Of a stretch of 64,000 nt of DNA, positions 1-64,000 are shown piece by piece; position 1 is the first letter of the stretch; each line of letters begins with the position of its first letter. This DNA is from Acutalibacteraceae bacterium. Lineage in GTDB: Bacteria > Bacillota > Clostridia > Oscillospirales > Acutalibacteraceae. Under the pieces are notes generated by a model that ran no database searches, was not told where the DNA came from, and saw only the letters and a list, made by a program, of their open reading frames with translations. Both the position numbers and the translations under genes were made by a program. Location of the stretch: the NCBI GenBank assembly GCA_045642465.1, contig JAZUIY010000017.1, forward strand, positions 9,165-73,164, written 5' to 3'.

Positions 1-1374
1 GGCGTAGAGCCGGACGAAGGCGTTACCGGAATGACCACCGAATCCGGAAACTATGGACCATATCAGCAAAGTAAACGAAAAGAAATTTATCAGACCTACG
101 CCAAGCAGCTGGTCAAGGAAGGATTGGCTTATCCTTGCTTCTGCACCGCAGAGGATCTGGATGCCATGCGTGCAAAGCAGGAAAGCGAAGGGGTAACGCC
201 TGGTTACTATGGCGAATACGCCACCTGCCGCAACCTGCCTTTGGAAGAAGTAGAGGCAAAACTGAAAGCGGGCACTCCTTATGTGCTTCGTTTAAAGAGC
301 CCGGGAACACCGGACGGAAAAATTGCTTACCAGGATGTCATTAAGGGCAAGATTGAACTGCCGGAAAACATCATGGATATTGTGCTTCTGAAAACCGACG
401 GCATCCCAACCTACCACTTTGCACACTGTGTAGATGACCACTTAATGCACACCACCCACGTGGTCCGCGGTGACGAATGGATTTCTTCCGTTCCAACCCA
501 CATTCAGCTCTTCAAGGTTTGCGGCTTTAAAACCCCGAAGTATGCTCATATTGCACCAATTATGAAATTGGACGAAGGCAACAAGAGAAAGCTTTCCAAG
601 AGAAAAGACCCGGAAGCAGCTGTTAGCTACTACATTGAAGAAGGATATCCAAAGGAATCCGTCTTAGAATATCTGCTTACCTTGGCCAACTCCAACTTTG
701 AAGACTGGAGACGTGCCAATAAGGATGCAGACCTGTCTCAGTTCCCATTCAACTTAAAGAAGATGAGCGTCAGCGGCGCTTTGTTTGACCTGGCAAAACT
801 GAATGACGTCAGCAAAAACGTCATTTCCGTCATGCCTGCAGCAGACGTGGTGGAAAAGACCATGGAATGGGCAAAGGACTACAACGAAAAGTTCTATGAA
901 CTGCTGAAGGCAGACAAGGAAAAGGCCACCGCCATTTTGTCCATTGACCGCGGCAATAAGAAGCCGAGAAAGGACATTGCAAAATGGTCTGACGTACCAG
1001 AGTACGTGGCCTATTTCTATAACGACCTTTATACTCCTGACTACACCTTGCCGGAAAACATTCAGCCGGCTGACGCAGTAGCCATTTTAAAGGCCTACAA
1101 AGAAGCATATGACCCGGCAGACGACAAGGATGCCTGGTTCAATAAAATCAAAGACATCTGTGAACCACTTGGATTCACACCAAACGTCAAGGAATATAAG
1201 GCAAATCCGGATGGCTTCAAAGGCCATGTTGGGGATGTCAGCAGCGTGATTCGTGTAGCCGCTACATCGCGCACCAATACGCCGGACCTTTACTTTATTC
1301 TTCAGATTCTGGGGAAGGAAGAAATGGCTAGACGCTTTGACGAAGCAATTTTGTTTTATGGAGGGGAAATTTAA
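1..1374 (+). CDS. gltX: glutamate--tRNA ligase (GluRS), 5' end cut by window edge
   Basis: Frame 1 is open from base 1 ([10 protein letters not shown] precedes the first Met). Class I aaRS core with KMSKS-like KLSKR, plus a typical GluRS C-terminal anticodon-binding region. Stop overlaps glnS start (TAATG at 1372-1376). Confidence 0.9.
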
Positions 1375-3050
1375 TGGCAGACGAAACCGTAATGACTGCA
1401 GAAGAAACTGCGGTTCCTTCCAACTTTATTCATGACTTCATTGATGAAGATTTGGCAGAAGGCGTGTACAGCCGTGTCCAGACCCGATTCCCACCGGAAC
1501 CAAACGGATACCTGCACATTGGCCATGCCAAGGCAATTTACATCAACTTTTTCACCAAGGAAAAATATAAGGGCATCTGCAACCTGCGTATGGACGACAC
1601 CAACCCGGGCAAGGAAGACGTGGAATATGCAGAAGCCATTAAAGAAGACATCAAATGGCTGGGCTACGACTACGACAACGTATTCTATGCCTCTGACTAT
1701 TTTGACTTTATGTATGAAAATGCCCTGAAGCTGATTAAAGCAGGCAAAGCATTTGTATGCGATTTAACCGCTGATGAAATCAAAGAGTACCGCGGAACTT
1801 TGACAGAGCCGGGCAAAAACAGCCCATATAGAGACCGCTCTGTGGAAGAAAACCTGGAACTCTTCCAGCGCATGACCGACGGCGAATTTGCCGACGGGGA
1901 AAAGGTGCTCCGTGCCAAGATTGACATGAGCTCCCCTAACATCAACATGCGTGACCCGGTTATTTACCGTATTGCTCACCTGAGCCATTACAAGGCAGGG
2001 GACAAGTGGTGTGTATATCCAATGTATGACTTTGCCCATCCATTGGAAGACGCTTGCGAAGGCGTTACCCATTCCCTTTGCTCTTTGGAATTTGAAAACC
2101 ATAGACCGCTTTATGACTGGGTACTCCAGAACTGTGGCATTGAAGAAGCACCGCGCCAGATTGAGTTTGCACGTCTCAACTTAAACTACTGCGTTACTTC
2201 CAAGCGCCGCTGCCTGTACCTGGTAAACAACGGTTACGTAGACGGCTGGGATGACCCTCGTATGGTAACCGTGTGTGGCATGAGACGCCGTGGGTTCCCG
2301 CCAGAAGCCATCCGTGACTTCTGCGAACGCATTGGTATTTCCAAGGCCTATTCTGTAGTAGACTTTGGCCTTTTGGAAGCTTGTGTCAGAGACAACTTGA
2401 ACGCCAACGCACCGCGTGCTATGGCAGTTCTCCGCCCGCTGAAAGTCATTATTGATAACTATCCGGAAGGCCAGACCGAAACCTTGGAGGTTGAGGTTCA
2501 TCCGCAGAAACCGGAACTGGGCACCAGAGAAGTAACCTTCTCCAGAGAACTTTACATTGAACAGGACGACTTCATGATTGAACCGGTGAAGAAGTATAAA
2601 CGTTTCTATCCGGGCAACGAAGTTCGCCTGAAGGGTGCTTATTTTGCCACCTGCAAGAGTTATGAAACCGATGAAGACGGCAACGTAACCTGCATCCACG
2701 TAGAATACGATCCATTGTCCAAGGGCGGCGAAAGCCCGGATGGACGCAAGGTTCGCGGCACCATCCATTGGGTTTCCGCTGTAGACTGCATTCCTGCTGA
2801 AGTACGTCTTTATGACCGTCTCTTCAACGTGGAAAATCCGTCTGATGACAGTCACCCATTGGAAGATTACCTGAACCCGAATTCCTTAGAAGTGCTGGAA
2901 GGTGCTTTGCTGGAAGGCGGACTGAAGGACTTGAAACCGGGCGACACCTTCCAGTTCATGCGGAAGGGTTACTACACTGTAGATAAATACAGCACCCCGG
3001 AAAAACTCATTATCAACCGTACTGTAGACCTGAACTCTTCTTTTAAATAA
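1374..3050 (+). CDS. glnS: glutamine--tRNA ligase (GlnRS)
   Basis: 558 aa. HIGH motif in [14 protein letters not shown]; KMSKS-like VTSKRR. Full-length similarity to the GlnRS architecture, including the C-terminal beta-barrel anticodon domain. Confidence 0.93.
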
Positions 3051-3105
3051 GGAGAAACTGAATCGCCTTTGGGCAAAAAATTTTTAGTAAAGGAGCGTGG
3101 CTGTC

Positions 3106-4050
3106 GTGCCAATTAAAATCCCAACCGATTTACCAGCGAAAAAAGTCTTAAATAGTGAGAACATTTTCGTCATGACCGAAATGCGTGCCGCCACGCAGCA
3201 GATTCGACCACTTCAGATTCTTCTTCTGAACCTGATGCCGAAGAAAATTGAAACAGAAACCCAGTTCGCCAGACTGTTGGGGAACACTCCGCTGCAGATT
3301 GAACTGGAACTGATTTGTATGAAAACCCACCATGCCAAGAACACCGCAGAAGACCATATGTTGGCCTTCTACAAAACCTTTGATGACATCAAGGACCGCA
3401 AGTTCGACGGCATGATTATTACCGGTGCCCCGGTAGAACAGATGCCATTTGAAGAAGTGGACTACTGGGACGAGCTCTGTGAAATCATGGAATGGTCTTC
3501 CACCCATGTGTATTCCACCTTCCACATTTGCTGGGGTGCACAGGCCGGTCTTTACTACCACTATGGCATTCCAAAGCAGGATTTGGACGAGAAACTCTTC
3601 GGGGTTTATCCTCACATTGTAGACCGGAAAAAGTCCATGCTGTTCCGTGGTTTTGATGACGTCTTCATGGTTCCGCAGTCCAGACATACCACCGTTTTGC
3701 GGGAGGATGTGGAAGCGGTTCCGGAACTGAAGATTTTGGCTTCTTCCGAAGAAGCCGGGGTCTTTGCCGTCAGCACCAAGCATGGCCGACAAATCTTTAT
3801 TACCGGTCATACGGAATATGATGCAGATACCCTTTACAATGAATATAAGCGGGATGTAGACGCAGGCTTGCCAATTAAGCCGCCGGTGAACTATTTCCCG
3901 AATGGGCGTGTCACCAAGCATGTGCCGGTTACCTGGCGGTCCAGTGCAAACCTTCTGTTTAGTAACTGGGTCAACTACTTCGTTTATCAGGAAACCCCAT
4001 ACTTGCTTTCCGAAATCGATCAGATCCGCGAAAAGAAAAAGAAGAAATAA
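3106..4050 (+). CDS. metA: homoserine O-acyltransferase MetA (acetyl/succinyl specificity not decidable)
   Basis: Canonical MPIKIP N-terminus if GTG 3106 is used; AGGAG at 3091-3095 is 10 nt upstream, whereas the track start 3097 is too close to the RBS. Active-site Cys context FHICWGAQA. Lys-rich tail. Confidence 0.9.
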
Positions 4051-4051
4051 G

Positions 4052-4085
4052 AAAAAGACACCGCGAAATGCGGTGTCTTTTTTTA
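4052..4085. terminator. bidirectional intrinsic terminator between metA (+) and ybaK-like gene (-)
   Basis: Stem AGACACCGC/GCGGTGTCT (4056-4064 / 4070-4078), loop GAAAT, A-run upstream and T-run downstream. Confidence 0.7.
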
Positions 4086-4101
4086 TTGGCTACAAAGCCA
4101 T

Positions 4102-4584
4102 TTATTCTGCTTCTGGTTCTAAAATTTGACAAACATCAATCCAGTCTACCTGGTTGGCAATTTGCCCCAGTTCGTCCGGGGTAAGTTTTACCGCACTGGC
4201 TGCGTTGCCGCAGGCTGGATAAACATAGTCAAAGCGTTTTAAGGATTCGTCCAAATAAACGTTAACGCCCTCTTTGATACCAAAAGGGCAAACGCCGCCA
4301 ACATCGTGGCCTACCAATTCGTTAACCTCTTCCCGGGTTAACATTTTAGCCTTCTTGTGGAAATAGGCCTTATATTTGCTGTTGGCAATTTTGGTGTCTC
4401 CTGCGCAGAGAATCATAATTGGCTGTTCCTCTACCATAAAGGTGAGGGACTTTGCAATTTTAGCCGGTTCGGTACCGACGGCCTTTGCGGCCAGCTCCAC
4501 GGTGGCACTGGACACGTCAAAGAAGAGGGCACGGTCTCCAAAACCGACGCTATCTAAATACGCTTTTGCGTTTTCTGCTCCCAT
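4102..4584 (-). CDS. YbaK/ProX/EbsC-family aminoacyl-tRNA deacylase (trans-editing)
   Basis: About 160 aa with IAKSL and GGVCPFG motifs typical of the YbaK family. Start moved to ATG 4584, which has AAAAGGAG 7 nt upstream; the track start 4602 lies inside alaX. Confidence 0.8.
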   Translation of the reverse strand: MGAENAKAYLDSVGFGDRALFFDVSSATVELAAKAVGTEPAKIAKSLTFMVEEQPIMILCAGDTKIANSKYKAYFHKKAKMLTREEVNELVGHDVGGVCPFGIKEGVNVYLDESLKRFDYVYPACGNAASAVKLTPDELGQIANQVDWIDVCQILEPEAE

Positions 4585-4588
4585 AGGA

Positions 4589-5752
4589 TTACTCCTTTTC
4601 AAAATAGGCTTGAATGGTTAAGAGCGGGCACTGGAAAGAGCCTTGAACCAGTTGCGGTTTTCCGCCGCCACGGCCATTCAGTGCGCTGTTGATTTCTTTT
4701 ACCAAAGTGGAAAGGTTGAGGCCGCTTTCTGCCTCGGTGGTAATAATGTAACGGTAGGTATCTTCTCCGGTTTTGGAGAGGGCAACAAACATGCCGGAAC
4801 AGGATGCAGCGCCGCCCTTTGCTAAGGTCATCAGGGTGTCACTGTCGGCGTTTTCCAAAGCCACCACTAAATTCCCCTCGGTGAAAGAAAGACCGCTTAA
4901 ATAGGCTTCTGCAATGCCTCTGTTGGCCACGGACAAGTCATGGGCCAAGCCGTCTGCTTTGGCAGAGAGGGCGCTGACAGCAGCTGCGGTTTCTGCCTGT
5001 GGGGAAGAGGTGATATCCATAATCTGAAGCACGTTTTCCTGCTTCTCTTCATAGTCTTCTAAGGCGTCCCACCCACAGCGCAGGTGGAGGCGGGTACCGC
5101 CGTGACTTTTTTCAAAATGGACGATTTTTATGAGACCGATTTCTCCGGTTCTGGTTACGTGTGGGGCACAGCAGGCACACACGTCTACTTCCGGAATGGT
5201 AACCAGTCTAACATTTTCGGTGAGATCCAGCTTGCTGCGGTACTCCAAAGTAGGGAGGGTGGCAGGATCTGGATAACCGGTGAAGATAGGTACATTGGCA
5301 AATACCACTTCATTGGCTTTCCTCTCAATGAGATGAACGTCCTCTTCTGTGAGGATTCCGTTGTAGTCACAGGTGACGTCATTATTTCCCAAATGGAAGC
5401 CAATGTTGTCAAATCCGTACAGGTTGTGAACCATGCCGGAAACAATGTGTTCTCCGGAATGGCTTTGCATTCTTCGGAACCGGAGAGGCCAGTTCAGTTC
5501 TCCGGTTACTTCTTCTCCTACCGGGAGAGGACCGGAACAGATGTGGGTGATGATTCCACTGTCGTCAATTTGAACATCGACAACTTGAACGCCATTTAAG
5601 GTGCCTTCATCTGCAAATTGGCCGCCGCCTTCCGGGAAGAATGCGGTTTGATCCAACCTAACAGAATAAAAAGCACCGCTCTCGACGCATTCCTGCACGA
5701 GAGCGGTGAATGTACTTAAATGACTATCTGCATCATACAGTTTCGTCGTCAT
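4589..5752 (-). CDS. alaX: AlaX-L type alanyl-tRNA editing protein (AlaRS editing domain plus DHHA1-like C-terminus)
   Basis: Zn/editing motifs HSGEH and CCAPHV; FFPEGGGQ N-terminal motif. Start taken at MTTKLYD (ATG 5752), overlapping the pduL stop as TAATG. Confidence 0.85.
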   Translation of the reverse strand: MTTKLYDADSHLSTFTALVQECVESGAFYSVRLDQTAFFPEGGGQFADEGTLNGVQVVDVQIDDSGIITHICSGPLPVGEEVTGELNWPLRFRRMQSHSGEHIVSGMVHNLYGFDNIGFHLGNNDVTCDYNGILTEEDVHLIERKANEVVFANVPIFTGYPDPATLPTLEYRSKLDLTENVRLVTIPEVDVCACCAPHVTRTGEIGLIKIVHFEKSHGGTRLHLRCGWDALEDYEEKQENVLQIMDITSSPQAETAAAVSALSAKADGLAHDLSVANRGIAEAYLSGLSFTEGNLVVALENADSDTLMTLAKGGAASCSGMFVALSKTGEDTYRYIITTEAESGLNLSTLVKEINSALNGRGGGKPQLVQGSFQCPLLTIQAYFEKE

Positions 5753-6324
5753 TATTTTACAAGTTCTACCATGAGGCCTGGGGTAGCGCCGCAAGCGTTG
5801 GATTCGTCGGTGTCAATGTGCATTGCAAGAGCGTACTTTTCGGATACGCGGGCAACAACATCGTCAAAAATAAGGGAACGGCCATCGGAAGTAACCTTAA
5901 CTTTTACAATTTCACCGTTTTCAATGCCCAGTTCTTTGGCATCTTCCGGAGTAGCATGAATGTGACGCTTTGCAACAATAACGCCTTCGTTAATTTCAAC
6001 TTCACCCTTAGGGCCAACCAGCTTGCAAGCACCGGAACCGGCAATGTCAGCGGATTCACGGATTGGAGCAGCAATGCCGATGGAGCGGGCATCAGAAGCG
6101 GAAAGTTCTACCTGAGTTTCCGGACGGATTGGGCCTAAAATGGAAACCTTTGGGAATTCGCCCTTAGGACCAATTACGCGAACGCGTTCTTCGGAAGCAA
6201 ACTGACCCGGCTGGGAAAGGTCCTTTTTCCAAGTGAGTTCGTAACCTTCACCGAAGAGGGTGTCCAGTACTTCTCTGGTAACGTGCAAGTGTCTTGCGGA
6301 AGTTTCAAGTAAAATCTGTTTCAT
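5752..6324 (-). CDS. pduL: phosphate propanoyl/acetyl-transferase PduL
   Basis: Two PduL repeats with SARHLH and AKRHIH motifs. Start at ATG 6324, with AAGGA 9 nt upstream; the track start 6333 sits in the RBS. Confidence 0.85.
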   Translation of the reverse strand: MKQILLETSARHLHVTREVLDTLFGEGYELTWKKDLSQPGQFASEERVRVIGPKGEFPKVSILGPIRPETQVELSASDARSIGIAAPIRESADIAGSGACKLVGPKGEVEINEGVIVAKRHIHATPEDAKELGIENGEIVKVKVTSDGRSLIFDDVVARVSEKYALAMHIDTDESNACGATPGLMVELVK

Positions 6325-6445
6325 GAAGATCATCCTTTATATATATTATTAGTATGGAATTCGCAACTATTATACGAGCAAAGGCTCTACTTTTCAATGT
6401 CAATTGTGCTAGAATAAATGGGAATAAGTAGCGGAGGTTTACCCC

Positions 6446-7006
6446 ATGTATAACAGTTTTGAAGAACTGCGTGCCGACTGCATGCAATGTAATAAATGCC
6501 GACTGGGCGATACACGTACGAACCTAGTCTTCGGAGTCGGTAACCCGAAGGCAAAAGTGCTTTTTATTGGAGAGGGCCCGGGAGAACAGGAGGACCTGAA
6601 AGGGGAGCCGTTTGTGGGTAGAAGCGGTCAGCTTCTAGATAAGATGCTTTCCGCCGTGGGCCTGAGCCGGGCAGAAAACATTTATATTGCCAACATGGTG
6701 AAATGCCGTCCGCCCCAGAACCGTGATCCAAAGCCGGACGAGCAGGACATCTGCATGGAGTGGCTGAGAGAGCAAGTCCGGCTCATTCAGCCGAAGATTA
6801 TTGTGTGCCTTGGCCGTATTTCGGCCCAGCGCATCATTTCTCCGGACTTCAAAGTTACCAAGGAGCACGGTGAATTTATTGAGCGGAACGGCGTGCTGCT
6901 GATGGGCACCTTCCATCCGGCCGCATTGCTCCGGAACCCCAACAATAAGCCGGCAGCCTTTGACGACTTTTTAAAACTCCGCGACAAATTAGAAGAATTA
7001 TCTTAA
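6446..7006 (+). CDS. family 4 uracil-DNA glycosylase (4Fe-4S)
   Basis: GEGPG motif A, HPAALLR motif B, Cys ligands CxxCxxC...C. GGAGG RBS 8 nt upstream. Confidence 0.85.
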
Positions 7007-7009
7007 AAG

Positions 7010-7042
7010 AAAAGCCATCCCGGTGGGATGGCTTCTTTTTTA
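7010..7042. terminator. bidirectional intrinsic terminator (udg + / araC-type -)
   Basis: Stem AGCCATCC/GGATGGCT (7013-7020 / 7026-7033) flanked by an A-run and a T-run. Confidence 0.7.
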
Positions 7043-7048
7043 TACTTT

Positions 7049-7978
7049 TTACACCTTGTACTGAATTAATTCTTGCAAGGCTTCTTCCGGTGGGAAGAAG
7101 TATTCGGTATCCTTTTCCATTTTTTGGATGTTCAAGGTGGCTATCGGCGGAATGTTGGCCCGGAACTCGGCCGGTTTCATGCCTAGCTGGGTTTCGAACA
7201 TCTTTGTCATGTACTTTAGCTCGGAAAAACCGCTGCGTTCGCTGACTTCGGTTAAGGTTAGGCCGGTGTCGGCAATGAGGCGGAGGGCATGTTCAAAGCG
7301 AACCCGGTTCAGCTGTTCTTGGAAGGTAACCCCAAACTGTTCCGTAAAGAGATGGCTTAAATGGGTTACCGTAATATTTTCGCTGGCAGCCAAATCTGTC
7401 AGACGGATAGGTTCTTGATAATGGTCTTCCAGGTGGGCGCTTAGGCGCATCATACGGGAGACCTGTTTTTTGTTTTTATCATGTTCTGCATCCGAAATAA
7501 CCTGATGAGGCACAAAGAGAAAGACGTCCTTTAAGAAGGCAGTCATTTCGGAAATACAGCTGAGTTCATAGTATTCACTGCCGGTAACGTATTCAATGCC
7601 GGCACCAATAAAGTGGCGCTGGCTTTCTAAGAGTACTTTCCTTGGAAGAACCGCATTTAAATCTGCTTCTAAGAAGAGGGTGTTTTGCAGTGCAGGGAAG
7701 TAGGACTTCAAGAAGCGAGGGGAAAACTGAAGGATGAGAGTGGTAATTGGCCCCCGGGTGCCACTGATGTCATGGGGCTCATTGGAATTGATGAGCAGCA
7801 TGGAACCGGGATGCAGTTCATATTCCTGCTGACGAATATGACAAACCCCGTTGCCGTCCAGAATGAAAAGCACTTCAATATCCGAGTGCATATGAACGGA
7901 ACGGAAGAGAATATGGTTTACAAATAAGTTGAGATGCTTAATGCGGCTGTGGGCCACAATTTCATACTCTTGTTTCAT
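7049..7978 (-). CDS. AraC-family transcriptional regulator (cupin sensor plus HTH), probable xylose operon regulator
   Basis: N-terminal cupin-like region (HxH...H pattern) and a C-terminal double-HTH AraC signature. Divergent from xylBA. Confidence 0.8.
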   Translation of the reverse strand: MKQEYEIVAHSRIKHLNLFVNHILFRSVHMHSDIEVLFILDGNGVCHIRQQEYELHPGSMLLINSNEPHDISGTRGPITTLILQFSPRFLKSYFPALQNTLFLEADLNAVLPRKVLLESQRHFIGAGIEYVTGSEYYELSCISEMTAFLKDVFLFVPHQVISDAEHDKNKKQVSRMMRLSAHLEDHYQEPIRLTDLAASENITVTHLSHLFTEQFGVTFQEQLNRVRFEHALRLIADTGLTLTEVSERSGFSELKYMTKMFETQLGMKPAEFRANIPPIATLNIQKMEKDTEYFFPPEEALQELIQYKV

Positions 7979-8123
7979 AGAATCACGCCCTTTGACTATA
8001 TTTTATATTCTTCGTACAAAAATCGCAAGATTGTCGTTCTAAATAGTAGGCGAAATCTTAGGAATTCGGGAAACAATCATTTAGGATATAGATGACGAAA
8101 TTAGATGAAGGAGCGAAACGTAA

Positions 8124-9605
8124 ATGCTTTTCGTAGGTATTGATCTTGGTACCTCTTCCGTGAAGTTGCTTCTGGTAGACGAAAAAGGCCAGATTCACGG
8201 AGAAGTCACCAAAGAATATCCTGTGTACTTCCCAAAAGAAGGATGGTCAGAACAACATCCGGAAGACTGGATTTCCGCAGTTAAGTCCGGACTGACCGTA
8301 CTGTTAAACAAAGTAGATAAAAGTCAGGTAGCCGGCATCGGCTGCGGAGGACAAATGCATGGCTTAGTTGCCTTGGATGAAAATGACAATGTCATCCGCC
8401 CGGCCATTCTTTGGAACGACGGCCGAACCTTTGCAGAAACCGAATACCTGAACCACTTAATTGGTCAAAAGGTATTGTCCGAAGAAACCGCAAACATTGC
8501 ATTTGCCGGATTTACCGCACCAAAGATTCTTTGGATGAAGAACAAAGAACCGGAAAACTTTGACCGCATTGCAAAGATTATGCTGCCAAAGGATTACGTG
8601 GTCTATTGCTTGACCGGCGTCCATGCAACCGATTACTCGGACGCTTCCGGCATGCTTCTCTTAGATGTAGAACACAAGTGCTGGTCCAAAAAAATGTTGG
8701 AAATCTGTTCCGTTACAGAAGAGCAGCTGCCAAAGCTTTATGAGTCCTACGAAGTGGTAGGAACCGTGAAGCCGGAAATTGCCGAATGCCTTGGCATTGG
8801 CGAAGTTAAGGTGGTTGCAGGTGCAGGGGACAACGCAGCAGCTGCTGTAGGTACCGGCACCGTAGGCGAAGGGAAATGTAACATTTCTCTCGGCACCTCC
8901 GGAACCATCTTCGTTTCCAGCGAAGAATTTGGCAGTGTACCGGAAAACGCACTGCACGCCTTCTGCCACGCAGACGGCAAATACCATTTGATGGGCTGTA
9001 TGCTTTCCGCCGCATCCTGTAACAACTGGTGGATGAAAGACATCCTCGGTACCACAGATTTTGCCGGCATGCAGAAAGAAATTGACACAGAAAAGTTAGG
9101 GCAAAACCACGTTTACTTCTTACCTTATTTGATGGGCGAACGAAGCCCGATCAACGACACCAATGCCCGCGGTACTTTCGTAGGCATGACAATGGACACC
9201 AGCCGTGCAGATTTGCTGCAAGCCATTTTTGAAGGTGTTGCTTTTGCCATCCGCGACAGCTACGAAGTAGCCAAGCAGATTGGCATTGAAATTACCGCCA
9301 GCAACATTTGCGGCGGTGGCGCAAAGAGCCCACTTTGGAAAACCATTTTGGCCGCTGTCCTGAACCTGCGTTTGGATTGTCTCCAGACGGAACAGGGACC
9401 GGGCTTCGGCGGCGCCATGTTGGCCATGGTAGGCTGCGGCGTCTATGATACAGTATCCACTGCTTGCGAGGCATTGGTAAAAGTATCCGATTCTGTTGAA
9501 CCGGATGCAGAACTCGCAGCACTTTATGAGAAAAGATATAACAACTATAAAAAGATTTACCCGGCACTGAAAACATTTTTTGCCGACGCCATTAAGGAGG
9601 ATTAA
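8124..9605 (+). CDS. xylB: xylulokinase
   Basis: FGGY kinase N-terminus [17 protein letters not shown] and GAGDNAA motifs. Immediately upstream of xylA. Confidence 0.9.
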
Positions 9606-9607
9606 TA

Positions 9608-10927
9608 ATGAGCGAAGTATTTGCAAACATTCCAGTAATTAAGTATGAAGGTCCAGATAGCAAAAACCCATTTGCTTTCAAATTCTATGATCCGGAAAAG
9701 GTAATCATGGGCAAGACCATGAAAGAACATCTTCCATTTGCCATGGCCTGGTGGCACAACCTTGGTGCTGCAGGTACCGATATGTTCGGTAGAGACACCG
9801 GCGACAAGAGATTCGGTGCCAGCGAAGCTGCAACCATGGAACACGCTAAGGCAAAGGTGGATGCCGGTTTCGAATTTATGACAAAAGTCGGCATTGAATA
9901 CTTCTGCTTCCACGACGTAGACCTTGTTCCGGAAGCTGATGACATTAATGTTACCAATGCTCGTTTGGATGAAATTACCGATTACATCTTGGAAAAGATG
10001 AAGGCAACCGGTATTAAGTGCCTCTGGGGTACTGCCAACATGTTCTCTAACCCTCGTTTCATGAACGGCGCAGGCAGCACCAACAACATTGATACCTACT
10101 GCTTTGCAGCTGCTCAGATTAAGAAGGCTCTTGAACTTACCGTAAAACTTGGCGGTAAGGGCTACGTATTCTGTGGCGGCCGTGAAGGTTATGAAACCCT
10201 CCTGAACACCGACGTTAAATTTGAACAGGAAAATATTGCTGCTCTGATGCACATGGCTGTTGATTATGGCCGTAAGATTGGCTTCACCGGCGACTTCTAC
10301 ATTGAACCAAAGCCAAAAGAACCAATGAAGCATCAGTATGACTTTGACGCAGCAACTGCCATTGGCTTCCTTCGTCAGTATGGCCTCGACAAGGACTTCA
10401 AGATGAACATTGAAGCAAACCATGCAACGCTTGCCGGCCACACCTTCCAGCATGAACTTCGCATTTCCGCTATTAACGGTATGCTTGGTTCCATTGACGC
10501 AAACCAGGGTGACTACCTCCTTGGCTGGGATACCGACGAATTCCCAAGCGACGTTTACGAAGCAACCATGTGTATGTACGAAGTGCTGAAGTCCGATGGC
10601 CTCACCGGTGGTTTCAACTTTGACTCCAAGACCCGTCGTCCTTCCAACACCTACGAAGACATGTTCAAGGCTTATATCCTTGGTATGGATACCTTCGCTC
10701 TTGGTCTTATCAAGGCTGCTGCCATGATTGAAGACGGCAGAGTAGATGCATTCAAAGAAAAGAAATACGAAACCTTCCAGTCTGAACTGGGTAAGAAGGT
10801 TCGCTCCGGCAAAGCTTCCTTGGAAGAACTTGCCAAAGCCGCATGCGACATGAAGGGCATGGAATCCCCAATTTCCGGAAACCAGGAAGGCCTTCAGAGC
10901 ATCGTTAACCAGGTACTCTTTGGTTAA
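9608..10927 (+). CDS. xylA: xylose isomerase
   Basis: 439 aa class II XylA. FCGGREGY and IEPKPKEP metal/active-site motifs; WHN and FHD motifs. Confidence 0.95.
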
Positions 10928-11028
10928 TCCATTCTACAGATCATATTGCTCATTCCCCTAGTGTAGTTTGGACAAAGATAGATTTTTCTTCCTTTTCTCG
11001 ATTGCCGAATGATGGAGACCTCGGCTTC

Positions 11029-11262
11029 GGGAAAAGAGGAAAAACCAAATTAAGGAACTCCTTAAACTTGCCGCAGGTGACTGGATGTTAGACTGACGGA
11101 AGAGAGAAGACTTTCTTGGCTATCGCAAACGGGTCCCTACCTGTTTGATTTGAAAGAATTTTCCTTCCCGCATCTGACACCAGCCTACCTGCATTTAAGG
11201 CAAGTTTCCCCCCCTTTTTCTCTGGTAGGGACGTCCCTTCTAAAAGGGTCCTGAAGGGACGT
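11029..11262. ncRNA. candidate structured RNA, unclassified (rod-like extended hairpin; 6S-like is only a hypothesis)
   Basis: No ORF in this region. Nested helices: 11064-11072/11199-11207 (9 bp), 11073-11078/11187-11192 (6 bp), 11081-11084/11180-11183 and 11097-11099/11168-11170. A purine/pyrimidine imperfect stem spans 11100-11115/11152-11167. Apical hairpin 11126-11134/11139-11147. A separate 9-bp hairpin lies at 11231-11239/11253-11261. Strand and ends are undetermined. Confidence 0.35.
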
Positions 11263-11283
11263 AAAATACATTTATTTTAGTGT

Positions 11284-11312
11284 TGCTTTTCACAATTTGA
11301 TATGATATTATA
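11284..11312 (+). promoter_or_regulatory. sigma-70-like promoter for tRNA-Arg
   Basis: TTGCTT (11284-11289), 17-nt spacer, TATTAT (11307-11312). The tRNA starts about 25 nt downstream. Confidence 0.45.
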
Positions 11313-11336
11313 AATGTCGCTGTGAAACAGCACATG

Positions 11337-11413
11337 CGCTAGTAGCTCAGCTGGATAGAGTGTCTGACTACGAATCAGAAGGTCGGGGGTTCGAGTCCCT
11401 CCTGGCGCGCCAA
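11337..11413 (+). tRNA. tRNA-Arg (anticodon ACG), CCA encoded
   Basis: Manual cloverleaf: acceptor GCGCTAG/CTGGCGC, D-arm GCTC..GAGT, anticodon stem TCTGA/TCAGA with loop CTACGAA, T-arm GGGGG TTCGAGT CCCTC, discriminator G plus CCA. Confidence 0.95.
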
Positions 11414-11417
11414 ATAA

Positions 11418-11456
11418 GGTAGTAGATTTTGCTAGAAAGTCTACTACCTTTTTTCT
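11418..11456 (+). terminator. intrinsic terminator after tRNA-Arg
   Basis: 10-bp stem AGGTAGTAGA/TCTACTACCT (11418-11427 / 11441-11450) followed by TTTTT. Confidence 0.75.
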
Positions 11457-11493
11457 ATGCAAAACCGAGAAAAGTAGTTTCTAGGAGGAAAAT

Positions 11494-11856
11494 ATGTTAT
11501 TGAAATGTATTGCAGTCGGTTTTGGAGGGTTTATTGGGTCCATAGCCAGATATCTTATTTCTAAAGTGGAATTGCAACATGGTGGGAAATTCCCAATAAA
11601 CACTCTCATTGTAAATATAGTAGGAGCTGTGTTAATTGGCTATATTATTAGCAGTGCTAAGAACAGTGGAATGAGCGAAGAAAAACTATTGTTTTTAAAA
11701 GTTGGACTATGTGGTGGTTTAACAACATTCTCAACATTTTCCGTTGAGACTTTGGGCTATATTCAATCCGGCAATGTTCTGATGGGTATAGCATATTCAG
11801 CGGTTTCAGTAGTGCTTTGTGTATTGGGCGTTATGATTGGATTAAAACTAGCATAA
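11494..11856 (+). CDS. crcB: fluoride ion channel CrcB/FluC
   Basis: 120 aa, 4 TM, GGFIGSIARY and GLCGGLTTFSTF motifs. AGGAGG RBS. GC about 36-38% in two sampled 60-nt windows, versus about 47-52% in a neighbouring gene. Confidence 0.9.
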   Translation: MLLKCIAVGFGGFIGSIARYLISKVELQHGGKFPINTLIVNIVGAVLIGYIISSAKNSGMSEEKLLFLKVGLCGGLTTFSTFSVETLGYIQSGNVLMGIAYSAVSVVLCVLGVMIGLKLA

Positions 11857-11959
11857 AATGTCTTTTGACGATTGGAGTAGCAAACCGGAGCATGGTCTTG
11901 CACACGCGCCTCGTTTTTGTTACTATTTTCTTGTTATTGAATACCACGTTTTTTAGTTC

Positions 11960-12120
11960 TGCTTTACGCAGCTAAGAGGGAAACAGGTGAAAAACCTGTG
12001 CGGTCCCGCCACTGTAACGGAAGAGTATCAGACGAATATGTCACTGGCCTCGGCTGGGAAGACGGTCTGATATGTTGACACCGGAGCCAGGAGACCTGCT
12101 AAAAGGCGGTATGCTTGTTA
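11960..12120 (+). promoter_or_regulatory. cobalamin (B12) riboswitch aptamer
   Basis: AGAGGGAAACAGGTGAAAAACCTGTGCGGTCCCGCCACTGTAA core and B12 box AGCCAGGAGACCTGC at 12085-12099. Boundaries are approximate. Confidence 0.85.
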
Positions 12121-12167
12121 TGTCTACGGTGAATAGACAGAGTATACAGAGTTTGTCGTTACAAAAA

Positions 12168-12206
12168 ACGGGCTGTAACGTTTGGCGGCGTTACCGGCCC
12201 TTTTTC
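12168..12206 (+). terminator. riboswitch expression-platform terminator (with competing upstream hairpin)
   Basis: Stem 12170-12180/12189-12200 (11 bp, one bulge) followed by TTTTT. CGTTACA (12158-12164) can alternatively pair with TGTAACG (12174-12180). Confidence 0.7.
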
Positions 12207-12263
12207 TATTTTCGGCAAACTCAAATTGCGTCAAAAAATCTTTGTCGAAAGGGGTTTTATTCC

Positions 12264-12800
12264 ATGGAAAACCTGGAACCTGTTTACAAGCAGAAACGTA
12301 TTCGTAACATCCTCCTCATGGTACTGTCCGTTCTTGTACTGTTTAGTTCAGCGTGCGGAACGGGAACAAACCGGCAGGATAATACCGTCAATTCTGCTGA
12401 CAAGAACGGCTCCAGTACTACCCCTATTACCGTTACCGTGTCCATTACTTGTGACTGGCTTTTGGACCATTTGGATCAGACCCCGGACGGGGTGGAACAA
12501 CGGATTCCAAAAGATGGGGTTCTGCTGGCACCGGTAACCGTGACTGTTCCTGCCGGAAGCAATGCGTTTGACGTATTGGATCAGGTTTGTAAAGAAAAGA
12601 ATCTGCCGGTTGACCGGGTGAAAAAAGCCATGGGCACTTATGTTCGGGCCATTGGGGCCATTTACGAACGGTATGCAGGGGATGCCAGTGGCTGGAAATA
12701 TCAAGTGAACGGAGTGCTCCCAAACATTGCCAGCAGTGCTTATATCCTGCAAGACGGAGACGAAATCATCTGGTTATATACCACGGAAGCCGGGAACTAG
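12264..12800 (+). CDS. DUF4430 (transcobalamin-like C-terminal/beta domain) lipoprotein
   Basis: Start at ATG 12264, downstream of the riboswitch terminator; the track start 12072 runs through the aptamer. Signal peptide with lipobox-like FSSAC. C-terminal GWKYQVNG...YILQDGDEIIWLY matches the DUF4430 pattern. Confidence 0.8.
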   Translation: MENLEPVYKQKRIRNILLMVLSVLVLFSSACGTGTNRQDNTVNSADKNGSSTTPITVTVSITCDWLLDHLDQTPDGVEQRIPKDGVLLAPVTVTVPAGSNAFDVLDQVCKEKNLPVDRVKKAMGTYVRAIGAIYERYAGDASGWKYQVNGVLPNIASSAYILQDGDEIIWLYTTEAGN

Positions 12801-12809
12801 GAGATACTT

Positions 12810-13889
12810 ATGAATTTATGGAAAAAGTGCATCGCCCTCATAATGGCCTTGGTTTTGATGCTGGCTTTGCTGCCGACCACGGCCTTTGCGGAGAGTGGAA
12901 AATATAAAAACGCAGAAGACTACCTGTATGGTTTGCTGCAAGATGCCCCAAGTCTTGGGTCCGAATATTACCTTTTGACCTTGCTTCGGGCCGGCTACCC
13001 AATCCATCAGGATGTGCTGGATGCCTACGAAGCCTCCGTAAAACAGGATGGCTTAAATGAAGGCTTTAACCCCTCTTTGGTTATGACATTGACTGCCTTA
13101 GGAGAGGACGCTTCCAACTTTGACAACGTTAATTACCTGAGCAAACTGGGGTCTTTGGAAGAACTGAAAAACCACTTTGTAACGGAAGAAGCCTATGGCT
13201 TAATGGCTGTAGATTGCGGAAATTATTGGGACAAAGTGGACTTTACCTCGGAAGATTTGGTTTCCGATTTGCTGGCTCACCAGCTGCCGGATGGAGGCTG
13301 GGGTTATGAGTCCGATGGGAAATTGACCTTTGATGTTGACTCAACGGCAATGGTTATCCAAGCATTGGCACCGTACAAGAATCAGGAAAAGGTAAAGGAC
13401 GCCATTGAAAAGGGCTTCAACCAACTTTCCCAGGCCCAAGAGGCCGGTGGCGGATATGTTGCATGGGGTGAAGAAAACGCCGCAACCACCGCCCAGGTTA
13501 TGGTGGCTCTTTGCAGCGTGGGCGTGAATCCGGCAAAGGACAAGCGCTTTGTGAAAAACGGCAAAACCTTAGGGGACGCCATGATGAAATCATACATTCC
13601 AAATGGCGGATTTTCCGTGGCCCCGGGAGGGGAAGCCAATGCGTATGCAGCCTATGAATGCCTCACCGCCTTGGTGGCCTGTGACCGCTTGAACAGTGGA
13701 AAAACATCCTTCTTCGACATGAGCGATTCAGCTGTGGTCCTTGCAAAGGGTACTTCCATTTCCACAGATACGGTTCAGAAAGCCAAAACACGGCAGCTTC
13801 TGATTCTGGCTGTAGTGTGGATTGTGGGTATTGTATTTGTGATTCTATCTAACAAAAGACATAAGAAAGCAAAGAGCAAACTATCCTAA
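12810..13889 (+). CDS. secreted prenyltransferase/terpenoid-cyclase-like (alpha/alpha toroid) repeat protein with C-terminal TM anchor
   Basis: Signal peptide ending TTAFA/ES. Repeated aromatic-Gly motifs QLPDGGWGY, EAGGGYVAWG and IPNGGFSV. C-terminal hydrophobic helix LLILAVVWIVGIVFVIL followed by KRHKKAKSK. AGGAG RBS 7 nt upstream. Confidence 0.7.
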   Translation: MNLWKKCIALIMALVLMLALLPTTAFAESGKYKNAEDYLYGLLQDAPSLGSEYYLLTLLRAGYPIHQDVLDAYEASVKQDGLNEGFNPSLVMTLTALGEDASNFDNVNYLSKLGSLEELKNHFVTEEAYGLMAVDCGNYWDKVDFTSEDLVSDLLAHQLPDGGWGYESDGKLTFDVDSTAMVIQALAPYKNQEKVKDAIEKGFNQLSQAQEAGGGYVAWGEENAATTAQVMVALCSVGVNPAKDKRFVKNGKTLGDAMMKSYIPNGGFSVAPGGEANAYAAYECLTALVACDRLNSGKTSFFDMSDSAVVLAKGTSISTDTVQKAKTRQLLILAVVWIVGIVFVILSNKRHKKAKSKLS

Positions 13890-13895
13890 AAATAA

Positions 13896-13928
13896 ACGCC
13901 TCGTGCAATTGCACGGGGCGCTATTTTA
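13896..13928 (+). terminator. intrinsic terminator ending the B12-regulated cassette
   Basis: 10-bp stem 13897-13906/13911-13920 (CGCCTCGTGC/GCACGGGGCG, one G-U pair) followed by CTATTTTA. Confidence 0.65.
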
Positions 13929-13992
13929 TGCGATAATATTCGGGAATAGGTATTTTTATTCGCATCTTATTTTTGTGGAGGAAAAAAGGCGT

Positions 13993-14682
13993 ATGGCTAT
14001 TGGAAAAATTTTAGTCGTAGACGATGATTTAAACATCTGTGAATTATTGCGTCTTTATATGGAAAAGGACGGATACACTGTTGCCGTTGCCAACGACGGG
14101 GAACAGGCTGTATCTACATTTCGTCAGTTCAATCCGGACCTGGTAATGCTGGATATTATGCTGCCGAAAAAGGATGGCTGGGAAGTATGCCGGGATATCC
14201 GCCGCACTTCCGACACCCCAATCATTATGCTGACTGCCAAGGGCGAAACCTTTGACAAGGTTTTGGGCCTGGAACTGGGAGCAGATGACTATGTGGTAAA
14301 GCCATTTGACACCAAGGAAATCATGGCTCGTGTGAAGGCCGTTCTCCGTCGGACCACTCCGACTCCGGAAGAACAGTTGAAAGAAGTACGCTATGACAAC
14401 CTGGTCATTAACTTAACCAACTATGAAATGCGGGTTAAGGGCAACTATATCAGCACCCCACCAAAGGAATTGGAACTGATTTACCATCTGGCCAGCAATC
14501 CAAACCGTGTTTATACCAGAGACCAGTTACTGGACGAAGTATGGGGCTTTGACTACTATGGCGACTCCCGTACCGTTGACGTTCACGTAAAACGTCTCCG
14601 TGAAAAACTGGAAGGTGTTTCCACAAAGTGGGCACTGAAAACTGTTTGGGGCGTAGGCTACAAATTCGAGACTTTGGATTAA
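13993..14682 (+). CDS. OmpR-family response regulator
   Basis: Receiver domain (VVDDD, MLDIMLP, KPF) plus winged-helix output (TVWGVGYKF). Start at ATG 13993 with GGAGG upstream; the track start 13903 overlaps the terminator. Confidence 0.9.
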   Translation: MAIGKILVVDDDLNICELLRLYMEKDGYTVAVANDGEQAVSTFRQFNPDLVMLDIMLPKKDGWEVCRDIRRTSDTPIIMLTAKGETFDKVLGLELGADDYVVKPFDTKEIMARVKAVLRRTTPTPEEQLKEVRYDNLVINLTNYEMRVKGNYISTPPKELELIYHLASNPNRVYTRDQLLDEVWGFDYYGDSRTVDVHVKRLREKLEGVSTKWALKTVWGVGYKFETLD

Positions 14683-14688
14683 CGGATT

Positions 14689-16215
14689 ATGGAAGACGTT
14701 ACCAAAAAGAAGAAACCGAGCAAACGAAAAAAGAGCAATTCCCTTTTCCGTAGATACTTCCGGTTTACCATCGGTATGGTTACGGTCGTACTGTTGGTCC
14801 TCTTCGTGTTATTCTCTTTGTTCCTTTCACGAAACTGGATCTTTGACCGTGAAAATACCCTGGCAGCCAATGTAGTGTCCATTACCAATACGCTGGAATC
14901 CATTTCTGAAGATGCCTTAAAGGGCGGAGATGTATTCGAAAACGTAAAGCTGATTGGTAACATGCTCTACTTACAATCTGACTCCACAAGTGCGGATATT
15001 TTCGTATTAGATTCCAACGGGAAAATGTTGTTCTGTAAAGAAATGATGGATGAGGACATGAACGTTCGGAAGAAGACCGTTTGTGCCACCCATACCAATT
15101 TCTCTGTGCCGGAAGATGTTTTGTTAAAGGCACAAAAATCGGTATACCAAGACATTGTTTCCGTTCCGAGCATTTCTCCGGACAAACAAATTCTGGTAGG
15201 GAATGCCATTCATATTAATCACCAAGTGGTGGGCTATATTTTTGCAGATATGGACTACAACAGCTTCCTGATGAACTATCTTCTGCAAAACTCCAGACTG
15301 TTCTTTGGGGCCGCCGTTATTGCGCTGATGCTGGTAGCCTTTTTAAGTTATCTGAATACCTACCGTTTAATTCAGCCATTAGAGGAAATGTCCCGTTTGA
15401 CCAAGATGTACGCAAAGGGTGACTTCTCGGAACGAATCCATTTACGGAGCCGGGACGAATTGGCCACCTTGGCAGAATCTCTCAACGAAATGGCGGATGC
15501 GCTTTCTATTTTGGACGAATCCCGACGAAGTTTCGTCTCCAACGTATCCCATGAGTTGAAGACCCCAATGACCACCATTTCCGGATTTGTAGATGGTATT
15601 TTGGACGGTACCATTCCACCGGAAAAACAGCGGAAATACCTAAAAATTGTATCCAAGGATGTCAAACGACTGGCAAAATTGGTTGTTACCATGCTTTCTT
15701 TATCTAAAATTGAGGCTGGTGAAGAAGAATTACATTACACAGAAGTGGATATGAACCAAATGCTGTTCGATGCCCTTCTGAACTTTGAAACTGCCATTGA
15801 ACGAAACGAGTATCAAATTAAGGGGTTTGATTCTATGCCAAGCGTTCATGTTATGGCAGATGAAGACCTGTTGTTCCAGGTACTTTATAACTTGTTTGAC
15901 AACGCGGTGAAATTCACCAATCCGGGTGGCACCATTCGCGTGAAAATGCGGGCTGACGAGGCCCACGTAACCGTTCAGATTTCCAATACCGGTACCGGTA
16001 TTCCGGAAGACGAACTCAAACGTGTTTTCGAGCGCTTCTACAAAATGGACAAGTCCAGAAGTGAACATGTTAAAGGCGTAGGCCTGGGCCTGAATTTGGT
16101 AAAGAGTATTGTTGAATACCACGGTGGTGAAGTCAATGCTGCCAGCATGCCAAATAAGGTGACTGCATTTAGCTTCTGGATTCCAAATCGTCCAGATCAA
16201 ACCTTAACGGAGTGA
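14689..16215 (+). CDS. sensor histidine kinase (2 TM, HAMP, HisKA, HATPase_c)
   Basis: H-box SHELKTP, N-box NLFDNAVKF, G-boxes GTGIP and GVGLGL. Confidence 0.9.
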   Translation: MEDVTKKKKPSKRKKSNSLFRRYFRFTIGMVTVVLLVLFVLFSLFLSRNWIFDRENTLAANVVSITNTLESISEDALKGGDVFENVKLIGNMLYLQSDSTSADIFVLDSNGKMLFCKEMMDEDMNVRKKTVCATHTNFSVPEDVLLKAQKSVYQDIVSVPSISPDKQILVGNAIHINHQVVGYIFADMDYNSFLMNYLLQNSRLFFGAAVIALMLVAFLSYLNTYRLIQPLEEMSRLTKMYAKGDFSERIHLRSRDELATLAESLNEMADALSILDESRRSFVSNVSHELKTPMTTISGFVDGILDGTIPPEKQRKYLKIVSKDVKRLAKLVVTMLSLSKIEAGEEELHYTEVDMNQMLFDALLNFETAIERNEYQIKGFDSMPSVHVMADEDLLFQVLYNLFDNAVKFTNPGGTIRVKMRADEAHVTVQISNTGTGIPEDELKRVFERFYKMDKSRSEHVKGVGLGLNLVKSIVEYHGGEVNAASMPNKVTAFSFWIPNRPDQTLTE

Positions 16216-16221
16216 TAATGC

Positions 16222-17370
16222 ATGGAAACGGAACAAAAGAAAACTGGAAAAGTAGTCATTGCTTTATTTGTTGTTTTATTGGCTGTGGCCATTGGCCTTT
16301 CCATTTGGAACATCAAGACCACCAAAGCGGAAGATAACAATTCGGATAGTCCGGATAGTTCCTTCTCTATTGGAGAAGCAAAAACCTATTCTTCCTCTGG
16401 CAACGGATCTGCTTTAAGCACCGTGGAAATTGCCAAAAAGGCAAAGCCATATGTGGTAGCTGTTACCACCTATCGGGGTGGACAGTTAGATGGCGAAGGC
16501 TCCGGTATTGTAATGAGTAAGGACCAGGAGAAAAATGTCACTTACATTTTGACCTGCGCCCACATTATTAACCGCAGCAGTTCCAGTTACAAAGTGGAAC
16601 TGGAAGATGGCACCGCCTATGATGCCAAAGTGGTAGGATACGACACCCGTACGGACGTCGGCGTACTTTCCATAAAAGGAGCAGACCTGACACCGGCTGA
16701 ATTTGGGGACTCTTCTGTATTGCAGGTAGGGGAACCGGTTTATGCCATTGGTAATCCGGGCGGAACCCAGTTCTATGGTTCCTTCACTGCCGGCGTTGTC
16801 TCTGCCATTGACCGGCCAACCGCCACTTCGGACGGCGGCTACACCATGGAATGCATCCAACACGATGCTGCCATTAACCCGGGCAACTCCGGTGGGGCAC
16901 TGGTGAACAGTTATGGCCAAGTAATTGGTATGAACTCTTCTAAAATTGCAGATGAAGAGTACGAAGGCATGGGCTTTGCGGTTCCAATCAATGTAGCCAA
17001 AGCCGTAGTAGATGACATCTTGACAGTAGGCCATGTTCAAGACCGGGCCAAACTGGGCATTAGTTATATTTCCGCAGAAGGATATGAAAACTACAGTGCA
17101 GTGCTGCAAAAGAACCAGTTGCCAAACGGATCCATTGTCATTGCAAAAATGGATGCGGACAGCTGCTTGACCGGAACAGGCGCTGAAGTTGGTGACTTGA
17201 TTACTGCTGTAAATGGCAAGGGCTTAGATACCACCAATGTCCTTTTGAAGGTCATTGAAAAGAGCAAGCCGGGAGACAAAATTTCCCTTTCCATTGCCCA
17301 TGTTAATGAGGATGGATCTGTAAAAACATTTGATATTCAAGTGGTTTTAGGGGAAGACACCGGCAACTAA
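16222..17370 (+). CDS. HtrA/DegP-family serine protease with PDZ domain, membrane anchored
   Basis: Catalytic triad contexts TCAHII, D..VL and GNSGGAL. N-terminal TM and C-terminal PDZ. Confidence 0.9.
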   Translation: METEQKKTGKVVIALFVVLLAVAIGLSIWNIKTTKAEDNNSDSPDSSFSIGEAKTYSSSGNGSALSTVEIAKKAKPYVVAVTTYRGGQLDGEGSGIVMSKDQEKNVTYILTCAHIINRSSSSYKVELEDGTAYDAKVVGYDTRTDVGVLSIKGADLTPAEFGDSSVLQVGEPVYAIGNPGGTQFYGSFTAGVVSAIDRPTATSDGGYTMECIQHDAAINPGNSGGALVNSYGQVIGMNSSKIADEEYEGMGFAVPINVAKAVVDDILTVGHVQDRAKLGISYISAEGYENYSAVLQKNQLPNGSIVIAKMDADSCLTGTGAEVGDLITAVNGKGLDTTNVLLKVIEKSKPGDKISLSIAHVNEDGSVKTFDIQVVLGEDTGN

Positions 17371-17382
17371 ATATTCACTAAC

Positions 17383-17418
17383 AAAAGGCAACTCTAAAAA
17401 GAGTTGCCTTTTGCTTAT
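17383..17418 (+). terminator. intrinsic terminator after htrA-like gene
   Basis: Stem AAAGGCAACTCT/AGAGTTGCCTTT followed by a T-rich run. Confidence 0.75.
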
Positions 17419-17446
17419 TTTATGCGTTTTTTGGCCTGCCTGTTTC

Positions 17447-17476
17447 TTGACATTTTGGCCTCTCATTACGTATAAT
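17447..17476 (+). promoter_or_regulatory. near-consensus sigma-70 promoter for rny
   Basis: TTGACA (17447-17452), 18-nt spacer, TATAAT (17471-17476). Confidence 0.6.
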
Positions 17477-17546
17477 ATTTGGGATATTGTGAAAGTTTTT
17501 CTTTTTTTCGAAAAGGATTCATTAATATTAAATTTTGTAAAGGGAG

Positions 17547-19103
17547 GTGTATTGGACTTTGATTACTGCAATTGTAGGAATTGGCTCTTTCATTGTGGGC
17601 GGTGCCATCTTCTTTTTTGTAGGCCAGGAAGTACGCAAGCGTAAGGCTGAAGCTACCATCGGTTCTGCCAATCAGGAAGCAACCCGTATCATCAACCAGG
17701 CGTTGACCACCGCAGAACAGAAGAAGAAAGAAGCCATTTTAGAAGCAAAGGACGAAATACACAAACAGCGTTCTGAAACAGAACGCGACCTCCGCGAACG
17801 CCGTTCGGAAGTACAGCGTCAAGAGCGCCGTATCATCCAGAAGGAAGAAAACCTCGACAAGAAAACCGAGGCTCTGGAAAAGAAGGAAGAAGCTCTTAAC
17901 AACAAATTGAAAGACGCTGACAAGAAAGCCGAAGAAGTTGAAGCTCTTAAGAAGAGCCAATTTGAAATGTTAGAAAAAATTTCCGGTCTTACGGAAGACC
18001 AGGCAAGAACAATCTTGCTGGCTGAAGTGGACGAGAAGTTAGAGCATGCAAAAGCCACTAAGATTTTAGCGTTCAAGGAACAGGTCAGAGAAGAATCTGA
18101 CGAAATTGCCAGACAGGTTGTCAGCATGGCTATTCAGCGCTGTGCTGCAGAACGTACCACCGAAGCAACCGTATCGGTTGTTGCTCTGCCAAATGACGAA
18201 ATGAAGGGTCGACTCATTGGCCGTGAAGGACGAAATATCCGAGCCATTGAAACCGTTACCGGCGTAGACTTAATTATTGACGACACACCGGAAGCCATAA
18301 CGGTTTCCTGTTTCGAACCGGTTCGCCGTGAAATTGCACGTTTGACTTTGGAACGTCTCATTCAGGACGGACGAATTCATCCGGCCCGCATTGAAGAAAT
18401 TTACCAGAAGGCCAAGCGTGAAGTAGAACAAGGCATTAAGCAGACCGGGGAACGGGCTGTATTGGATGCCGGTGTTACCGGAATTCATCCGGAACTGGTA
18501 AAACTCTTAGGCCGTTTGAAGTACCGTACTAGCTACGGTCAGAACGTACTGGATCATTCCTTAGAAGTATCTTACATTGCCGGCCTGTTGGCTGCTGAAG
18601 TCGGCGCCGACATTAAGAAAGCCAAGCGCGCAGGTTTGCTGCACGACGTTGGTAAGGCCTTAGACCATGAATTCGAAGGAACTCATGTTCAACTGGGTGT
18701 AGATGCTACTAAGAAGTACAAAGAAAACGAAGCAATTGTTCATGCCATTGCGGCTCACCACAATGACATTGAAGCCAAGTCCACCATTGCTTTCTTAGTA
18801 CAGGCTGCCGACGCCATTTCCGCAGCGCGTCCTGGTGCCCGCCGTGAAAACTTAGAGAATTACATTAAGCGTCTGGAAAAACTGGAAGAAATTGCTGATT
18901 CCTTTGACGGAGTAGACGGCTGCTACGCCATTCAGGCCGGCCGTGAAATCCGCATTATGGTAAAACCGGAAAAGGTTTCTGATGACCAGATGGTAATTAT
19001 GGCTCATGAAATTGCAGAACGGATTGAAAACGAACTGGAATATCCTGGCCAGATCAAAGTACATGTGGTTCGCGAAAGCCGCGTTATGGACTACGCTAAG
19101 TAA
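17547..19103 (+). CDS. rny: ribonuclease Y
   Basis: N-terminal TM, coiled-coil, KH ([11 protein letters not shown]) and HD (LLHDVGKA) domains. The track GTG 17547 lies inside the RBS AGGGAGG; TTG 17559 is a plausible true start. Confidence 0.9.
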
Positions 19104-19112
19104 GAAAAACAA

Positions 19113-19158
19113 GGGGGACTTATCCGGTGCGAAACCGTACCGGATGAAGTCCCTTTTA
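19113..19158 (+). terminator. strong hairpin plus T-run between rny and ymdB (terminator/attenuator)
   Basis: 14-bp stem with one bulge (19115-19128 / 19139-19153) followed by TTTT. Confidence 0.6.
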
Positions 19159-19190
19159 TCCATATTATCCCAAAGAAAGGAAGGCTACTT

Positions 19191-19964
19191 ATGAACATTC
19201 TGGCCATTGGCGACGTTGTCGGAAAAGACGGCGTTACCTTTTTAGCAGAGCATCTTCCTTCCTTGAAGCGGGATAATGCCATTGATGTCTGCATTATCAA
19301 CGGAGAAAATGCTGCAGACGGCAATGGCATTACTCCGACTGCCGCAGCCGACTTGTTTGCCCTTGGTGCCGATGTGGTCACCACCGGCAATCATGCCTTC
19401 CGCCGTAGAGAACTGTATGACGTTTACGACGAAAACGAATTCCTTCTGCGTCCGGCCAACTTTACCGCTGCCTGTCCGGGCCACGGCTACTGCAGAGTAG
19501 ACAAGGGCCGCGTACAAGTGGGCGTGGTGAACTTAATGGGCACCACCTATATGGAACCGCTGGACAACCCGTTTAACATGGTGGACGCCATTTTGGAAGA
19601 ACTGTCGGACAGCCGCATTATTTTGGTGGACTTCCACGCAGAAGCCACCTCTGAAAAACGGGCCATGGGCTTTTACTTAGACGGAAAGGTATCCGCCGTA
19701 TTTGGAACCCACACCCACGTGCAGACCGCAGACGAACAGGTGCTGCCAAAGGGAACCGGCTACATTACCGACCTGGGAATGACTGGAACAGTACAATCTG
19801 TTTTGGGCGTTCAGCCGGACATTATTATTGAGAAATTCAAAACCAACATGCCTGCCAGATTTGACTATGCCAAAAATAGTGAAAACATGGTGAACGGCTG
19901 CATTTTTACCGTGGATGAGAAAACCGGACAGTGTACCGGCGTGAAACGCATCCTGTTAAAATAA
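19191..19964 (+). CDS. ymdB: YmdB-family metallophosphoesterase (2',3'-cyclic-nucleotide phosphodiesterase)
   Basis: GDVVG and GENAADGNGIT motifs. Conserved position after rny. Confidence 0.88.
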   Translation: MNILAIGDVVGKDGVTFLAEHLPSLKRDNAIDVCIINGENAADGNGITPTAAADLFALGADVVTTGNHAFRRRELYDVYDENEFLLRPANFTAACPGHGYCRVDKGRVQVGVVNLMGTTYMEPLDNPFNMVDAILEELSDSRIILVDFHAEATSEKRAMGFYLDGKVSAVFGTHTHVQTADEQVLPKGTGYITDLGMTGTVQSVLGVQPDIIIEKFKTNMPARFDYAKNSENMVNGCIFTVDEKTGQCTGVKRILLK

Positions 19965-19982
19965 ACCGGAAGGAGAGACATT

Positions 19983-21419
19983 ATGCAAAGAGCAAAAAAA
20001 GCATTGGCCTTGTTGCTAGTGCTGGTATTTTTCGTGCTCTTCGGTGCATCTGCATGTCATAAGAAAACAGATGATGGGACCGGGTCAGACGTGCCAAAAG
20101 TGGCAAGCGAATCTGACATTGTCATTCCCTATTCCCGTGAAGACGGATTGAATCCTTATATGGCAAAGAGCCTGCTCAATCAGATTTTGATGCCACTGCT
20201 CTACAATGGCCTTTTCTCCGTTGCAGAAGATTATTCCGTAACACCGGTCATTGCAGAAAGCGCCAGTTTCTCCGGGCCAAACTTAATTGTCACCATTAAG
20301 AAGGATGCCAAATTTGCGGATGGCAGCCCAATTACAGCCAATGACGTAGCTTATTCTTTTACCAAGGCCAAGAATTCCGTATACTATTCCACCACATTAA
20401 ATGAATTTGCCACGGCCACTGCACAAGGGGACGACACCGTCACCTTTACCATGATTTCGAAAAATCTGTACGCCACCGCAGTGTTGACCTTCCCAATCAT
20501 CAAATTGGGTACGTCTATTGCAGCAGATGTCTTGCCAACCGGCACAGGGATGTACACCTATGAGGCTACTGCAGATGGCGGCATTCTTCATTTAAATGAA
20601 GGATACTCCGGCAAAACAAGAGCCGTTTATTTAACCAACATTACCCATACCAACACCTTGCTGGACAGTTTGGGCGTAGGCAACATGGACTTTGCCTATG
20701 ACGAAATGATGGATGGCAAGCTGCAAAGGGTCCGCAACATTAATGAATGTCAGGTTCCTCTGAACCAAATTGTGGTTTTGGGTGTGAATACCGGCAGAAG
20801 TTATTTGAGCAATCCAACCATCCGGGTTTACCTCAGCGCCCTTCTGGACAGAGAGGCATTAATTACCACCGGTTTAGACGGATATGCAGACCCATCTGTA
20901 TTGCCGTTTAACCCAGCTTGGTATGAAATCAAAAACCTGGAATTGCCACGCATAGATACCAAGGTGGCCAAGGCTACCGTAGCAGATCACTTCAAGGGTA
21001 TGAAATTGAATATCCTTACAGACGAAAGCAACGACTACAAAATGAAACTGGCCGATGCAGTTTCCAAACAGCTGGCAGCCATTGGCGTGGATTCCACCAT
21101 TACAGCATTGCCATACACCACTTATAAAAGCGCTGTATCCGGCCATATGTATGACTTATACATTGGGGAATACCGCTTGACCAATGACATGAACATTGGG
21201 TTCCTGCTCAGCGGAGATATTCAGGAACAGTTCCGTTATGTACAGACCGGTTCTTTGAACCTAGAAAAATATATTGAGTATTACTACTCCCAAATGCCAA
21301 TGATTACCATTGGCTTCCGTAATGCAGTTCTTTGCTACGGAAAAGAAATTGTCTCGGATGTAACCGGCTTGCCGGGAAACCCGCTGGGCAATTTACCAAA
21401 TTTTGAAAAAGAAGTATAA
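19983..21419 (+). CDS. ABC transporter family-5 (peptide/nickel type) substrate-binding lipoprotein, orphan
   Basis: Lipobox GASAC. SBP_bac_5-like N-terminal pattern (LNPY...LLYNGLF...KFADGSPITANDV). No permease or ATPase genes adjacent. Confidence 0.8.
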   Translation: MQRAKKALALLLVLVFFVLFGASACHKKTDDGTGSDVPKVASESDIVIPYSREDGLNPYMAKSLLNQILMPLLYNGLFSVAEDYSVTPVIAESASFSGPNLIVTIKKDAKFADGSPITANDVAYSFTKAKNSVYYSTTLNEFATATAQGDDTVTFTMISKNLYATAVLTFPIIKLGTSIAADVLPTGTGMYTYEATADGGILHLNEGYSGKTRAVYLTNITHTNTLLDSLGVGNMDFAYDEMMDGKLQRVRNINECQVPLNQIVVLGVNTGRSYLSNPTIRVYLSALLDREALITTGLDGYADPSVLPFNPAWYEIKNLELPRIDTKVAKATVADHFKGMKLNILTDESNDYKMKLADAVSKQLAAIGVDSTITALPYTTYKSAVSGHMYDLYIGEYRLTNDMNIGFLLSGDIQEQFRYVQTGSLNLEKYIEYYYSQMPMITIGFRNAVLCYGKEIVSDVTGLPGNPLGNLPNFEKEV

Positions 21420-21431
21420 GGAGGCATCTCT

Positions 21432-21785
21432 ATGATTAAGCTTGAAAAACCATTGGGAACCATAGAGGTAGAAGAATCCTATTTCTCTGAACTGTTGGGC
21501 AGCATTGTCCCAACTTGCTTTGGTGTGGCAGGAATGTCTAGCAGCAATGCCATTCAAGGCGTACGTTCTCTTTTAATGCGAAAGAGGAATTTCTTAGACA
21601 AAGGTGTCCGTGTCCGTAGCGAACAGGGCGGTTTGGTCATTGACTTACACATTAAGGTAACTTACGGTGTCAACATTTCCGCTGTGGTTGAAAATCTTTC
21701 CCACAAAGTTCGTTACACCATAGAAGAAGTAACCGGCATGACCGTGAAGGCCGTATACGTTCACGTAGATTCCATGCTTTCATAA
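21432..21785 (+). CDS. Asp23/Gls24-family envelope stress protein
   Basis: 117 aa, typical Asp23 family sequence, upstream of the DAK2 protein. Confidence 0.85.
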   Translation: MIKLEKPLGTIEVEESYFSELLGSIVPTCFGVAGMSSSNAIQGVRSLLMRKRNFLDKGVRVRSEQGGLVIDLHIKVTYGVNISAVVENLSHKVRYTIEEVTGMTVKAVYVHVDSMLS

Positions 21786-21800
21786 AAGAGGTAATTTGTT

Positions 21801-23549
21801 TTGATTACAGGTATTCTGTTCCGCGATGCGGTGATTTCCGCAGCGCATAACATCAACAACAACCGAAAAGATGTTGATGCACTTAACGTATTCCCGGTTC
21901 CCGATGGGGACACCGGCACTAATATGTCCATGACCGCTGCAGCAGCTGCCAAAGAATTGGAACTGGTTCCGGATGGAGCCACTGTTTCCAAAGTTGCTGA
22001 TATGACGGCCTCCGCTATGCTTCGTGGTGCACGAGGCAACTCCGGGGTAATTCTTTCCCTGATTTTCCGTGGCTTTGCCAAAGGCTTAAAGGGAAAAGAA
22101 ACCGCCGATGCCAGAGATTTGGCCCTGGCACTTTCCTACGGGGTAGAAGCAGCATATAAAGCTGTTATGAAACCGACGGAAGGTACCATTCTTACCGTTG
22201 TCCGCATGGCTTCTCAGGCCGGTGCAACCTTCGGAACCGAAAACAAAGAAGCATCTCCGGTGGAACTTTGGAACGCCGTTGTGACCGGTGCACAGGAAGC
22301 GCTGGAACAAACCCAGGAAATGCTTCCGGTACTGAAGAAAGCCGGCGTGGTAGATGCCGGTGGACAGGGCTTGGTTCATATTCTGCGGGGTATGGCCTCT
22401 GTCTTTAACGGAGAGGGTGTCATTGAAGATTTAAATGACGAAGCCGTATCCATTAACGTACAGCCATTTGTAAAGAAGACCACCGTTGCAGCAGCCAGTT
22501 CCAACATTAAGTTTGGTTACTGTACCGAGTTTATTGTCAATAGAGACCCATCCGTTACCACAGATCCTTGTGAACTCCGGGCTTACCTGGAATCCATTGG
22601 GGACTCCGTTGTCTGCGTAGACGATGACGACATCATCAAGGTGCACGTTCATACCAATGACCCGGGCAATGCCTTGCAAAAGGGCTTGGGCTTTGGTGCT
22701 TTGGTAAAAATCAAAGTAGACAACATGAGACAGCAGCATGTCAATGCCGGAAAAGATAGCGCTTTGGCAGAAGAAAACCTGGAACAGTTCCATAAGCGCC
22801 CGGTTCCGGTTTCCATTACCGTAACAGACGGGGAAGAACCGCAAGCCGTATCCCAAGAAGAAACCCTTCTTCCGGTAGAACCGGTGAATGAAGTTGGCTT
22901 TGTTGCTGTAGCAGCAGGGGACGGCCTGGGCGACATGTTCCGGGAAATCGGCGTAGATGTCGTTGTATCCGGCGGTCAGACCATGAATCCAAGTACGGAA
23001 GACATTTTGCGGGCAGTAGAAGCTACGCCGGCAGAAACCGTCTTCGTACTGCCAAACAATAAGAACATCATTATGGCTGCAGAACAGGTCAATGCCATTT
23101 CTTCCAGACAGGTAATTGTTCTGCCAAGCCGTACCGTTCCACAGGGCGTAGCAGCCATGCTGGCTTATGACCCGGATGCGGACATCAACGCCAACCATTT
23201 GGCTATGACCCAGGCCTTAGATACGGTGGAAACCGGTCAGGTGACCTTTGCCGCCAGAGATAGCTCTGTAGATGGCAAAGCCATTAAAGAAGGCCAGATG
23301 CTGGGCATGGAAAACGGAGCCATTAATGTAGTGGAAGATGACATGGTTACTGCCGCATTTAAAGTAACCCGCCATCTGGTTCGTAAACATGGAGACACCA
23401 GCATGATTACCATTTTCTATGGCGAAGGTGCCACAGAAGAAGATGCACAGCAATTGGAAACCATGTTGAATAATAAATACAGTAATGTGGAAACTGCCGT
23501 TATCCCTGGTGGACAGCCGGTATACCACTTCATTATTTCTGTTGAATAA
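21801..23549 (+). CDS. DAK2 domain fusion protein YloV
   Basis: ALNVFPVPDGDTGTNM motif, TTG start. Conserved asp23-yloV-recG order. Confidence 0.88.
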   Translation: MITGILFRDAVISAAHNINNNRKDVDALNVFPVPDGDTGTNMSMTAAAAAKELELVPDGATVSKVADMTASAMLRGARGNSGVILSLIFRGFAKGLKGKETADARDLALALSYGVEAAYKAVMKPTEGTILTVVRMASQAGATFGTENKEASPVELWNAVVTGAQEALEQTQEMLPVLKKAGVVDAGGQGLVHILRGMASVFNGEGVIEDLNDEAVSINVQPFVKKTTVAAASSNIKFGYCTEFIVNRDPSVTTDPCELRAYLESIGDSVVCVDDDDIIKVHVHTNDPGNALQKGLGFGALVKIKVDNMRQQHVNAGKDSALAEENLEQFHKRPVPVSITVTDGEEPQAVSQEETLLPVEPVNEVGFVAVAAGDGLGDMFREIGVDVVVSGGQTMNPSTEDILRAVEATPAETVFVLPNNKNIIMAAEQVNAISSRQVIVLPSRTVPQGVAAMLAYDPDADINANHLAMTQALDTVETGQVTFAARDSSVDGKAIKEGQMLGMENGAINVVEDDMVTAAFKVTRHLVRKHGDTSMITIFYGEGATEEDAQQLETMLNNKYSNVETAVIPGGQPVYHFIISVE

Positions 23550-23566
23550 TTCCTAGAGGAACCCAT

Positions 23567-25606
23567 ATGCTACCGGATATTCCTATTCGAAAATTGAAAG
23601 GCGTCGGAGAAAAACGCGCCGAGCAGCTTCTTTCGCTCGGCGTCTCTTCTGTTGACGCCCTTTTTCATTATTATCCCAGAGCATATGAGGATTGGAGCAC
23701 TGTAACTGCCATTATGGGGGCAGAGTTACAGGAAAAAGTTTGCATCCATGCCATGGTTATGGCAGCACCGTCTTTTTTCAAAGCCAAAAGCGGCATTATG
23801 GTCTATGAAACCAAGGTTTATGACCAAAGCGGCTTTTGCAAGATTACCATTTTCAACAACCGGTTTGCTGCCGGAAAACTGGTGCCGGGAAAAGAATATT
23901 ATTTCTTTGGCCAAATGACCATGAACAGCGGTGTCCGTCAAATGCTGAACCCTGCCATTGAAGAAAAGGCAGAAAAGCGTCGGATCCGTCCCATTTACAG
24001 AAGAAACAAAGACATTACTTCCAACTATATTGAAGGTCTCATGGAAAAGGCACTGGATGCCTACAGCGCCTACTTAGAGGACCCTATTCCGGAAGCAATT
24101 TTGACACAGTATCAGCTGATGCCCTTACAGGATGCCATGCGGGAAATCCATTTCCCAAGCAGCATGGAGTCCATGATGGCAGCCCGCAACCGCTTCATTT
24201 TTGAAGAACTGTTAGAATTACAGGTGGGGCTGAAGCAAATTCGGGGTGCCAACCGGACTGCCACCGGCGTCCGGCTGTTAGAAGATTACTCGGAAGACTT
24301 TTATGGAAGTCTTCCCTTTGAACCAACCGGCGCCCAGAAACGGGCCGTGTCCGCTGCCATGGCTGACATGCAAAGCGGCATCCTGATGAACCGCTTACTC
24401 CAGGGGGATGTTGGCTCCGGGAAAACCATGGTGGCCGCCGCCCTGGGTTATTCCACCGCCCGCAACGGGTACCAGACCGCCATGATGGCGCCGACGGAAA
24501 TTTTGGCCGGCCAGCACTATGCCACCATGTGCAGTTTCTTTCAGAACACCGGCATTCAGGTGGCATTGCTTACGGGAAGTACTCCTGCAAAAGAAAAAAC
24601 CGACATCAAAGCCGGCCTGCGCAGCGGCGCCATAGATTTCGTGGTGGGTACCCATGCGCTGATTACAGATGACGTGGACTTTATGCGTCTGGGACTGGTC
24701 ATTACAGACGAGCAGCACCGCTTCGGTGTGAACCAGCGGGGAAGCCTGGCCAAAAAGGGCGACGGTGCCCATGTTTTGGTTATGTCAGCCACGCCAATTC
24801 CACGGACCATGGCCCTTGCCATCTACGGAGACCTGGATGTTTCCATCATAGATGAGCTGCCAAAAGGGCGAATTCCAATAGAGACTTATCGTATTAATGG
24901 AAAAATTCGTGAAAGAGCGTATAATTATATCAAACAGCATTTAGAGGAAGGCAGACAAGGGTACATTGTTTGCCCGCTGGTAGAGGAAGGGGAAGAAACT
25001 CCTGAGAACCTGGTTCCGGCCACGGAATACTATCAGCGCATTTCTCAAAATGAATTTAAGAATTATAAAGTTGGCCTCTTACATGGCCAAATGAAGAATG
25101 GGGACAAAGAGGCCGTTATGGACCAATTTGTCCGAGGAGACATTCAACTATTGGTAGCTACTACCGTAATTGAAGTCGGGGTAGACGTTCCCAATGCGGT
25201 TATTATGTTAATTGAAAACGCAGAACGGTTTGGTCTTTCCCAGCTCCACCAGCTCCGCGGCCGCGTGGGCCGGGGAAAGTACAAGTCCACCTGCATTCTG
25301 CTGTCGGACAATGCTTCTCCTGCCACGGCAGAACGGCTGGGGGTTATGTGTAGTACCAACGACGGCTTTGAAATATCTCAGAGAGACTTGGCCCTCCGTG
25401 GACCAGGGGACTTCTTCGGACAGCGCCAGCATGGCCTTCCGGAGCTCCGCATCGCCGATATGTTAACGGACATTGATATCCTAAAACAGGCGGAAACAGC
25501 CGCTGAGAGCATTCTAGCCACCAGTTCTACCTTAGACCTTCCGGAGTACCAACTGCTGAAGGAAGAAGTAGAAGCCTTATTTGCGCGTAATCAATCCACT
25601 TGTTAA
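23567..25606 (+). CDS. recG: ATP-dependent DNA helicase RecG
   Basis: Wedge domain, Walker A GSGKT, DEQH box, and the helicase C motif QLHQLRGRVGRG. Confidence 0.93.
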   Translation: MLPDIPIRKLKGVGEKRAEQLLSLGVSSVDALFHYYPRAYEDWSTVTAIMGAELQEKVCIHAMVMAAPSFFKAKSGIMVYETKVYDQSGFCKITIFNNRFAAGKLVPGKEYYFFGQMTMNSGVRQMLNPAIEEKAEKRRIRPIYRRNKDITSNYIEGLMEKALDAYSAYLEDPIPEAILTQYQLMPLQDAMREIHFPSSMESMMAARNRFIFEELLELQVGLKQIRGANRTATGVRLLEDYSEDFYGSLPFEPTGAQKRAVSAAMADMQSGILMNRLLQGDVGSGKTMVAAALGYSTARNGYQTAMMAPTEILAGQHYATMCSFFQNTGIQVALLTGSTPAKEKTDIKAGLRSGAIDFVVGTHALITDDVDFMRLGLVITDEQHRFGVNQRGSLAKKGDGAHVLVMSATPIPRTMALAIYGDLDVSIIDELPKGRIPIETYRINGKIRERAYNYIKQHLEEGRQGYIVCPLVEEGEETPENLVPATEYYQRISQNEFKNYKVGLLHGQMKNGDKEAVMDQFVRGDIQLLVATTVIEVGVDVPNAVIMLIENAERFGLSQLHQLRGRVGRGKYKSTCILLSDNASPATAERLGVMCSTNDGFEISQRDLALRGPGDFFGQRQHGLPELRIADMLTDIDILKQAETAAESILATSSTLDLPEYQLLKEEVEALFARNQSTC

Positions 25607-25625
25607 ACTTTTGGAGGAATTTGAT

Positions 25626-27077
25626 ATGAAATTGAAACAGACCCATGCAGCAAAAATGGCTCGTAGAAGAACCATTACTTGCTGTGTTGCCCTGCTGTTG
25701 GTCGTTTCCCTCATTGTTGGCATCAGTTCTTGTATTTCCGGCAAAAAAGCCAAGAAGGCTGCCGAAGAAGAAGCTGCCGCCAAAAAGGCAACGACCTCTC
25801 AGAACGCAAAAGACAATCTGGATAAGTTGATTGACAACATGTCTCTGGATCAGAAAATTGCGCAGCTCTTTATGATTAGTCCGGAAGCTTTAACCGGTGC
25901 TGATGTGGTTTCTGCCGCAGGTGAACAGACCAAGAACAGCCTGACCAAATATCCGGTGGGCGGTATTGTTTACACCGAAGCAAACCTTTCTTCTGATGAA
26001 CAGGTAAAGAGCATGCTGATGAATACCCAGACCTATTTGGGTAACATTGTGGGCATTCCGGCCTTTATTGCTATTGCAGAAGAAGGCGGCGACAATTCTC
26101 CGGTAGCAGCCAAACTGAAAATCACGCAGTTTGCTTCTCCTTACACCTATGCCGAAAAGGAAAATGGTGTGGAAGAGTTGGCCACCAACATGAGTGACAT
26201 GGCAAAGCAGCTGAAAATGCTGGGCTTCAATTTGAATTTGGCTCCATATGCAGACTGCTGTGCACTGAATGACAGTGCTGCCGGCCCTCGTTCCTATGGA
26301 TCTGATTATCAAAAGGCTGCTGACTTAGTAGCCGCAGCCGTTAAGGGCCTTCGTGCCGGCGGCGTTGGCAGCTGCCTGAAATACTTCCCAAGCATTGGGG
26401 ACTATGATGCCGGCGGTAACCTGGTATGTAACGGTTCTTTGGCAGACTTGAAGGCAAAGGACTTCCTGCCGTTCCAGAGTGGTATTACAGCCGGTGCTGA
26501 CATTGTTCAGGTAGGTCACGTTCAGACCGCTGCTGCAGAAGCAGGCGTACCTTCCGACTTCTCCAAGAAGGTGGTAACAGACTTGCTCCGCAACACCTTG
26601 GGCTTCAAGGGCGTTATAATGACCGCTTCTTTAGGTGACAGTTCGGTATCTTCTACTTACTCCACCGCCCAGATGGTAGTCAAAGCCTTGCAGGCAGGTT
26701 GTGACCTGATTTACAACCCAACCAGCCTCTATGATGCCGTTGCTGCCGTAAAGGATGCCATTACCACCGGTAACCTTTCCGAAGCCCGCATCAACCAGTC
26801 TGTCAAACGCATTCTGACGGCTAAGATTAACCTTGGTATTATGTCTATGCCAACGGATAGTGCCATTGAAATGATGGCTTCCAGACAGACGACTCTGCCA
26901 ACGGAAAACACCTCGGACCTTATTGAAAACCCGGGTGAAAACGTAGATTCCGGGAATACCACTTCTGCGTACTCCACTACCAGAACCTATTCCACTACGG
27001 CTTCCAGAACTACTTCTACTACCACTACCAAGACCACCGCTGCCGGTGATCCAAACTTTGAAGCAGAAGTAAACTAA
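25626..27077 (+). CDS. GH3 (NagZ/YbbD-like) domain lipoprotein with apparently substituted catalytic residues and Ser/Thr-rich tail
   Basis: Start at ATG 25626 (GGAGG RBS); lipobox-like ISSC. Aligns by eye to B. subtilis YbbD through KGL..GV..K(H>Y)FP and SKKV.T.LLR..GF.GVI.T(D>A).L. Confidence 0.8.
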   Translation: MKLKQTHAAKMARRRTITCCVALLLVVSLIVGISSCISGKKAKKAAEEEAAAKKATTSQNAKDNLDKLIDNMSLDQKIAQLFMISPEALTGADVVSAAGEQTKNSLTKYPVGGIVYTEANLSSDEQVKSMLMNTQTYLGNIVGIPAFIAIAEEGGDNSPVAAKLKITQFASPYTYAEKENGVEELATNMSDMAKQLKMLGFNLNLAPYADCCALNDSAAGPRSYGSDYQKAADLVAAAVKGLRAGGVGSCLKYFPSIGDYDAGGNLVCNGSLADLKAKDFLPFQSGITAGADIVQVGHVQTAAAEAGVPSDFSKKVVTDLLRNTLGFKGVIMTASLGDSSVSSTYSTAQMVVKALQAGCDLIYNPTSLYDAVAAVKDAITTGNLSEARINQSVKRILTAKINLGIMSMPTDSAIEMMASRQTTLPTENTSDLIENPGENVDSGNTTSAYSTTRTYSTTASRTTSTTTTKTTAAGDPNFEAEVN

Positions 27078-27089
27078 CGGAAAAAGACA

Positions 27090-27128
27090 AAAAAAGACCG
27101 CTTCCCTTGGGAAGCGGTTTTTATTTTT
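27090..27128. terminator. bidirectional intrinsic terminator
   Basis: Stem CCGCTTCCC/GGGAAGCGG with an A-run upstream and a T-run downstream, between convergent genes. Confidence 0.7.
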
Positions 27129-28410
27129 ATTCTTTTGATTTTCCGGAAGCACCTTTGGTGGAGAAGAGGAAAAGGACAATGCCAATGACAAAGAACACGG
27201 CAATGGCGCCGACACCATAATTTTGGTGGCCGGTAATTTGGGTTACCACACCAATTAATGTGGTTCCAAGGAAGGAAGCGCCTTTTCCTAAAATGTCATA
27301 AAGCCCAAAGAATTCACCGGATTTATTCACCGGCGTAATGCTGGCGAAGTAAGAACGGGACAATGCCTGGGTACCACCCTGTACCAGACCCATGGCCAAC
27401 GCCATAATAACGAACTGGTAAATATGGCCAAGGAAAATGGCGTACACGGTAATACAGAAATAACCGAAAATACAGAATGGAATTAACTTATAGGCTTCGT
27501 ATTTTGCGGTTAATTTTCCCAAAAGCAAGGCAGATGGACAAGCTACAAATTGGCAGCCCAACATGGCGGCTACCATGAGCAATGTGTCAATGCCAAGAGA
27601 AGTGGCATAGGCGGTGGACATTTTTACAATGGTGAATACACCGTCAATATAAAAGAAATAAGCCAGTAAGAAGAGGGCAATCCGTTTGTTGGAGAAGGCC
27701 TCTTTTAAGGTTTTCCAGATTTGCTTAAACGGATTGATACGGGCTTCTGTTAAATAATACTTTTGCTCATAACTCTTCAGCAACGGGATGGACATGATGA
27801 GCCACCAGAAACCGGTGACAACGCAAGCAATGGAAAGCAAGGTTAAGTTATTCAAGTCCAGATTACCGGTGACAATGAAGATAACCAATGCCAAAACAGC
27901 ATATGGAATTAAGCAGCCGACATAGCCCCAGGCGTAGCCTTGGGAAGAAACGTTGTGCATACGTTCTTCGGTGGTGACGTCTCTCAGCATGGAGTCGTAA
28001 AGGACAATGCTGACACTAAACAGGGACCGCAAGATTACAAATGCAGCAAGGAATGCAATCCAGTGTCGGAAGACACCCATGAAGATACACAGGGTGCAAG
28101 CAGCAAATAAAATAACGGCGAAGAATTTCTTCTTCATTCCTTTTTGGTCTGACAAGGCACCAATGATGGGACCCATACAGGCGGAAATTACCGTTGCTAC
28201 GGATTGGGCGTAGCCCCAATAGGCAAGGTACAGTGCCGGAGACAGACCCTCGTTTCCACTGATGACATTGAAGAAGAATGTCAAGATGGTGGATTCAATG
28301 AGAGAGAATGCGGAGTTAGCCACATCATATAAAACCCAGTTACGTTCTTTGCCTGTTAAACGGAACTTGGATTTCACATCCTGGACTGGCATGGATTCGG
28401 AGTTGGTCAC
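27127..28410 (-). CDS. MFS transporter (UMF1/Atg22-like family)
   Basis: 427 aa, about 12 TM, N-terminal NWVLYDVANSAF motif typical of the family. Confidence 0.75.
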   Translation of the reverse strand: MTNSESMPVQDVKSKFRLTGKERNWVLYDVANSAFSLIESTILTFFFNVISGNEGLSPALYLAYWGYAQSVATVISACMGPIIGALSDQKGMKKKFFAVILFAACTLCIFMGVFRHWIAFLAAFVILRSLFSVSIVLYDSMLRDVTTEERMHNVSSQGYAWGYVGCLIPYAVLALVIFIVTGNLDLNNLTLLSIACVVTGFWWLIMSIPLLKSYEQKYYLTEARINPFKQIWKTLKEAFSNKRIALFLLAYFFYIDGVFTIVKMSTAYATSLGIDTLLMVAAMLGCQFVACPSALLLGKLTAKYEAYKLIPFCIFGYFCITVYAIFLGHIYQFVIMALAMGLVQGGTQALSRSYFASITPVNKSGEFFGLYDILGKGASFLGTTLIGVVTQITGHQNYGVGAIAVFFVIGIVLFLFSTKGASGKSKE

Positions 28411-28447
28411 AGAAATCAGCTCTTTCTCTATTTATTTTCGAACAGTT

Positions 28448-30226
28448 TTATTTTACACGAAGTGAGGACACAAAATCCACATCAGGTTCCACAATAATGT
28501 CCCAATTTTCATGGTAAATTACCATACCCGGACGACCACCGGCCGGCTTTTTCAAGTGCTTGGCCAAAGTGTAGTCAATGCGAACCTTTTTGTCGGCAGC
28601 AGCGGTGCTGTTTACGGCAGCAATTTGGGCAGCCTCTAAAATGGCTTGGTCGGATACCACACCGTCCTGATTCTGGATAATGACGTGGGAACCGGGGAAG
28701 TCTTTAATGTGGAGCCACATGTCTAGCTTTGCGGCTTTCTTCAAAGAAAGCTGTTCGTTTTGTACGTTGTTACGGCCCACCAAAACTGTAAATCCGTCCG
28801 TGGTCCGGTATTCCATTGGAGGAAGTGCCGCCTGGGTTGGGGCCTTCTTTTTTCTGCCCTGCTTGTCCTTTCCGGAGCGGTCTTTCAAATATCCTCCGGA
28901 AATCAGTTCCTGTTTAATGGCGGAAATATCACGTTCGGTTTCCGCCCGGGACAGGGCATCCAAAACGGTTTCAATATAGGCCAATTCTTCTGCACCGGCG
29001 GTCAACTGTTCTTTCAGTTTCTTCTCGGCGGTGTAGGTCTTACGGTATTCTTTGTAATATTTCTGGGAGTTTTGCGCCGGACTCAAGGCCGGATTCACCG
29101 GAATCCGCATGAGGGCGTTCCCTTCATAATAGTTTTCTAAGTCAAAGTACGGAACCCCTTTGTCCAACCGGAACAGGTTGGCGTTGATGAGTTCTGCAGA
29201 AATCCGAAGGGTTTCCCGGTCGTCGCACTTTTCCAGTTCTGCCCGTTGCAGTTCCATTTTCCGGGCGATTCGTTCCGCCGTAGTATGCAGGAATTTATTC
29301 AAATCTGCAGTGCGGTGGGTCATTCGTTCCATGGAATCCCGCTTGGAATAATATTGATCCAACAGGGCGGACGGGGAGGTAAAGTATTCCCGTTCGGTAC
29401 TTGAGCCATACTGGGTTAGGTCCATAAAGGAAAAGTCAAACGGTTTCCCGTTCAGGTCCTTTACCACACAGTAGGTAAAGGAACCATTCTGCAGCTGTTC
29501 CCGAACATCTAAAAGGGAGAATTCCAATTTGGTGAAATCGGAAATGGTCATGTCGGACATGGCCTTGTCTTCTCCAATGGCACGGTAACTCAGTTCTCTT
29601 GCCACTACCGGGGAAACACCCATAAGAGTATTTAGCAAAGCCCCGGATAAGGTTTTGGTGGAGAAACTGCGCAGACGCACCATGATGTCATCTATGCCGC
29701 CGGTCAGCAGGGACAGCTTGTCCTGCTGTGGAGGCAATTCATAAGGAAGGCCCGGCAAAACCAGGCGCTTGGAGGACTTGGTGAAATCTACCCGCTTTAA
29801 GGCGTCAATGATTTTCCCGTCAGGTCCTACTAAGATGACATTGCTGTATTGGGCCATGATTTCAATAACGAGGGTCAACTTTTCCCGGTCACCCAGTTCG
29901 TTGGTGGCGAAAAAGTCTAAAAAGAGAATTCGGTCGTGGGATTGCTGACGCACTTCCGTGAGGGTGGCACCACCCAAACGCTTGCGGAGTAACATGCAGA
30001 GCATAGGCGGTTTTGCCGGGTTCTCATAGTTGGCCGTTGTCAGGCTAACCCGAGGGCTGTTGGCTCTGGCAGACAGCAAAAGTTTCACCCCGCCAAGTGT
30101 CTTTTGACGGAGTGCAAACACCAGTTCTTCCGAAGAAGGCTGGTACACTTTATCCACTTTTGCCCCTAACAGGGTGGAACGAAGTTCTTCTGCCATGGTG
30201 TGCAGAAAGAGACCATCCAGTGCCAT
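28448..30226 (-). CDS. rqcH: ribosome quality control protein RqcH (NFACT/FbpA family)
   Basis: NFACT-N (DGLFL...), coiled-coil middle region, and NFACT-R with FPGSHV and DYT motifs. Confidence 0.88.
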   Translation of the reverse strand: MALDGLFLHTMAEELRSTLLGAKVDKVYQPSSEELVFALRQKTLGGVKLLLSARANSPRVSLTTANYENPAKPPMLCMLLRKRLGGATLTEVRQQSHDRILFLDFFATNELGDREKLTLVIEIMAQYSNVILVGPDGKIIDALKRVDFTKSSKRLVLPGLPYELPPQQDKLSLLTGGIDDIMVRLRSFSTKTLSGALLNTLMGVSPVVARELSYRAIGEDKAMSDMTISDFTKLEFSLLDVREQLQNGSFTYCVVKDLNGKPFDFSFMDLTQYGSSTEREYFTSPSALLDQYYSKRDSMERMTHRTADLNKFLHTTAERIARKMELQRAELEKCDDRETLRISAELINANLFRLDKGVPYFDLENYYEGNALMRIPVNPALSPAQNSQKYYKEYRKTYTAEKKLKEQLTAGAEELAYIETVLDALSRAETERDISAIKQELISGGYLKDRSGKDKQGRKKKAPTQAALPPMEYRTTDGFTVLVGRNNVQNEQLSLKKAAKLDMWLHIKDFPGSHVIIQNQDGVVSDQAILEAAQIAAVNSTAAADKKVRIDYTLAKHLKKPAGGRPGMVIYHENWDIIVEPDVDFVSSLRVK

Positions 30227-30241
30227 AAGTGTGCCTCGAAT

Positions 30242-31006
30242 TTAACCAATATATTTTACCGGAGCAGACTCCAAGTAAGTGAATTCCAAAGTGGAGAATT
30301 CCTGCTTCAGCAAGGTGAGCAAAACAGGAATGGAAACCGTTTCGGTTTCATAGTGACCGGCAGCTAATAAAGCCACGTCTAAGTCAATGGCGTCTAAGAA
30401 GTCATTGTGCTTGGCGTCTCCGGTAACATAGGCGTCAATGCCGGCTGCCTTTATGTCCGGCAGGAAGCAAGCGCCAGCGCCGCCGCAAACAGCCACGGTC
30501 TGAATGTTCTTTTCGGCAGAAGAAACCCGGACTACCGTGTCCAGGGCGGCAGCTACAATGTCTGCAAACTCTTCTGCAGGAACCGGGGTCTTCAAGGTGC
30601 CGGCCCGCAGCATCTGCACGCCGTTTTCTTCCGGCCCGATTTTATGAATGTCTTCCAGCCCCAGCAACGTGGCCAATACGTCATTGACGCCGCCGTCGGC
30701 TGCATCCCAAGGGGTGTGGACTGCCAGCAGGGCAATGTCGTTTTGAATAGCATAAAAGACAGGACTGTCGGAGTATACCTGCTGTACCGGTGCAAACAGA
30801 ATTGGATGGTGGCTGACCACAAGGTCTGCGCCAAAGGCCTTTGCCTGACGAAGGGTGTCATGGGTCATGTCCAGGCAGACTGCAATTTTCTTGACTTCCT
30901 TGGTTTTATCTCCTACCAGGAAGCCGCTGTTGTCCCAGGATTCCTGGGTGTCAAACGGTGCGAAGGAGTCAATAAAGTTCAAAACATCTGCTACGGTTAC
31001 GCTCAT
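30242..31006 (-). CDS. Nif3-like dinuclear metal center protein (YqfO family)
   Basis: Typical NIF3 sequence (SHHP, GHYETE). Overlaps the trmK stop (ATGA). Confidence 0.88.
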   Translation of the reverse strand: MSVTVADVLNFIDSFAPFDTQESWDNSGFLVGDKTKEVKKIAVCLDMTHDTLRQAKAFGADLVVSHHPILFAPVQQVYSDSPVFYAIQNDIALLAVHTPWDAADGGVNDVLATLLGLEDIHKIGPEENGVQMLRAGTLKTPVPAEEFADIVAAALDTVVRVSSAEKNIQTVAVCGGAGACFLPDIKAAGIDAYVTGDAKHNDFLDAIDLDVALLAAGHYETETVSIPVLLTLLKQEFSTLEFTYLESAPVKYIG

Positions 31007-31686
31007 AAGGACACATCCTTTCTAATGCCGTCTAGAAGGCTTAAAATTGCTGCTTGTTCTTCTGGGTTGGCCCCGCCGGTCCGAAGACCGTTCAGCCGAT
31101 TTTCCAGCCGTTTGAAAACCTGACGGAAATAGGCTTCTTTCAGGGGCGATTCAGTCTTTCCCAAAGCACCTACGTAGTAGGAAACCGGATCTGAAGGGCC
31201 TGGTTCCCCGGTGTAGATGACTTCCATGGCCACATAAATGCGGCCGGTATCTTCACAAAGTTCTTCTCTCAAAATGGAAAAGCCATTTTGGAAAAGGTAT
31301 TCCCGTAAGTCTTCCTGATGAGACTGGGGTTGTAAGACGAAGTGGTTTCCCACTTCTTTGACCCATGGCGAGCGGAGGAAAATGTCAGTAATGAGATTTC
31401 CACCCATGCCTGCCAGGATGAAATTATGAAGACAGCCCGGTGCCAAACTTTGAAAGCCGTCACTGAGCTGCAAGGTTACCTTATCTTCCAGGTGATATTT
31501 TGCAACTGTTTCCTCGGCACGTTGCAGCGGGCCGGGGCGAAGGTCTGCCGCAATGGCAGAAGGTATGCGCCCGGACAGCACAAGATAGGCCGGCACATAG
31601 GCATGGTCTGTACCAATGTCTGCCAGTGGCTGGCCATCTTTTGCCATGGATGCCACCATGGCAAGCCGAGGAGACAGATGAATCAT
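31003..31686 (-). CDS. trmK: tRNA (adenine22-N1)-methyltransferase TrmK
   Basis: DIGTDHAY SAM-binding motif. Conserved trmK-nif3 pairing. Confidence 0.85.
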   Translation of the reverse strand: MIHLSPRLAMVASMAKDGQPLADIGTDHAYVPAYLVLSGRIPSAIAADLRPGPLQRAEETVAKYHLEDKVTLQLSDGFQSLAPGCLHNFILAGMGGNLITDIFLRSPWVKEVGNHFVLQPQSHQEDLREYLFQNGFSILREELCEDTGRIYVAMEVIYTGEPGPSDPVSYYVGALGKTESPLKEAYFRQVFKRLENRLNGLRTGGANPEEQAAILSLLDGIRKDVSL

Positions 31687-31698
31687 GTTCGTTCTTCC

Positions 31699-33060
31699 TT
31701 AGTTCTTCAAGCTCTGAATTGGAGCTGGGATACGACCGCCGCGGGAAATGAACTTGGCCGGAGAAGCGGTGTTAACCGGCATAACCGGTGCGGTGCCGAA
31801 GAGTCCGCCGTAGTCCAGTTCTTCTCCAACGGACTTGCCGATGGCAGGAATGACACGGACAGCGGTGGTCTTGGTGTTGATGAGACCGATGGCTGCTTCG
31901 TCGGCAATAATGCCGGAGATAACTTCCGGAGGAGTGTCTCCAGGAATGGCAATCATGTCCAGACCTACGGAGCAAACTGCGGTCATGGCTTCCAGCTTTT
32001 CAATGCGGAGTCCGCCGGAGCGGGCTGCGGAAATCATGCCTTCGTCTTCGGAAACTGGAATGAAGGCACCGGAAAGGCCACCGATTTGAGAGGAAGCCAT
32101 AACGCCGCCCTTCTTAACGGCATCGTTCAACATGGCCAGACAGGCGGTGGTGCCGGCGCAGCCACATTCTTCCAAGCCCATTTCTTCCAGTACTCTGGCA
32201 ACGGAGTCGCCAACAGCAGGAGTTGGGGCAAGGGACAAGTCTACAATACCGAATGGGGTGTCCAGACGCTTGGAAGCTTCCGAAGCAACGAGCTGACCCA
32301 CACGGGTAATTTTGAAAGCAGTACGTTTTACCATTTCGGCTACTTCGTTAATGGAAGCATCCGGAATTTTTGCCAGGGCAGAGCGAACTACGCCCGGGCC
32401 GGAAACACCGACGTTGATGACGGTGTCAGATTCACCGACGCCGTGGAAGGCACCGGCCATGAATGGGTTGTCTTCTACGGCGTTGCAGAAAACAACAATT
32501 TTGGAAGCGCCGGCGCAGTCTTTGTCTACGGTCTTTTCGGCAGCTTCTTTTACAATGCGGCCCATGAGGGCAACGGCATCCATGTTGATGCCGGCCTTGG
32601 TGGAACCGATGTTAACACTGGAGCAGATGTGGTCGGTAATGGACAGGGCTTCCGGGATAGAGTTGATTAAAGCTTCATCGCCAGCAGCAAAGCCTTTCTG
32701 TACCAGAGCGGAGTAACCGCCCAAGTAGTTGACGCCAACTTCTTTGGCGGCTTTTTCCAGTGCCAGGGCATATTTGACTGGATCCCCTTTGCTGGCACCC
32801 ACCAGCATGGAAATCGGGGTGACAGAAATTCTCTTGTTGATGATTGGAATGCCGTATTCCCGTTCAATGTCTTCCCCGGTACGAACCAATTTTTCAGCCT
32901 TGCGGCAGATTTTGTCGTATACCTTTTCACAGGAAGCATCAATGTTGCTGTCGGCACATTCCAACAGGGAGATACCCATAGTGATGGTACGGATATCCAG
33001 ATTTTCATTTTCGATCATCTGGATGGTTTCCAGAATGTCGGATGTATTCAAGTTAATCAT
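31699..33060 (-). CDS. UPF0210/DUF711 (PFL-like) family protein
   Basis: 453 aa. N-terminal [10 protein letters not shown] motif. Conserved partner of the upstream ACT protein. Confidence 0.85.
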
Positions 33061-33074
33061 GGAAGTATTTCTCC

Positions 33075-33344
33075 TTAAATGCGATGCATGGAATTGAAGA
33101 TGTCTTCATGCATGGCATGGATGACCAAATTGTTTTCTTCGCCATAGGCCTTAATGCTGTCTGCAAATTCACCAAACGGTAAGGTCAGGTTGGATACGTC
33201 GATGTTCATAATCATAACGAACATTTCGTCCAATACGGTCTGAGAAACGCCGATAATGTTGGCATTCTTGTCTGCACAGAAGGTGGATACTTTAGCGAAG
33301 ATACCTACGGTGTCTTTGCCAACTACGGTTAAAACTGCTTTCAT
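33075..33344 (-). CDS. ACT domain protein (UPF0237)
   Basis: 89 aa, [12 protein letters not shown] signature, immediately upstream of UPF0210. Confidence 0.85.
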
Positions 33345-33468
33345 GGTTTTTCCTCCAAAATAATGTTCAAACGGATTTAAAGTATTTTACCATAATAGGG
33401 CTACTTTTCATAGAAGTGATTTTCCAAAAAATCCGCCTGAAATCAAGGAAATCTACTGGGCAGAATGA

Positions 33469-33497
33469 TTGAAATAGCGCCTATTTATTGTTAAAAT
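33469..33497 (+). promoter_or_regulatory. sigma-70-like promoter for ispE operon
   Basis: TTGAAA (33469-33474), 17-nt spacer containing TGT, then TAAAAT (33492-33497). Confidence 0.5.
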
Positions 33498-33534
33498 ATA
33501 CTGATATATTGCGTCAGAAAGGAAGTGGCTAAAG

Positions 33535-34410
33535 ATGAAACTTCGCGCCGCCGCCAAAATCAACTTAATGTTGGATATTTTAGGCAGAACGGAAGAGGGG
33601 TACCATACCCTGTTTATGATTATGCAATCCGTGGGTATTTGGGACTACGTTACCTTAGAAAAAACCGGGAAACCGGGCACCATTAGCCTTTCCTGTTCCA
33701 ATGAGGCACTTCCGACAGACCAGCGGAACATTGCTTGGAAGGCTGCCGACCGGTTCTTTCTTGACACCGGCATTGCCAATCCCGGCATTTCCATTCACAT
33801 TGAAAAGCACATTCCGTTTGCAGCAGGCCTGGCCGGAGGCAGCGCAGATGCCGCAGCCGTATTTGTGGGCTTAAATGAGTTGCTTGAAGCAGGCCTGAGC
33901 CAGACCGAGCTCTGTGCCATCGGCGTAAAAACCGGCGCAGATGTGCCGTTCTGTATTCAGGGCGGAACCATGCTGGCCTTAGATATCGGCGGTGTTTTAG
34001 CCCCGCTTCCACCGGTGAACCCGAACTGGTACGTTTTGTGCAAACCGGACCAGGATGTGTCCACCAAAGAAGCCTATGACGCATTTGATACAGCCCCTTA
34101 TGTCCGCCACTTAAACACCAACGGCATGTTGCATGCCATGGTGACCGGCAACGAGGAAGCACAGTTCACCCTCATGGGAAATGTATTTGAACAATTTGTT
34201 GAGGTGCCGGACCGGGTAGCCATTAAGGCCATCATGCGTAAGCACAATGTGTTAGCCCACATGATGAGCGGCAGCGGCCCTACCACGTATGGCGTATACG
34301 CCACCAAGGAAGAAGCCGAGGCCTGTGCCGAAGAATTAAAGAAAAACGACTTTACCAACGTTTATGTATGCCAACCTCAGGCTCAGGGCGTTGAAATCAT
34401 AGAAGGCTGA
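33535..34410 (+). CDS. ispE: 4-diphosphocytidyl-2-C-methyl-D-erythritol kinase
   Basis: GHMP kinase. AKINL N-terminus and PFAAGLAGGSADAAA motif. Confidence 0.9.
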   Translation: MKLRAAAKINLMLDILGRTEEGYHTLFMIMQSVGIWDYVTLEKTGKPGTISLSCSNEALPTDQRNIAWKAADRFFLDTGIANPGISIHIEKHIPFAAGLAGGSADAAAVFVGLNELLEAGLSQTELCAIGVKTGADVPFCIQGGTMLALDIGGVLAPLPPVNPNWYVLCKPDQDVSTKEAYDAFDTAPYVRHLNTNGMLHAMVTGNEEAQFTLMGNVFEQFVEVPDRVAIKAIMRKHNVLAHMMSGSGPTTYGVYATKEEAEACAEELKKNDFTNVYVCQPQAQGVEIIEG

Positions 34411-34436
34411 GTCTTCAGCAGAGAGAGGATAAACCT

Positions 34437-36824
34437 ATGGATTTGAAACAACTCCTAGAGAAAAAAGAGTTGATCCTTCTGGATGGTGCCATGGGCACCG
34501 TCATTCAAAAGAGCGGAGTCACTTTTAACCATGTGCCGGAAACCCTGAATGTGGAAAACCCGGACTTCATGGTTTCCGTTCACAAACAGTATATTGATGC
34601 CGGCTCCGACATAGTGTTTACCAACACCTTTGGGGCCAATGCTTATAAACTTTCTGACTGCGGTTATTCCGTGTCGGAATTGGTACGTTCTGCAGTTTCT
34701 AATGCCAAAAAGGCAGCCGAGGGCACAGACACCTTAGTGGCCTTGGACATTGGCCCAATTGGAAAACTGATGGAGCCGTCCGGGGACATGACCCTGGAAG
34801 AAGCCTATGGCTATTACAAAGAAATGATTTTGGCAGGGGAAGAGGCAGATTTGATTGCCTTCGAAACCATGACAGATTTACTGGAACTGAAAGCCGGTGT
34901 ACTGGCTGCCAAGGAAAATAGTGACAAACCAATTCTCTGTAGCATGTCCTATGAACTGACTGGTAGAACCTTTACCGGGGTAGCACCGTCTGCAGAAGCC
35001 CTGACCTTAGCCGGCCTCGGCGTAGATGCCTTGGGCGTGAACTGCTCTGTGGGTCCAAAGGATTTGCTTCCAATGGTGAAGGAACTGTCAGAGTTCACCA
35101 CGTTGCCACTGCTGATTAAGCCAAATGCAGGCCTGCCGGATCCGGCTACCAACGAATATGACATTGACCCGAAGCAGTTTGCAAAGCAGGTATTGGAACT
35201 GTTGCCATACGGTGCCAAGTTCATTGGCGGCTGCTGTGGCACCAATCCGGAATACATTGCCACTTTGGCTGCTGCGGTAGCAGATCAAACGTATACCAAA
35301 GCCCAGGGCTTTAGTGGCACTGCCGTTTCCAGCCCAAGCAAAACCCTTCGGATTGACCGCCCAACCATCATTGGGGAACGCATCAATCCAACCGGAAAAA
35401 AGAAAATGCAGGCTGCCTTATTAGAAGGCGACCTAGACTATATTTTAGGCATGGCCAAGGAAGAAATTCAGGGCGGTGCTGAAATCATCAATGTGAATGT
35501 AGGCCATCCGGGTGTGGATGAAGTGGAACTGCTTCCAAAACTCATCCGAAAACTGCAGGGTGTTTGTGACTTGCCTTTGATGATTGATACCACCAATCCG
35601 AAGGCCATGGAAGCAGCCCTTCGTGCTTATAATGGCAAGGCCATTGTGAACTCGGTCAACGGGGAAGAAGAAAAGCTTTCTACCATTTTGCCATTGGTGG
35701 CAAAGTATGGCGCTTGTGTGGTTGGCCTTACATTGAATGAAGATGGCATTCCAGATACAGCAGAAGGCCGTCTTGCCATTGCCAAGCGCATTGTGGACCG
35801 GGCTGCCACTTATGGCATTCCAAAAGAAGATGTCTTCATTGACTGCCTGACTTTGACCATTTCTGCGGAACCGACTGCAGCCGAGGTAACCGTTGACGCT
35901 GTGAAACTGGTGAAGGAAAAACTGGGATGTAAAACCATTTTGGGTGTTTCCAATATTTCCTTTGGTTTGCCAAACCGCGGCCTGGTGAACCGGACTTTCT
36001 TGAGCCTGGCTTTGGGTGCCGGTTTGGATTTCCCAATTATCAACCCGAACATGGGTGAAATGACCGATGTGGTCCGCGCCTTCCGTGTACTGAATCAGAC
36101 GGATGCCGGTGCCAATGAATATATTGACTTTTATAAAGAAGTCAAAGCATCCAGCCAGCCGGCTGCTGCGCCAAAAGAAATCAACAATATCTTGGATGCC
36201 GTGTATAACGGCTTAAAGACCGAGGCTGCAAAAGCCACGGAACAGATGTTGGAGAACACCCCATCTATGGTTATCATCAATGACCACCTCATTCCTGCTT
36301 TGGATAAAGTAGGGGAGGACTACGAGCGGGGCGAACTGTTCCTGCCACAGCTCATTCAGAGTGCAGATGCCGCACAGGCCTGCTTTGACGTGCTGAAGAA
36401 GAATATGGATGATTCTTCGGACAGCACCATGAGTAAGGGAACCGTTATTTTGGCCACCGTAAAAGGGGATATCCACGACATTGGGAAAAACATTGTCAAA
36501 GTGCTCTTGGAAAATTACGGTTACACCGTTTTGGACCTGGGTAAAGACGTAGACCCAGAAGTAGTAGTGGCAACCGCTGTGAAGGAAGACGTTGTGGCAG
36601 TAGGCCTTTCCGCCTTAATGACCACCACGCTGCCAAGTATGAAAGAAACCATTGCACTGCTGCGCGCAGAACCGGCACTACAGAATGCCGACGGTACCAG
36701 CAAGGTAACCATCATGGTGGGCGGTGCAGTTTTAACCGAAGAATATGCTATGCAAATTGGGGCAGACTACTATTGTAAGGATGCCAAAGAAACCGTAGAC
36801 CGCTGTAAAGTAATCTTCGGATAA
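34437..36824 (+). CDS. metH: cobalamin-dependent methionine synthase, short form lacking the reactivation (AdoMet-binding) domain
   Basis: Hcy S-methyltransferase domain (GGCCGT), pterin-binding domain, B12 cap, and B12-binding DxHxxG (GDIHDIGKN) with SALMTTT. Ends at 795 aa. Confidence 0.9.
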   Translation: MDLKQLLEKKELILLDGAMGTVIQKSGVTFNHVPETLNVENPDFMVSVHKQYIDAGSDIVFTNTFGANAYKLSDCGYSVSELVRSAVSNAKKAAEGTDTLVALDIGPIGKLMEPSGDMTLEEAYGYYKEMILAGEEADLIAFETMTDLLELKAGVLAAKENSDKPILCSMSYELTGRTFTGVAPSAEALTLAGLGVDALGVNCSVGPKDLLPMVKELSEFTTLPLLIKPNAGLPDPATNEYDIDPKQFAKQVLELLPYGAKFIGGCCGTNPEYIATLAAAVADQTYTKAQGFSGTAVSSPSKTLRIDRPTIIGERINPTGKKKMQAALLEGDLDYILGMAKEEIQGGAEIINVNVGHPGVDEVELLPKLIRKLQGVCDLPLMIDTTNPKAMEAALRAYNGKAIVNSVNGEEEKLSTILPLVAKYGACVVGLTLNEDGIPDTAEGRLAIAKRIVDRAATYGIPKEDVFIDCLTLTISAEPTAAEVTVDAVKLVKEKLGCKTILGVSNISFGLPNRGLVNRTFLSLALGAGLDFPIINPNMGEMTDVVRAFRVLNQTDAGANEYIDFYKEVKASSQPAAAPKEINNILDAVYNGLKTEAAKATEQMLENTPSMVIINDHLIPALDKVGEDYERGELFLPQLIQSADAAQACFDVLKKNMDDSSDSTMSKGTVILATVKGDIHDIGKNIVKVLLENYGYTVLDLGKDVDPEVVVATAVKEDVVAVGLSALMTTTLPSMKETIALLRAEPALQNADGTSKVTIMVGGAVLTEEYAMQIGADYYCKDAKETVDRCKVIFG

Positions 36825-36856
36825 CCAAGCTAAAATTTAGGGAAGGAGGCAATAAG

Positions 36857-38140
36857 ATGAAGTATGTTTGGGAACGCTTCAAAGAAGAGTTTTCTCACTT
36901 TAATGACCATTTTCTGGTGTACCTGAAATGGCTCTCGGTTTCCCTCATCTTGGGTGCCATCATGGGCTTAATTGCCACTGCTTTTTACTATTGCCTCAAT
37001 TGGGCCACCGCCTATAGAGAAGACCATGGATACCTTATTTGGCTGTTGCCAATTGCCGGTTTAGTCATTGCTCTAATGTACCGGCTCTTTGACAAAAGCC
37101 CAAAAAACAGTGAGAACAAGGGCACCAATATGGCCCTGGCCGCCGTCAATTCTGACGAACAGGTATCGGCCCGCATGACACCCCTCATTTTTATTTCCAG
37201 TATTTTGTCTCACCTGTTCGGTGCATCTGTTGGCCGTGAAGGTGCTGCCCTGCAAATGGGGGCCAGCATTGGCTCAACCTTTGCCCGGATTTTCAAATTC
37301 AAAGAAGATGACACCAAGGTGCTGATTATGACCGGCATGGCAGGCGCCTTTGCCGCCCTGTTCGGTGCACCGGTTACCGCTGCCATTTTCTCCATTGAAG
37401 TCATCAGCGTCGGCGTCATGTACTACGCCGCATTGGTGCCTTGCATTACTTCCGCTTTAACGGCCATTTCTTTGGCCAAGTTTTTGGGGGTTCAATACCC
37501 GGAATTCCAGATTCCTGTCATTCCGGAATTCACCCCGTTTACTGCCGGCATGACCACGCTACTGGGGGTAGGCTGCGCCGTGCTCAGCATTGGCGTTTGC
37601 ATGACTCTGATTGTCACCGAAAAGTTTATGAATACGGTATTTAACAATACCTACATTCGGATTTTCGTTGCCGGTACAATGATTAGCATTCTAACCGCCA
37701 TTGTGGGCAGCCAGGACTACAACGGTCTCGGCGCAGGCGTCATCTTCGCCTCCGTCTTAGGCCAGACCGTTTGGTATGCCTTCTTACTGAAACTGTTATT
37801 CACCGCCATTTCTCTGGCCGGTGGGTACCGGGGCGGTGAAATTGTCCCATCCCTGTTTATTGGTGCCACCTTTGGCTGTATGGCTGCCCCACTCATCGGC
37901 ATGCCGGCCGGCCTCTGTGCAGCCCTCGGCATGATTGCCGTGTTCTGCGGTGTGACCAATTCGCCAATTGCCTCCTTCATCATGGGGGTAGAGTTGTTCC
38001 ACGGACAGGGTGGTTGGTTCTTCGCCATTGTGGTAGCAGTCAGCTACATGCTGTCCGGCTACTATGGCATTTATAAGAGCCAGTTAATTGTCTATTCCAA
38101 ATATAGAAACGCTTATGTACGGAGAAAAATTCTTCGTTAA
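36857..38140 (+). CDS. ClC-family voltage-gated chloride channel/antiporter homolog
   Basis: About 10-12 TM. GREGA (gating Glu context) and GAPVTAAIF motifs. Confidence 0.85.
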   Translation: MKYVWERFKEEFSHFNDHFLVYLKWLSVSLILGAIMGLIATAFYYCLNWATAYREDHGYLIWLLPIAGLVIALMYRLFDKSPKNSENKGTNMALAAVNSDEQVSARMTPLIFISSILSHLFGASVGREGAALQMGASIGSTFARIFKFKEDDTKVLIMTGMAGAFAALFGAPVTAAIFSIEVISVGVMYYAALVPCITSALTAISLAKFLGVQYPEFQIPVIPEFTPFTAGMTTLLGVGCAVLSIGVCMTLIVTEKFMNTVFNNTYIRIFVAGTMISILTAIVGSQDYNGLGAGVIFASVLGQTVWYAFLLKLLFTAISLAGGYRGGEIVPSLFIGATFGCMAAPLIGMPAGLCAALGMIAVFCGVTNSPIASFIMGVELFHGQGGWFFAIVVAVSYMLSGYYGIYKSQLIVYSKYRNAYVRRKILR

Positions 38141-38161
38141 TCTACATCAAGGAGAAATCAT

Positions 38162-38755
38162 ATGAGTTATTACATTACCATCAGCCGTCAGTATGGCTGT
38201 GGTGGCCGCTTGGTAGGGAAGGCACTGGCTGAAAAGCTGGGAATCCCTTATTACGACAGAGACGGCATTGTGGATTTAATTGCAGAAGACTGTGGCCTTG
38301 CCAGAGAATCTGTATTAAGCCTGATGGACCGACGCACTTCCAGCTTGCTTTATGACATGGTGACCTTTGGGCCAAGCAACCCGTTGGAGGATCAGGTGTT
38401 CCTGTCCAAAACCAGAGTCATTAACCGTTTGGCAGACCAGGGCTCCTGCGTCATTGTAGGAAGCTGTGCCGACTACGTACTGAGAGACCGGGGAAACCTG
38501 CTAAAAGTCTTTCTTTATGGCAGTACTGAAACCAGATTGGAACGAGCTACATCGCTCTACGGTGACAAAGAAACCGTTTCCGAAAACAAATTGAAGGCCA
38601 TTGATAAAAAGCGTGCCGACTACTATAAATTCTTCACTTCCACCAAGTGGGGAAGCCGGGAAAATTATGACCTCCTGCTCAATACCGATTTGGGCATTGA
38701 TGAAGTTGCCACTGTGTTGGAACGGATTGCAAGAGCCAGTGTGGAGGGGAAATAA
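38162..38755 (+). CDS. cytidylate kinase-like family protein (function unknown)
   Basis: 197 aa. ITISRQYGCGGR P-loop-like N-terminus typical of the Cytidylate_kin2 family. Confidence 0.75.
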   Translation: MSYYITISRQYGCGGRLVGKALAEKLGIPYYDRDGIVDLIAEDCGLARESVLSLMDRRTSSLLYDMVTFGPSNPLEDQVFLSKTRVINRLADQGSCVIVGSCADYVLRDRGNLLKVFLYGSTETRLERATSLYGDKETVSENKLKAIDKKRADYYKFFTSTKWGSRENYDLLLNTDLGIDEVATVLERIARASVEGK

Positions 38756-40126
38756 GTGGAAGAAATAAGAGAGAATAAAATGGGCACCATGCCCGTTGGG
38801 AAACTGTTGATTACCACTTCACTTCCCATGATGATTTCCATGTTGGTGCTGGCCCTTTATAACATTGTGGACAGTTACTTCGTGGCGAAAATTCACGAGG
38901 ATGCCATGACGGCTTTGTCCTTGGCATTCCCAATTCAGAACTTGATGATTGCATTCTCGGTAGGTACCGGGGTAGGCGTAAATGCCTTGCTTTCCAAGAG
39001 CTTGGGGGAAAAGAACCAAACCTTGGTAAACAAGAGTGCCAATAACGCCGTCTTTATTTATTTCTGTACCTTCCTGCTGTTTGCTATAGCCGGTGTATTT
39101 GTGGTAAAGCCATTCTTTGCACTGCAGCACGCCACCGACTTGGCAGTGGAATACGGCATCAGTTATTTGAGTGTTATTATGATTTGCTCCTTTGGCGTAT
39201 TTGCCCAAGGCTGCATGGAACGTCTGCTGATTTCCACCGGACGGACCATTTATTCCATGATTACTCAAATTGTAGGTGCAGTCATCAACATTATTTTGGA
39301 CCCAATCTTAATTTTCGGTTACCTGGGCGCTCCACAGATGGGCGTTAAGGGTGCAGCCATTGCCACCATCATTGGTCAGTGCTGCGCTGCCGCTTTGGGT
39401 ATTTACTTTAACCGTAAGTTCAATCCGGAAATCAAACTGAGCTTTAAAATGATGAAGCCGGACTGGCAGGTCATTGGCAGAATTTATAAGGTTGGTTTGC
39501 CATCCATTGTCATGTCTTCCATTTCTTCCATCATGGTATTCGGCATGAACAAGATTCTCATGAGCTTTACCCAGACCGCAGTTACCGTATTCGGTGCCTA
39601 TTTCAAGCTCCAGAGCTTCGTCTTTATGCCGGTATTCGGTATGAACAGCGGCTTGGTCCCAATTATTGCTTATAACTATGGCGCCCGGAATTACAACCGT
39701 ATTACGGGCACCCTGAAGAAGGCAGTGAAATATTCCGTCAGCATTATGGTGGTGGGCTGTGTTCTGTTTGAACTCTTCCCGGCACCGCTGCTGTCCATCT
39801 TCAGCGCCTCTGACACCATGCTGCAAATTGGTGTTCCGGCCCTTCGGATTATTGCCATTCACTTCCCAATTGCAGGCGCAGCCATTATGTTCATGTCCAC
39901 CCTGCAGGCGTTGGGTAAGTCCATTAAGAGTTTGATTGTTTCCTTGCTCCGTCAGCTGGGTGCATTGCTTCCATCTGCTTGGCTCCTTGCTCAGACCGGA
40001 AACTTAAACATGGTTTGGTTCGCCTTCCCAATTGCAGAAGCCGTATCCATTACCTGTGTATCCCTGTTCCTTCGCATGTCTTTGAAGGAAATCAAAAAAG
40101 AAATCCAGCCAACGTTGGCGGAATAA
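38756..40126 (+). CDS. MATE-family efflux transporter
   Basis: 12 TM with a typical MATE N-terminus (GKLLITTSLPMMISM). GTG start with GGAGGGG RBS; ATG 38780 is an alternative. Confidence 0.85.
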   Translation: MEEIRENKMGTMPVGKLLITTSLPMMISMLVLALYNIVDSYFVAKIHEDAMTALSLAFPIQNLMIAFSVGTGVGVNALLSKSLGEKNQTLVNKSANNAVFIYFCTFLLFAIAGVFVVKPFFALQHATDLAVEYGISYLSVIMICSFGVFAQGCMERLLISTGRTIYSMITQIVGAVINIILDPILIFGYLGAPQMGVKGAAIATIIGQCCAAALGIYFNRKFNPEIKLSFKMMKPDWQVIGRIYKVGLPSIVMSSISSIMVFGMNKILMSFTQTAVTVFGAYFKLQSFVFMPVFGMNSGLVPIIAYNYGARNYNRITGTLKKAVKYSVSIMVVGCVLFELFPAPLLSIFSASDTMLQIGVPALRIIAIHFPIAGAAIMFMSTLQALGKSIKSLIVSLLRQLGALLPSAWLLAQTGNLNMVWFAFPIAEAVSITCVSLFLRMSLKEIKKEIQPTLAE

Positions 40127-40160
40127 TAAAAAAGCGGCAGTCATTTGACTGCCGCTTTTC
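40127..40160. terminator. bidirectional intrinsic terminator (MATE + / plsY -)
   Basis: Stem GCGGCAGTC/GACTGCCGC (40134-40142 / 40147-40155) with a flanking A-run and T-run. Confidence 0.75.
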
Positions 40161-40928
40161 TTATTTCTTATTTTTGCTTTTCTGCTTTTTTGGCTTGGTT
40201 TCTTTCGACTCTGCCGGAATGGTAACGTTCTCAATGGAACCCCAAAGGGTTTTGTGGAACCGGGTTGGCTCCTTCTCTTTTTCGCCCCAAAGCGGTTCCC
40301 GTTCCCCGTTTATGACACCAATTAAATTGTTGCGGTGCCGGTAGAAGGAAATTAACGGATACAGACAGGCGCTCAGGGTAATCCAGTAGAAACCGTCGTA
40401 GGAATAATAAATGGCGATGTAGCCTACCAGAGAAAAGAAGTCAAACATTAAAGAGGCCAGCACCGTTCTCTTGGAAAGAACGAGACCCAGTAAAGCCGGA
40501 ATGGCGGCAATGAGAAAGACCTTCCAATTGATGATGAGGCAAACCCCTAGAGAAAGGGCAACCCCTTTTCCGCCGCGGAAACCCATCCAACATGGATAGT
40601 TGTGTCCGAGAATGGCAAAGACCCCGCTGATTAATTGAAGCACAATAGAGGTTTCTATGGAGCCCACAATGGCTTCGGTTAACACCAACTTGGTAAAAAG
40701 AACGGCAACCGCGCCTTTGGTAATGTCTACTAAAAGACAGATAAAGCCAAATTCAAAACCGAAGACACGGAAGGCGTTGGTGGCGCTAAAATAGTTGCTT
40801 CCTTCTTCTCTTAAATCCTTTCCGTAGAACTTGATTCCTAAGAGTAAAGCAGGCTGCGCAGAGCCAATTAGGTAGCTAAATAAAAAGCAGCCAACAATGC
40901 AGATGGCAACCAGTGCCGAGTGGCTCAT
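40161..40928 (-). CDS. plsY: glycerol-3-phosphate acyltransferase PlsY with about 50-aa Lys-rich C-terminal extension
   Basis: PlsY motifs DITKG and FRGGKGVA. 255 aa, versus roughly 200 aa as I recall for the family. Confidence 0.85.
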   Translation of the reverse strand: MSHSALVAICIVGCFLFSYLIGSAQPALLLGIKFYGKDLREEGSNYFSATNAFRVFGFEFGFICLLVDITKGAVAVLFTKLVLTEAIVGSIETSIVLQLISGVFAILGHNYPCWMGFRGGKGVALSLGVCLIINWKVFLIAAIPALLGLVLSKRTVLASLMFDFFSLVGYIAIYYSYDGFYWITLSACLYPLISFYRHRNNLIGVINGEREPLWGEKEKEPTRFHKTLWGSIENVTIPAESKETKPKKQKSKNKK

Positions 40929-40945
40929 AAGCCCTTCCCTCCTTG

Positions 40946-40974
40946 TTGAAAAGATACGTTAAACACGGTAGAAT
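40946..40974 (+). promoter_or_regulatory. sigma-70-like promoter for Rrf2 regulator gene
   Basis: TTGAAA (40946-40951), 17-nt spacer, TAGAAT (40969-40974). Confidence 0.45.
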
Positions 40975-40994
40975 ATGTGGCAGGTGATAGATTT

Positions 40995-41408
40995 ATGATG
41001 ATTAGTACAAAAGGGCGTTATGCCTTCCGCTTTATGTTGGATTTGGCCCAACATAAAGAGGATGGATATATTTCTTTAAAAGAAGTTGCAGAACGCCAAA
41101 ATATTTCCATGAAATACTTGGAAGCCATTACCAGCCGCTTAACCAAAGCGGAATTGATTACGGCTCATCATGGAAAAAACGGGGGCTACATGCTTTCCCG
41201 TTCGCCTGCGGATATTTCTGCCGGTGAAATTCTGAAGTGTGCAGAAGGGGACTTGGCTCCTGTTTCTTGCACCGGATCCGAATCCGGCTGTGACAATATG
41301 ACAGAATGCCTGACGTATCCCCTTTGGAAAAATTTGGATGACCGCATTTATGCTTACCTCGACAGTGTGTCTTTGGAAGACGTTTTGCTGGGTCATGTAA
41401 ACAGCTAA
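40995..41408 (+). CDS. Rrf2-family transcriptional regulator
   Basis: MMISTKGRYA N-terminus and a winged HTH. C-terminal Cys residues (C..C....C) suggest an Fe-S ligand set. The track start 40977 lies upstream of the predicted TSS. Confidence 0.85.
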   Translation: MMISTKGRYAFRFMLDLAQHKEDGYISLKEVAERQNISMKYLEAITSRLTKAELITAHHGKNGGYMLSRSPADISAGEILKCAEGDLAPVSCTGSESGCDNMTECLTYPLWKNLDDRIYAYLDSVSLEDVLLGHVNS

Positions 41409-42194
41409 TTATTTTACACCGTCAAAGGTACGGTTATAAATGGCGTTGACCACAAACCGTTCCGTTTTGGTACGGGACGTACAGGTGGACAAGGTCAACA
41501 TTTGTTCTTGTCCGGTTACATTGTGGTAGCCAAAGTCTACGACGGACAGTGCTACTACACTTTGCAGCCAGTAGAACCGGCTTTGTTCGTTTTCAAAGCT
41601 GAGAAGATAAATATCATCAGAAGTTTCTGCCGTAAAGCAGGAAACAATCTTATACTCTAAAACTCTGTTGTCTTGCAGAATGTAAATGTAAGGATGCGCC
41701 TTGGCATAGGTGGCATCTTTATATTTTTTCAAAGACCCGAACATGGACCCGTTTTTGGTGTTGTGACCGTAAATGAGAATGTGTGGGTCGGTTAAATCCG
41801 GCTTACATTCCGCAGCGAGGAAGATGCTGCCGAAGTCACTGTAAGAGCGGGTGAAGGTGTGCTTCAGGTAATAATTGTTGTTGTCCGGTGCCATCAGCGG
41901 ATAGTTGACCGGTGTGTCCGGAATTAATATCCAGCCTAAGGTGTCTGGGTTGGCAACTTTTAAACCGGCATGGTCAATGCTAACCCCCAGGTTGATGGTG
42001 TTGTCCTGAGCCGGCGTTCCGGATGAGGTTTCACTGACGTACTCCTCCGAAACGGTGTCGTATAATTGGTCTCCCTTATGATAGTCGTAAGCCATCTTGC
42101 CCAATTCAAAGGCGGCAATTAAGAAGATGAGAAGGAACAACATTTCCAGAATAAAGAGCATTCTGGAACGGTAGTTGGACTGCTTTTCACTCAT
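41409..42194 (-). CDS. srtB: class B sortase
   Basis: N-terminal TM, LIYGHN (His) and TLSTC (Cys) catalytic contexts, size and pattern of SrtB. Its stop codon abuts the rrf2 stop (TAATTA). Confidence 0.85.
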   Translation of the reverse strand: MSEKQSNYRSRMLFILEMLFLLIFLIAAFELGKMAYDYHKGDQLYDTVSEEYVSETSSGTPAQDNTINLGVSIDHAGLKVANPDTLGWILIPDTPVNYPLMAPDNNNYYLKHTFTRSYSDFGSIFLAAECKPDLTDPHILIYGHNTKNGSMFGSLKKYKDATYAKAHPYIYILQDNRVLEYKIVSCFTAETSDDIYLLSFENEQSRFYWLQSVVALSVVDFGYHNVTGQEQMLTLSTCTSRTKTERFVVNAIYNRTFDGVK

Positions 42195-42266
42195 GGGAAT
42201 GAACTCCTTTCATTGTTTTCCCATATTATACCATGAATTCATAAACCACGAAAAGGAAAGAGCAAA

Positions 42267-44177
42267 ATGATTTTAAACCTCAGTAATCTGAAAAAGTCCT
42301 TCGGGGACCGCCTCTTGTTTGAAGGGGCCAATCTTTCCGTGGAAAAGGGAGACATTATAGGCCTCATTGGAGCCAATGGGGTAGGGAAAACCACCCTGTT
42401 CCGGATCATCACCGGGCAGGAAAGTGCAGACGAAGGCCTGGTTGCCATTTCACCGGTATTAACGGTAGGTTACCTGGAACAACATGTCTGCGCTGATTCA
42501 GACAAAACTACCTATGAAGAAACCTTAACGGTATTTGAGCCGTTGAAAAAAATAGAGGCCCGCTTGGAAGAACTCCACCGGGCTTTGGAAGAAAAGTCGG
42601 ACCCAGATTTAATTCTGGAACAGGAAACGCTGCTGGAACAGTATAAGGCAAAAGACGGGCTGACCTATTTGAATCTGACCCGTTCCGTATTGACCGGACT
42701 GGGCTTTACGGAAGAGGAACAGGAACTTCCTGTAAAAAGCCTCTCTGGGGGTCAGAAATCCAAGATAGGTCTGGCTAAGTTACTTCTCCAAAAGCCCGAC
42801 TTAATGCTCCTAGACGAACCGACAAACCACTTGGACATCCGTTCCGTGGACTGGCTGGAAAAATTCATCCTAGGCAGTCACATTACCACTATTATTATTT
42901 CCCATGACCGTTACTTCCTGGACAAGGTCTGTAACAAAATGGCGGAAATTACCACCCACAAGGTGTACGTCACCGACGGCAATTATTCCAGGCATATGGA
43001 ATTAAAGGCGGAGCGTGACCTGTCGGAGGAACGCCATTACAAGAACGTCATGGATGAAGTGCACCGGCTGGAGGGCGTCATTGAACAACAGCGCCGCTGG
43101 AACCGGGAAAAGAATATCAAAACTGCCGAAAGTAAACAAAAGCAGATTGACCGCATGACGGCCGGGCTGGAAAAGCCGGAACAGGAAAACTTTGACTTTT
43201 CCTTTGCCTTCCGGGCTGCCACCGTCAGCGGAGATGACGTGCTGGAACTCCATGACGTTTCCATGGCGTTCCCGGATAAACTGCTTTATGAGAATGTGTC
43301 CTTTGAGGTAAAACGGGGAGAACACATTTTTATAGTGGGAGAAAACGGCATTGGCAAAACCACTTTAATCAAACAGATTATGCGAAAGGGCCGGGGCGTG
43401 AAGTTCGGCGTCGGTGTTACCGTAGGATACTTTGATCAGCACCAGTTGAACTTGAGCCCACGGAAAACTGCCTTTGAGGAAATCCACGATGCCTACCCGC
43501 GCATGACCAATACGGAGGTGCGGTCCGCTTTGGCCATTTTCGGCTTTAAGCAGGACAAGGTGTTTGAAGAAATCAGTACCCTTTCCGGTGGAGAGCGGGC
43601 CAAAATTTCTCTTTGCAAGCTGATGCTTCAGCAGTGCAACCTGCTGATTTTAGACGAACCGACCAACCACTTAGATATCTATTCCATGGCCGCCCTGGAA
43701 GAGGCCCTAAAAGCCTACGATGGCACCTTGCTCATCATTAGCCACGACCGTTATTTCATCAATCAGTTGGCAGACAAAATTGTCTACTTAGAGCCGACGG
43801 ATACCGAAGTATACGTAGGCGACTTTGACCGTTTCTTAGAAGAGCGGGAACGCCGGGAATCCGGTGTCTCCTCGGTAGAAGAAAAGCCGAAAAAGGAAAT
43901 GGGCACCGGCGGAAAAAGCTATCTGGAGCAAAAGAAGCTCCGCTCCGAACGAACCAAAGCCAAAACGGCACTGAAGAATAAAGAACGGGAAATTGAAGAT
44001 CTGGAACAGCTGGTTGAGCAACTGACAGAGGCCTTAGATGACGACGCCATTGCCACTGACTTTTCCAAAATTACAGAACTATCGGAACAGCTGGCAGATG
44101 CCAACGGGAAACTGGAGGAGGCCATGGCCACCTGGGAATCCCTGGCAGAAACCGTAAGTTCCTTTGAAGAGGAATAG
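42267..44177 (+). CDS. ABC-F family ATPase (translation factor type; Uup-like C-terminal coiled coil)
   Basis: Two NBDs (GANGVGKTT/LSGGQ and GENGIGKTT/LSGGE), no TM domains, charged linker and C-terminal coiled coil. Confidence 0.88.
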   Translation: MILNLSNLKKSFGDRLLFEGANLSVEKGDIIGLIGANGVGKTTLFRIITGQESADEGLVAISPVLTVGYLEQHVCADSDKTTYEETLTVFEPLKKIEARLEELHRALEEKSDPDLILEQETLLEQYKAKDGLTYLNLTRSVLTGLGFTEEEQELPVKSLSGGQKSKIGLAKLLLQKPDLMLLDEPTNHLDIRSVDWLEKFILGSHITTIIISHDRYFLDKVCNKMAEITTHKVYVTDGNYSRHMELKAERDLSEERHYKNVMDEVHRLEGVIEQQRRWNREKNIKTAESKQKQIDRMTAGLEKPEQENFDFSFAFRAATVSGDDVLELHDVSMAFPDKLLYENVSFEVKRGEHIFIVGENGIGKTTLIKQIMRKGRGVKFGVGVTVGYFDQHQLNLSPRKTAFEEIHDAYPRMTNTEVRSALAIFGFKQDKVFEEISTLSGGERAKISLCKLMLQQCNLLILDEPTNHLDIYSMAALEEALKAYDGTLLIISHDRYFINQLADKIVYLEPTDTEVYVGDFDRFLEERERRESGVSSVEEKPKKEMGTGGKSYLEQKKLRSERTKAKTALKNKEREIEDLEQLVEQLTEALDDDAIATDFSKITELSEQLADANGKLEEAMATWESLAETVSSFEEE

Positions 44178-44188
44178 GGGGAAACCAT

Positions 44189-45868
44189 ATGTTTAAACTG
44201 CAGGCAGCCTTTATTTGTGACGGCCATAAGCACGCCACCACCGAATTTGACAATCCATATTTCACTGTGGATTATAGCGATGCATTTAACCACATTACTG
44301 CGAAGCTTTTGGTCAAAAAGGATATTACTTTTGAATCCTTTTCTTTAGACGAAAAGCACGCCTTTGATAAGAATGATATCTTCTTTGCCAACGGATATCA
44401 GTCCTGGTCCACTTCTGTGGAACGGACCAAAGATGAAACAGCAGAAGGATACATTAAGCTGGCAGACTACATTAGCCTGGGCCAGTATTGTGCCTCTACC
44501 TTTGCAGATTACAACTTCACCAACTATTGGGAAAAGGGCGTATTCCATTCTGCCACCTTTACTTACCTTCGGAAAAAGGGTGGCAAGGACATTACCCTTT
44601 ATGGTTCCAAGTCCGAACGCCAGGGCTTTACCTTCTTTGAAGTGGACATGCAAAAGGGCCGCTTCTCCATTACGAAAGATGTAGAAGGCTTACAGTTAAA
44701 GGCAGGCCAGGAATATGACCTGGTAGATGTCACAGTCATTAACGACAGCTATGACAACGCCTTTGACCAGTACTTCTTTAAGTTCTGCGGATTTAAGAAG
44801 CCAAAAATTGACCGCCTTGCCGGTTACACTTCCTGGTATAACTATTTCCGCAATATAGATGAAAAGATTATTCTCCGTGACCTGGATGGCTTGGACATTG
44901 TAAAAGACCAGGCAGAAATCTTCCAGATTGATGATGGTTATTCTAAGGTAGGGGACTGGACCAGCCCAGATAAAGAAAAGTTCCCGAATGGACTGAAGGC
45001 AATTGTAGAAAAGGTTCATGCCAAAGGATATAAGGCCGGCTTGTGGTTGGCACCGCTGAATGTGCAGATGAGTTCCGACCTGTTCAAAGCCCACAGAGAC
45101 TGGCTGATTCCATCTCCGAAATATGGCCCGAAGCTGCCGGAACTGGGGCTCATTAACTGGGGCCCAACCTTTGTTCTGGATATTGAAAAGCCGGAAGTCA
45201 GAGGCCACTTAAAGAATGTCTTCAACACCGTTCTGAACGAATGGGGCTTTGACATGGTAAAACTGGACTTCCTCTATACTGCCTGCATGTTCCCACGGAA
45301 CGGGAAGACCCGCGGCCAGTTGATGTGCGAAGCAGTAGACCTGCTCCGGGAATGCTGCGGTGACAAGATTGTTTTGGGCTGCGGCTGTCCTCTGGGCGCC
45401 TGCATGGGTATTTTTGATGCCTGCCGCATTGGCTGTGACGTCAACCCGGTATTTGCAGGGGATCTCTTCAACAAGCTGAAGCTGAACAACGAACTGCCAT
45501 GCACCAGAAACACCATGATGGACACGGTATTCCGCAGAGGCTTAAACGGTCGTGCATTTTTAAATGACCCAGATGTATTCTTCCTGCGGGACTTCAATTT
45601 GGACTTTACCATGGAACAGAAACTGGACTTGGCGAAAGTCAACGACATGTGCGGTTCCATCATCTTTATGTCCGATGACGCCGGTCAGTATGACGACAAG
45701 GCCAAGAAGTACTTAAAGAATGTGTTCTCCAAGAAGGACTACAAGGTAGAATTGGCAGAGTTTGTAGATGCCGATACCTTGAAAATTAAGTACACCGAAA
45801 ACGGCAAAAAGAAAACCTTGCAGTTTAATTTAAATGACGGTAAGGGAAACGTAACCGAAAACTTCTAA
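44189..45868 (+). CDS. GH36-family alpha-galactosidase-like glycoside hydrolase
   Basis: FQIDDGY, KAGLWLAP and VKLDFLY motifs characteristic of the GH27/36 catalytic barrel. Confidence 0.8.
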   Translation: MFKLQAAFICDGHKHATTEFDNPYFTVDYSDAFNHITAKLLVKKDITFESFSLDEKHAFDKNDIFFANGYQSWSTSVERTKDETAEGYIKLADYISLGQYCASTFADYNFTNYWEKGVFHSATFTYLRKKGGKDITLYGSKSERQGFTFFEVDMQKGRFSITKDVEGLQLKAGQEYDLVDVTVINDSYDNAFDQYFFKFCGFKKPKIDRLAGYTSWYNYFRNIDEKIILRDLDGLDIVKDQAEIFQIDDGYSKVGDWTSPDKEKFPNGLKAIVEKVHAKGYKAGLWLAPLNVQMSSDLFKAHRDWLIPSPKYGPKLPELGLINWGPTFVLDIEKPEVRGHLKNVFNTVLNEWGFDMVKLDFLYTACMFPRNGKTRGQLMCEAVDLLRECCGDKIVLGCGCPLGACMGIFDACRIGCDVNPVFAGDLFNKLKLNNELPCTRNTMMDTVFRRGLNGRAFLNDPDVFFLRDFNLDFTMEQKLDLAKVNDMCGSIIFMSDDAGQYDDKAKKYLKNVFSKKDYKVELAEFVDADTLKIKYTENGKKKTLQFNLNDGKGNVTENF

Positions 45869-45873
45869 TAGAA

Positions 45874-45910
45874 AAAGAAAAAGACCTGAGCAAAAGCTCA
45901 GGTCTTTTGG
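45874..45910. terminator. bidirectional intrinsic terminator
   Basis: Stem AGACCTGAGC/GCTCAGGTCT (45882-45891 / 45896-45905), A-run before and T-run after. Confidence 0.75.
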
Positions 45911-45921
45911 TTTATTAAGAT

Positions 45922-47307
45922 TTATTTGTTCTTAATATATTCATCCATTGCAGCAGCAGCGGTCTTGCCGGCGCCCATTGCAAGGATAACGGTAGCTGCA
46001 CCGGTAACTGCGTCACCGCCTGCATATACGCCTTCACGAGTGGTCAAACCATCTTCGTTGGCAATGAGGCAGCCCCACTTGTTGGTGTCCAGACCAGGAG
46101 TGGTGGAACGGATCAGTGGGTTTGGAGAAGTACCGATGGACATAACAACAGCATCAACATCCAGAATGAATTCGGAATCTGGAATAGCTACCGGACGACG
46201 ACGGCCGGAGTCATCAGGTTCACCGAGTTCCATTTCGATGCACTTCATGCCGGTTACCCAGCCATTTTCGTTGCCGACAATTTCAACTGGGTTGTTGAGC
46301 AGCTTGAAGATGATGCCTTCTTCCTTAGCGTGATGAACTTCTTCAGCACGGGCAGGGAGTTCTTCTTCGGAACGTCTGTAAACGATGTAAACTTCGTCAG
46401 CACCAAGACGCTTAGCGGTACGAGCTGCGTCCATTGCTACGTTACCACCACCAACGATAGCAACTTTCTTGTCGTGGGTGATAGGAGTGTCATAACCTTC
46501 CTTGTAAGCCTTCATGAAGTTTACACGGGTGAGGTATTCGTTTGCAGAGTAAACGCCGTTGAGGGATTCGCCAGGAATACCAAGGAAGCTTGGAAGACCA
46601 GCACCGGAACCTACGAATACAGCTTCATAGCCCTGTTCGAAGAGTTCGTCGATGGTTTCGCACTTACCGATAACGGCATTGGTGATGATGTTAACACCGA
46701 GAGCCTTAAGGCCTTCGATTTCCTTCTTTACGATAGCCTTTGGAAGACGGAATTCAGGAATACCATAGAGCAGTACACCGCCGGCTTCGTGGAATGCTTC
46801 GTAAATGGTAACTTCGTAACCAAGCTTAGCAAGGTCGCCTGCGCAGGTCAGACCGGAAGGACCGGAACCAACGACAGCAACTTTGTGTCCGTTTGGCTTG
46901 ATGTCATAAACTTCTGGCTTGCCGTTTTCACGGGCCCAGTCAGCAGCGAAGCGTTCCAGACGACCGATAGCAACCGGTTCACCCTTGATACCGCGTACGC
47001 ACTTGCCTTCACACTGGGATTCCTGTGGGCAAACACGACCGCAAACTGCAGGAAGTGCAGAGGTGGTCTTAATGATATCGTTAGCTTCCTGGAAGTCGCC
47101 GTTAACGATAGCCTGAATGAAGTCAGGAATCTGTACGTTTACAGGACAACCGGAAATACATGGCTTGTTTTTGCAGTTGAGGCAACGCTGTGCTTCTTCC
47201 TGTGCCATTTCAGCAGTGTAACCAAGAGATACTTCTAAGAAGTTCTTGTTTCTTACGTTAGGATCCTGCTCTGGAATGGCAACCTTAGTCAGAGACATGT
47301 TTGGCAT
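45922..47307 (-). CDS. nfnB: NADH-dependent reduced ferredoxin:NADP+ oxidoreductase subunit B (GltD-like)
   Basis: 461 aa. Two Fe-S Cys clusters (CLNCKNKPC...CP) and dinucleotide folds VAVVGSGPSGL and VAIVGGGNVAMD. Start overlaps the nfnA stop. Confidence 0.8.
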   Translation of the reverse strand: MPNMSLTKVAIPEQDPNVRNKNFLEVSLGYTAEMAQEEAQRCLNCKNKPCISGCPVNVQIPDFIQAIVNGDFQEANDIIKTTSALPAVCGRVCPQESQCEGKCVRGIKGEPVAIGRLERFAADWARENGKPEVYDIKPNGHKVAVVGSGPSGLTCAGDLAKLGYEVTIYEAFHEAGGVLLYGIPEFRLPKAIVKKEIEGLKALGVNIITNAVIGKCETIDELFEQGYEAVFVGSGAGLPSFLGIPGESLNGVYSANEYLTRVNFMKAYKEGYDTPITHDKKVAIVGGGNVAMDAARTAKRLGADEVYIVYRRSEEELPARAEEVHHAKEEGIIFKLLNNPVEIVGNENGWVTGMKCIEMELGEPDDSGRRRPVAIPDSEFILDVDAVVMSIGTSPNPLIRSTTPGLDTNKWGCLIANEDGLTTREGVYAGGDAVTGAATVILAMGAGKTAAAAMDEYIKNK

Positions 47308-48152
47308 TATTCAGCAACTCCTTTTCTCATAAGATTACAATATTCTTCTCTATCCTTGTCCTGCTTTTCTTTAAAGATAACAGCACGACGCATAGCTTCA
47401 TCAAAGTCTACTTTGAAACCGTCAAAGTCCGGACCGTCTACGCAAGCGAATTTAACTTCACCGTCAACGGTAAGGCGGCAGCCGCCGCACATGCCGGTAC
47501 CGTCAATCATAACCGGGTTCATGGATACGATAGTACGAATATCGTATTCTTTGGTGAGCTGAGCTACGAATTTCATCATGATCAGCGGACCAATAGCAAT
47601 AACGCAGTCATAATTTGCACCAGCTTCAATCTGACGCTTCAGGATGTCGGTTACGAGGGCCTTTTCGCCATAAGAACCGTCATCGGTGCAGAGATAAAGG
47701 TTGTCACAAACAGCCTTCATTTCGTCTTCAAGGATAACCAAATCCTTGTTACGGAAACCAGTGATCAGGTCACACTGGATGCCAAGTTCATGAAGAGCCT
47801 TAGCCTGTGGGTAAGCAATTGCGCAACCTACGCCACCGCCGATAACAGCAACTTTCTTCATGCCGTCAAATTCGGAAGCAATACCGAGTGGGCCAACGAA
47901 GTCCATAATGAAGTCGCCTTCATTCAGGTCACCCAACTTCCAGGTGGATTTACCAACCTTCTGGAAGATAATGGTGATGGTTCCCTTTTCACGATCGTAA
48001 TCAGCAACGGTCAGAGGAATACGCTCACCGGTTTCATCAATTCGAAGAATGATGAACTGGCCGGCCTTAGCCTTTTTGGCTACCAGAGGAGCGTCAACTT
48101 CCATTAAGCAGACGGTTGGATTAAGATCTCTTTTTGTAACAATTTTGTACAA
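47307..48152 (-). CDS. nfnA: NfnA (ferredoxin-NADP+ reductase-like FAD/NAD-binding subunit with 2Fe-2S)
   Basis: 281 aa. RPLTV-like FAD motif (IPLTVAD), GGGVG NAD motif, C-terminal CGGC..C cluster. Confidence 0.8.
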   Translation of the reverse strand: MYKIVTKRDLNPTVCLMEVDAPLVAKKAKAGQFIILRIDETGERIPLTVADYDREKGTITIIFQKVGKSTWKLGDLNEGDFIMDFVGPLGIASEFDGMKKVAVIGGGVGCAIAYPQAKALHELGIQCDLITGFRNKDLVILEDEMKAVCDNLYLCTDDGSYGEKALVTDILKRQIEAGANYDCVIAIGPLIMMKFVAQLTKEYDIRTIVSMNPVMIDGTGMCGGCRLTVDGEVKFACVDGPDFDGFKVDFDEAMRRAVIFKEKQDKDREEYCNLMRKGVAE

Positions 48153-48266
48153 AGAAATCAGTCCTCTCTTTAGATGTATGTTTCAAAAAATTCTTTTGCC
48201 AAACAATTATATCATATAGGAAAACCTAGGTATAGTTTTAATAATATTTTGTCAATGTCAAAAAAA

Positions 48267-49247
48267 TTATCCCAAATTTTCTTTTAAAAATGCCAAAACA
48301 GTTTGACACCAAAGTTCCGGTTCTTCTTCTACAGGGCTATGGGCAGATTCTTCAAACCAAACCCACTTTTTCACCGGTGCTTTGAGCTGGTTAAACCACG
48401 GTTCTGCCAATTCAAACGGGGTGTTATAGTCGTGACGTCCAATGGTGAGGAGAACCGGCATCTTCAGTTCCGGAATTTCCTTCATAAAGTCATGGGCAAC
48501 CACCTGTGGCCAAAGGAAGGAAGACAGATAAAATCCGCCAATGGCATACTGTGGCAGCTGATACCATTCGTATCCGTCGTTCTTCATGAATGGCTTTACG
48601 ACAGAAGTAAAGTAACCGCTGCGGTCATTCCAGTGGGCTCCGCCGTATTTGGACAGGGCACTGCGCTGTTTGCCCATGGCCAAAGAGGTTGGATAAAGAC
48701 CGTTTTCCGGTTTACACTTTTCCAACTTTGCTACTACGTCATCGTCTCCGGCTTTCTTTGCTTCGTCGTAAGCAAACTGCCAGGAAATGGCTTCGTTTCC
48801 ACAGCCTTCTACAAACTGGCCCTGTGCCAGGTAACAGCGGATGAGTTCCGGATACTTCTGACAAACCAAGCTGCCCAAAACCGTACCCCAGGAACGGCCA
48901 AAGAGAATAATCTGCTCTTGGTCAAATTCCTTGAGCAGGAACAAAATGAGCTGGTGCGCGTCCTCAATGTAGTCCTCAATGCACAGCTTGCGGTCTAAGA
49001 AAATACGAGGGGAGAAGGACTTCCCGGCACCTCGCTGGTCCCAAACCACCATGGTGTAGCCGGCATTTACCAAATTTTTTGCCTGCTGTTCAATGGCGAT
49101 GTAGCGGTCACAAGCCCCCGGGCCGCCATGGACGAATAAGATAATTGGATTCTTCTTGTCGTCGGTCATGACCCGGAAATTCTGTTTGTATCCATTGAGT
49201 TTTACGTTATATTCCTTGTCAAAACGGAAGTGATTTTTCTTTTTCAT
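48267..49247 (-). CDS. alpha/beta hydrolase, proline iminopeptidase (S33)-like
   Basis: HGGPG oxyanion motif and nucleophile elbow GRSWG. Confidence 0.8.
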   Translation of the reverse strand: MKKKNHFRFDKEYNVKLNGYKQNFRVMTDDKKNPIILFVHGGPGACDRYIAIEQQAKNLVNAGYTMVVWDQRGAGKSFSPRIFLDRKLCIEDYIEDAHQLILFLLKEFDQEQIILFGRSWGTVLGSLVCQKYPELIRCYLAQGQFVEGCGNEAISWQFAYDEAKKAGDDDVVAKLEKCKPENGLYPTSLAMGKQRSALSKYGGAHWNDRSGYFTSVVKPFMKNDGYEWYQLPQYAIGGFYLSSFLWPQVVAHDFMKEIPELKMPVLLTIGRHDYNTPFELAEPWFNQLKAPVKKWVWFEESAHSPVEEEPELWCQTVLAFLKENLG

Positions 49248-49259
49248 AAAGACGCCTTC

Positions 49260-49871
49260 TTATAAGTTTTCTTCTACAAAAGCATAGACATTGGCTGCCA
49301 GTTTTGGGCCTTTTTCCAACAGTGGGAAAAGGTCCTTTTTCAGAGCCTCACAGTAGGCTTCGTCCGTAATGGAATTCAAGTTGATTTTCACGTTGAGCCA
49401 GCCCATCTGTAAGGCAGCACTAAGGCACAAAACGCCACAGCCTACGTCAGACAGTACCAGAGAGGAACTCTTTTCTTTCAATTCGTCAATGAGCAGGATG
49501 GCTTCATAGGACTGCTTCATAATGTCAATGGGTGCCTGAATGGCCACTTTCAAAGCAGCTTGCATTTTTTCGTCCTTTTCCGGCCCGGCGGGCAGGGCGT
49601 AACAGGCGGCAAGGGGCGCAAAGTTGTCGGCATCCTGTTCTGCCAAGTGCCGGAGATTTTCCATTAAGGCCTTGAGCAGGGGCAGCATGCGCTGGATATC
49701 CTCTTCAAATTCGGCATATTTCTTTTTTCCGGCGGTCAGGTTGCAAACCATACCGCCAAGCCCTGCTCCCAAGGAACCGACAACAGCAGCCACGCCGCCA
49801 CCACCCGGAACCGGAGCCTTGGAAAAAGTATCTTCTACGAATTGAGAAACAGAAGTTGCGTTCAAATCCAT
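49260..49871 (-). CDS. cyclodeaminase/cyclohydrolase family protein (FTCD C-terminal domain-like)
   Basis: PVPGGGGVAAVVGSLGAGL motif. Start at ATG 49871 with GGAG 7 nt upstream; the track start 49949 is an extension. Confidence 0.8.
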   Translation of the reverse strand: MDLNATSVSQFVEDTFSKAPVPGGGGVAAVVGSLGAGLGGMVCNLTAGKKKYAEFEEDIQRMLPLLKALMENLRHLAEQDADNFAPLAACYALPAGPEKDEKMQAALKVAIQAPIDIMKQSYEAILLIDELKEKSSSLVLSDVGCGVLCLSAALQMGWLNVKINLNSITDEAYCEALKKDLFPLLEKGPKLAANVYAFVEENL

Positions 49872-49984
49872 ATGGGTTCTCCTCTCTAGAAATATCACTT
49901 CCATTATAGGAATTTTGCCCATTGTATTCAACTTGTGATGTCCGTACAATGAAAAAGAGAAAAGAAAAGGAAAGGAAGTTTTTT

Positions 49985-51322
49985 ATGGAGAAAAAACGTT
50001 CCGGATTTTCCTTCTGGCTACTGATCTGGGGCCTGGGTTTGGCCGGCCAGATCTGTTGGAACATGGAAAATCAATGGTTTAACACTTTCGTTTATTCCAA
50101 AATAGGCAAAGACCCTTCCATTATTACCGGCATGCTGATTTGCTCCGCACTGGCCACCACGTTCTCTACCTTCTTCTTCGGAACCTGGGCAGACCGTACC
50201 GGTAAGCGCCGTATGTTTATTGGCATGGGTTATATTCTCTGGGGTGTCTTCACCATCTGCTTTGGTCTGACCCAGTACCTGAACCAAGAGTTCTACCTCT
50301 TAGTCGGTGTGCTGGTCGTTCTTGCCGACACCATCATGAGTTTCTTCGGCTCCATGGGGAACGACGCCGGTTACAACGCCTGGTGTAACGACAACATGAA
50401 CGACAAGAACCGTGGCGGCATTGGTGCGTGCCTGGCTACGCAGCCGGTTTTGGGTACCATGTTAGGTACCGTTGTCGGCGGCTTGCTGGTTGGTTCTGAT
50501 GACAACTACATGCGCCTCTTTATTGTCATGGGCGTCTTTGTCATTCTCTTCGGTATTTTAACCTTCCTTTTCATGGGTAAACAGGATGACGTAACCCCAC
50601 ATAAAGACGGCAGTTACTGGCATCAGTTTGCTTCGGTATTCAACTTCAAAGCCTTCTTTAAAATGAAGGAACTGGTTTTGGTTCACGTAGCCATCTGCGT
50701 ATTCTTCATTGGCTTTAACGTATACTTTGCCTACATGGGCAACTATCTCATTCACTACCTGGGTTACACTGCCGACCAAATCGGTATTATTGAAGCAGTG
50801 CCACTGGGCCTCTCCATGCTCATTGCTATCCCGGTAGGAAAGATGGTCAACAAAAACCTGCATCCGTTTATTGTTTTGGCAGCCACAGTCATTAACTTTT
50901 TGGGCTGCATGTTTGTTTACCCAATTCAGGCAGATTCCATTGATACCAGCGCCATTTTCAACCCACGGGTTTGGATTGGCATTTTCATTGTAGGCGTTGG
51001 CTACATTGCCTTCCTGCAGACCGTGAAGGTTTGGGCAAAACAGCTTTATCCAAAGGATTCCCGAGGCCAGTTTGAAGGCATCTGGATTCTCTTCTTTGTG
51101 CTGCTGCCAATGATTGGCGGTTCCCTCATTGGGGAAGCGGTGGTAAAGACCAGCGGCGTTCAGTTCTTAGACGAAGTCTCCGGACAAATGCAGTACATTC
51201 CAAACGGCTCCATCTTCTTGGTAGGCGGCCTGCTGTGCCTCCTGAGCCTCATTCCAATGGCCCTGACCATTAAGCCGTTTAAAGCACGTCTTGCCGAACA
51301 AAAAATAGAATCAGCAGAATAA
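49985..51322 (+). CDS. MFS transporter
   Basis: About 12 TM. Start at ATG 49985 (MEKKRSGFSFW); the upstream extension is Lys-rich with no RBS logic. Confidence 0.8.
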   Translation: MEKKRSGFSFWLLIWGLGLAGQICWNMENQWFNTFVYSKIGKDPSIITGMLICSALATTFSTFFFGTWADRTGKRRMFIGMGYILWGVFTICFGLTQYLNQEFYLLVGVLVVLADTIMSFFGSMGNDAGYNAWCNDNMNDKNRGGIGACLATQPVLGTMLGTVVGGLLVGSDDNYMRLFIVMGVFVILFGILTFLFMGKQDDVTPHKDGSYWHQFASVFNFKAFFKMKELVLVHVAICVFFIGFNVYFAYMGNYLIHYLGYTADQIGIIEAVPLGLSMLIAIPVGKMVNKNLHPFIVLAATVINFLGCMFVYPIQADSIDTSAIFNPRVWIGIFIVGVGYIAFLQTVKVWAKQLYPKDSRGQFEGIWILFFVLLPMIGGSLIGEAVVKTSGVQFLDEVSGQMQYIPNGSIFLVGGLLCLLSLIPMALTIKPFKARLAEQKIESAE

Positions 51323-51352
51323 AAAAAGCCCCGAAAAATTCGGGGCTTTTTT
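51321..51352. terminator. bidirectional intrinsic terminator shared by MFS gene (+) and tRNA-Thr (-)
   Basis: Stem AGCCCCGAA/TTCGGGGCT (51327-51335 / 51339-51347) with an A-run and a T-run. Confidence 0.75.
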
Positions 51353-51427
51353 GGAGCTGAAGATGGGACTTGAACCCACGACCTATTGATTACGAATCAA
51401 TTGCGCTACCAACTACGCTACTTCAGC
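51352..51427 (-). tRNA. tRNA-Thr (anticodon CGT), CCA encoded
   Basis: Reverse complement folds as acceptor GCTGAAG/CTTCAGC, anticodon stem ATTGA/TCAAT with loop TTCGTAA, T-arm GTGGG TTCAAGT CCCAT, discriminator T plus CCA. Confidence 0.93.
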
Positions 51428-51543
51428 AAAGGCAACGCCTATTATACAATTAATTTCAGCCGGTGTATATAGCATTTTTTGGCGGGCTATGGTATCATGA
51501 ATTGACATAAAAAACCAGTAATCTTACTGGGAGGAGTACAATT

Positions 51544-52200
51544 ATGAAAATGAAAAAGTACGTTTCTTTGGTGCTTGCTGCATTCATGATGTTGCTTTGC
51601 CTCACAGCTTGCGGCGGTGTACCAAGTGAATTTAAAGGACATTTAATGGCTCGTTATATTGAGCAGATTCAGGACGGTTCTTATACCTATGAATCTTCCC
51701 GTTTGAACGACAAGTCCGACGCCAAAACCACGTTCTGTAAAGTGGATGACGACAAGGTTATGGTTACCATTGCACAGGGTGACAGCACCGCTTGTCTCAT
51801 GAAGAACGGAGACAACTACTACGTCATCTCTCCTGCACAGTTTGCTTATACCGATGCAACCGGTGCAACCAAGAAGCAGATTGTAGCTTACACCACCAGC
51901 CTTTCCATTGAAAACTGGGTTGGCGGTGCCTTCGTAGAAGAGGGTACTGAAAAGGTGAAGGGTACTGCATATCAGTACGAAGATTACTACATCGCCTCTA
52001 CCCAAAAGCGTACCCGTTACTTCTTTGATGAAGATGATAATTTAGTAATGGTTGGCGTAGTAAACTCCAAGGGAAAGGTAGACGAATACCTGACCATGAA
52101 TATTTATTCCGCTAGCGAATCTGCATTCAACCAGCTGAACAGTTATCATTATTATGATAAGAACGGCAACTTAGTTACCACAACTACAGCTGCAAAGTAA
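51544..52200 (+). CDS. hypothetical lipoprotein
   Basis: Signal peptide with lipobox LTAC. GGAGG RBS. No family motif I can name. Confidence 0.65.
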   Translation: MKMKKYVSLVLAAFMMLLCLTACGGVPSEFKGHLMARYIEQIQDGSYTYESSRLNDKSDAKTTFCKVDDDKVMVTIAQGDSTACLMKNGDNYYVISPAQFAYTDATGATKKQIVAYTTSLSIENWVGGAFVEEGTEKVKGTAYQYEDYYIASTQKRTRYFFDEDDNLVMVGVVNSKGKVDEYLTMNIYSASESAFNQLNSYHYYDKNGNLVTTTTAAK

Positions 52201-52206
52201 AGTACC

Positions 52207-52238
52207 GAGTACCTTGGAATCCAAGGTACTCTTTTTTT
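52207..52238 (+). terminator. intrinsic terminator
   Basis: 11-bp stem GAGTACCTTGG/CCAAGGTACTC followed by TTTTTTT. Confidence 0.7.
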
Positions 52239-52250
52239 AAGGAGTATCTT

Positions 52251-52976
52251 ATGTCTGTATTGATTACCGGCGCTTCCAGCGGCATTGGAAAGGCCACCGC
52301 CATTCTCTTTGCCAGAGCAGGGTTTGCCACTGCCATTTGCTACAACACCAATGGAGAAGCAGCCAAGGCCCTTTGCGAAGAATTGACTGCGGAGGGCTGT
52401 GCTTGCAAAACCTACGGAGGCAATTTGTCAGACCCGCATACGGCTGGGAAACTGGTAGAAGCAGTGGCTCAGGACTTGGGCCCTGTAACCGTTTTGGTCA
52501 ACAATGCCGGCATTAGTTATAGCGGCCTGTTGACAGACATGTCGGATACCGATTATAAAGAAGTTATGGCAGTGAATTTAGATAGCGCCTTTTACTTGAG
52601 CCGTGCCGTTTTGCCGGGCATGGTCCACGAGAAAAACGGATCCATCATCAATGTTTCTTCCATGTGGGGAGAAGTAGGCGCATCCTGTGAAGTGGTTTAC
52701 AGCACTGCAAAGGCCGGCTTAATTGGATTTACCAAAGCGTTGGCCAAAGAAGTAGGGCCAAGTAACATCCGCGTCAACTGTGTCAGCCCGGGAGTTATTG
52801 ACACACCAATGAACGCTTGTTATGACGAAGAAACCATGAGAGACTTGGCGGAGGAGACACCGCTGAATCGCATCGGCACCCCGGAAGAAGTGGCCAATGT
52901 CATTTTCTTCTTGGCATCAGATAAGGCAACTTTCATTACCGGCCAGGACATCGGCGTCAATGGCGGAATGATTTAA
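52251..52976 (+). CDS. SDR-family oxidoreductase (FabG-like)
   Basis: TGASSGIG cofactor motif, NNAG, and catalytic YSTAK. Confidence 0.88.
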   Translation: MSVLITGASSGIGKATAILFARAGFATAICYNTNGEAAKALCEELTAEGCACKTYGGNLSDPHTAGKLVEAVAQDLGPVTVLVNNAGISYSGLLTDMSDTDYKEVMAVNLDSAFYLSRAVLPGMVHEKNGSIINVSSMWGEVGASCEVVYSTAKAGLIGFTKALAKEVGPSNIRVNCVSPGVIDTPMNACYDEETMRDLAEETPLNRIGTPEEVANVIFFLASDKATFITGQDIGVNGGMI

Positions 52977-53000
52977 TATTAATCTAGGGGGACATATGAA

Positions 53001-54068
53001 ATGCAAAAGCAAAATGAAATCAAAGTGCCAACCAAATTGTTGGACGAAAAAGGTTATGTAACAGAACCTGGCTGGGCAAGACACAACCGCCTGCTGCAGT
53101 ACAACAAAGCAGATGTTACTGCTCATCCACTGCGGATTAAGGAATGGGACTTCTTCCAGATTTCTGACGGCCGTTATATGACCCAGTTCACCATTGCCAA
53201 CATTTCCATGGCAGAAGCAGGCTGCATTACCGTAACCGACATCAAAACCGGACAGCTTGTTCTGTTGGCTGCAATGGCTCATGTTTACACCGTAAACCGC
53301 TTCCCAATGCCATCTTGTTCTGATGACCCATGTGACGTAAAGCGTAACTACCTTTACTTCAAGATGGAGGAAACCTACAATGGCAAGAACCTTCGTGAAC
53401 TGAAGGCTTCCGGTATTGCTCTTTGGCCTCTGGGTCAGAAGTTCGAATTGGACTATAAGTGTGAAGTTCCGGAAGGACAGGAATCTATTAATATTGTTAT
53501 TCCTTGGAAGAAGAAGGACGCTCCTGGTTCCGAAAAGATGAAGGACCACTTCTTCTACACCAATAAAGAAGACTGCATGCCAGTTACCGGCTTTGTTTCC
53601 GTTGGTAAGAAACGCATCAACTTTACTCCGGACAAGACCTTCTGTGTACTGGACTGGGGCCGTGGTGTTTGGGCTCACGACATTCGCTGGCTGTGGGGCA
53701 ACGGTACCACCTATATCAACGACAAGCTCTTTGGCTTTGAATTGACCTGGGGCTTCGGTGACGACTCCGATGCTACCGAAACCTGCCTGTTCTATGACGG
53801 TGTTGCTCATAAGCTGGGTAAGTGTACTGCAGATTATGACCTGAAACATCCGCTTCGCCCATGGGTATTCCATGAAGAAAACGGACGTTTTGAAATGACC
53901 ATGACACCAATTTATAACAATGCTATGGCATTCGACATCGGTGTTGCCGGCGCTCATACCAACCAGGTACACGGTCTCTGGAATGGTACCGTTACTTTGG
54001 ATGACGGCACTGTATTAGAAATCAAAGACATGTACGCTTTCTGCGAAGACTGCCATAACAAGTGGTAA
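53001..54068 (+). CDS. DUF2804-like protein
   Basis: 355 aa. The N-terminal pattern LLDEKGYVTEPGW...LRIKEWDFF resembles DUF2804 family members as I recall them; not verifiable here. Confidence 0.6.
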   Translation: MQKQNEIKVPTKLLDEKGYVTEPGWARHNRLLQYNKADVTAHPLRIKEWDFFQISDGRYMTQFTIANISMAEAGCITVTDIKTGQLVLLAAMAHVYTVNRFPMPSCSDDPCDVKRNYLYFKMEETYNGKNLRELKASGIALWPLGQKFELDYKCEVPEGQESINIVIPWKKKDAPGSEKMKDHFFYTNKEDCMPVTGFVSVGKKRINFTPDKTFCVLDWGRGVWAHDIRWLWGNGTTYINDKLFGFELTWGFGDDSDATETCLFYDGVAHKLGKCTADYDLKHPLRPWVFHEENGRFEMTMTPIYNNAMAFDIGVAGAHTNQVHGLWNGTVTLDDGTVLEIKDMYAFCEDCHNKW

Positions 54069-54120
54069 GTTCGTTTCTGCCTTATGTAGGCACGAAAAAG
54101 CAATAGAAAAAGAAAACAAA

Positions 54121-54155
54121 AGAAAACCCGGTTCCTTAAAGGAACCGGGTTTTTG
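54121..54155. terminator. bidirectional intrinsic terminator
   Basis: Stem CCCGGTTCC/GGAACCGGG (54127-54135 / 54141-54149), A-run before and T-run after. Confidence 0.75.
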
Positions 54156-54177
54156 CGTATACCGGAAGAGCATTCTT

Positions 54178-55827
54178 CTAATTTTCAGTTGGCAGTTTGG
54201 TCAGTTTTTTTGCCCAAGTCTTGAGGAAGACAAGTACAATCATCAAAAGAACGAGAGCAATTGCCAAAGACATCCATACGTTTTGAACGAAGCCGGCCAC
54301 AATGTAAGAAACACAGGAGACGGCGGCTACGGTTAAGGCATATGGTATTTGGGTCTTTACGTGTACCAGGTGGTTACACTGAGCACCGGCAGAGGACATG
54401 ATAGTGGTGTCGGAAATTGGGGAAATGTGGTCACCGCAAACAGAACCTGCAAGGCATGCGGACATACCAATGAGGAACAGTGGGTTGGTAACAGCAAATA
54501 CCTGAGTCACAATTGGAATCAGGATCCCGAAGGTACCCCAAGAAGTGCCGGTGGAGAAGGAGATAAACACAGCTACCAGGAAAATGATGGCCGGCAGGAA
54601 TTTCTGCAGGTCTCCGGCATTGGCCATGGCTTCCTGTACAAAGGCACTGGAGTCCAGAAGGGAAGTCATGTTCTTCAAAGCAGTGGCAAGTACCACAATG
54701 AGGATTGGCGCTACCATGGAAACAAATCCATCCGGAATGCATTTCATGGCATCGTTAAAGCTGATGACACGGCGGCAAACCATATAAATAATGGTGAATA
54801 CCAAGGTGACAATGCCTGCCCAAGGAAGGCCGACCGTTGCGTCCGTGTTGGAGAAGGCATCAATGAAATTGTTGCCTTCAAAAATACCGCCTACATAAAC
54901 CAGGGCAAATACAGAAACAGCAATGAGGACTACTACCGGAAGGATTAAGTCCATCATTTTACCGTTGCTGTTGGTCTCATTCTCTATGGTGTTTTTATCG
55001 TTAACATCGTCAGAGAAGAGAACCCCCTTGGAAATGGCGTTGGCTTCGTACTTCTTCATTGGGCCATAGTCAATCTGGAAAATGGCAATGACAATAATGA
55101 AGGCCAAAGTCAGCAGGGAGTAGTAGTTATATGGAATGGCCTGAATAAACAGTTTCAAACCGCTTTCACCGGTTCCTTTGGCGTAGTCTGCAACAGCTGC
55201 TGCCCAAGAGGAAATTGGGGCAATCATACAAATCGGAGCGGCGGTGGCATCAATTAAATAGGCCAACTTTGCTCTGGAAATTTTATGGGAGTCCGTAACC
55301 GGTCTCATAACAGCACCTACGGTAAGGCAGTTGAAATAGTCATCAATGAAGATGAGAACCCCTAATGCGAAGGTGGCCAACATGGCGCCTGGACGGGTCT
55401 TAATGTGCTTTTGTGCCCATTCACCGAAGGCGGCAGAGCCGCCGGCTTTGTTGACTAAAGAAACGATGGCACCCAAAGTAACCAAGAAAATGATGATACC
55501 GGCCAAAGAGATAATGGAGCCGGTAGGACCGTCAGATCCGTCACTGACAAATCCGGCAGTGAGCAGAGTGTCCATGGTTTCCAGCGGCTGAAACCCGCTG
55601 TAAATGGCAGCCCCGGCCAAAACACCCAAAAACAGGGAAGAATAGACTTCTTTGGTTACCAGGGCCAGGCCAATGGCGAATACCGGTGGGAACAAAGACC
55701 ACAGGGTGGCATTTGGCACCGTAATTGGTGACATAACGCCGCAAACGACGGCAAACAGGATGACAAAGGCTATGGCTGCTATGCCAGTCTTTGAAATAGG
55801 GAACTTGCGTTCGGCTTTTCGGTTCAT
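54178..55827 (-). CDS. NhaC-family antiporter-type transporter, lysine-riboswitch controlled
   Basis: 549 aa, polytopic, with family-like FIDDYFNCLTVGAVMRP segment. GGAGG RBS 7 nt upstream. Confidence 0.85.
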   Translation of the reverse strand: MNRKAERKFPISKTGIAAIAFVILFAVVCGVMSPITVPNATLWSLFPPVFAIGLALVTKEVYSSLFLGVLAGAAIYSGFQPLETMDTLLTAGFVSDGSDGPTGSIISLAGIIIFLVTLGAIVSLVNKAGGSAAFGEWAQKHIKTRPGAMLATFALGVLIFIDDYFNCLTVGAVMRPVTDSHKISRAKLAYLIDATAAPICMIAPISSWAAAVADYAKGTGESGLKLFIQAIPYNYYSLLTLAFIIVIAIFQIDYGPMKKYEANAISKGVLFSDDVNDKNTIENETNSNGKMMDLILPVVVLIAVSVFALVYVGGIFEGNNFIDAFSNTDATVGLPWAGIVTLVFTIIYMVCRRVISFNDAMKCIPDGFVSMVAPILIVVLATALKNMTSLLDSSAFVQEAMANAGDLQKFLPAIIFLVAVFISFSTGTSWGTFGILIPIVTQVFAVTNPLFLIGMSACLAGSVCGDHISPISDTTIMSSAGAQCNHLVHVKTQIPYALTVAAVSCVSYIVAGFVQNVWMSLAIALVLLMIVLVFLKTWAKKLTKLPTEN

Positions 55828-55849
55828 AGGTGAACCTCCTCACAAAAAT

Positions 55850-55892
55850 AGTAAAAAAGAAAGCAGTTATAGCGCTATGCTATAACTGCTTT
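55850..55892 (-). terminator. lysine riboswitch expression-platform terminator
   Basis: 13-bp stem 55861-55873/55879-55891 followed, on the minus strand, by TCTTTTTT. Confidence 0.75.
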
Positions 55893-55915
55893 AAATGCAT
55901 CTTAAAACAGAATTT

Positions 55916-56074
55916 CGTAGCGCTCCACAAACTTGTGACAGTGGCATACTTCTTCAATATGTCCCCAGCAAACAAGCCCTGACAGCTGCTTGTTCACTTC
56001 GGCGGAAGCCCCTTTTGTCTTGCTGCTCTGTCCAGCGTTTGCAAGAGGACTGATGGATTCCGCGCCTCTACTTA
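55916..56074 (-). promoter_or_regulatory. lysine riboswitch (L-box) aptamer
   Basis: Minus-strand sequence contains GTAGAGGCGCG, CCGCCGAAG, GCTGGGGA, CCACTGTCAC and GTGGAGCGCTAC. These match the conserved L-box blocks seen in the B. subtilis lysC and Thermotoga lysine riboswitches. Confidence 0.88.
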
Positions 56075-56091
56075 AATTCAATTACTTTGGT

Positions 56092-56120
56092 AGTTTACCA
56101 CTTGAGCCGGTGGATGACAA
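56092..56120 (-). promoter_or_regulatory. sigma-70-like promoter driving the lysine riboswitch
   Basis: Minus strand TTGTCA (56120-56115), 17-nt spacer ending in TGG, then TAAACT (56097-56092). Confidence 0.5.
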
Positions 56121-56125
56121 GGGCT

Positions 56126-56569
56126 TTAGGCCCGTCCGGTAGAACCGAAGCCGCCCCGGTCAGGGCCGGTTAAATGGTCTACTTCGGTAAAGCTCAAGGT
56201 TGGCTGGTTCTTCATGATGCGGAACTGACAAACCCGGTCGTTAACATGAATTTCCGTGTCTCTCATGGCCAGTACCGGCATGAACCACTGGTCGTTGTCT
56301 CCGGAGTAGGAGGCATCAATGACACCCATGGAATTGACCTGGATGACACCGAAGTTTTTAAAGGTGGAAGAGCGGGGAACCACATGGGCTTCGTAGCCTT
56401 CCGGCAGCTGCATGGCAACCCCCAAAGGAATCAGTTTAAAATCCCCTTGCTTTAATTGGATTTCTTCTGCACAGCGCAGGTCAATCCAGTCGGATTTGCC
56501 GTCAATGTAGCGCAGTTTTTCAATGTCTTCGGTAAAGTATTTGATTTTGATGTCCTTCAAAATATCCAT
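56126..56569 (-). CDS. dut: dUTP diphosphatase
   Basis: GVIDASY motif 3 and C-terminal RGGFGSTG motif 5. Start overlaps the stop of the U32 gene. Confidence 0.9.
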
Positions 56570-58671
56570 TACTGAACTCCTCTAAAATATAGGCCCCGGG
56601 TAAAGTCCCCGGTTGGCGTTTCTTGGTCTTTGTATGCCAAGGCGATTTGCTCTATTTCTTCTTTTTCCTCCGTGGTGCAGTACAGCAGCTGGAAGTCTAA
56701 ATTCCACAATTCCGTTTGCCGGTCGGCCAATTGAATAGGAACGGAATTTAATAGTTCGCTTACGCCGTTGTTACACTGTACCGGGAAGAAGATGCCTTTG
56801 CGGTCGGTCAGTCCCCGGTCCTTGTGACAGGAACTGCAGTCGGTGCCATTTTTCACCGGACAGTTTCTGGTCAGCATGAGGGGAAGGCGGCCGTAGGAGA
56901 GAATGCCTCTTCTTAGGGTTCCCTTTAATTTGTTCAGCTCCGAAAGAGGAAGTTCTGCAGAGCAGATAGCGGCGGTGACACCCAAGGCTTCCAGTTCGGA
57001 AAGGGTCAGGGAATTATAGGCGTTGATACCAAAATTGGTATAAATAGGAAGGCCATGTTCTTTGGCTAATATAACGCCATCCAAATTGCCGGCTAAGACA
57101 AATTTGGCACCATAGCCTTTGGCAGTCTCTAAAAGACTGTGGATTTTTTCATTGTTTCCGTAGAGTGCCCGTGGCAGTTCTACGGCAAATGGAATTTGCG
57201 CCTTTTGTAATAGTAGTAGTTTGGCGTCAGGAGTTTGTACCGGAACAATGACGGCAGAAAGGCCGAGTCCCTGTAGGGCTGCCGGCTCCTGAAGCCACCG
57301 GTCCGGAATTTGATGGAATCCGGATACCCGTAGTAGGGTAGAAAGCTCAGCTGCCTGATGAAGCGGCATGGCTTGTGGCAGGTAGGCATCCGGTTCGGCA
57401 CAGTCTTTGGAAACAGTGTCTTGCCAAAGTACGTTTAGCTTGGCGATGGCGTTTCTACGCAGTTCGTTTAAGGAAGAAACCGGAAGGAAACAGTCTCCTT
57501 CTAAAGTAATATCAAGGTCTTCTACTTGGTATCCGGTGCCGCCGGTTTTCCGTAGTTGTTTTTCCACAGACTCTGCTGTGGCAGCCTTGTTTTGGGCTTT
57601 GGAAACCGGGTTTTCACTTTTCACCGATGCAGTGAGCGGGCCTTGTTCCGTGAAGCAGGAAACCGTCAATTCCATTGAGCTTCCGACGGTAGCGGAAAAG
57701 GTCATATCTAAGACAGCCTGGCGGTGGTCCTCCGCATAAAGGCTGCTGAGCTTTTCCAGCACCGGGGCGGCAGCGGTAACGTCGTCTTTCTGACGGGTGC
57801 CGAACATCTGGACCCCGCGGTGGCCGGTGAAATACCCGTCCGTGAACCCGGAGCGGGAGAACACGGCACGCAGGTCCTGTTCTAAGGCCGGATCCTGTTC
57901 ACCCCGCAATGCCTTCTGGCATGCGGTAACCGCAGCGGCAACATACTCCGGCCGTTTCATGCGCCCTTCAATTTTGAAAGACGATATGCCCGCAGCCGCC
58001 AGCTCCGGTAAGTGTTCAATAATACTTAAATCCTTCAGGGAAAGGTCATGTCTGGTACCGCCCGGTGCTTCAAACTTCAGCCGGCACGGCTGGGCACACA
58101 GACCTCGGTTCCCGCTTCGGCCACCCAGCATGGCACTGAGATAACACTGGCCGGAAACACACATGCAAAGCGCACCGTGAATGAAGAGTTCCAACTCCAT
58201 TGTGGTGGCTTTCCGGATTTCTTTGATTTCCCGAAGGGACAATTCTCTCGGCAATACCGCTCTGGTAAAGCCAAGTTCTTCTAATGCTTGAAAACCTGCC
58301 GGACTCATAACTGCCATTTGGGTAGAGGCGTGAAGCGGCATGTCTGGTGCCAGCTTATGCACTAAGCGGGCCAGTCCAAGGTCTTGAATGATAAATGCGT
58401 CTACGCCGGAGGCGCAGCCGCATTTCACCAGTTCCAAAGCTTCAGGGAGTTCATTGTCTGAACAAAGCGTGTTCAGAGTGAGGTGTACGTTGACTCCGTG
58501 AATATGGCAGTATTCAGTTATGGCAGGAAGATCTTCTTTCGTGAAGTTTTGCGCGTTACGGCGTGCATTGAAGTTGCCTACCCCAAGGTAGACCGCATCT
58601 GCACCGCTTAAAACGGCAGCTTCTAAGGCTTCCCGGCTTCCGGCCGGTGCCAAGATTTCCTTGGATTCCAT
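56569..58671 (-). CDS. U32-family peptidase-like protein (long form)
   Basis: U32 signature [19 protein letters not shown]. 700 aa with an extended C-terminal region. Confidence 0.88.
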
Positions 58672-58682
58672 GGTTTCCTTTC

Positions 58683-59018
58683 TTAGAAAGAACGCTTTTG
58701 CAGTTCTTTGTTCAGACGGTCAACATCCCGTCTGGCAACTTCTGCTTCCATTTTATAACGGGCAGAATCTTCCAAATATTCTTTGATTTGACCACGAAGA
58801 TTGTCAGCGGCTTCATTAGCCTTTTTGGCGGAATCTGCGTAATCTAAAGCAGCAAGGATTGCAGCCTGAGTCATAGAGAGACGGCTGTTCCCGGAAAGAA
58901 TCTTGCTTAAGGTGTCGTCCAATTCGTCACCCAAAGCTTGTACATATTTTGGATCTTCATCAGTGTTGATAACGTAGTCGTTTCCACCAATGTTCAGTTT
59001 CACTTTTTGCTTTTCCAT
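58683..59018 (-). CDS. zapA: cell division protein ZapA
   Basis: 111 aa. N-terminal V.I.G..Y pattern and C-terminal coiled coil. Confidence 0.85.
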   Translation of the reverse strand: MEKQKVKLNIGGNDYVINTDEDPKYVQALGDELDDTLSKILSGNSRLSMTQAAILAALDYADSAKKANEAADNLRGQIKEYLEDSARYKMEAEVARRDVDRLNKELQKRSF

Positions 59019-59107
59019 TGCTACACCTCAAAGTCAAAATTTTACAGATAAAGTATATCATAGCCGTGGTATAATATCTAGGAATCAAACGAAAAAGGAG
59101 TTCCTTT

Positions 59108-59797
59108 ATGAAAAAGAAAATTGGATTCATCTTTGCAGACGATTTAGAATTTAAACCTTTTGCTGCCTACGCATTGAACAACGGCGGAAAACAGTTGGCA
59201 ACCCAGCCACAGAATGTGGTTTCCATTGAAACCGACAATGCCATCATCTACGCCATGGAAGGTGGTGTTGGTAAAGTATATGCTGCTATTTCTGCCATGA
59301 TTCTCATTAAAGAATATGGCGTTGAATATTTGATGAGTGCCGGTTTGTCCGGTGCCATCAGCCACGTGAAAAAAGGAGATGTCATTGCCGGTACCTCTTA
59401 CATGGAATGCGACTTTGACATGAGCCCAATCGGTTACACCAAAGGCCATAAAGTAGATGGCTGGTACAAACTGTCTGCCAGTGAAGAACTGCTGACTGCC
59501 GCACTGAAAATCCCTGGCATGAAGCAGGGGGAACTGGGCAGCGGTGACTTCTTCCTCACTGACCCGGAAACCAAGGCTGCCTTCAAAGAAGCTTTTGGCA
59601 TTTCCGCTTTTGATATGGAATCCGGTGCTATGGCCTGTGCCTGTGCTAAATTCGATATTCCATACCTGTCCGTCCGCAAAATTTCCGATGACGCAGACGA
59701 GGACGAAGATGTAGGTGCATCCTACCGCGCCCTCAATGAACTCCAGGAGCAGGCACTGACCGACATCTTAATGGAAATTGTAGAAAACTTAGCTTGA
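59108..59797 (+). CDS. mtnN: MTA/SAH nucleosidase family (PNP_UDP_1) protein
   Basis: Aligns by eye to E. coli MtnN: GVGKV, FDMESGA (catalytic Glu) and RKISDDAD (catalytic Asp). The N-terminal acidic motif is divergent (ADDLE). Confidence 0.75.
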   Translation: MKKKIGFIFADDLEFKPFAAYALNNGGKQLATQPQNVVSIETDNAIIYAMEGGVGKVYAAISAMILIKEYGVEYLMSAGLSGAISHVKKGDVIAGTSYMECDFDMSPIGYTKGHKVDGWYKLSASEELLTAALKIPGMKQGELGSGDFFLTDPETKAAFKEAFGISAFDMESGAMACACAKFDIPYLSVRKISDDADEDEDVGASYRALNELQEQALTDILMEIVENLA

Positions 59798-59831
59798 GTT
59801 TCCAGAAATTTTCTGAATTTAAAAACAGTAG

Positions 59832-59871
59832 AAAAGCCTTTCCAACCCAGCGGTTGGAAAGGCCTTTTTTA
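59832..59871. terminator. bidirectional intrinsic terminator
   Basis: 11-bp stem GCCTTTCCAAC/GTTGGAAAGGC (59836-59846 / 59853-59863) followed by a T-run that overlaps the GH13 stop codon. Confidence 0.75.
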
Positions 59872-61785
59872 TTTTTCACATTTGTATTTGATCCAAGTAC
59901 CCCGTCCAAGAATGGCTGCGGAACGGGCAGGCATGGTAACTGCATTCCCGTTCTTTTCCCAAACATTGCACACTTCAGTGGTGTTGGATAATGCCTCCGG
60001 AAGGTGATAGGTAATTGGGTGAGGATTGTTATTTGCAATGACCACCAGTGCATCGCCCTCGGGGGTTAGGTCCGGATGGTCTTCGTCAATGCGGGCGTAA
60101 CAAACGCAGCCCAAAGCACCGGAAACAGGAACGAATTGTCCCTCTTTCAAAACCGGGCAGATTTGACGGAGTCGGCCCAGGCATACATACCAGGAGTGCA
60201 AGTCCATGCGGATGTTGTCCCATGGGAAACCGGCACGGTTGAAGGGGTCTTTGTATCCTTCCATCCCTGCTTCGTCACCGTAGTAAACGGAAGGGATGCC
60301 CGGTAAGGTGTATTGCAAAATGGCGGCCAGCATTTCCTGCTGAATGCCAATTTCGTAGGTTTCTGGGGTGAGGGAGTGACAGGATTGCCATTCCCGGTCT
60401 TTATATTCACAACTTTCGCCCACCAGACGGGTTAAAATCCGTTCGGTGTCGTGGGTGCCCAGTAAGTTCATTAAAACGTCTACTACCGGCTTCGGATAAT
60501 TTTCCGTAACCGTAAGAATCTGTTCCATGAAACTTTCGGCATCGTTGTGGCGGAGGAATTGGAGAATGGCGTTGGCGAAAGGATAATTCATAACGCTGTC
60601 CAGTTCGTCTCCCAACAGGTATTGCCGGCGTTCACTGTAGGCAATTTTGTTAGAGGCATCTTCCCAAACTTCCCCCATGACAATGGCGTCCGGTTTGACG
60701 GACTTGGCCCGGGTGTGAATCTTCCGGATGAAGTCGTCCGGAAGCTCGTCGGCCACGTCTAAGCGCCAACCGTCGGCTCCCAGGCGGAGCCATTTGGCAA
60801 TGATGCCGTTTTCGCCGGTAATGTATTCCACATAGTCCGGGTTGGTCTCGTTGACGTCCGGCAAGGTACGGAAACCCCACCAGGATTCATAGGTGTCAGG
60901 CCATTCCCCAAACCGGTACCAGTCGAAATACGGGGATTCTTTGCTGTTATAAGCACCCAGGGTAGGGTAGCGGCTTTTCTTGTTGAAATAAATGCTGTCA
61001 TCTCCGGTGTGGTTGAATACACCGTCTAAGATGATTTTGATATCCAATTCATGAGCGGCCTTACAAAGAGAAACAAAGTCTTGTTCTGTCCCCAGTAACG
61101 GGTCAATCTTTTCGTAATTGGCCGTGTTGTAGCGGTGGTTGGAGTGGGCTTCAAAAATTGGGTTTAAGTAAATGATGCTGACACCCATGTTTTTTAAGTA
61201 AGGCAGTTTTTCTTGGATGCCGGCTAAATCGCCCCCAAGGTAGTCTTGGTTTAATACTTCTCCGTTTTCGTTGGGCCTCCACTTTGGCTGGCTGTCCCAA
61301 GAAACCAATTCCCGGTCCTTGGGTACGCCGGTTTTCTTTTTCCCACTGTTTGAAAAACGGTCTGGGAAAATCTGGTAAATAGTGGCACCTTTTAAAGATT
61401 TTGGAGTGTCAAAGCCCTTTTCGTAAACCGTCAGCTGCCAGTCGGAGGCGTCACTGTTTAAAACGCCGTTTCCGAAGGAACCGCGGTAAATGTACTGGGT
61501 TGAGAACGGACCGTCGTATTCAAAATGATACCAGTAAAGCCCTTTTTCTGCTGCAGTGTAGTGGCATTCCCACCAGCGGAAGTCGCCGTCGTATTGGTCT
61601 GTGCCAAGCAGTTCAACCCGCTGCTCCTCACCGGTAAATTCATCCCGGATAATCATACGGGCGCTGTAACACACAGCGCCTGTAAAGAAAGGAAGGAGCA
61701 GGCGGAACGTCAGGGTTTCCCCGCATTCCACCGCGCCATATTTACTTTTGTAGTTCTTATCACGAGAGTTGAATAACTGTGGCAT
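59869..61785 (-). CDS. GH13 alpha-glucosidase/neopullulanase-type enzyme
   Basis: Conserved regions I-IV: DGVFNHTG, GWRLDVADE, MGEVWE, LLGTHDTER. Confidence 0.88.
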   Translation of the reverse strand: MPQLFNSRDKNYKSKYGAVECGETLTFRLLLPFFTGAVCYSARMIIRDEFTGEEQRVELLGTDQYDGDFRWWECHYTAAEKGLYWYHFEYDGPFSTQYIYRGSFGNGVLNSDASDWQLTVYEKGFDTPKSLKGATIYQIFPDRFSNSGKKKTGVPKDRELVSWDSQPKWRPNENGEVLNQDYLGGDLAGIQEKLPYLKNMGVSIIYLNPIFEAHSNHRYNTANYEKIDPLLGTEQDFVSLCKAAHELDIKIILDGVFNHTGDDSIYFNKKSRYPTLGAYNSKESPYFDWYRFGEWPDTYESWWGFRTLPDVNETNPDYVEYITGENGIIAKWLRLGADGWRLDVADELPDDFIRKIHTRAKSVKPDAIVMGEVWEDASNKIAYSERRQYLLGDELDSVMNYPFANAILQFLRHNDAESFMEQILTVTENYPKPVVDVLMNLLGTHDTERILTRLVGESCEYKDREWQSCHSLTPETYEIGIQQEMLAAILQYTLPGIPSVYYGDEAGMEGYKDPFNRAGFPWDNIRMDLHSWYVCLGRLRQICPVLKEGQFVPVSGALGCVCYARIDEDHPDLTPEGDALVVIANNNPHPITYHLPEALSNTTEVCNVWEKNGNAVTMPARSAAILGRGTWIKYKCEK

Positions 61786-61798
61786 AGAACCTAACCTC

Positions 61799-64000
61799 TT
61801 ATTTGCTTTCGTCTACTGGGAGACAATGCCAAATGTTACGTGCATAGTCATTGATGGCGCGGTCTGCGGCAAAAATGCCTGCACCGGCAACATTCAAAAG
61901 GGACATTCTGTTCCAGGAGTCCTTGTCCTTATAAGCTTCGTAAAGGTCTTGACGAACCTTGTGGTAATCTGCAAAGTCGGCCAGTACCATGTATGGGTCG
62001 TTGTTAATCATGTTGCCGGCCAGTTCCGGGAACTGCTTGCCGTTTACGCCGGCGGCAATGAATTCAATGATTTTCTTTAAGTCATCGTTGGCCATGTAGT
62101 ACGTGCTGGCGTTATAGGAATACTGCAATGCAGCAACTTCTTCACTGGTCATACCGAAAATAAAGATATTTTCTGCACCAACGGAGTCGTAGATTTCCAC
62201 GTTGGCACCGTCCATGGTACCTAAGGTAACTGCACCGTTAATCATGAACTTCATGTTGGAAGTACCGGATGCTTCGGTGCCGGCCAGAGAAATCTGTTCT
62301 GAAATATCAGCGGCAGGAATTAATGCTTCTGCCATGCTGACATTGTAGTCTTCAATGTAAACCACTTTCATCTTCTGGTTTACATCCGGGTCATTGTTGA
62401 TGAGCTCCGTTAAGTTGCAGATTAAGGAGATAATCTGCTTTGCCATATAGTAACCGGAAGCGGCTTTTGCACCAAAAATGTAGGTTCTTGGGACAAAGTC
62501 CATGTCCGGATTTTCCTTTAAGGCCAAGTAGTTGGAAATGATTTCATAAACGTTCAAGTGTTGGCGCTTATATTCGTGAAGCCGCTTTACCTGTACATCA
62601 AATACGGTGTTCGGGTCAATTTCAATGCCCTGTTTTTCCTTGATGTACTTGGCAAATGCCTTCTTGTTTTCTAACTTGATTTCACCAAACTTGTTCAAAA
62701 CTTCTTTGTTGTCTGCGTAAGCACGGAGCTTTTCCAAATCAAAGGCGTCGTGAACAAACCCGTCTCCAATGAGGGAGGTAAGGTATTCGGTCAGTGCCGG
62801 GTTGGACTGGCAAAGCCAACGTCTGTGGGCAATGCCGTTGGTGACATTTTTGAATTTTCCCGGGTTCAATTTATAACTGTCAGAGAAAATGGTCTGCTTC
62901 AGGATTTCAGAATGCAGTGCGGATACCCCGTTGACACTATGGCTGGTGGCAACGCAAAGGTTTGCCATTCTGACAATGCCGTTGGAGACAATGGCCATAT
63001 CTTCTACGCGGCCGGCATCGTGGGATATATCCCAAATGTAGGCGCGGTAGCGGTTGTCGATTTCTTTGACAATTTCGTAAATGCGAGGCAGGAGGGACTT
63101 AAACAAGTCTTCCGGCCAGCATTCCAATGCTTCCTTCATGACAGTGTGGTTGGTGTAAGCAAAGGTCTGAGTGCAGATCTTCCAGGATTCATCCCAACCG
63201 TAACCGCAGTCATCTAAGAGAATACGCATGAGTTCTGGAATGGCCAATGTTGGATGGGTGTCATTGATATGAACGGCCATGGTTTCCGGAATGGAATTCA
63301 CGGCTTTATGATGACGGAGATGACGCTTCATAATATCCTGCATGGAAGCGGATACTAAGAAGTACTGCTGACGGAGACGGAGCATTTTCCCTTCCGGATG
63401 GTTGTCGGCAGGGTAGAGTACCTTGCAGATGGCTTCTGCCATGGCCTGTTTTTCTACTGCACGGATATAGTCGCCCTGGTTGAAGAGAGACATGTCAAAG
63501 CTTGGGGCTTTGGCCTTCCAGAGACGAAGCACTGCAACGCCGTTGCCGTCCTTGCCGGAAACGTACATGTCGTGTGGAACAGCGGTAACAGAAGTGCTGT
63601 CAACAATTTGGGAAGAATAATATTTCCCGTCCCAGCCGGCGTCTAAGTGTCCGCCGAAGCTGACGGTAACGGCTTCTTCCGGGTGTTCGTTGAGCCATAC
63701 TTCGCCGCCAGGGAGCCAGAAGTCCGGTAATTCGGTCTGCCAGCCATCAACAATCTTCTGTTTGAAGATACCGTATTCATAGAGAATGCCGTAGCCCATG
63801 GCGGAGTAACCACTGCTGGCCAGACCGTCTAAATAACAGGCTGCCAGGCGGCCCAAGCCACCGTTGCCAAGGCCGGCGTCCGGTTCGCATTCATAGAGCT
63901 TTTCTAATTTGACGCCCAAATCAGCACAGGCTTCTTTTACAACCTCTGTCATGTTCATGTTATAGAGATGGTTCTTTAAAGAACGTCCCATTAAGAATTC
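61799..64000 (-). CDS. glgP: glycogen/maltodextrin phosphorylase, N-terminus beyond window edge
   Basis: PLP site EASGTSNMKFMINGA. The frame stays open upstream of the track Met (EFLMGRSL matches the conserved EFL.GR motif), so the gene continues past 64000. Confidence 0.92.
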   Translation of the reverse strand, partial: EFLMGRSLKNHLYNMNMTEVVKEACADLGVKLEKLYECEPDAGLGNGGLGRLAACYLDGLASSGYSAMGYGILYEYGIFKQKIVDGWQTELPDFWLPGGEVWLNEHPEEAVTVSFGGHLDAGWDGKYYSSQIVDSTSVTAVPHDMYVSGKDGNGVAVLRLWKAKAPSFDMSLFNQGDYIRAVEKQAMAEAICKVLYPADNHPEGKMLRLRQQYFLVSASMQDIMKRHLRHHKAVNSIPETMAVHINDTHPTLAIPELMRILLDDCGYGWDESWKICTQTFAYTNHTVMKEALECWPEDLFKSLLPRIYEIVKEIDNRYRAYIWDISHDAGRVEDMAIVSNGIVRMANLCVATSHSVNGVSALHSEILKQTIFSDSYKLNPGKFKNVTNGIAHRRWLCQSNPALTEYLTSLIGDGFVHDAFDLEKLRAYADNKEVLNKFGEIKLENKKAFAKYIKEKQGIEIDPNTVFDVQVKRLHEYKRQHLNVYEIISNYLALKENPDMDFVPRTYIFGAKAASGYYMAKQIISLICNLTELINNDPDVNQKMKVVYIEDYNVSMAEALIPAADISEQISLAGTEASGTSNMKFMINGAVTLGTMDGANVEIYDSVGAENIFIFGMTSEEVAALQYSYNASTYYMANDDLKKIIEFIAAGVNGKQFPELAGNMINNDPYMVLADFADYHKVRQDLYEAYKDKDSWNRMSLLNVAGAGIFAADRAINDYARNIWHCLPVDESK

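What the first reader, a model, noticed from the sequence alone, without database searches (positions are those of the whole stretch)
11960..13928. Cobalamin-riboswitch-gated two-gene cassette resembling a split, surface-tethered transcobalamin
Seen in sequence:
- A B12 riboswitch (B12 box AGCCAGGAGACCTGC at 12085-12099) with its own terminator precedes exactly two genes, and a second terminator follows them.
- Gene 1 (12264-12800) is a lipoprotein whose only recognisable domain is DUF4430 (GWKYQVNG...YILQDGDEIIWLY).
- Gene 2 (12810-13889) has a cleavable signal peptide, repeated aromatic-Gly motifs (QLPDGGWGY, EAGGGYVAWG, IPNGGFSV) of the prenyltransferase/terpenoid-cyclase alpha/alpha-toroid type, and a C-terminal TM helix plus a basic tail.

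Established knowledge: eukaryotic B12 carriers (transcobalamin, intrinsic factor, haptocorrin) consist of an alpha6/alpha6 barrel plus a small beta domain that together sandwich cobalamin. DUF4430 is the family that also covers that beta domain.

Inference: the two polypeptides could reconstitute such a carrier in trans on the outer face of the membrane, as a B12-repressed corrinoid capture device. No BtuFCD, ECF-CbrT or other transporter lies in the operon or anywhere in the window, so the uptake partner is unknown. A B12-dependent MetH lies at 34437. I cannot tell from here whether this pairing has been characterised in Firmicutes.
Basis: partly seen in the sequence, partly recalled or inferred. 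Interest (0 to 1): 0.72.

Follow-up and report, generated by a model that had tools for sequence, protein, structure and literature searches.

The report
B12-repressed split transcobalamin-like surface pair
A vitamin-B12-sensing RNA switch controls two membrane-tethered surface proteins that match the two halves of the animal B12 carriers; this module is widespread in Firmicutes and was predicted in 2007 to scavenge B12, but here it sits without its usual ECF importer.

Summary
An RF00174 cobalamin riboswitch (115.7 bits) with its own terminator precedes exactly two co-oriented genes, and a strong terminator follows them.

- **Gene 1** is a lipobox/N-terminally anchored DUF4430 (SLBB) protein.
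- **Gene 2** is a signal-peptide, alpha/alpha-toroid, C-terminal-TM protein (AF2 pLDDT 90).
- **Link between the two families.** DUF4430 is adjacent to or fused with the toroid gene in 72 of 79 loci. More than 1,500 natural fusions read toroid-TM-TM-DUF4430.
- **Structural match.** A modelled fusion has intrinsic factor, transcobalamin and haptocorrin as its top 15 PDB matches.
- **Riboswitch association.** 33 of 60 related clusters with a visible upstream region carry a cobalamin riboswitch.
- **Usual transporter partner.** 30 of 35 fully visible loci also encode an ECF transporter, and the S-components tested (two related loci) match CbrT best among solved structures.
- **What differs here.** The window copy is a minority "orphan" layout (5 of 35 loci): short, reversed gene order, no ECF genes anywhere in 64 kb.

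The idea is not new, though. Burroughs et al. 2007 predicted B12 scavenging by these proteins, and a split alpha/beta pair was described in an L. sakei ECF operon. Corrinoid binding and heterodimer formation remain untested. I classify this as a new member of a known, uncharacterised kind.

The parts
11937..12117 (+). Cobalamin riboswitch aptamer (RF00174), B12 box at 12085-12099
   Evidence: Rfam cmscan gives 115.7 bits, E 2.7e-28, over the full-length model. The custom CM R1 gives 150.4 bits.
12170..12213 (+). Leader intrinsic terminator (expression platform): hairpin 12170-12200 followed by a U-tract
   Evidence: RNA fold of 12085-12215 shows a 13-bp hairpin, GGGCUGUAACGUU...GGCGUUACCGGCCC, followed by UUUUUCUAUUUU. 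The simple pattern scan missed it, probably because the stem has a bulge. OFF-switch logic is inferred.
12264..12800 (+). Gene 1: membrane-anchored (lipobox LFSSAC, Cys31) DUF4430/SLBB protein, 178 aa. The DUF4430 domain spans residues 98-173 (nt 12555-12782). The putative RBS is GAAAGGGG at 12247-12254.
   Evidence: PF14478 at E 4.6e-15. Alignment with stand-alone and fused DUF4430 domains shows the conserved SGW.Y.VNG motif. The profile's top PDB hit is the intrinsic factor beta domain, residues 313-397, at a marginal E of 0.18. The DUF4430 domain of a homolog that is 39% identical in the domain alignment A2 superposes on the TC beta domain 5no0 with TMt 0.73 and 3.1 A.
12810..13889 (+). Gene 2: type I membrane protein, 359 aa. 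Signal peptide residues 1-27 (AFA|ES); alpha/alpha toroid at about residues 30-313 (nt 12897-13748); TM helix at about residues 328-347 (nt 13791-13850); basic cytoplasmic tail residues 348-359.
   Evidence: AF2 model with pLDDT 90.4 and pTM 0.80. Foldseek hits are terpene cyclases, prenyltransferase beta subunits and transcobalamin. Pfam SQHop_cyclase_C E 1e-7. 4,018 family clusters at E<=1e-10.
13897..13928 (+). Operon terminator: 10-bp GC-rich hairpin 13897-13920 plus a T-run
   Evidence: Found by the terminator scan. Fold gives -21.3 kcal/mol, z = -4.48, with 0 of 200 shuffles folding as well.

Best explanation
The locus is a B12-repressed bicistronic operon.

**Regulation (inferred from anatomy).** When intracellular adenosylcobalamin or another corrinoid is plentiful, the RF00174 aptamer binds it and transcription stops at the leader terminator (12170-12213). 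When B12 is scarce, read-through expresses two proteins that both end up on the outer face of the cytoplasmic membrane.

**The two proteins.**
- Gene 1 is a lipid- or signal-anchored DUF4430/SLBB beta-grasp domain. It is homologous to the beta domain of transcobalamin, intrinsic factor and haptocorrin.
- Gene 2 is an alpha/alpha toroid held by a C-terminal TM helix. It has the same fold class as the carriers' alpha domain.

**What they belong to.** They are the two halves of a widespread Firmicutes 'transcobalamin-like' surface module. That module normally sits in a riboswitch-controlled operon with an ECF transporter. The S-components tested (two related loci) match CbrT, the B12-specific S-component, best among solved structures.

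**Most likely function (inferred, not shown).** The module captures cobalamin, cobinamide or other corrinoids from the medium with high affinity at the cell surface. Most probably the ligand is held between the two domains, as in the animal carriers. It is then handed over to an importer encoded elsewhere in this genome, most likely an ECF-CbrT type transporter.

**How the window copy differs.** It is a minimal, orphan version. Both proteins are short, they are membrane-tethered rather than SLH-, dockerin- or giant-protein-borne, the gene order is reversed (beta then alpha), and no transporter gene is in the operon or the window.
For: **Shown by tool results**
- Riboswitch, leader terminator and 3' terminator.
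- PF14478 in gene 1.
- Confident toroid model of gene 2, with transcobalamin among the structural hits.
- Rosetta-stone fusions: six of the first 31 gene-2 homologs, and 1,527 proteins in a dedicated search, read SP-toroid-TM-short basic loop-TM-DUF4430. That equals gene 2 joined to gene 1 at their cytoplasmic ends.
- Fusion model P0019: the top 15 PDB hits are all IF, TC or haptocorrin (E 4e-7 to 8e-6), spanning both domains. Terpene cyclases follow only from E 4.6e-5. The TC beta domain alone matches with TMt 0.73.
- Adjacency or fusion of DUF4430 with the toroid in 72 of 79 loci from different species.
- A solid cobalamin riboswitch within 1.5 kb upstream of the first toroid/DUF4430 gene in 33 of 60 clusters with visible upstream sequence. 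Rfam cross-checked a subset.
- ECF genes next to the pair in 30 of 35 loci with at least 5 kb on both sides. These are an EcfT-like protein, and EcfA-A' either fused to or followed by an S-component.
- The S-components' best PDB match is 6fnp_A, the CbrT chain of ECF-CbrT (E 7e-6 and 7e-7).
- The closest TM-anchored toroid (P0007) ends a CobT-CobU-CobS-CobC nucleotide-loop operon.
- The closest gene-1 relative (P0033) follows EcfT-EcfAA'-EcfS.
- Other orphan two-gene cassettes exist, one of them (L013) with a 136.6-bit riboswitch.
- The organism uses B12, because MetH is in the window.

**Literature**
- Burroughs et al. 2007 predicted B12 scavenging for these proteins (PMC1796856).
- The L. 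sakei Lsa1839/Lsa1840 split pair (10.1101/864751).
Against: - No binding data exist for any bacterial member in the literature I could search.
- Gene 2 alone is no closer to transcobalamin than to farnesyltransferase beta or drimenyl-diphosphate synthase by fold. By sequence profile it is closest to squalene-hopene cyclase (E 1e-25), with no carrier hit at E<=1.
- PF01122 (Cobalamin_bind) is not matched.
- In the fusion model the overall rmsd to the carriers is 9-15 A, and TMt rises only from about 0.48 to about 0.55 when the beta domain is added. The TC-like sandwich geometry is therefore not reproduced.
- Toroid and DUF4430 genes also occur apart (L081, L085), so they may not be obligate partners.
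- No importer is visible in 64 kb, so hand-over is pure inference for this genome.
- For the L. sakei homologs the published interpretation is heme, not B12.
Confidence: 0.65

Rival explanations
1. The two proteins are corrinoid-related but do not form a transcobalamin-like sandwich. The DUF4430 domain binds the corrinoid on its own. The toroid does something else at the surface, such as scaffolding or docking to the ECF S-component, binding a different part of the cobamide, or processing or remodelling corrinoids.
For: - Toroid without DUF4430 occurs at the end of a CobT/CobU/CobS/CobC operon (L081-84).
- DUF4430 without toroid occurs behind EcfT-AA'-S (L085).
- The fusion model does not reproduce holo-TC geometry (rmsd 9-15 A).
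- Many operons carry several DUF4430 paralogs per toroid.
- From the L. sakei paper's reference list, the human TC beta domain has been crystallised alone in four states (Bloch 2017, cited).
Against: - 91% adjacency or fusion of the two families.
- More than 1,500 fusions that tether both domains to the same membrane hairpin.
- In every eukaryotic carrier the two domains cooperate on one ligand (PMC1796856).
Confidence: 0.2
2. The pair captures heme or another tetrapyrrole rather than corrinoids, as proposed for the L. sakei Lsa1839/Lsa1840 homologs in the lsa1836-1840 ECF operon.
For: The published model for L. sakei includes a deletion mutant tested for its role in heme uptake and docking of heme at the modelled alpha/beta interface (10.1101/864751).
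Against: - The window operon and at least 33 related clusters are controlled by RF00174 cobalamin riboswitches.
- The associated S-components match CbrT best.
- Genomic links are to cobamide nucleotide-loop genes.
- The docking energies reported in that paper favoured cobalamin in the templates.
Confidence: 0.05
3. Gene 2 is an extracytoplasmic enzyme of the terpenoid-cyclase/prenyltransferase superfamily, and the riboswitch link is indirect.
For: - The best sequence and profile hits are squalene-hopene cyclase repeats (E 3e-6 for the single sequence, 1e-25 for the profile).
- The top Foldseek hits are drimenyl-diphosphate synthases.
- The segment aligned to the SHC DVDDTA motif retains D175 and D177.
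Against: - The third Asp of DxDD is replaced by I, V, S or T in all 31 family members.
- It is a single toroid domain of about 285 residues rather than a beta-gamma didomain.
- The predicted location is outside the membrane, away from isoprenoid diphosphate substrates.
- It is consistently coupled to DUF4430, ECF-CbrT-like genes and B12 riboswitches.
Confidence: 0.05
4. The cassette is a decaying remnant of a former riboswitch-ECF operon and has no current function.
For: Orphan layout without ECF genes is a minority, 5 of 35 fully visible loci. Both proteins are much shorter than the typical forms of about 540 and 290 aa.
Against: - Both ORFs are intact with good RBSs, a full-scoring aptamer and both terminators.
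- A 99%-identical gene 1 is found in an independent ENA assembly.
- Equivalent short orphan cassettes recur in other lineages: L013 with a riboswitch, L029, and L090 with TM-anchored T plus D.
Confidence: 0.05

Closest known systems
Bacterial 'transcobalamin-like' SLBB plus alpha/alpha-toroid surface proteins of low-GC Gram-positives (Burroughs, Balaji, Iyer, Aravind 2007, PMC1796856)
   Same: - Same two domain families, both secreted or surface-located.
- Found in Firmicutes.
- Predicted to cooperate in scavenging B12 or its precursors.
- Usually encoded with CbiO/CbiQ-like (ECF) genes, and often with a second paralogous SLBB protein. My census reproduces all of this.
   Different: - That paper emphasises fused multidomain proteins, whereas here the domains are on two separate short polypeptides, each with its own membrane anchor.
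- No ECF genes are adjacent.
- The word 'riboswitch' does not occur in that paper. Here the link is documented for the window and for 32 further clusters.
Lactobacillus sakei Lsa1839 (beta-like) / Lsa1840 (alpha-like) in the lsa1836-1840 ECF operon (Verplaetse et al., bioRxiv 10.1101/864751)
   Same: [quoted passage not shown]
   Different: - The L. sakei pair is embedded in an ECF S/AA'/T operon and is interpreted as heme uptake.
- The window pair has no transporter genes and is under a cobalamin riboswitch.
Eukaryotic cobalamin carriers: transcobalamin, intrinsic factor, haptocorrin (PF01122 + PF14478)
   Same: - Two-domain logic: an alpha6/alpha6 toroid plus a beta-grasp SLBB domain.
- PF14478 covers the carriers' C-terminal domain (PMC4350170).
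- A natural bacterial fusion homologous to both window genes has these carriers as its 15 best PDB matches.
   Different: - Split into two membrane-tethered chains.
- Gene 2 does not match PF01122 and has only about 15-16% identity in structural alignments.
- Closed-sandwich geometry is not reproduced in the model.
- These are bacterial surface proteins rather than soluble plasma or gastric proteins.
ECF-CbrT vitamin B12 transporter of L. delbrueckii (Santos et al. 2018, PMC5997447, PDB 6FNP)
   Same: This is the likely downstream partner type. S-components encoded next to toroid/DUF4430 genes in related loci match the CbrT chain best among all solved structures.
   Different: - ECF-CbrT was shown to work without any extracytoplasmic binding protein.
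- No CbrT or ECF module is present in the window.
- The L. delbrueckii cluster contains an uncharacterised cbrS gene. I could not check whether it is a DUF4430 protein because Rodionov 2009 is not held.
Bacteroides BtuG/BtuH surface B12-capture lipoproteins (functional analogy; from my own knowledge, with Wexler 2018 cited in PMC6593275)
   Same: Surface-exposed, B12-regulated accessory proteins that capture corrinoids ahead of the membrane transporter.
   Different: The folds are unrelated (from my own knowledge, BtuG is a beta-propeller). The Bacteroides proteins belong to a Gram-negative outer-membrane system coupled to BtuB. No homology was tested or expected.
Class II terpene cyclases and prenyltransferase beta subunits (PF13243, PF00432)
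   Same: These are the closest relatives of gene 2 by sequence and profile. They share the alpha/alpha toroid with aromatic-Gly repeat motifs.
   Different: No DxDD motif (the family has DxD[IVST]TA), a single domain, an extracytoplasmic location, and a B12/ECF genomic context.

Membership tests
Cobalamin riboswitch (RF00174) | Score at or above the Rfam gathering threshold over the full covariance model, with the B12 box | tested here: met
   115.7 bits against a gathering score of 31.5, model positions 1-189 of 189, B12 box at 12085-12099.
Cobalamin riboswitch (RF00174) | Expression platform that couples ligand binding to gene expression | tested here: inconclusive
   An intrinsic terminator hairpin plus U-tract lies 53 nt after the aptamer. 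The anti-terminator/terminator switching was not modelled or assayed.
Bacterial transcobalamin-like SLBB/toroid surface module (Burroughs et al. 2007) | SLBB/DUF4430 domain of the transcobalamin-like clade | tested here: met
   PF14478 at E 4.6e-15 in gene 1. It aligns with the DUF4430 domains of the fusions at 27-39% identity, with a conserved SGW.Y.VNG motif.
Bacterial transcobalamin-like SLBB/toroid surface module (Burroughs et al. 2007) | Alpha/alpha toroid partner domain, fused or in the same operon | tested here: met
   Gene 2 model has pLDDT 90.4 and a toroid fold. It is homologous to the toroid part of the fusions (E 1e-23 to 1e-26). The pair is adjacent in the window and in 72 of 79 loci.
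Bacterial transcobalamin-like SLBB/toroid surface module (Burroughs et al. 2007) | Secreted or cell-surface location | tested here: met
   Signal peptide plus C-terminal TM with a basic tail in gene 2; basic n-region, hydrophobic core and lipobox Cys31 in gene 1. Read from the sequence by eye; no dedicated predictor was available.
Bacterial transcobalamin-like SLBB/toroid surface module (Burroughs et al. 2007) | Encoded with CbiO/CbiQ-like (ECF) transporter genes | tested here: not met
   No EcfT, EcfA-A' or S-component lies next to the cassette or anywhere in the 64-kb window. This feature is met in 30 of 35 fully visible related loci. It is typical of the family rather than strictly defining.
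Bacterial transcobalamin-like SLBB/toroid surface module (Burroughs et al. 2007) | Host lacks complete B12 biosynthesis (auxotroph or salvager) | not testable with these tools
   Only 64 kb of an unnamed 76.8-kb contig is available. No cob/cbi genes are in the window, and MetH is present.
Eukaryotic cobalamin carrier family (transcobalamin / intrinsic factor / haptocorrin; PF01122 + PF14478) | N-terminal alpha6/alpha6 domain matching PF01122 Cobalamin_bind | tested here: not met
   No PF01122 hit at E<=1. No carrier appears in PDB sequence or profile searches at E<=1. The similarity is fold-level only (7qbe_A TMq 0.52).
Eukaryotic cobalamin carrier family (transcobalamin / intrinsic factor / haptocorrin; PF01122 + PF14478) | C-terminal beta domain (PF14478) | tested here: met
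   PF14478 in gene 1. The profile's top PDB hit is the IF beta domain (E 0.18, in register). The homologous domain of the fusion superposes on 5no0 with TMt 0.73.
Eukaryotic cobalamin carrier family (transcobalamin / intrinsic factor / haptocorrin; PF01122 + PF14478) | Both domains in one soluble polypeptide that closes around one cobalamin | tested here: not met
   The window has two separate membrane-anchored polypeptides. Natural single-chain fusions exist, but with a TM hairpin between the domains. Closure around a ligand cannot be tested here.
Class II terpene cyclase (squalene-hopene cyclase type) | Catalytic DxDD motif | tested here: not met
   The aligned segment reads DVDSTA in gene 2. 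The position of the third Asp is I, V, S, T or L in all 31 family members.
Class II terpene cyclase (squalene-hopene cyclase type) | Two-toroid (beta-gamma) didomain forming the active-site cavity | tested here: not met
   The AF2 model has a single toroid of about 285 residues. Foldseek alignments cover only 255-290 columns of the 470-490-residue cyclases.

The most novel reading that the evidence does not exclude
The two membrane-tethered halves close around a corrinoid as a ligand-induced heterodimer. In that reading the pair is a living 'split' version of the ancestor of transcobalamin, intrinsic factor and haptocorrin. In this orphan layout it would work as a stand-alone, B12-repressed surface capture or hoarding device, a Gram-positive counterpart of Bacteroides BtuG/BtuH. 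It would feed an unlinked importer, either ECF-CbrT or one still unknown, and could give its host an edge in competition for corrinoids in the gut.
Probability: 0.35. Interest if true: 0.7.

Novelty: new member of a known kind. Interest (0 to 1): 0.45.

Why it matters
**The open problem.** How Gram-positive gut anaerobes acquire corrinoids is still largely unresolved. Rodionov et al. 2019 state that identifying B12 and precursor transporters in many gut genomes 'remains an open problem' (PMC6593275).

**Scale of the family.** The toroid/DUF4430 module is very large:
- 4,018 clusters at 50% identity with E<=1e-10.
- At least 583 matching stretches in the species-representative genome collection.
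- It includes giant surface proteins and a dockerin-bearing form in Ruminococcus bromii.
- It is tied to B12 riboswitches and CbrT-like ECF transporters.

**What is missing.** I found no biochemical demonstration that any bacterial member binds B12.

**Why this cassette is useful.** The window's version is about the smallest natural form: two short ectodomains, no extra domains, and clean regulatory signals. That makes it a convenient construct for three tests:
1. Whether bacterial transcobalamin-like proteins bind corrinoids.
2. Whether the alpha and beta halves assemble in trans.
3. Whether ECF transporters, usually described as lacking extracytoplasmic binding proteins, can use such accessory receptors.

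It also bears on the proposed bacterial origin of the animal B12 carriers.

Tried and rejected
1. **Sequence-level link of gene 2 to transcobalamin.** phmmer and profile searches of all PDB sequences found only squalene-hopene cyclase, prenyltransferases and alpha2-macroglobulin thioester-type domains, with no carrier at E<=1. I therefore dropped any claim of demonstrable sequence homology of gene 2 to PF01122.
2. **Gene 1 against PDB by single sequence.** Nothing meaningful was found. The profile gave IF and TC beta domains only at E 0.18 and 1.1, which I treat as weak corroboration.
3. **The search for related loci with the 31-sequence alignment A1.** This failed because no stretch was conserved enough. 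I repeated it with the tighter alignment A3.
4. **Identifying the organism.** The exact-sequence contig look-up of gene 2 is not on record, and the cluster look-up gave no names. The organism stays unidentified, and no locus in the GTDB representative scan exceeds 42% identity.
5. **Weak hits of my own CM R1 (<38 bits).** Four of the six re-scanned with Rfam (L010, L077, L053, L034) were not confirmed at the gathering threshold. I excluded all R1 hits below 45 bits from the counts, except two that Rfam confirmed (L026, L047).
6. **Sandwich geometry test.** The fusion model hits the carriers across both domains, but at rmsd 9-15 A and pTM 0.61. The tool gives neither PAE nor coordinates, so domain docking is inconclusive. 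I could not co-fold the two window proteins. Only two structure jobs were allowed, and an artificial concatenation is not accepted. A beta-then-alpha order also could not be aligned sequentially to TC.
7. **Enzyme reading.** I checked the DxDD position and the thioester-like segment of gene 2. There is no DxDD, and the thioester-like segment reads WGEEN with no Cys at the thioester position.
8. **Literature.** Searches for DUF4430, PF14478, SLBB+corrinoid, cobalamin riboswitch+prenyltransferase, CbrS, and transcobalamin+ECF found no experimental characterisation. Rodionov 2009 (PMC2612444) is not held, so the nature of CbrS is unresolved.
9. **Window-wide transporter search.** No transporter partner was found.
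10. **Fluoride riboswitch before crcB.** None was found, even in E-value mode.

Full report
**1. Observation**

The region was read directly and all six frames were listed.
- Rfam finds a full-length cobalamin riboswitch aptamer at 11937-12117 on the + strand. It scores 115.7 bits against a gathering score of 31.5, with E 2.7e-28. The B12 box lies at 12085-12099.
- 53 nt downstream, a 13-bp hairpin (12170-12200) followed by UUUUUCUAUUUU forms a typical intrinsic terminator. The simple pattern scan missed it, probably because the stem has a bulge.
- Two genes follow, 9 nt apart, and each has a purine-rich RBS.
- A strong terminator sits at 13897-13920 (10 bp, 8 GC pairs, z = -4.5). It separates them from an OmpR-type response regulator, a histidine kinase and an HtrA-like protease downstream.
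- Upstream lie tRNA-Arg and crcB.

**2. The two proteins**

*Gene 1 (178 aa)*
- It has a basic n-region, a hydrophobic core and LFSSAC|G, which fits the lipobox pattern. Homologs instead have a plain N-terminal TM anchor.
- PF14478/DUF4430 at residues 98-173 (E 4.6e-15) is its only Pfam domain above the curated cut-off.

*Gene 2 (359 aa)*
- It has a signal peptide (AFA|ES), a domain of about 285 residues that gives only weak SQHop_cyclase_C and Prenyltrans hits, then a hydrophobic helix and the tail NKRHKKAKSKLS.
- With a 31-sequence alignment, AlphaFold2 gives a confident model (pLDDT 90.4, pTM 0.80) of an all-helical toroid.
- Foldseek against the PDB returns class II terpene cyclases, prenyltransferase beta subunits, GH105/GH88 toroids and transcobalamin. 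The transcobalamin hits are 4zrp_A at rank 12 (E 1.4e-3) and 7qbe_A (TMq 0.52, rmsd 4.6 A, 311 columns, 16% identity).
- The alpha/alpha-toroid prediction is therefore correct. On its own, gene 2 is no closer to the carriers than to prenyltransferases.
- By sequence profile it is closest to squalene-hopene cyclase (E 1e-25), with no carrier hit.

**3. What links the two genes**

*Rosetta-stone fusions*
- Among the first 31 homologs of gene 2, six are single chains that read signal peptide, toroid, linker, TM, short basic loop, TM, DUF4430.
- That is precisely gene 2 (toroid, TM, basic tail) joined at the cytoplasmic side to gene 1 (basic n-region, TM, DUF4430).
- A search seeded with one of them (P0019) found 1,527 proteins at E<=1e-10. 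The top 120 are mostly full-length fusions that NCBI names 'DUF4430 domain-containing protein'.
- Other homologs have DUF4430 domains N-terminal to the toroid (P0025, P0026) or directly C-terminal to it (P0028).

*Structure of a fusion*
- I modelled P0019. It is 27% identical to gene 2 over 83% of its length, and its DUF4430 domain is 39% identical to that of gene 1. The alignment had 68 sequences.
- The two domains are confident, while the linker and TM hairpin are not (pLDDT 78, pTM 0.61).
- Its 15 best PDB matches are all eukaryotic cobalamin carriers, aligned across both domains: intrinsic factor 3kq4_A (E 4.4e-7), rat, human and bovine transcobalamin, and haptocorrin 4kki.
- Terpene cyclases follow only from E 4.6e-5.
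- The isolated human TC beta domain (5no0) matches the DUF4430 part with TMt 0.73 and 3.1 A.
- The overall rmsd of 9-15 A shows that the model does not reproduce the closed holo-carrier arrangement. The architecture is carrier-like, but the docking geometry is unproven.

*Gene neighbourhood*
- A scan of one genome per GTDB species found at least 583 stretches encoding relatives of gene 2, and 80 loci were fetched. They come from Clostridia, Oscillospiraceae, Lachnospiraceae, Ruminococcus bromii ATCC 27255, Paenibacillus, Cohnella and others.
- Using my own ORF calls and HMMs built from alignments A2 and A3, a DUF4430 domain is in the same polypeptide or in the adjacent same-strand gene in 72 of 79 loci. 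It lies downstream in 54, upstream in 29 and in the same chain in 21.

**4. The wider system**

*ECF genes*
- Clustering the other neighbours gave two dominant families.
- The first is a protein of about 830-910 aa with two ABC_tran domains fused to an ECF S-component (PF07155/PF12822). NCBIfam identifies the ATPase part as ECF_ATPase_1/2.
- The second is a polytopic protein of about 297 aa that weakly matches ECF_T_CbiQ along its full length and PF02361 CbiQ in L085.
- Of the 35 loci with at least 5 kb visible on both sides, 30 carry these ECF genes next to the pair.
- The S-components have the CbrT chain of PDB 6FNP as their best match among all solved structures (E 7e-6 and 7e-7). 6FNP is the ECF-CbrT vitamin B12 transporter.

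*Riboswitches*
- A covariance model built from 15 riboswitches of these loci found 60 matches.
- I counted only hits of at least 45 bits, plus two weaker ones that Rfam confirmed. On that basis, 33 of 60 clusters with visible upstream sequence have a cobalamin riboswitch within 1.5 kb of the first toroid/DUF4430 gene, and 29 have one within 500 nt.
- Rfam itself confirmed a subset and rejected four of the weakest CM hits.

*Canonical operon*

The canonical operon reads: B12 riboswitch, optional giant surface protein of 1,000-2,700 aa carrying DUF4430 with or without a toroid, toroid protein (often with SLH repeats, or a dockerin in R. bromii), anchored DUF4430 protein, EcfT, EcfAA'-S.

*Closest relatives of each window gene*
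- P0007 is an SP-toroid-TM protein of 355 aa. It is the last gene of an AP_endonuc_2, PF04071, CobT, CobU, CobS, CobU, CobC, DUF2284 operon.
- P0033 is the closest gene-1 relative. It follows CbiQ, ABCx2 and an ECF S-component.
- P0002 is 45% identical to gene 2. It follows EcfAA' and an S-component.
- P0034 (gene-1-like) is preceded, with a 4-nt overlap, by a 516-aa SP-toroid-TM-basic-tail protein.

**5. How the window copy differs**

- Both proteins are short: 178 and 359 aa, against typical lengths of about 290 and 540 aa.
- Each is tethered by its own membrane anchor.
- The order is DUF4430 then toroid.
- No ECF gene is adjacent or anywhere in the 64-kb window.
- Only 5 of 35 fully visible loci share this orphan state. 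L013 is the best analogue, with a 136.6-bit riboswitch followed by a 398-aa toroid and a 146-aa DUF4430 protein.
- The window does encode a cobalamin-dependent MetH, so the organism uses B12.

**6. Mechanism**

*Shown*
- A ligand-sensing aptamer and terminator ahead of two co-transcribed extracytoplasmic proteins.
- Homology of gene 1 to the carriers' beta domain family.
- The toroid fold of gene 2.
- Strong evolutionary coupling, including fusion, of the two families.
- Coupling of the module to B12 riboswitches and CbrT-like ECF transporters in other genomes.

*Inferred*
- Under B12 limitation the pair is made and captures corrinoids at the membrane surface, probably between the two domains.
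- The corrinoid is then passed to an importer encoded elsewhere.

I put 0.65 on the corrinoid-capture function and about 0.35 on a true ligand-closing heterodimer.

*Rivals*
- Independent roles for the two proteins.
- A heme or other tetrapyrrole ligand, as published for L. sakei.
- An enzymatic toroid. This is disfavoured because the family motif is DxD[IVST]TA rather than DxDD, the protein has a single domain, and it lies outside the cell.
- A decaying remnant of a former operon.

**7. Comparison with what is known**

- Burroughs, Balaji, Iyer and Aravind (2007, PMC1796856) defined the SLBB superfamily. They described bacterial transcobalamin-like SLBB domains fused N- or C-terminally to alpha/alpha toroids and noted their surface location. 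They also noted operons with CbiO/CbiQ-like genes and second SLBB paralogs. They predicted scavenging of B12 or its precursors, and they proposed that animals acquired the carriers from low-GC Gram-positives.
- Verplaetse et al. (bioRxiv 10.1101/864751) described a split beta-like/alpha-like pair (Lsa1839/Lsa1840) in an ECF operon of L. sakei. They modelled it as a heterodimer but assigned it to heme uptake.
- I found no paper that reports corrinoid binding by a bacterial member, or that links DUF4430/toroid cassettes to cobalamin riboswitches. The searchable library is incomplete, however, and Rodionov 2009 is missing.

The window cassette is therefore a new, minimal, orphan member of a known but biochemically uncharacterised kind.

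**8. Verdict**

Novelty is modest. Its practical value is as a compact test system for bacterial transcobalamin-like B12 capture and for accessory receptors of ECF transporters. Interest 0.45.

Noticed in passing
window 54178-56078 (- strand): A lysine riboswitch (RF00168, 104.6 bits) at 55910-56078 sits directly upstream of a 549-aa Na_H_antiporter (NhaC-type) family membrane protein at 54178-55827. It is presumably a lysine-regulated transporter.
   Followed up: partly
window 34437-36824 (+): The cobalamin-dependent methionine synthase MetH is 795 aa. It has the Hcy, pterin, cap and B12-binding domains but no C-terminal AdoMet reactivation domain, so reactivation must be supplied in trans or differently.
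   Followed up: no
window 11336-11856 (+): tRNA-Arg(ACG) is followed by a palindromic hairpin (11409-11457, a spurious let-7 hit on both strands) and then crcB (fluoride channel). No fluoride riboswitch was detected, even in E-value mode.
   Followed up: yes
window 19983-21419 (+): An orphan SBP_bac_5 (oligopeptide/nickel-type) solute-binding protein has no adjacent ABC permease or ATPase genes. It lies between a ymdB-like gene and a fakA-like gene.
   Followed up: no
window 31-3050 (+): Two class I Glu/Gln-tRNA synthetase genes sit in tandem: a 447-aa GluRS-like protein that matches only part of the catalytic-domain model, and a 558-aa GlnRS-type protein.
   Followed up: no
L086 5889-6032 and 8646-8787; L087 and L088 5901-6038 and 8655-8790: Operons with the toroid-TM-TM-DUF4430 fusion carry two cobalamin riboswitches. 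One precedes a 257-aa protein plus the fusion. The second lies between the fusion and the HNH_repeat, EcfT, EcfAA', EcfS genes. This suggests separate B12 control of the receptor and the transporter.
   Followed up: partly
L086 6218-6991 (also the N-terminus of P0025): A 257-aa secreted protein upstream of the fusions has no Pfam or NCBIfam hit, and it did not match my DUF4430 HMM. By eye it shows a DUF4430-like pattern (…GLSIGKLWGDTSGNFGYYINN…VKNGDYLNAFVY). It is probably a divergent SLBB paralog that current models miss.
   Followed up: partly
L010 7188-10054 (Ruminococcus bromii ATCC 27255): The R. bromii homolog combines DUF4430, a toroid and a type I dockerin, so the putative B12 receptor may be mounted on a cohesin scaffold (amylosome-type). 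The candidate riboswitch there scored only 31 bits with my CM and was not confirmed by Rfam.
   Followed up: partly
L081 271-1277 and L085 6619-8067: A small Cys-rich PF04071 (zf-like) gene and an AP_endonuc_2 (xylose-isomerase-like TIM barrel) gene recur next to cobamide, ECF, DUF4430 and toroid genes. In L085 a 127.6-bit cobalamin riboswitch sits between them. This may be an uncharacterised B12-regulated pair.
   Followed up: no
L089 3694-4755 and window 53001-54068: A DUF2804 gene directly follows the closest gene-2 relative (P0002). A DUF2804 gene also exists in the window, about 40 kb from the cassette. This may be coincidence or a trace of shared ancestry of the genomes.
   Followed up: no
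P0038-P0185 and loci L003, L032, L034, L037: Most relatives of gene 2 are giant surface proteins of 1,000-5,000 aa that carry one to several toroid stretches, and several also carry DUF4430 domains. An entire class of very large, B12-riboswitch-associated Firmicutes surface proteins appears to be uncharacterised.
   Followed up: partly
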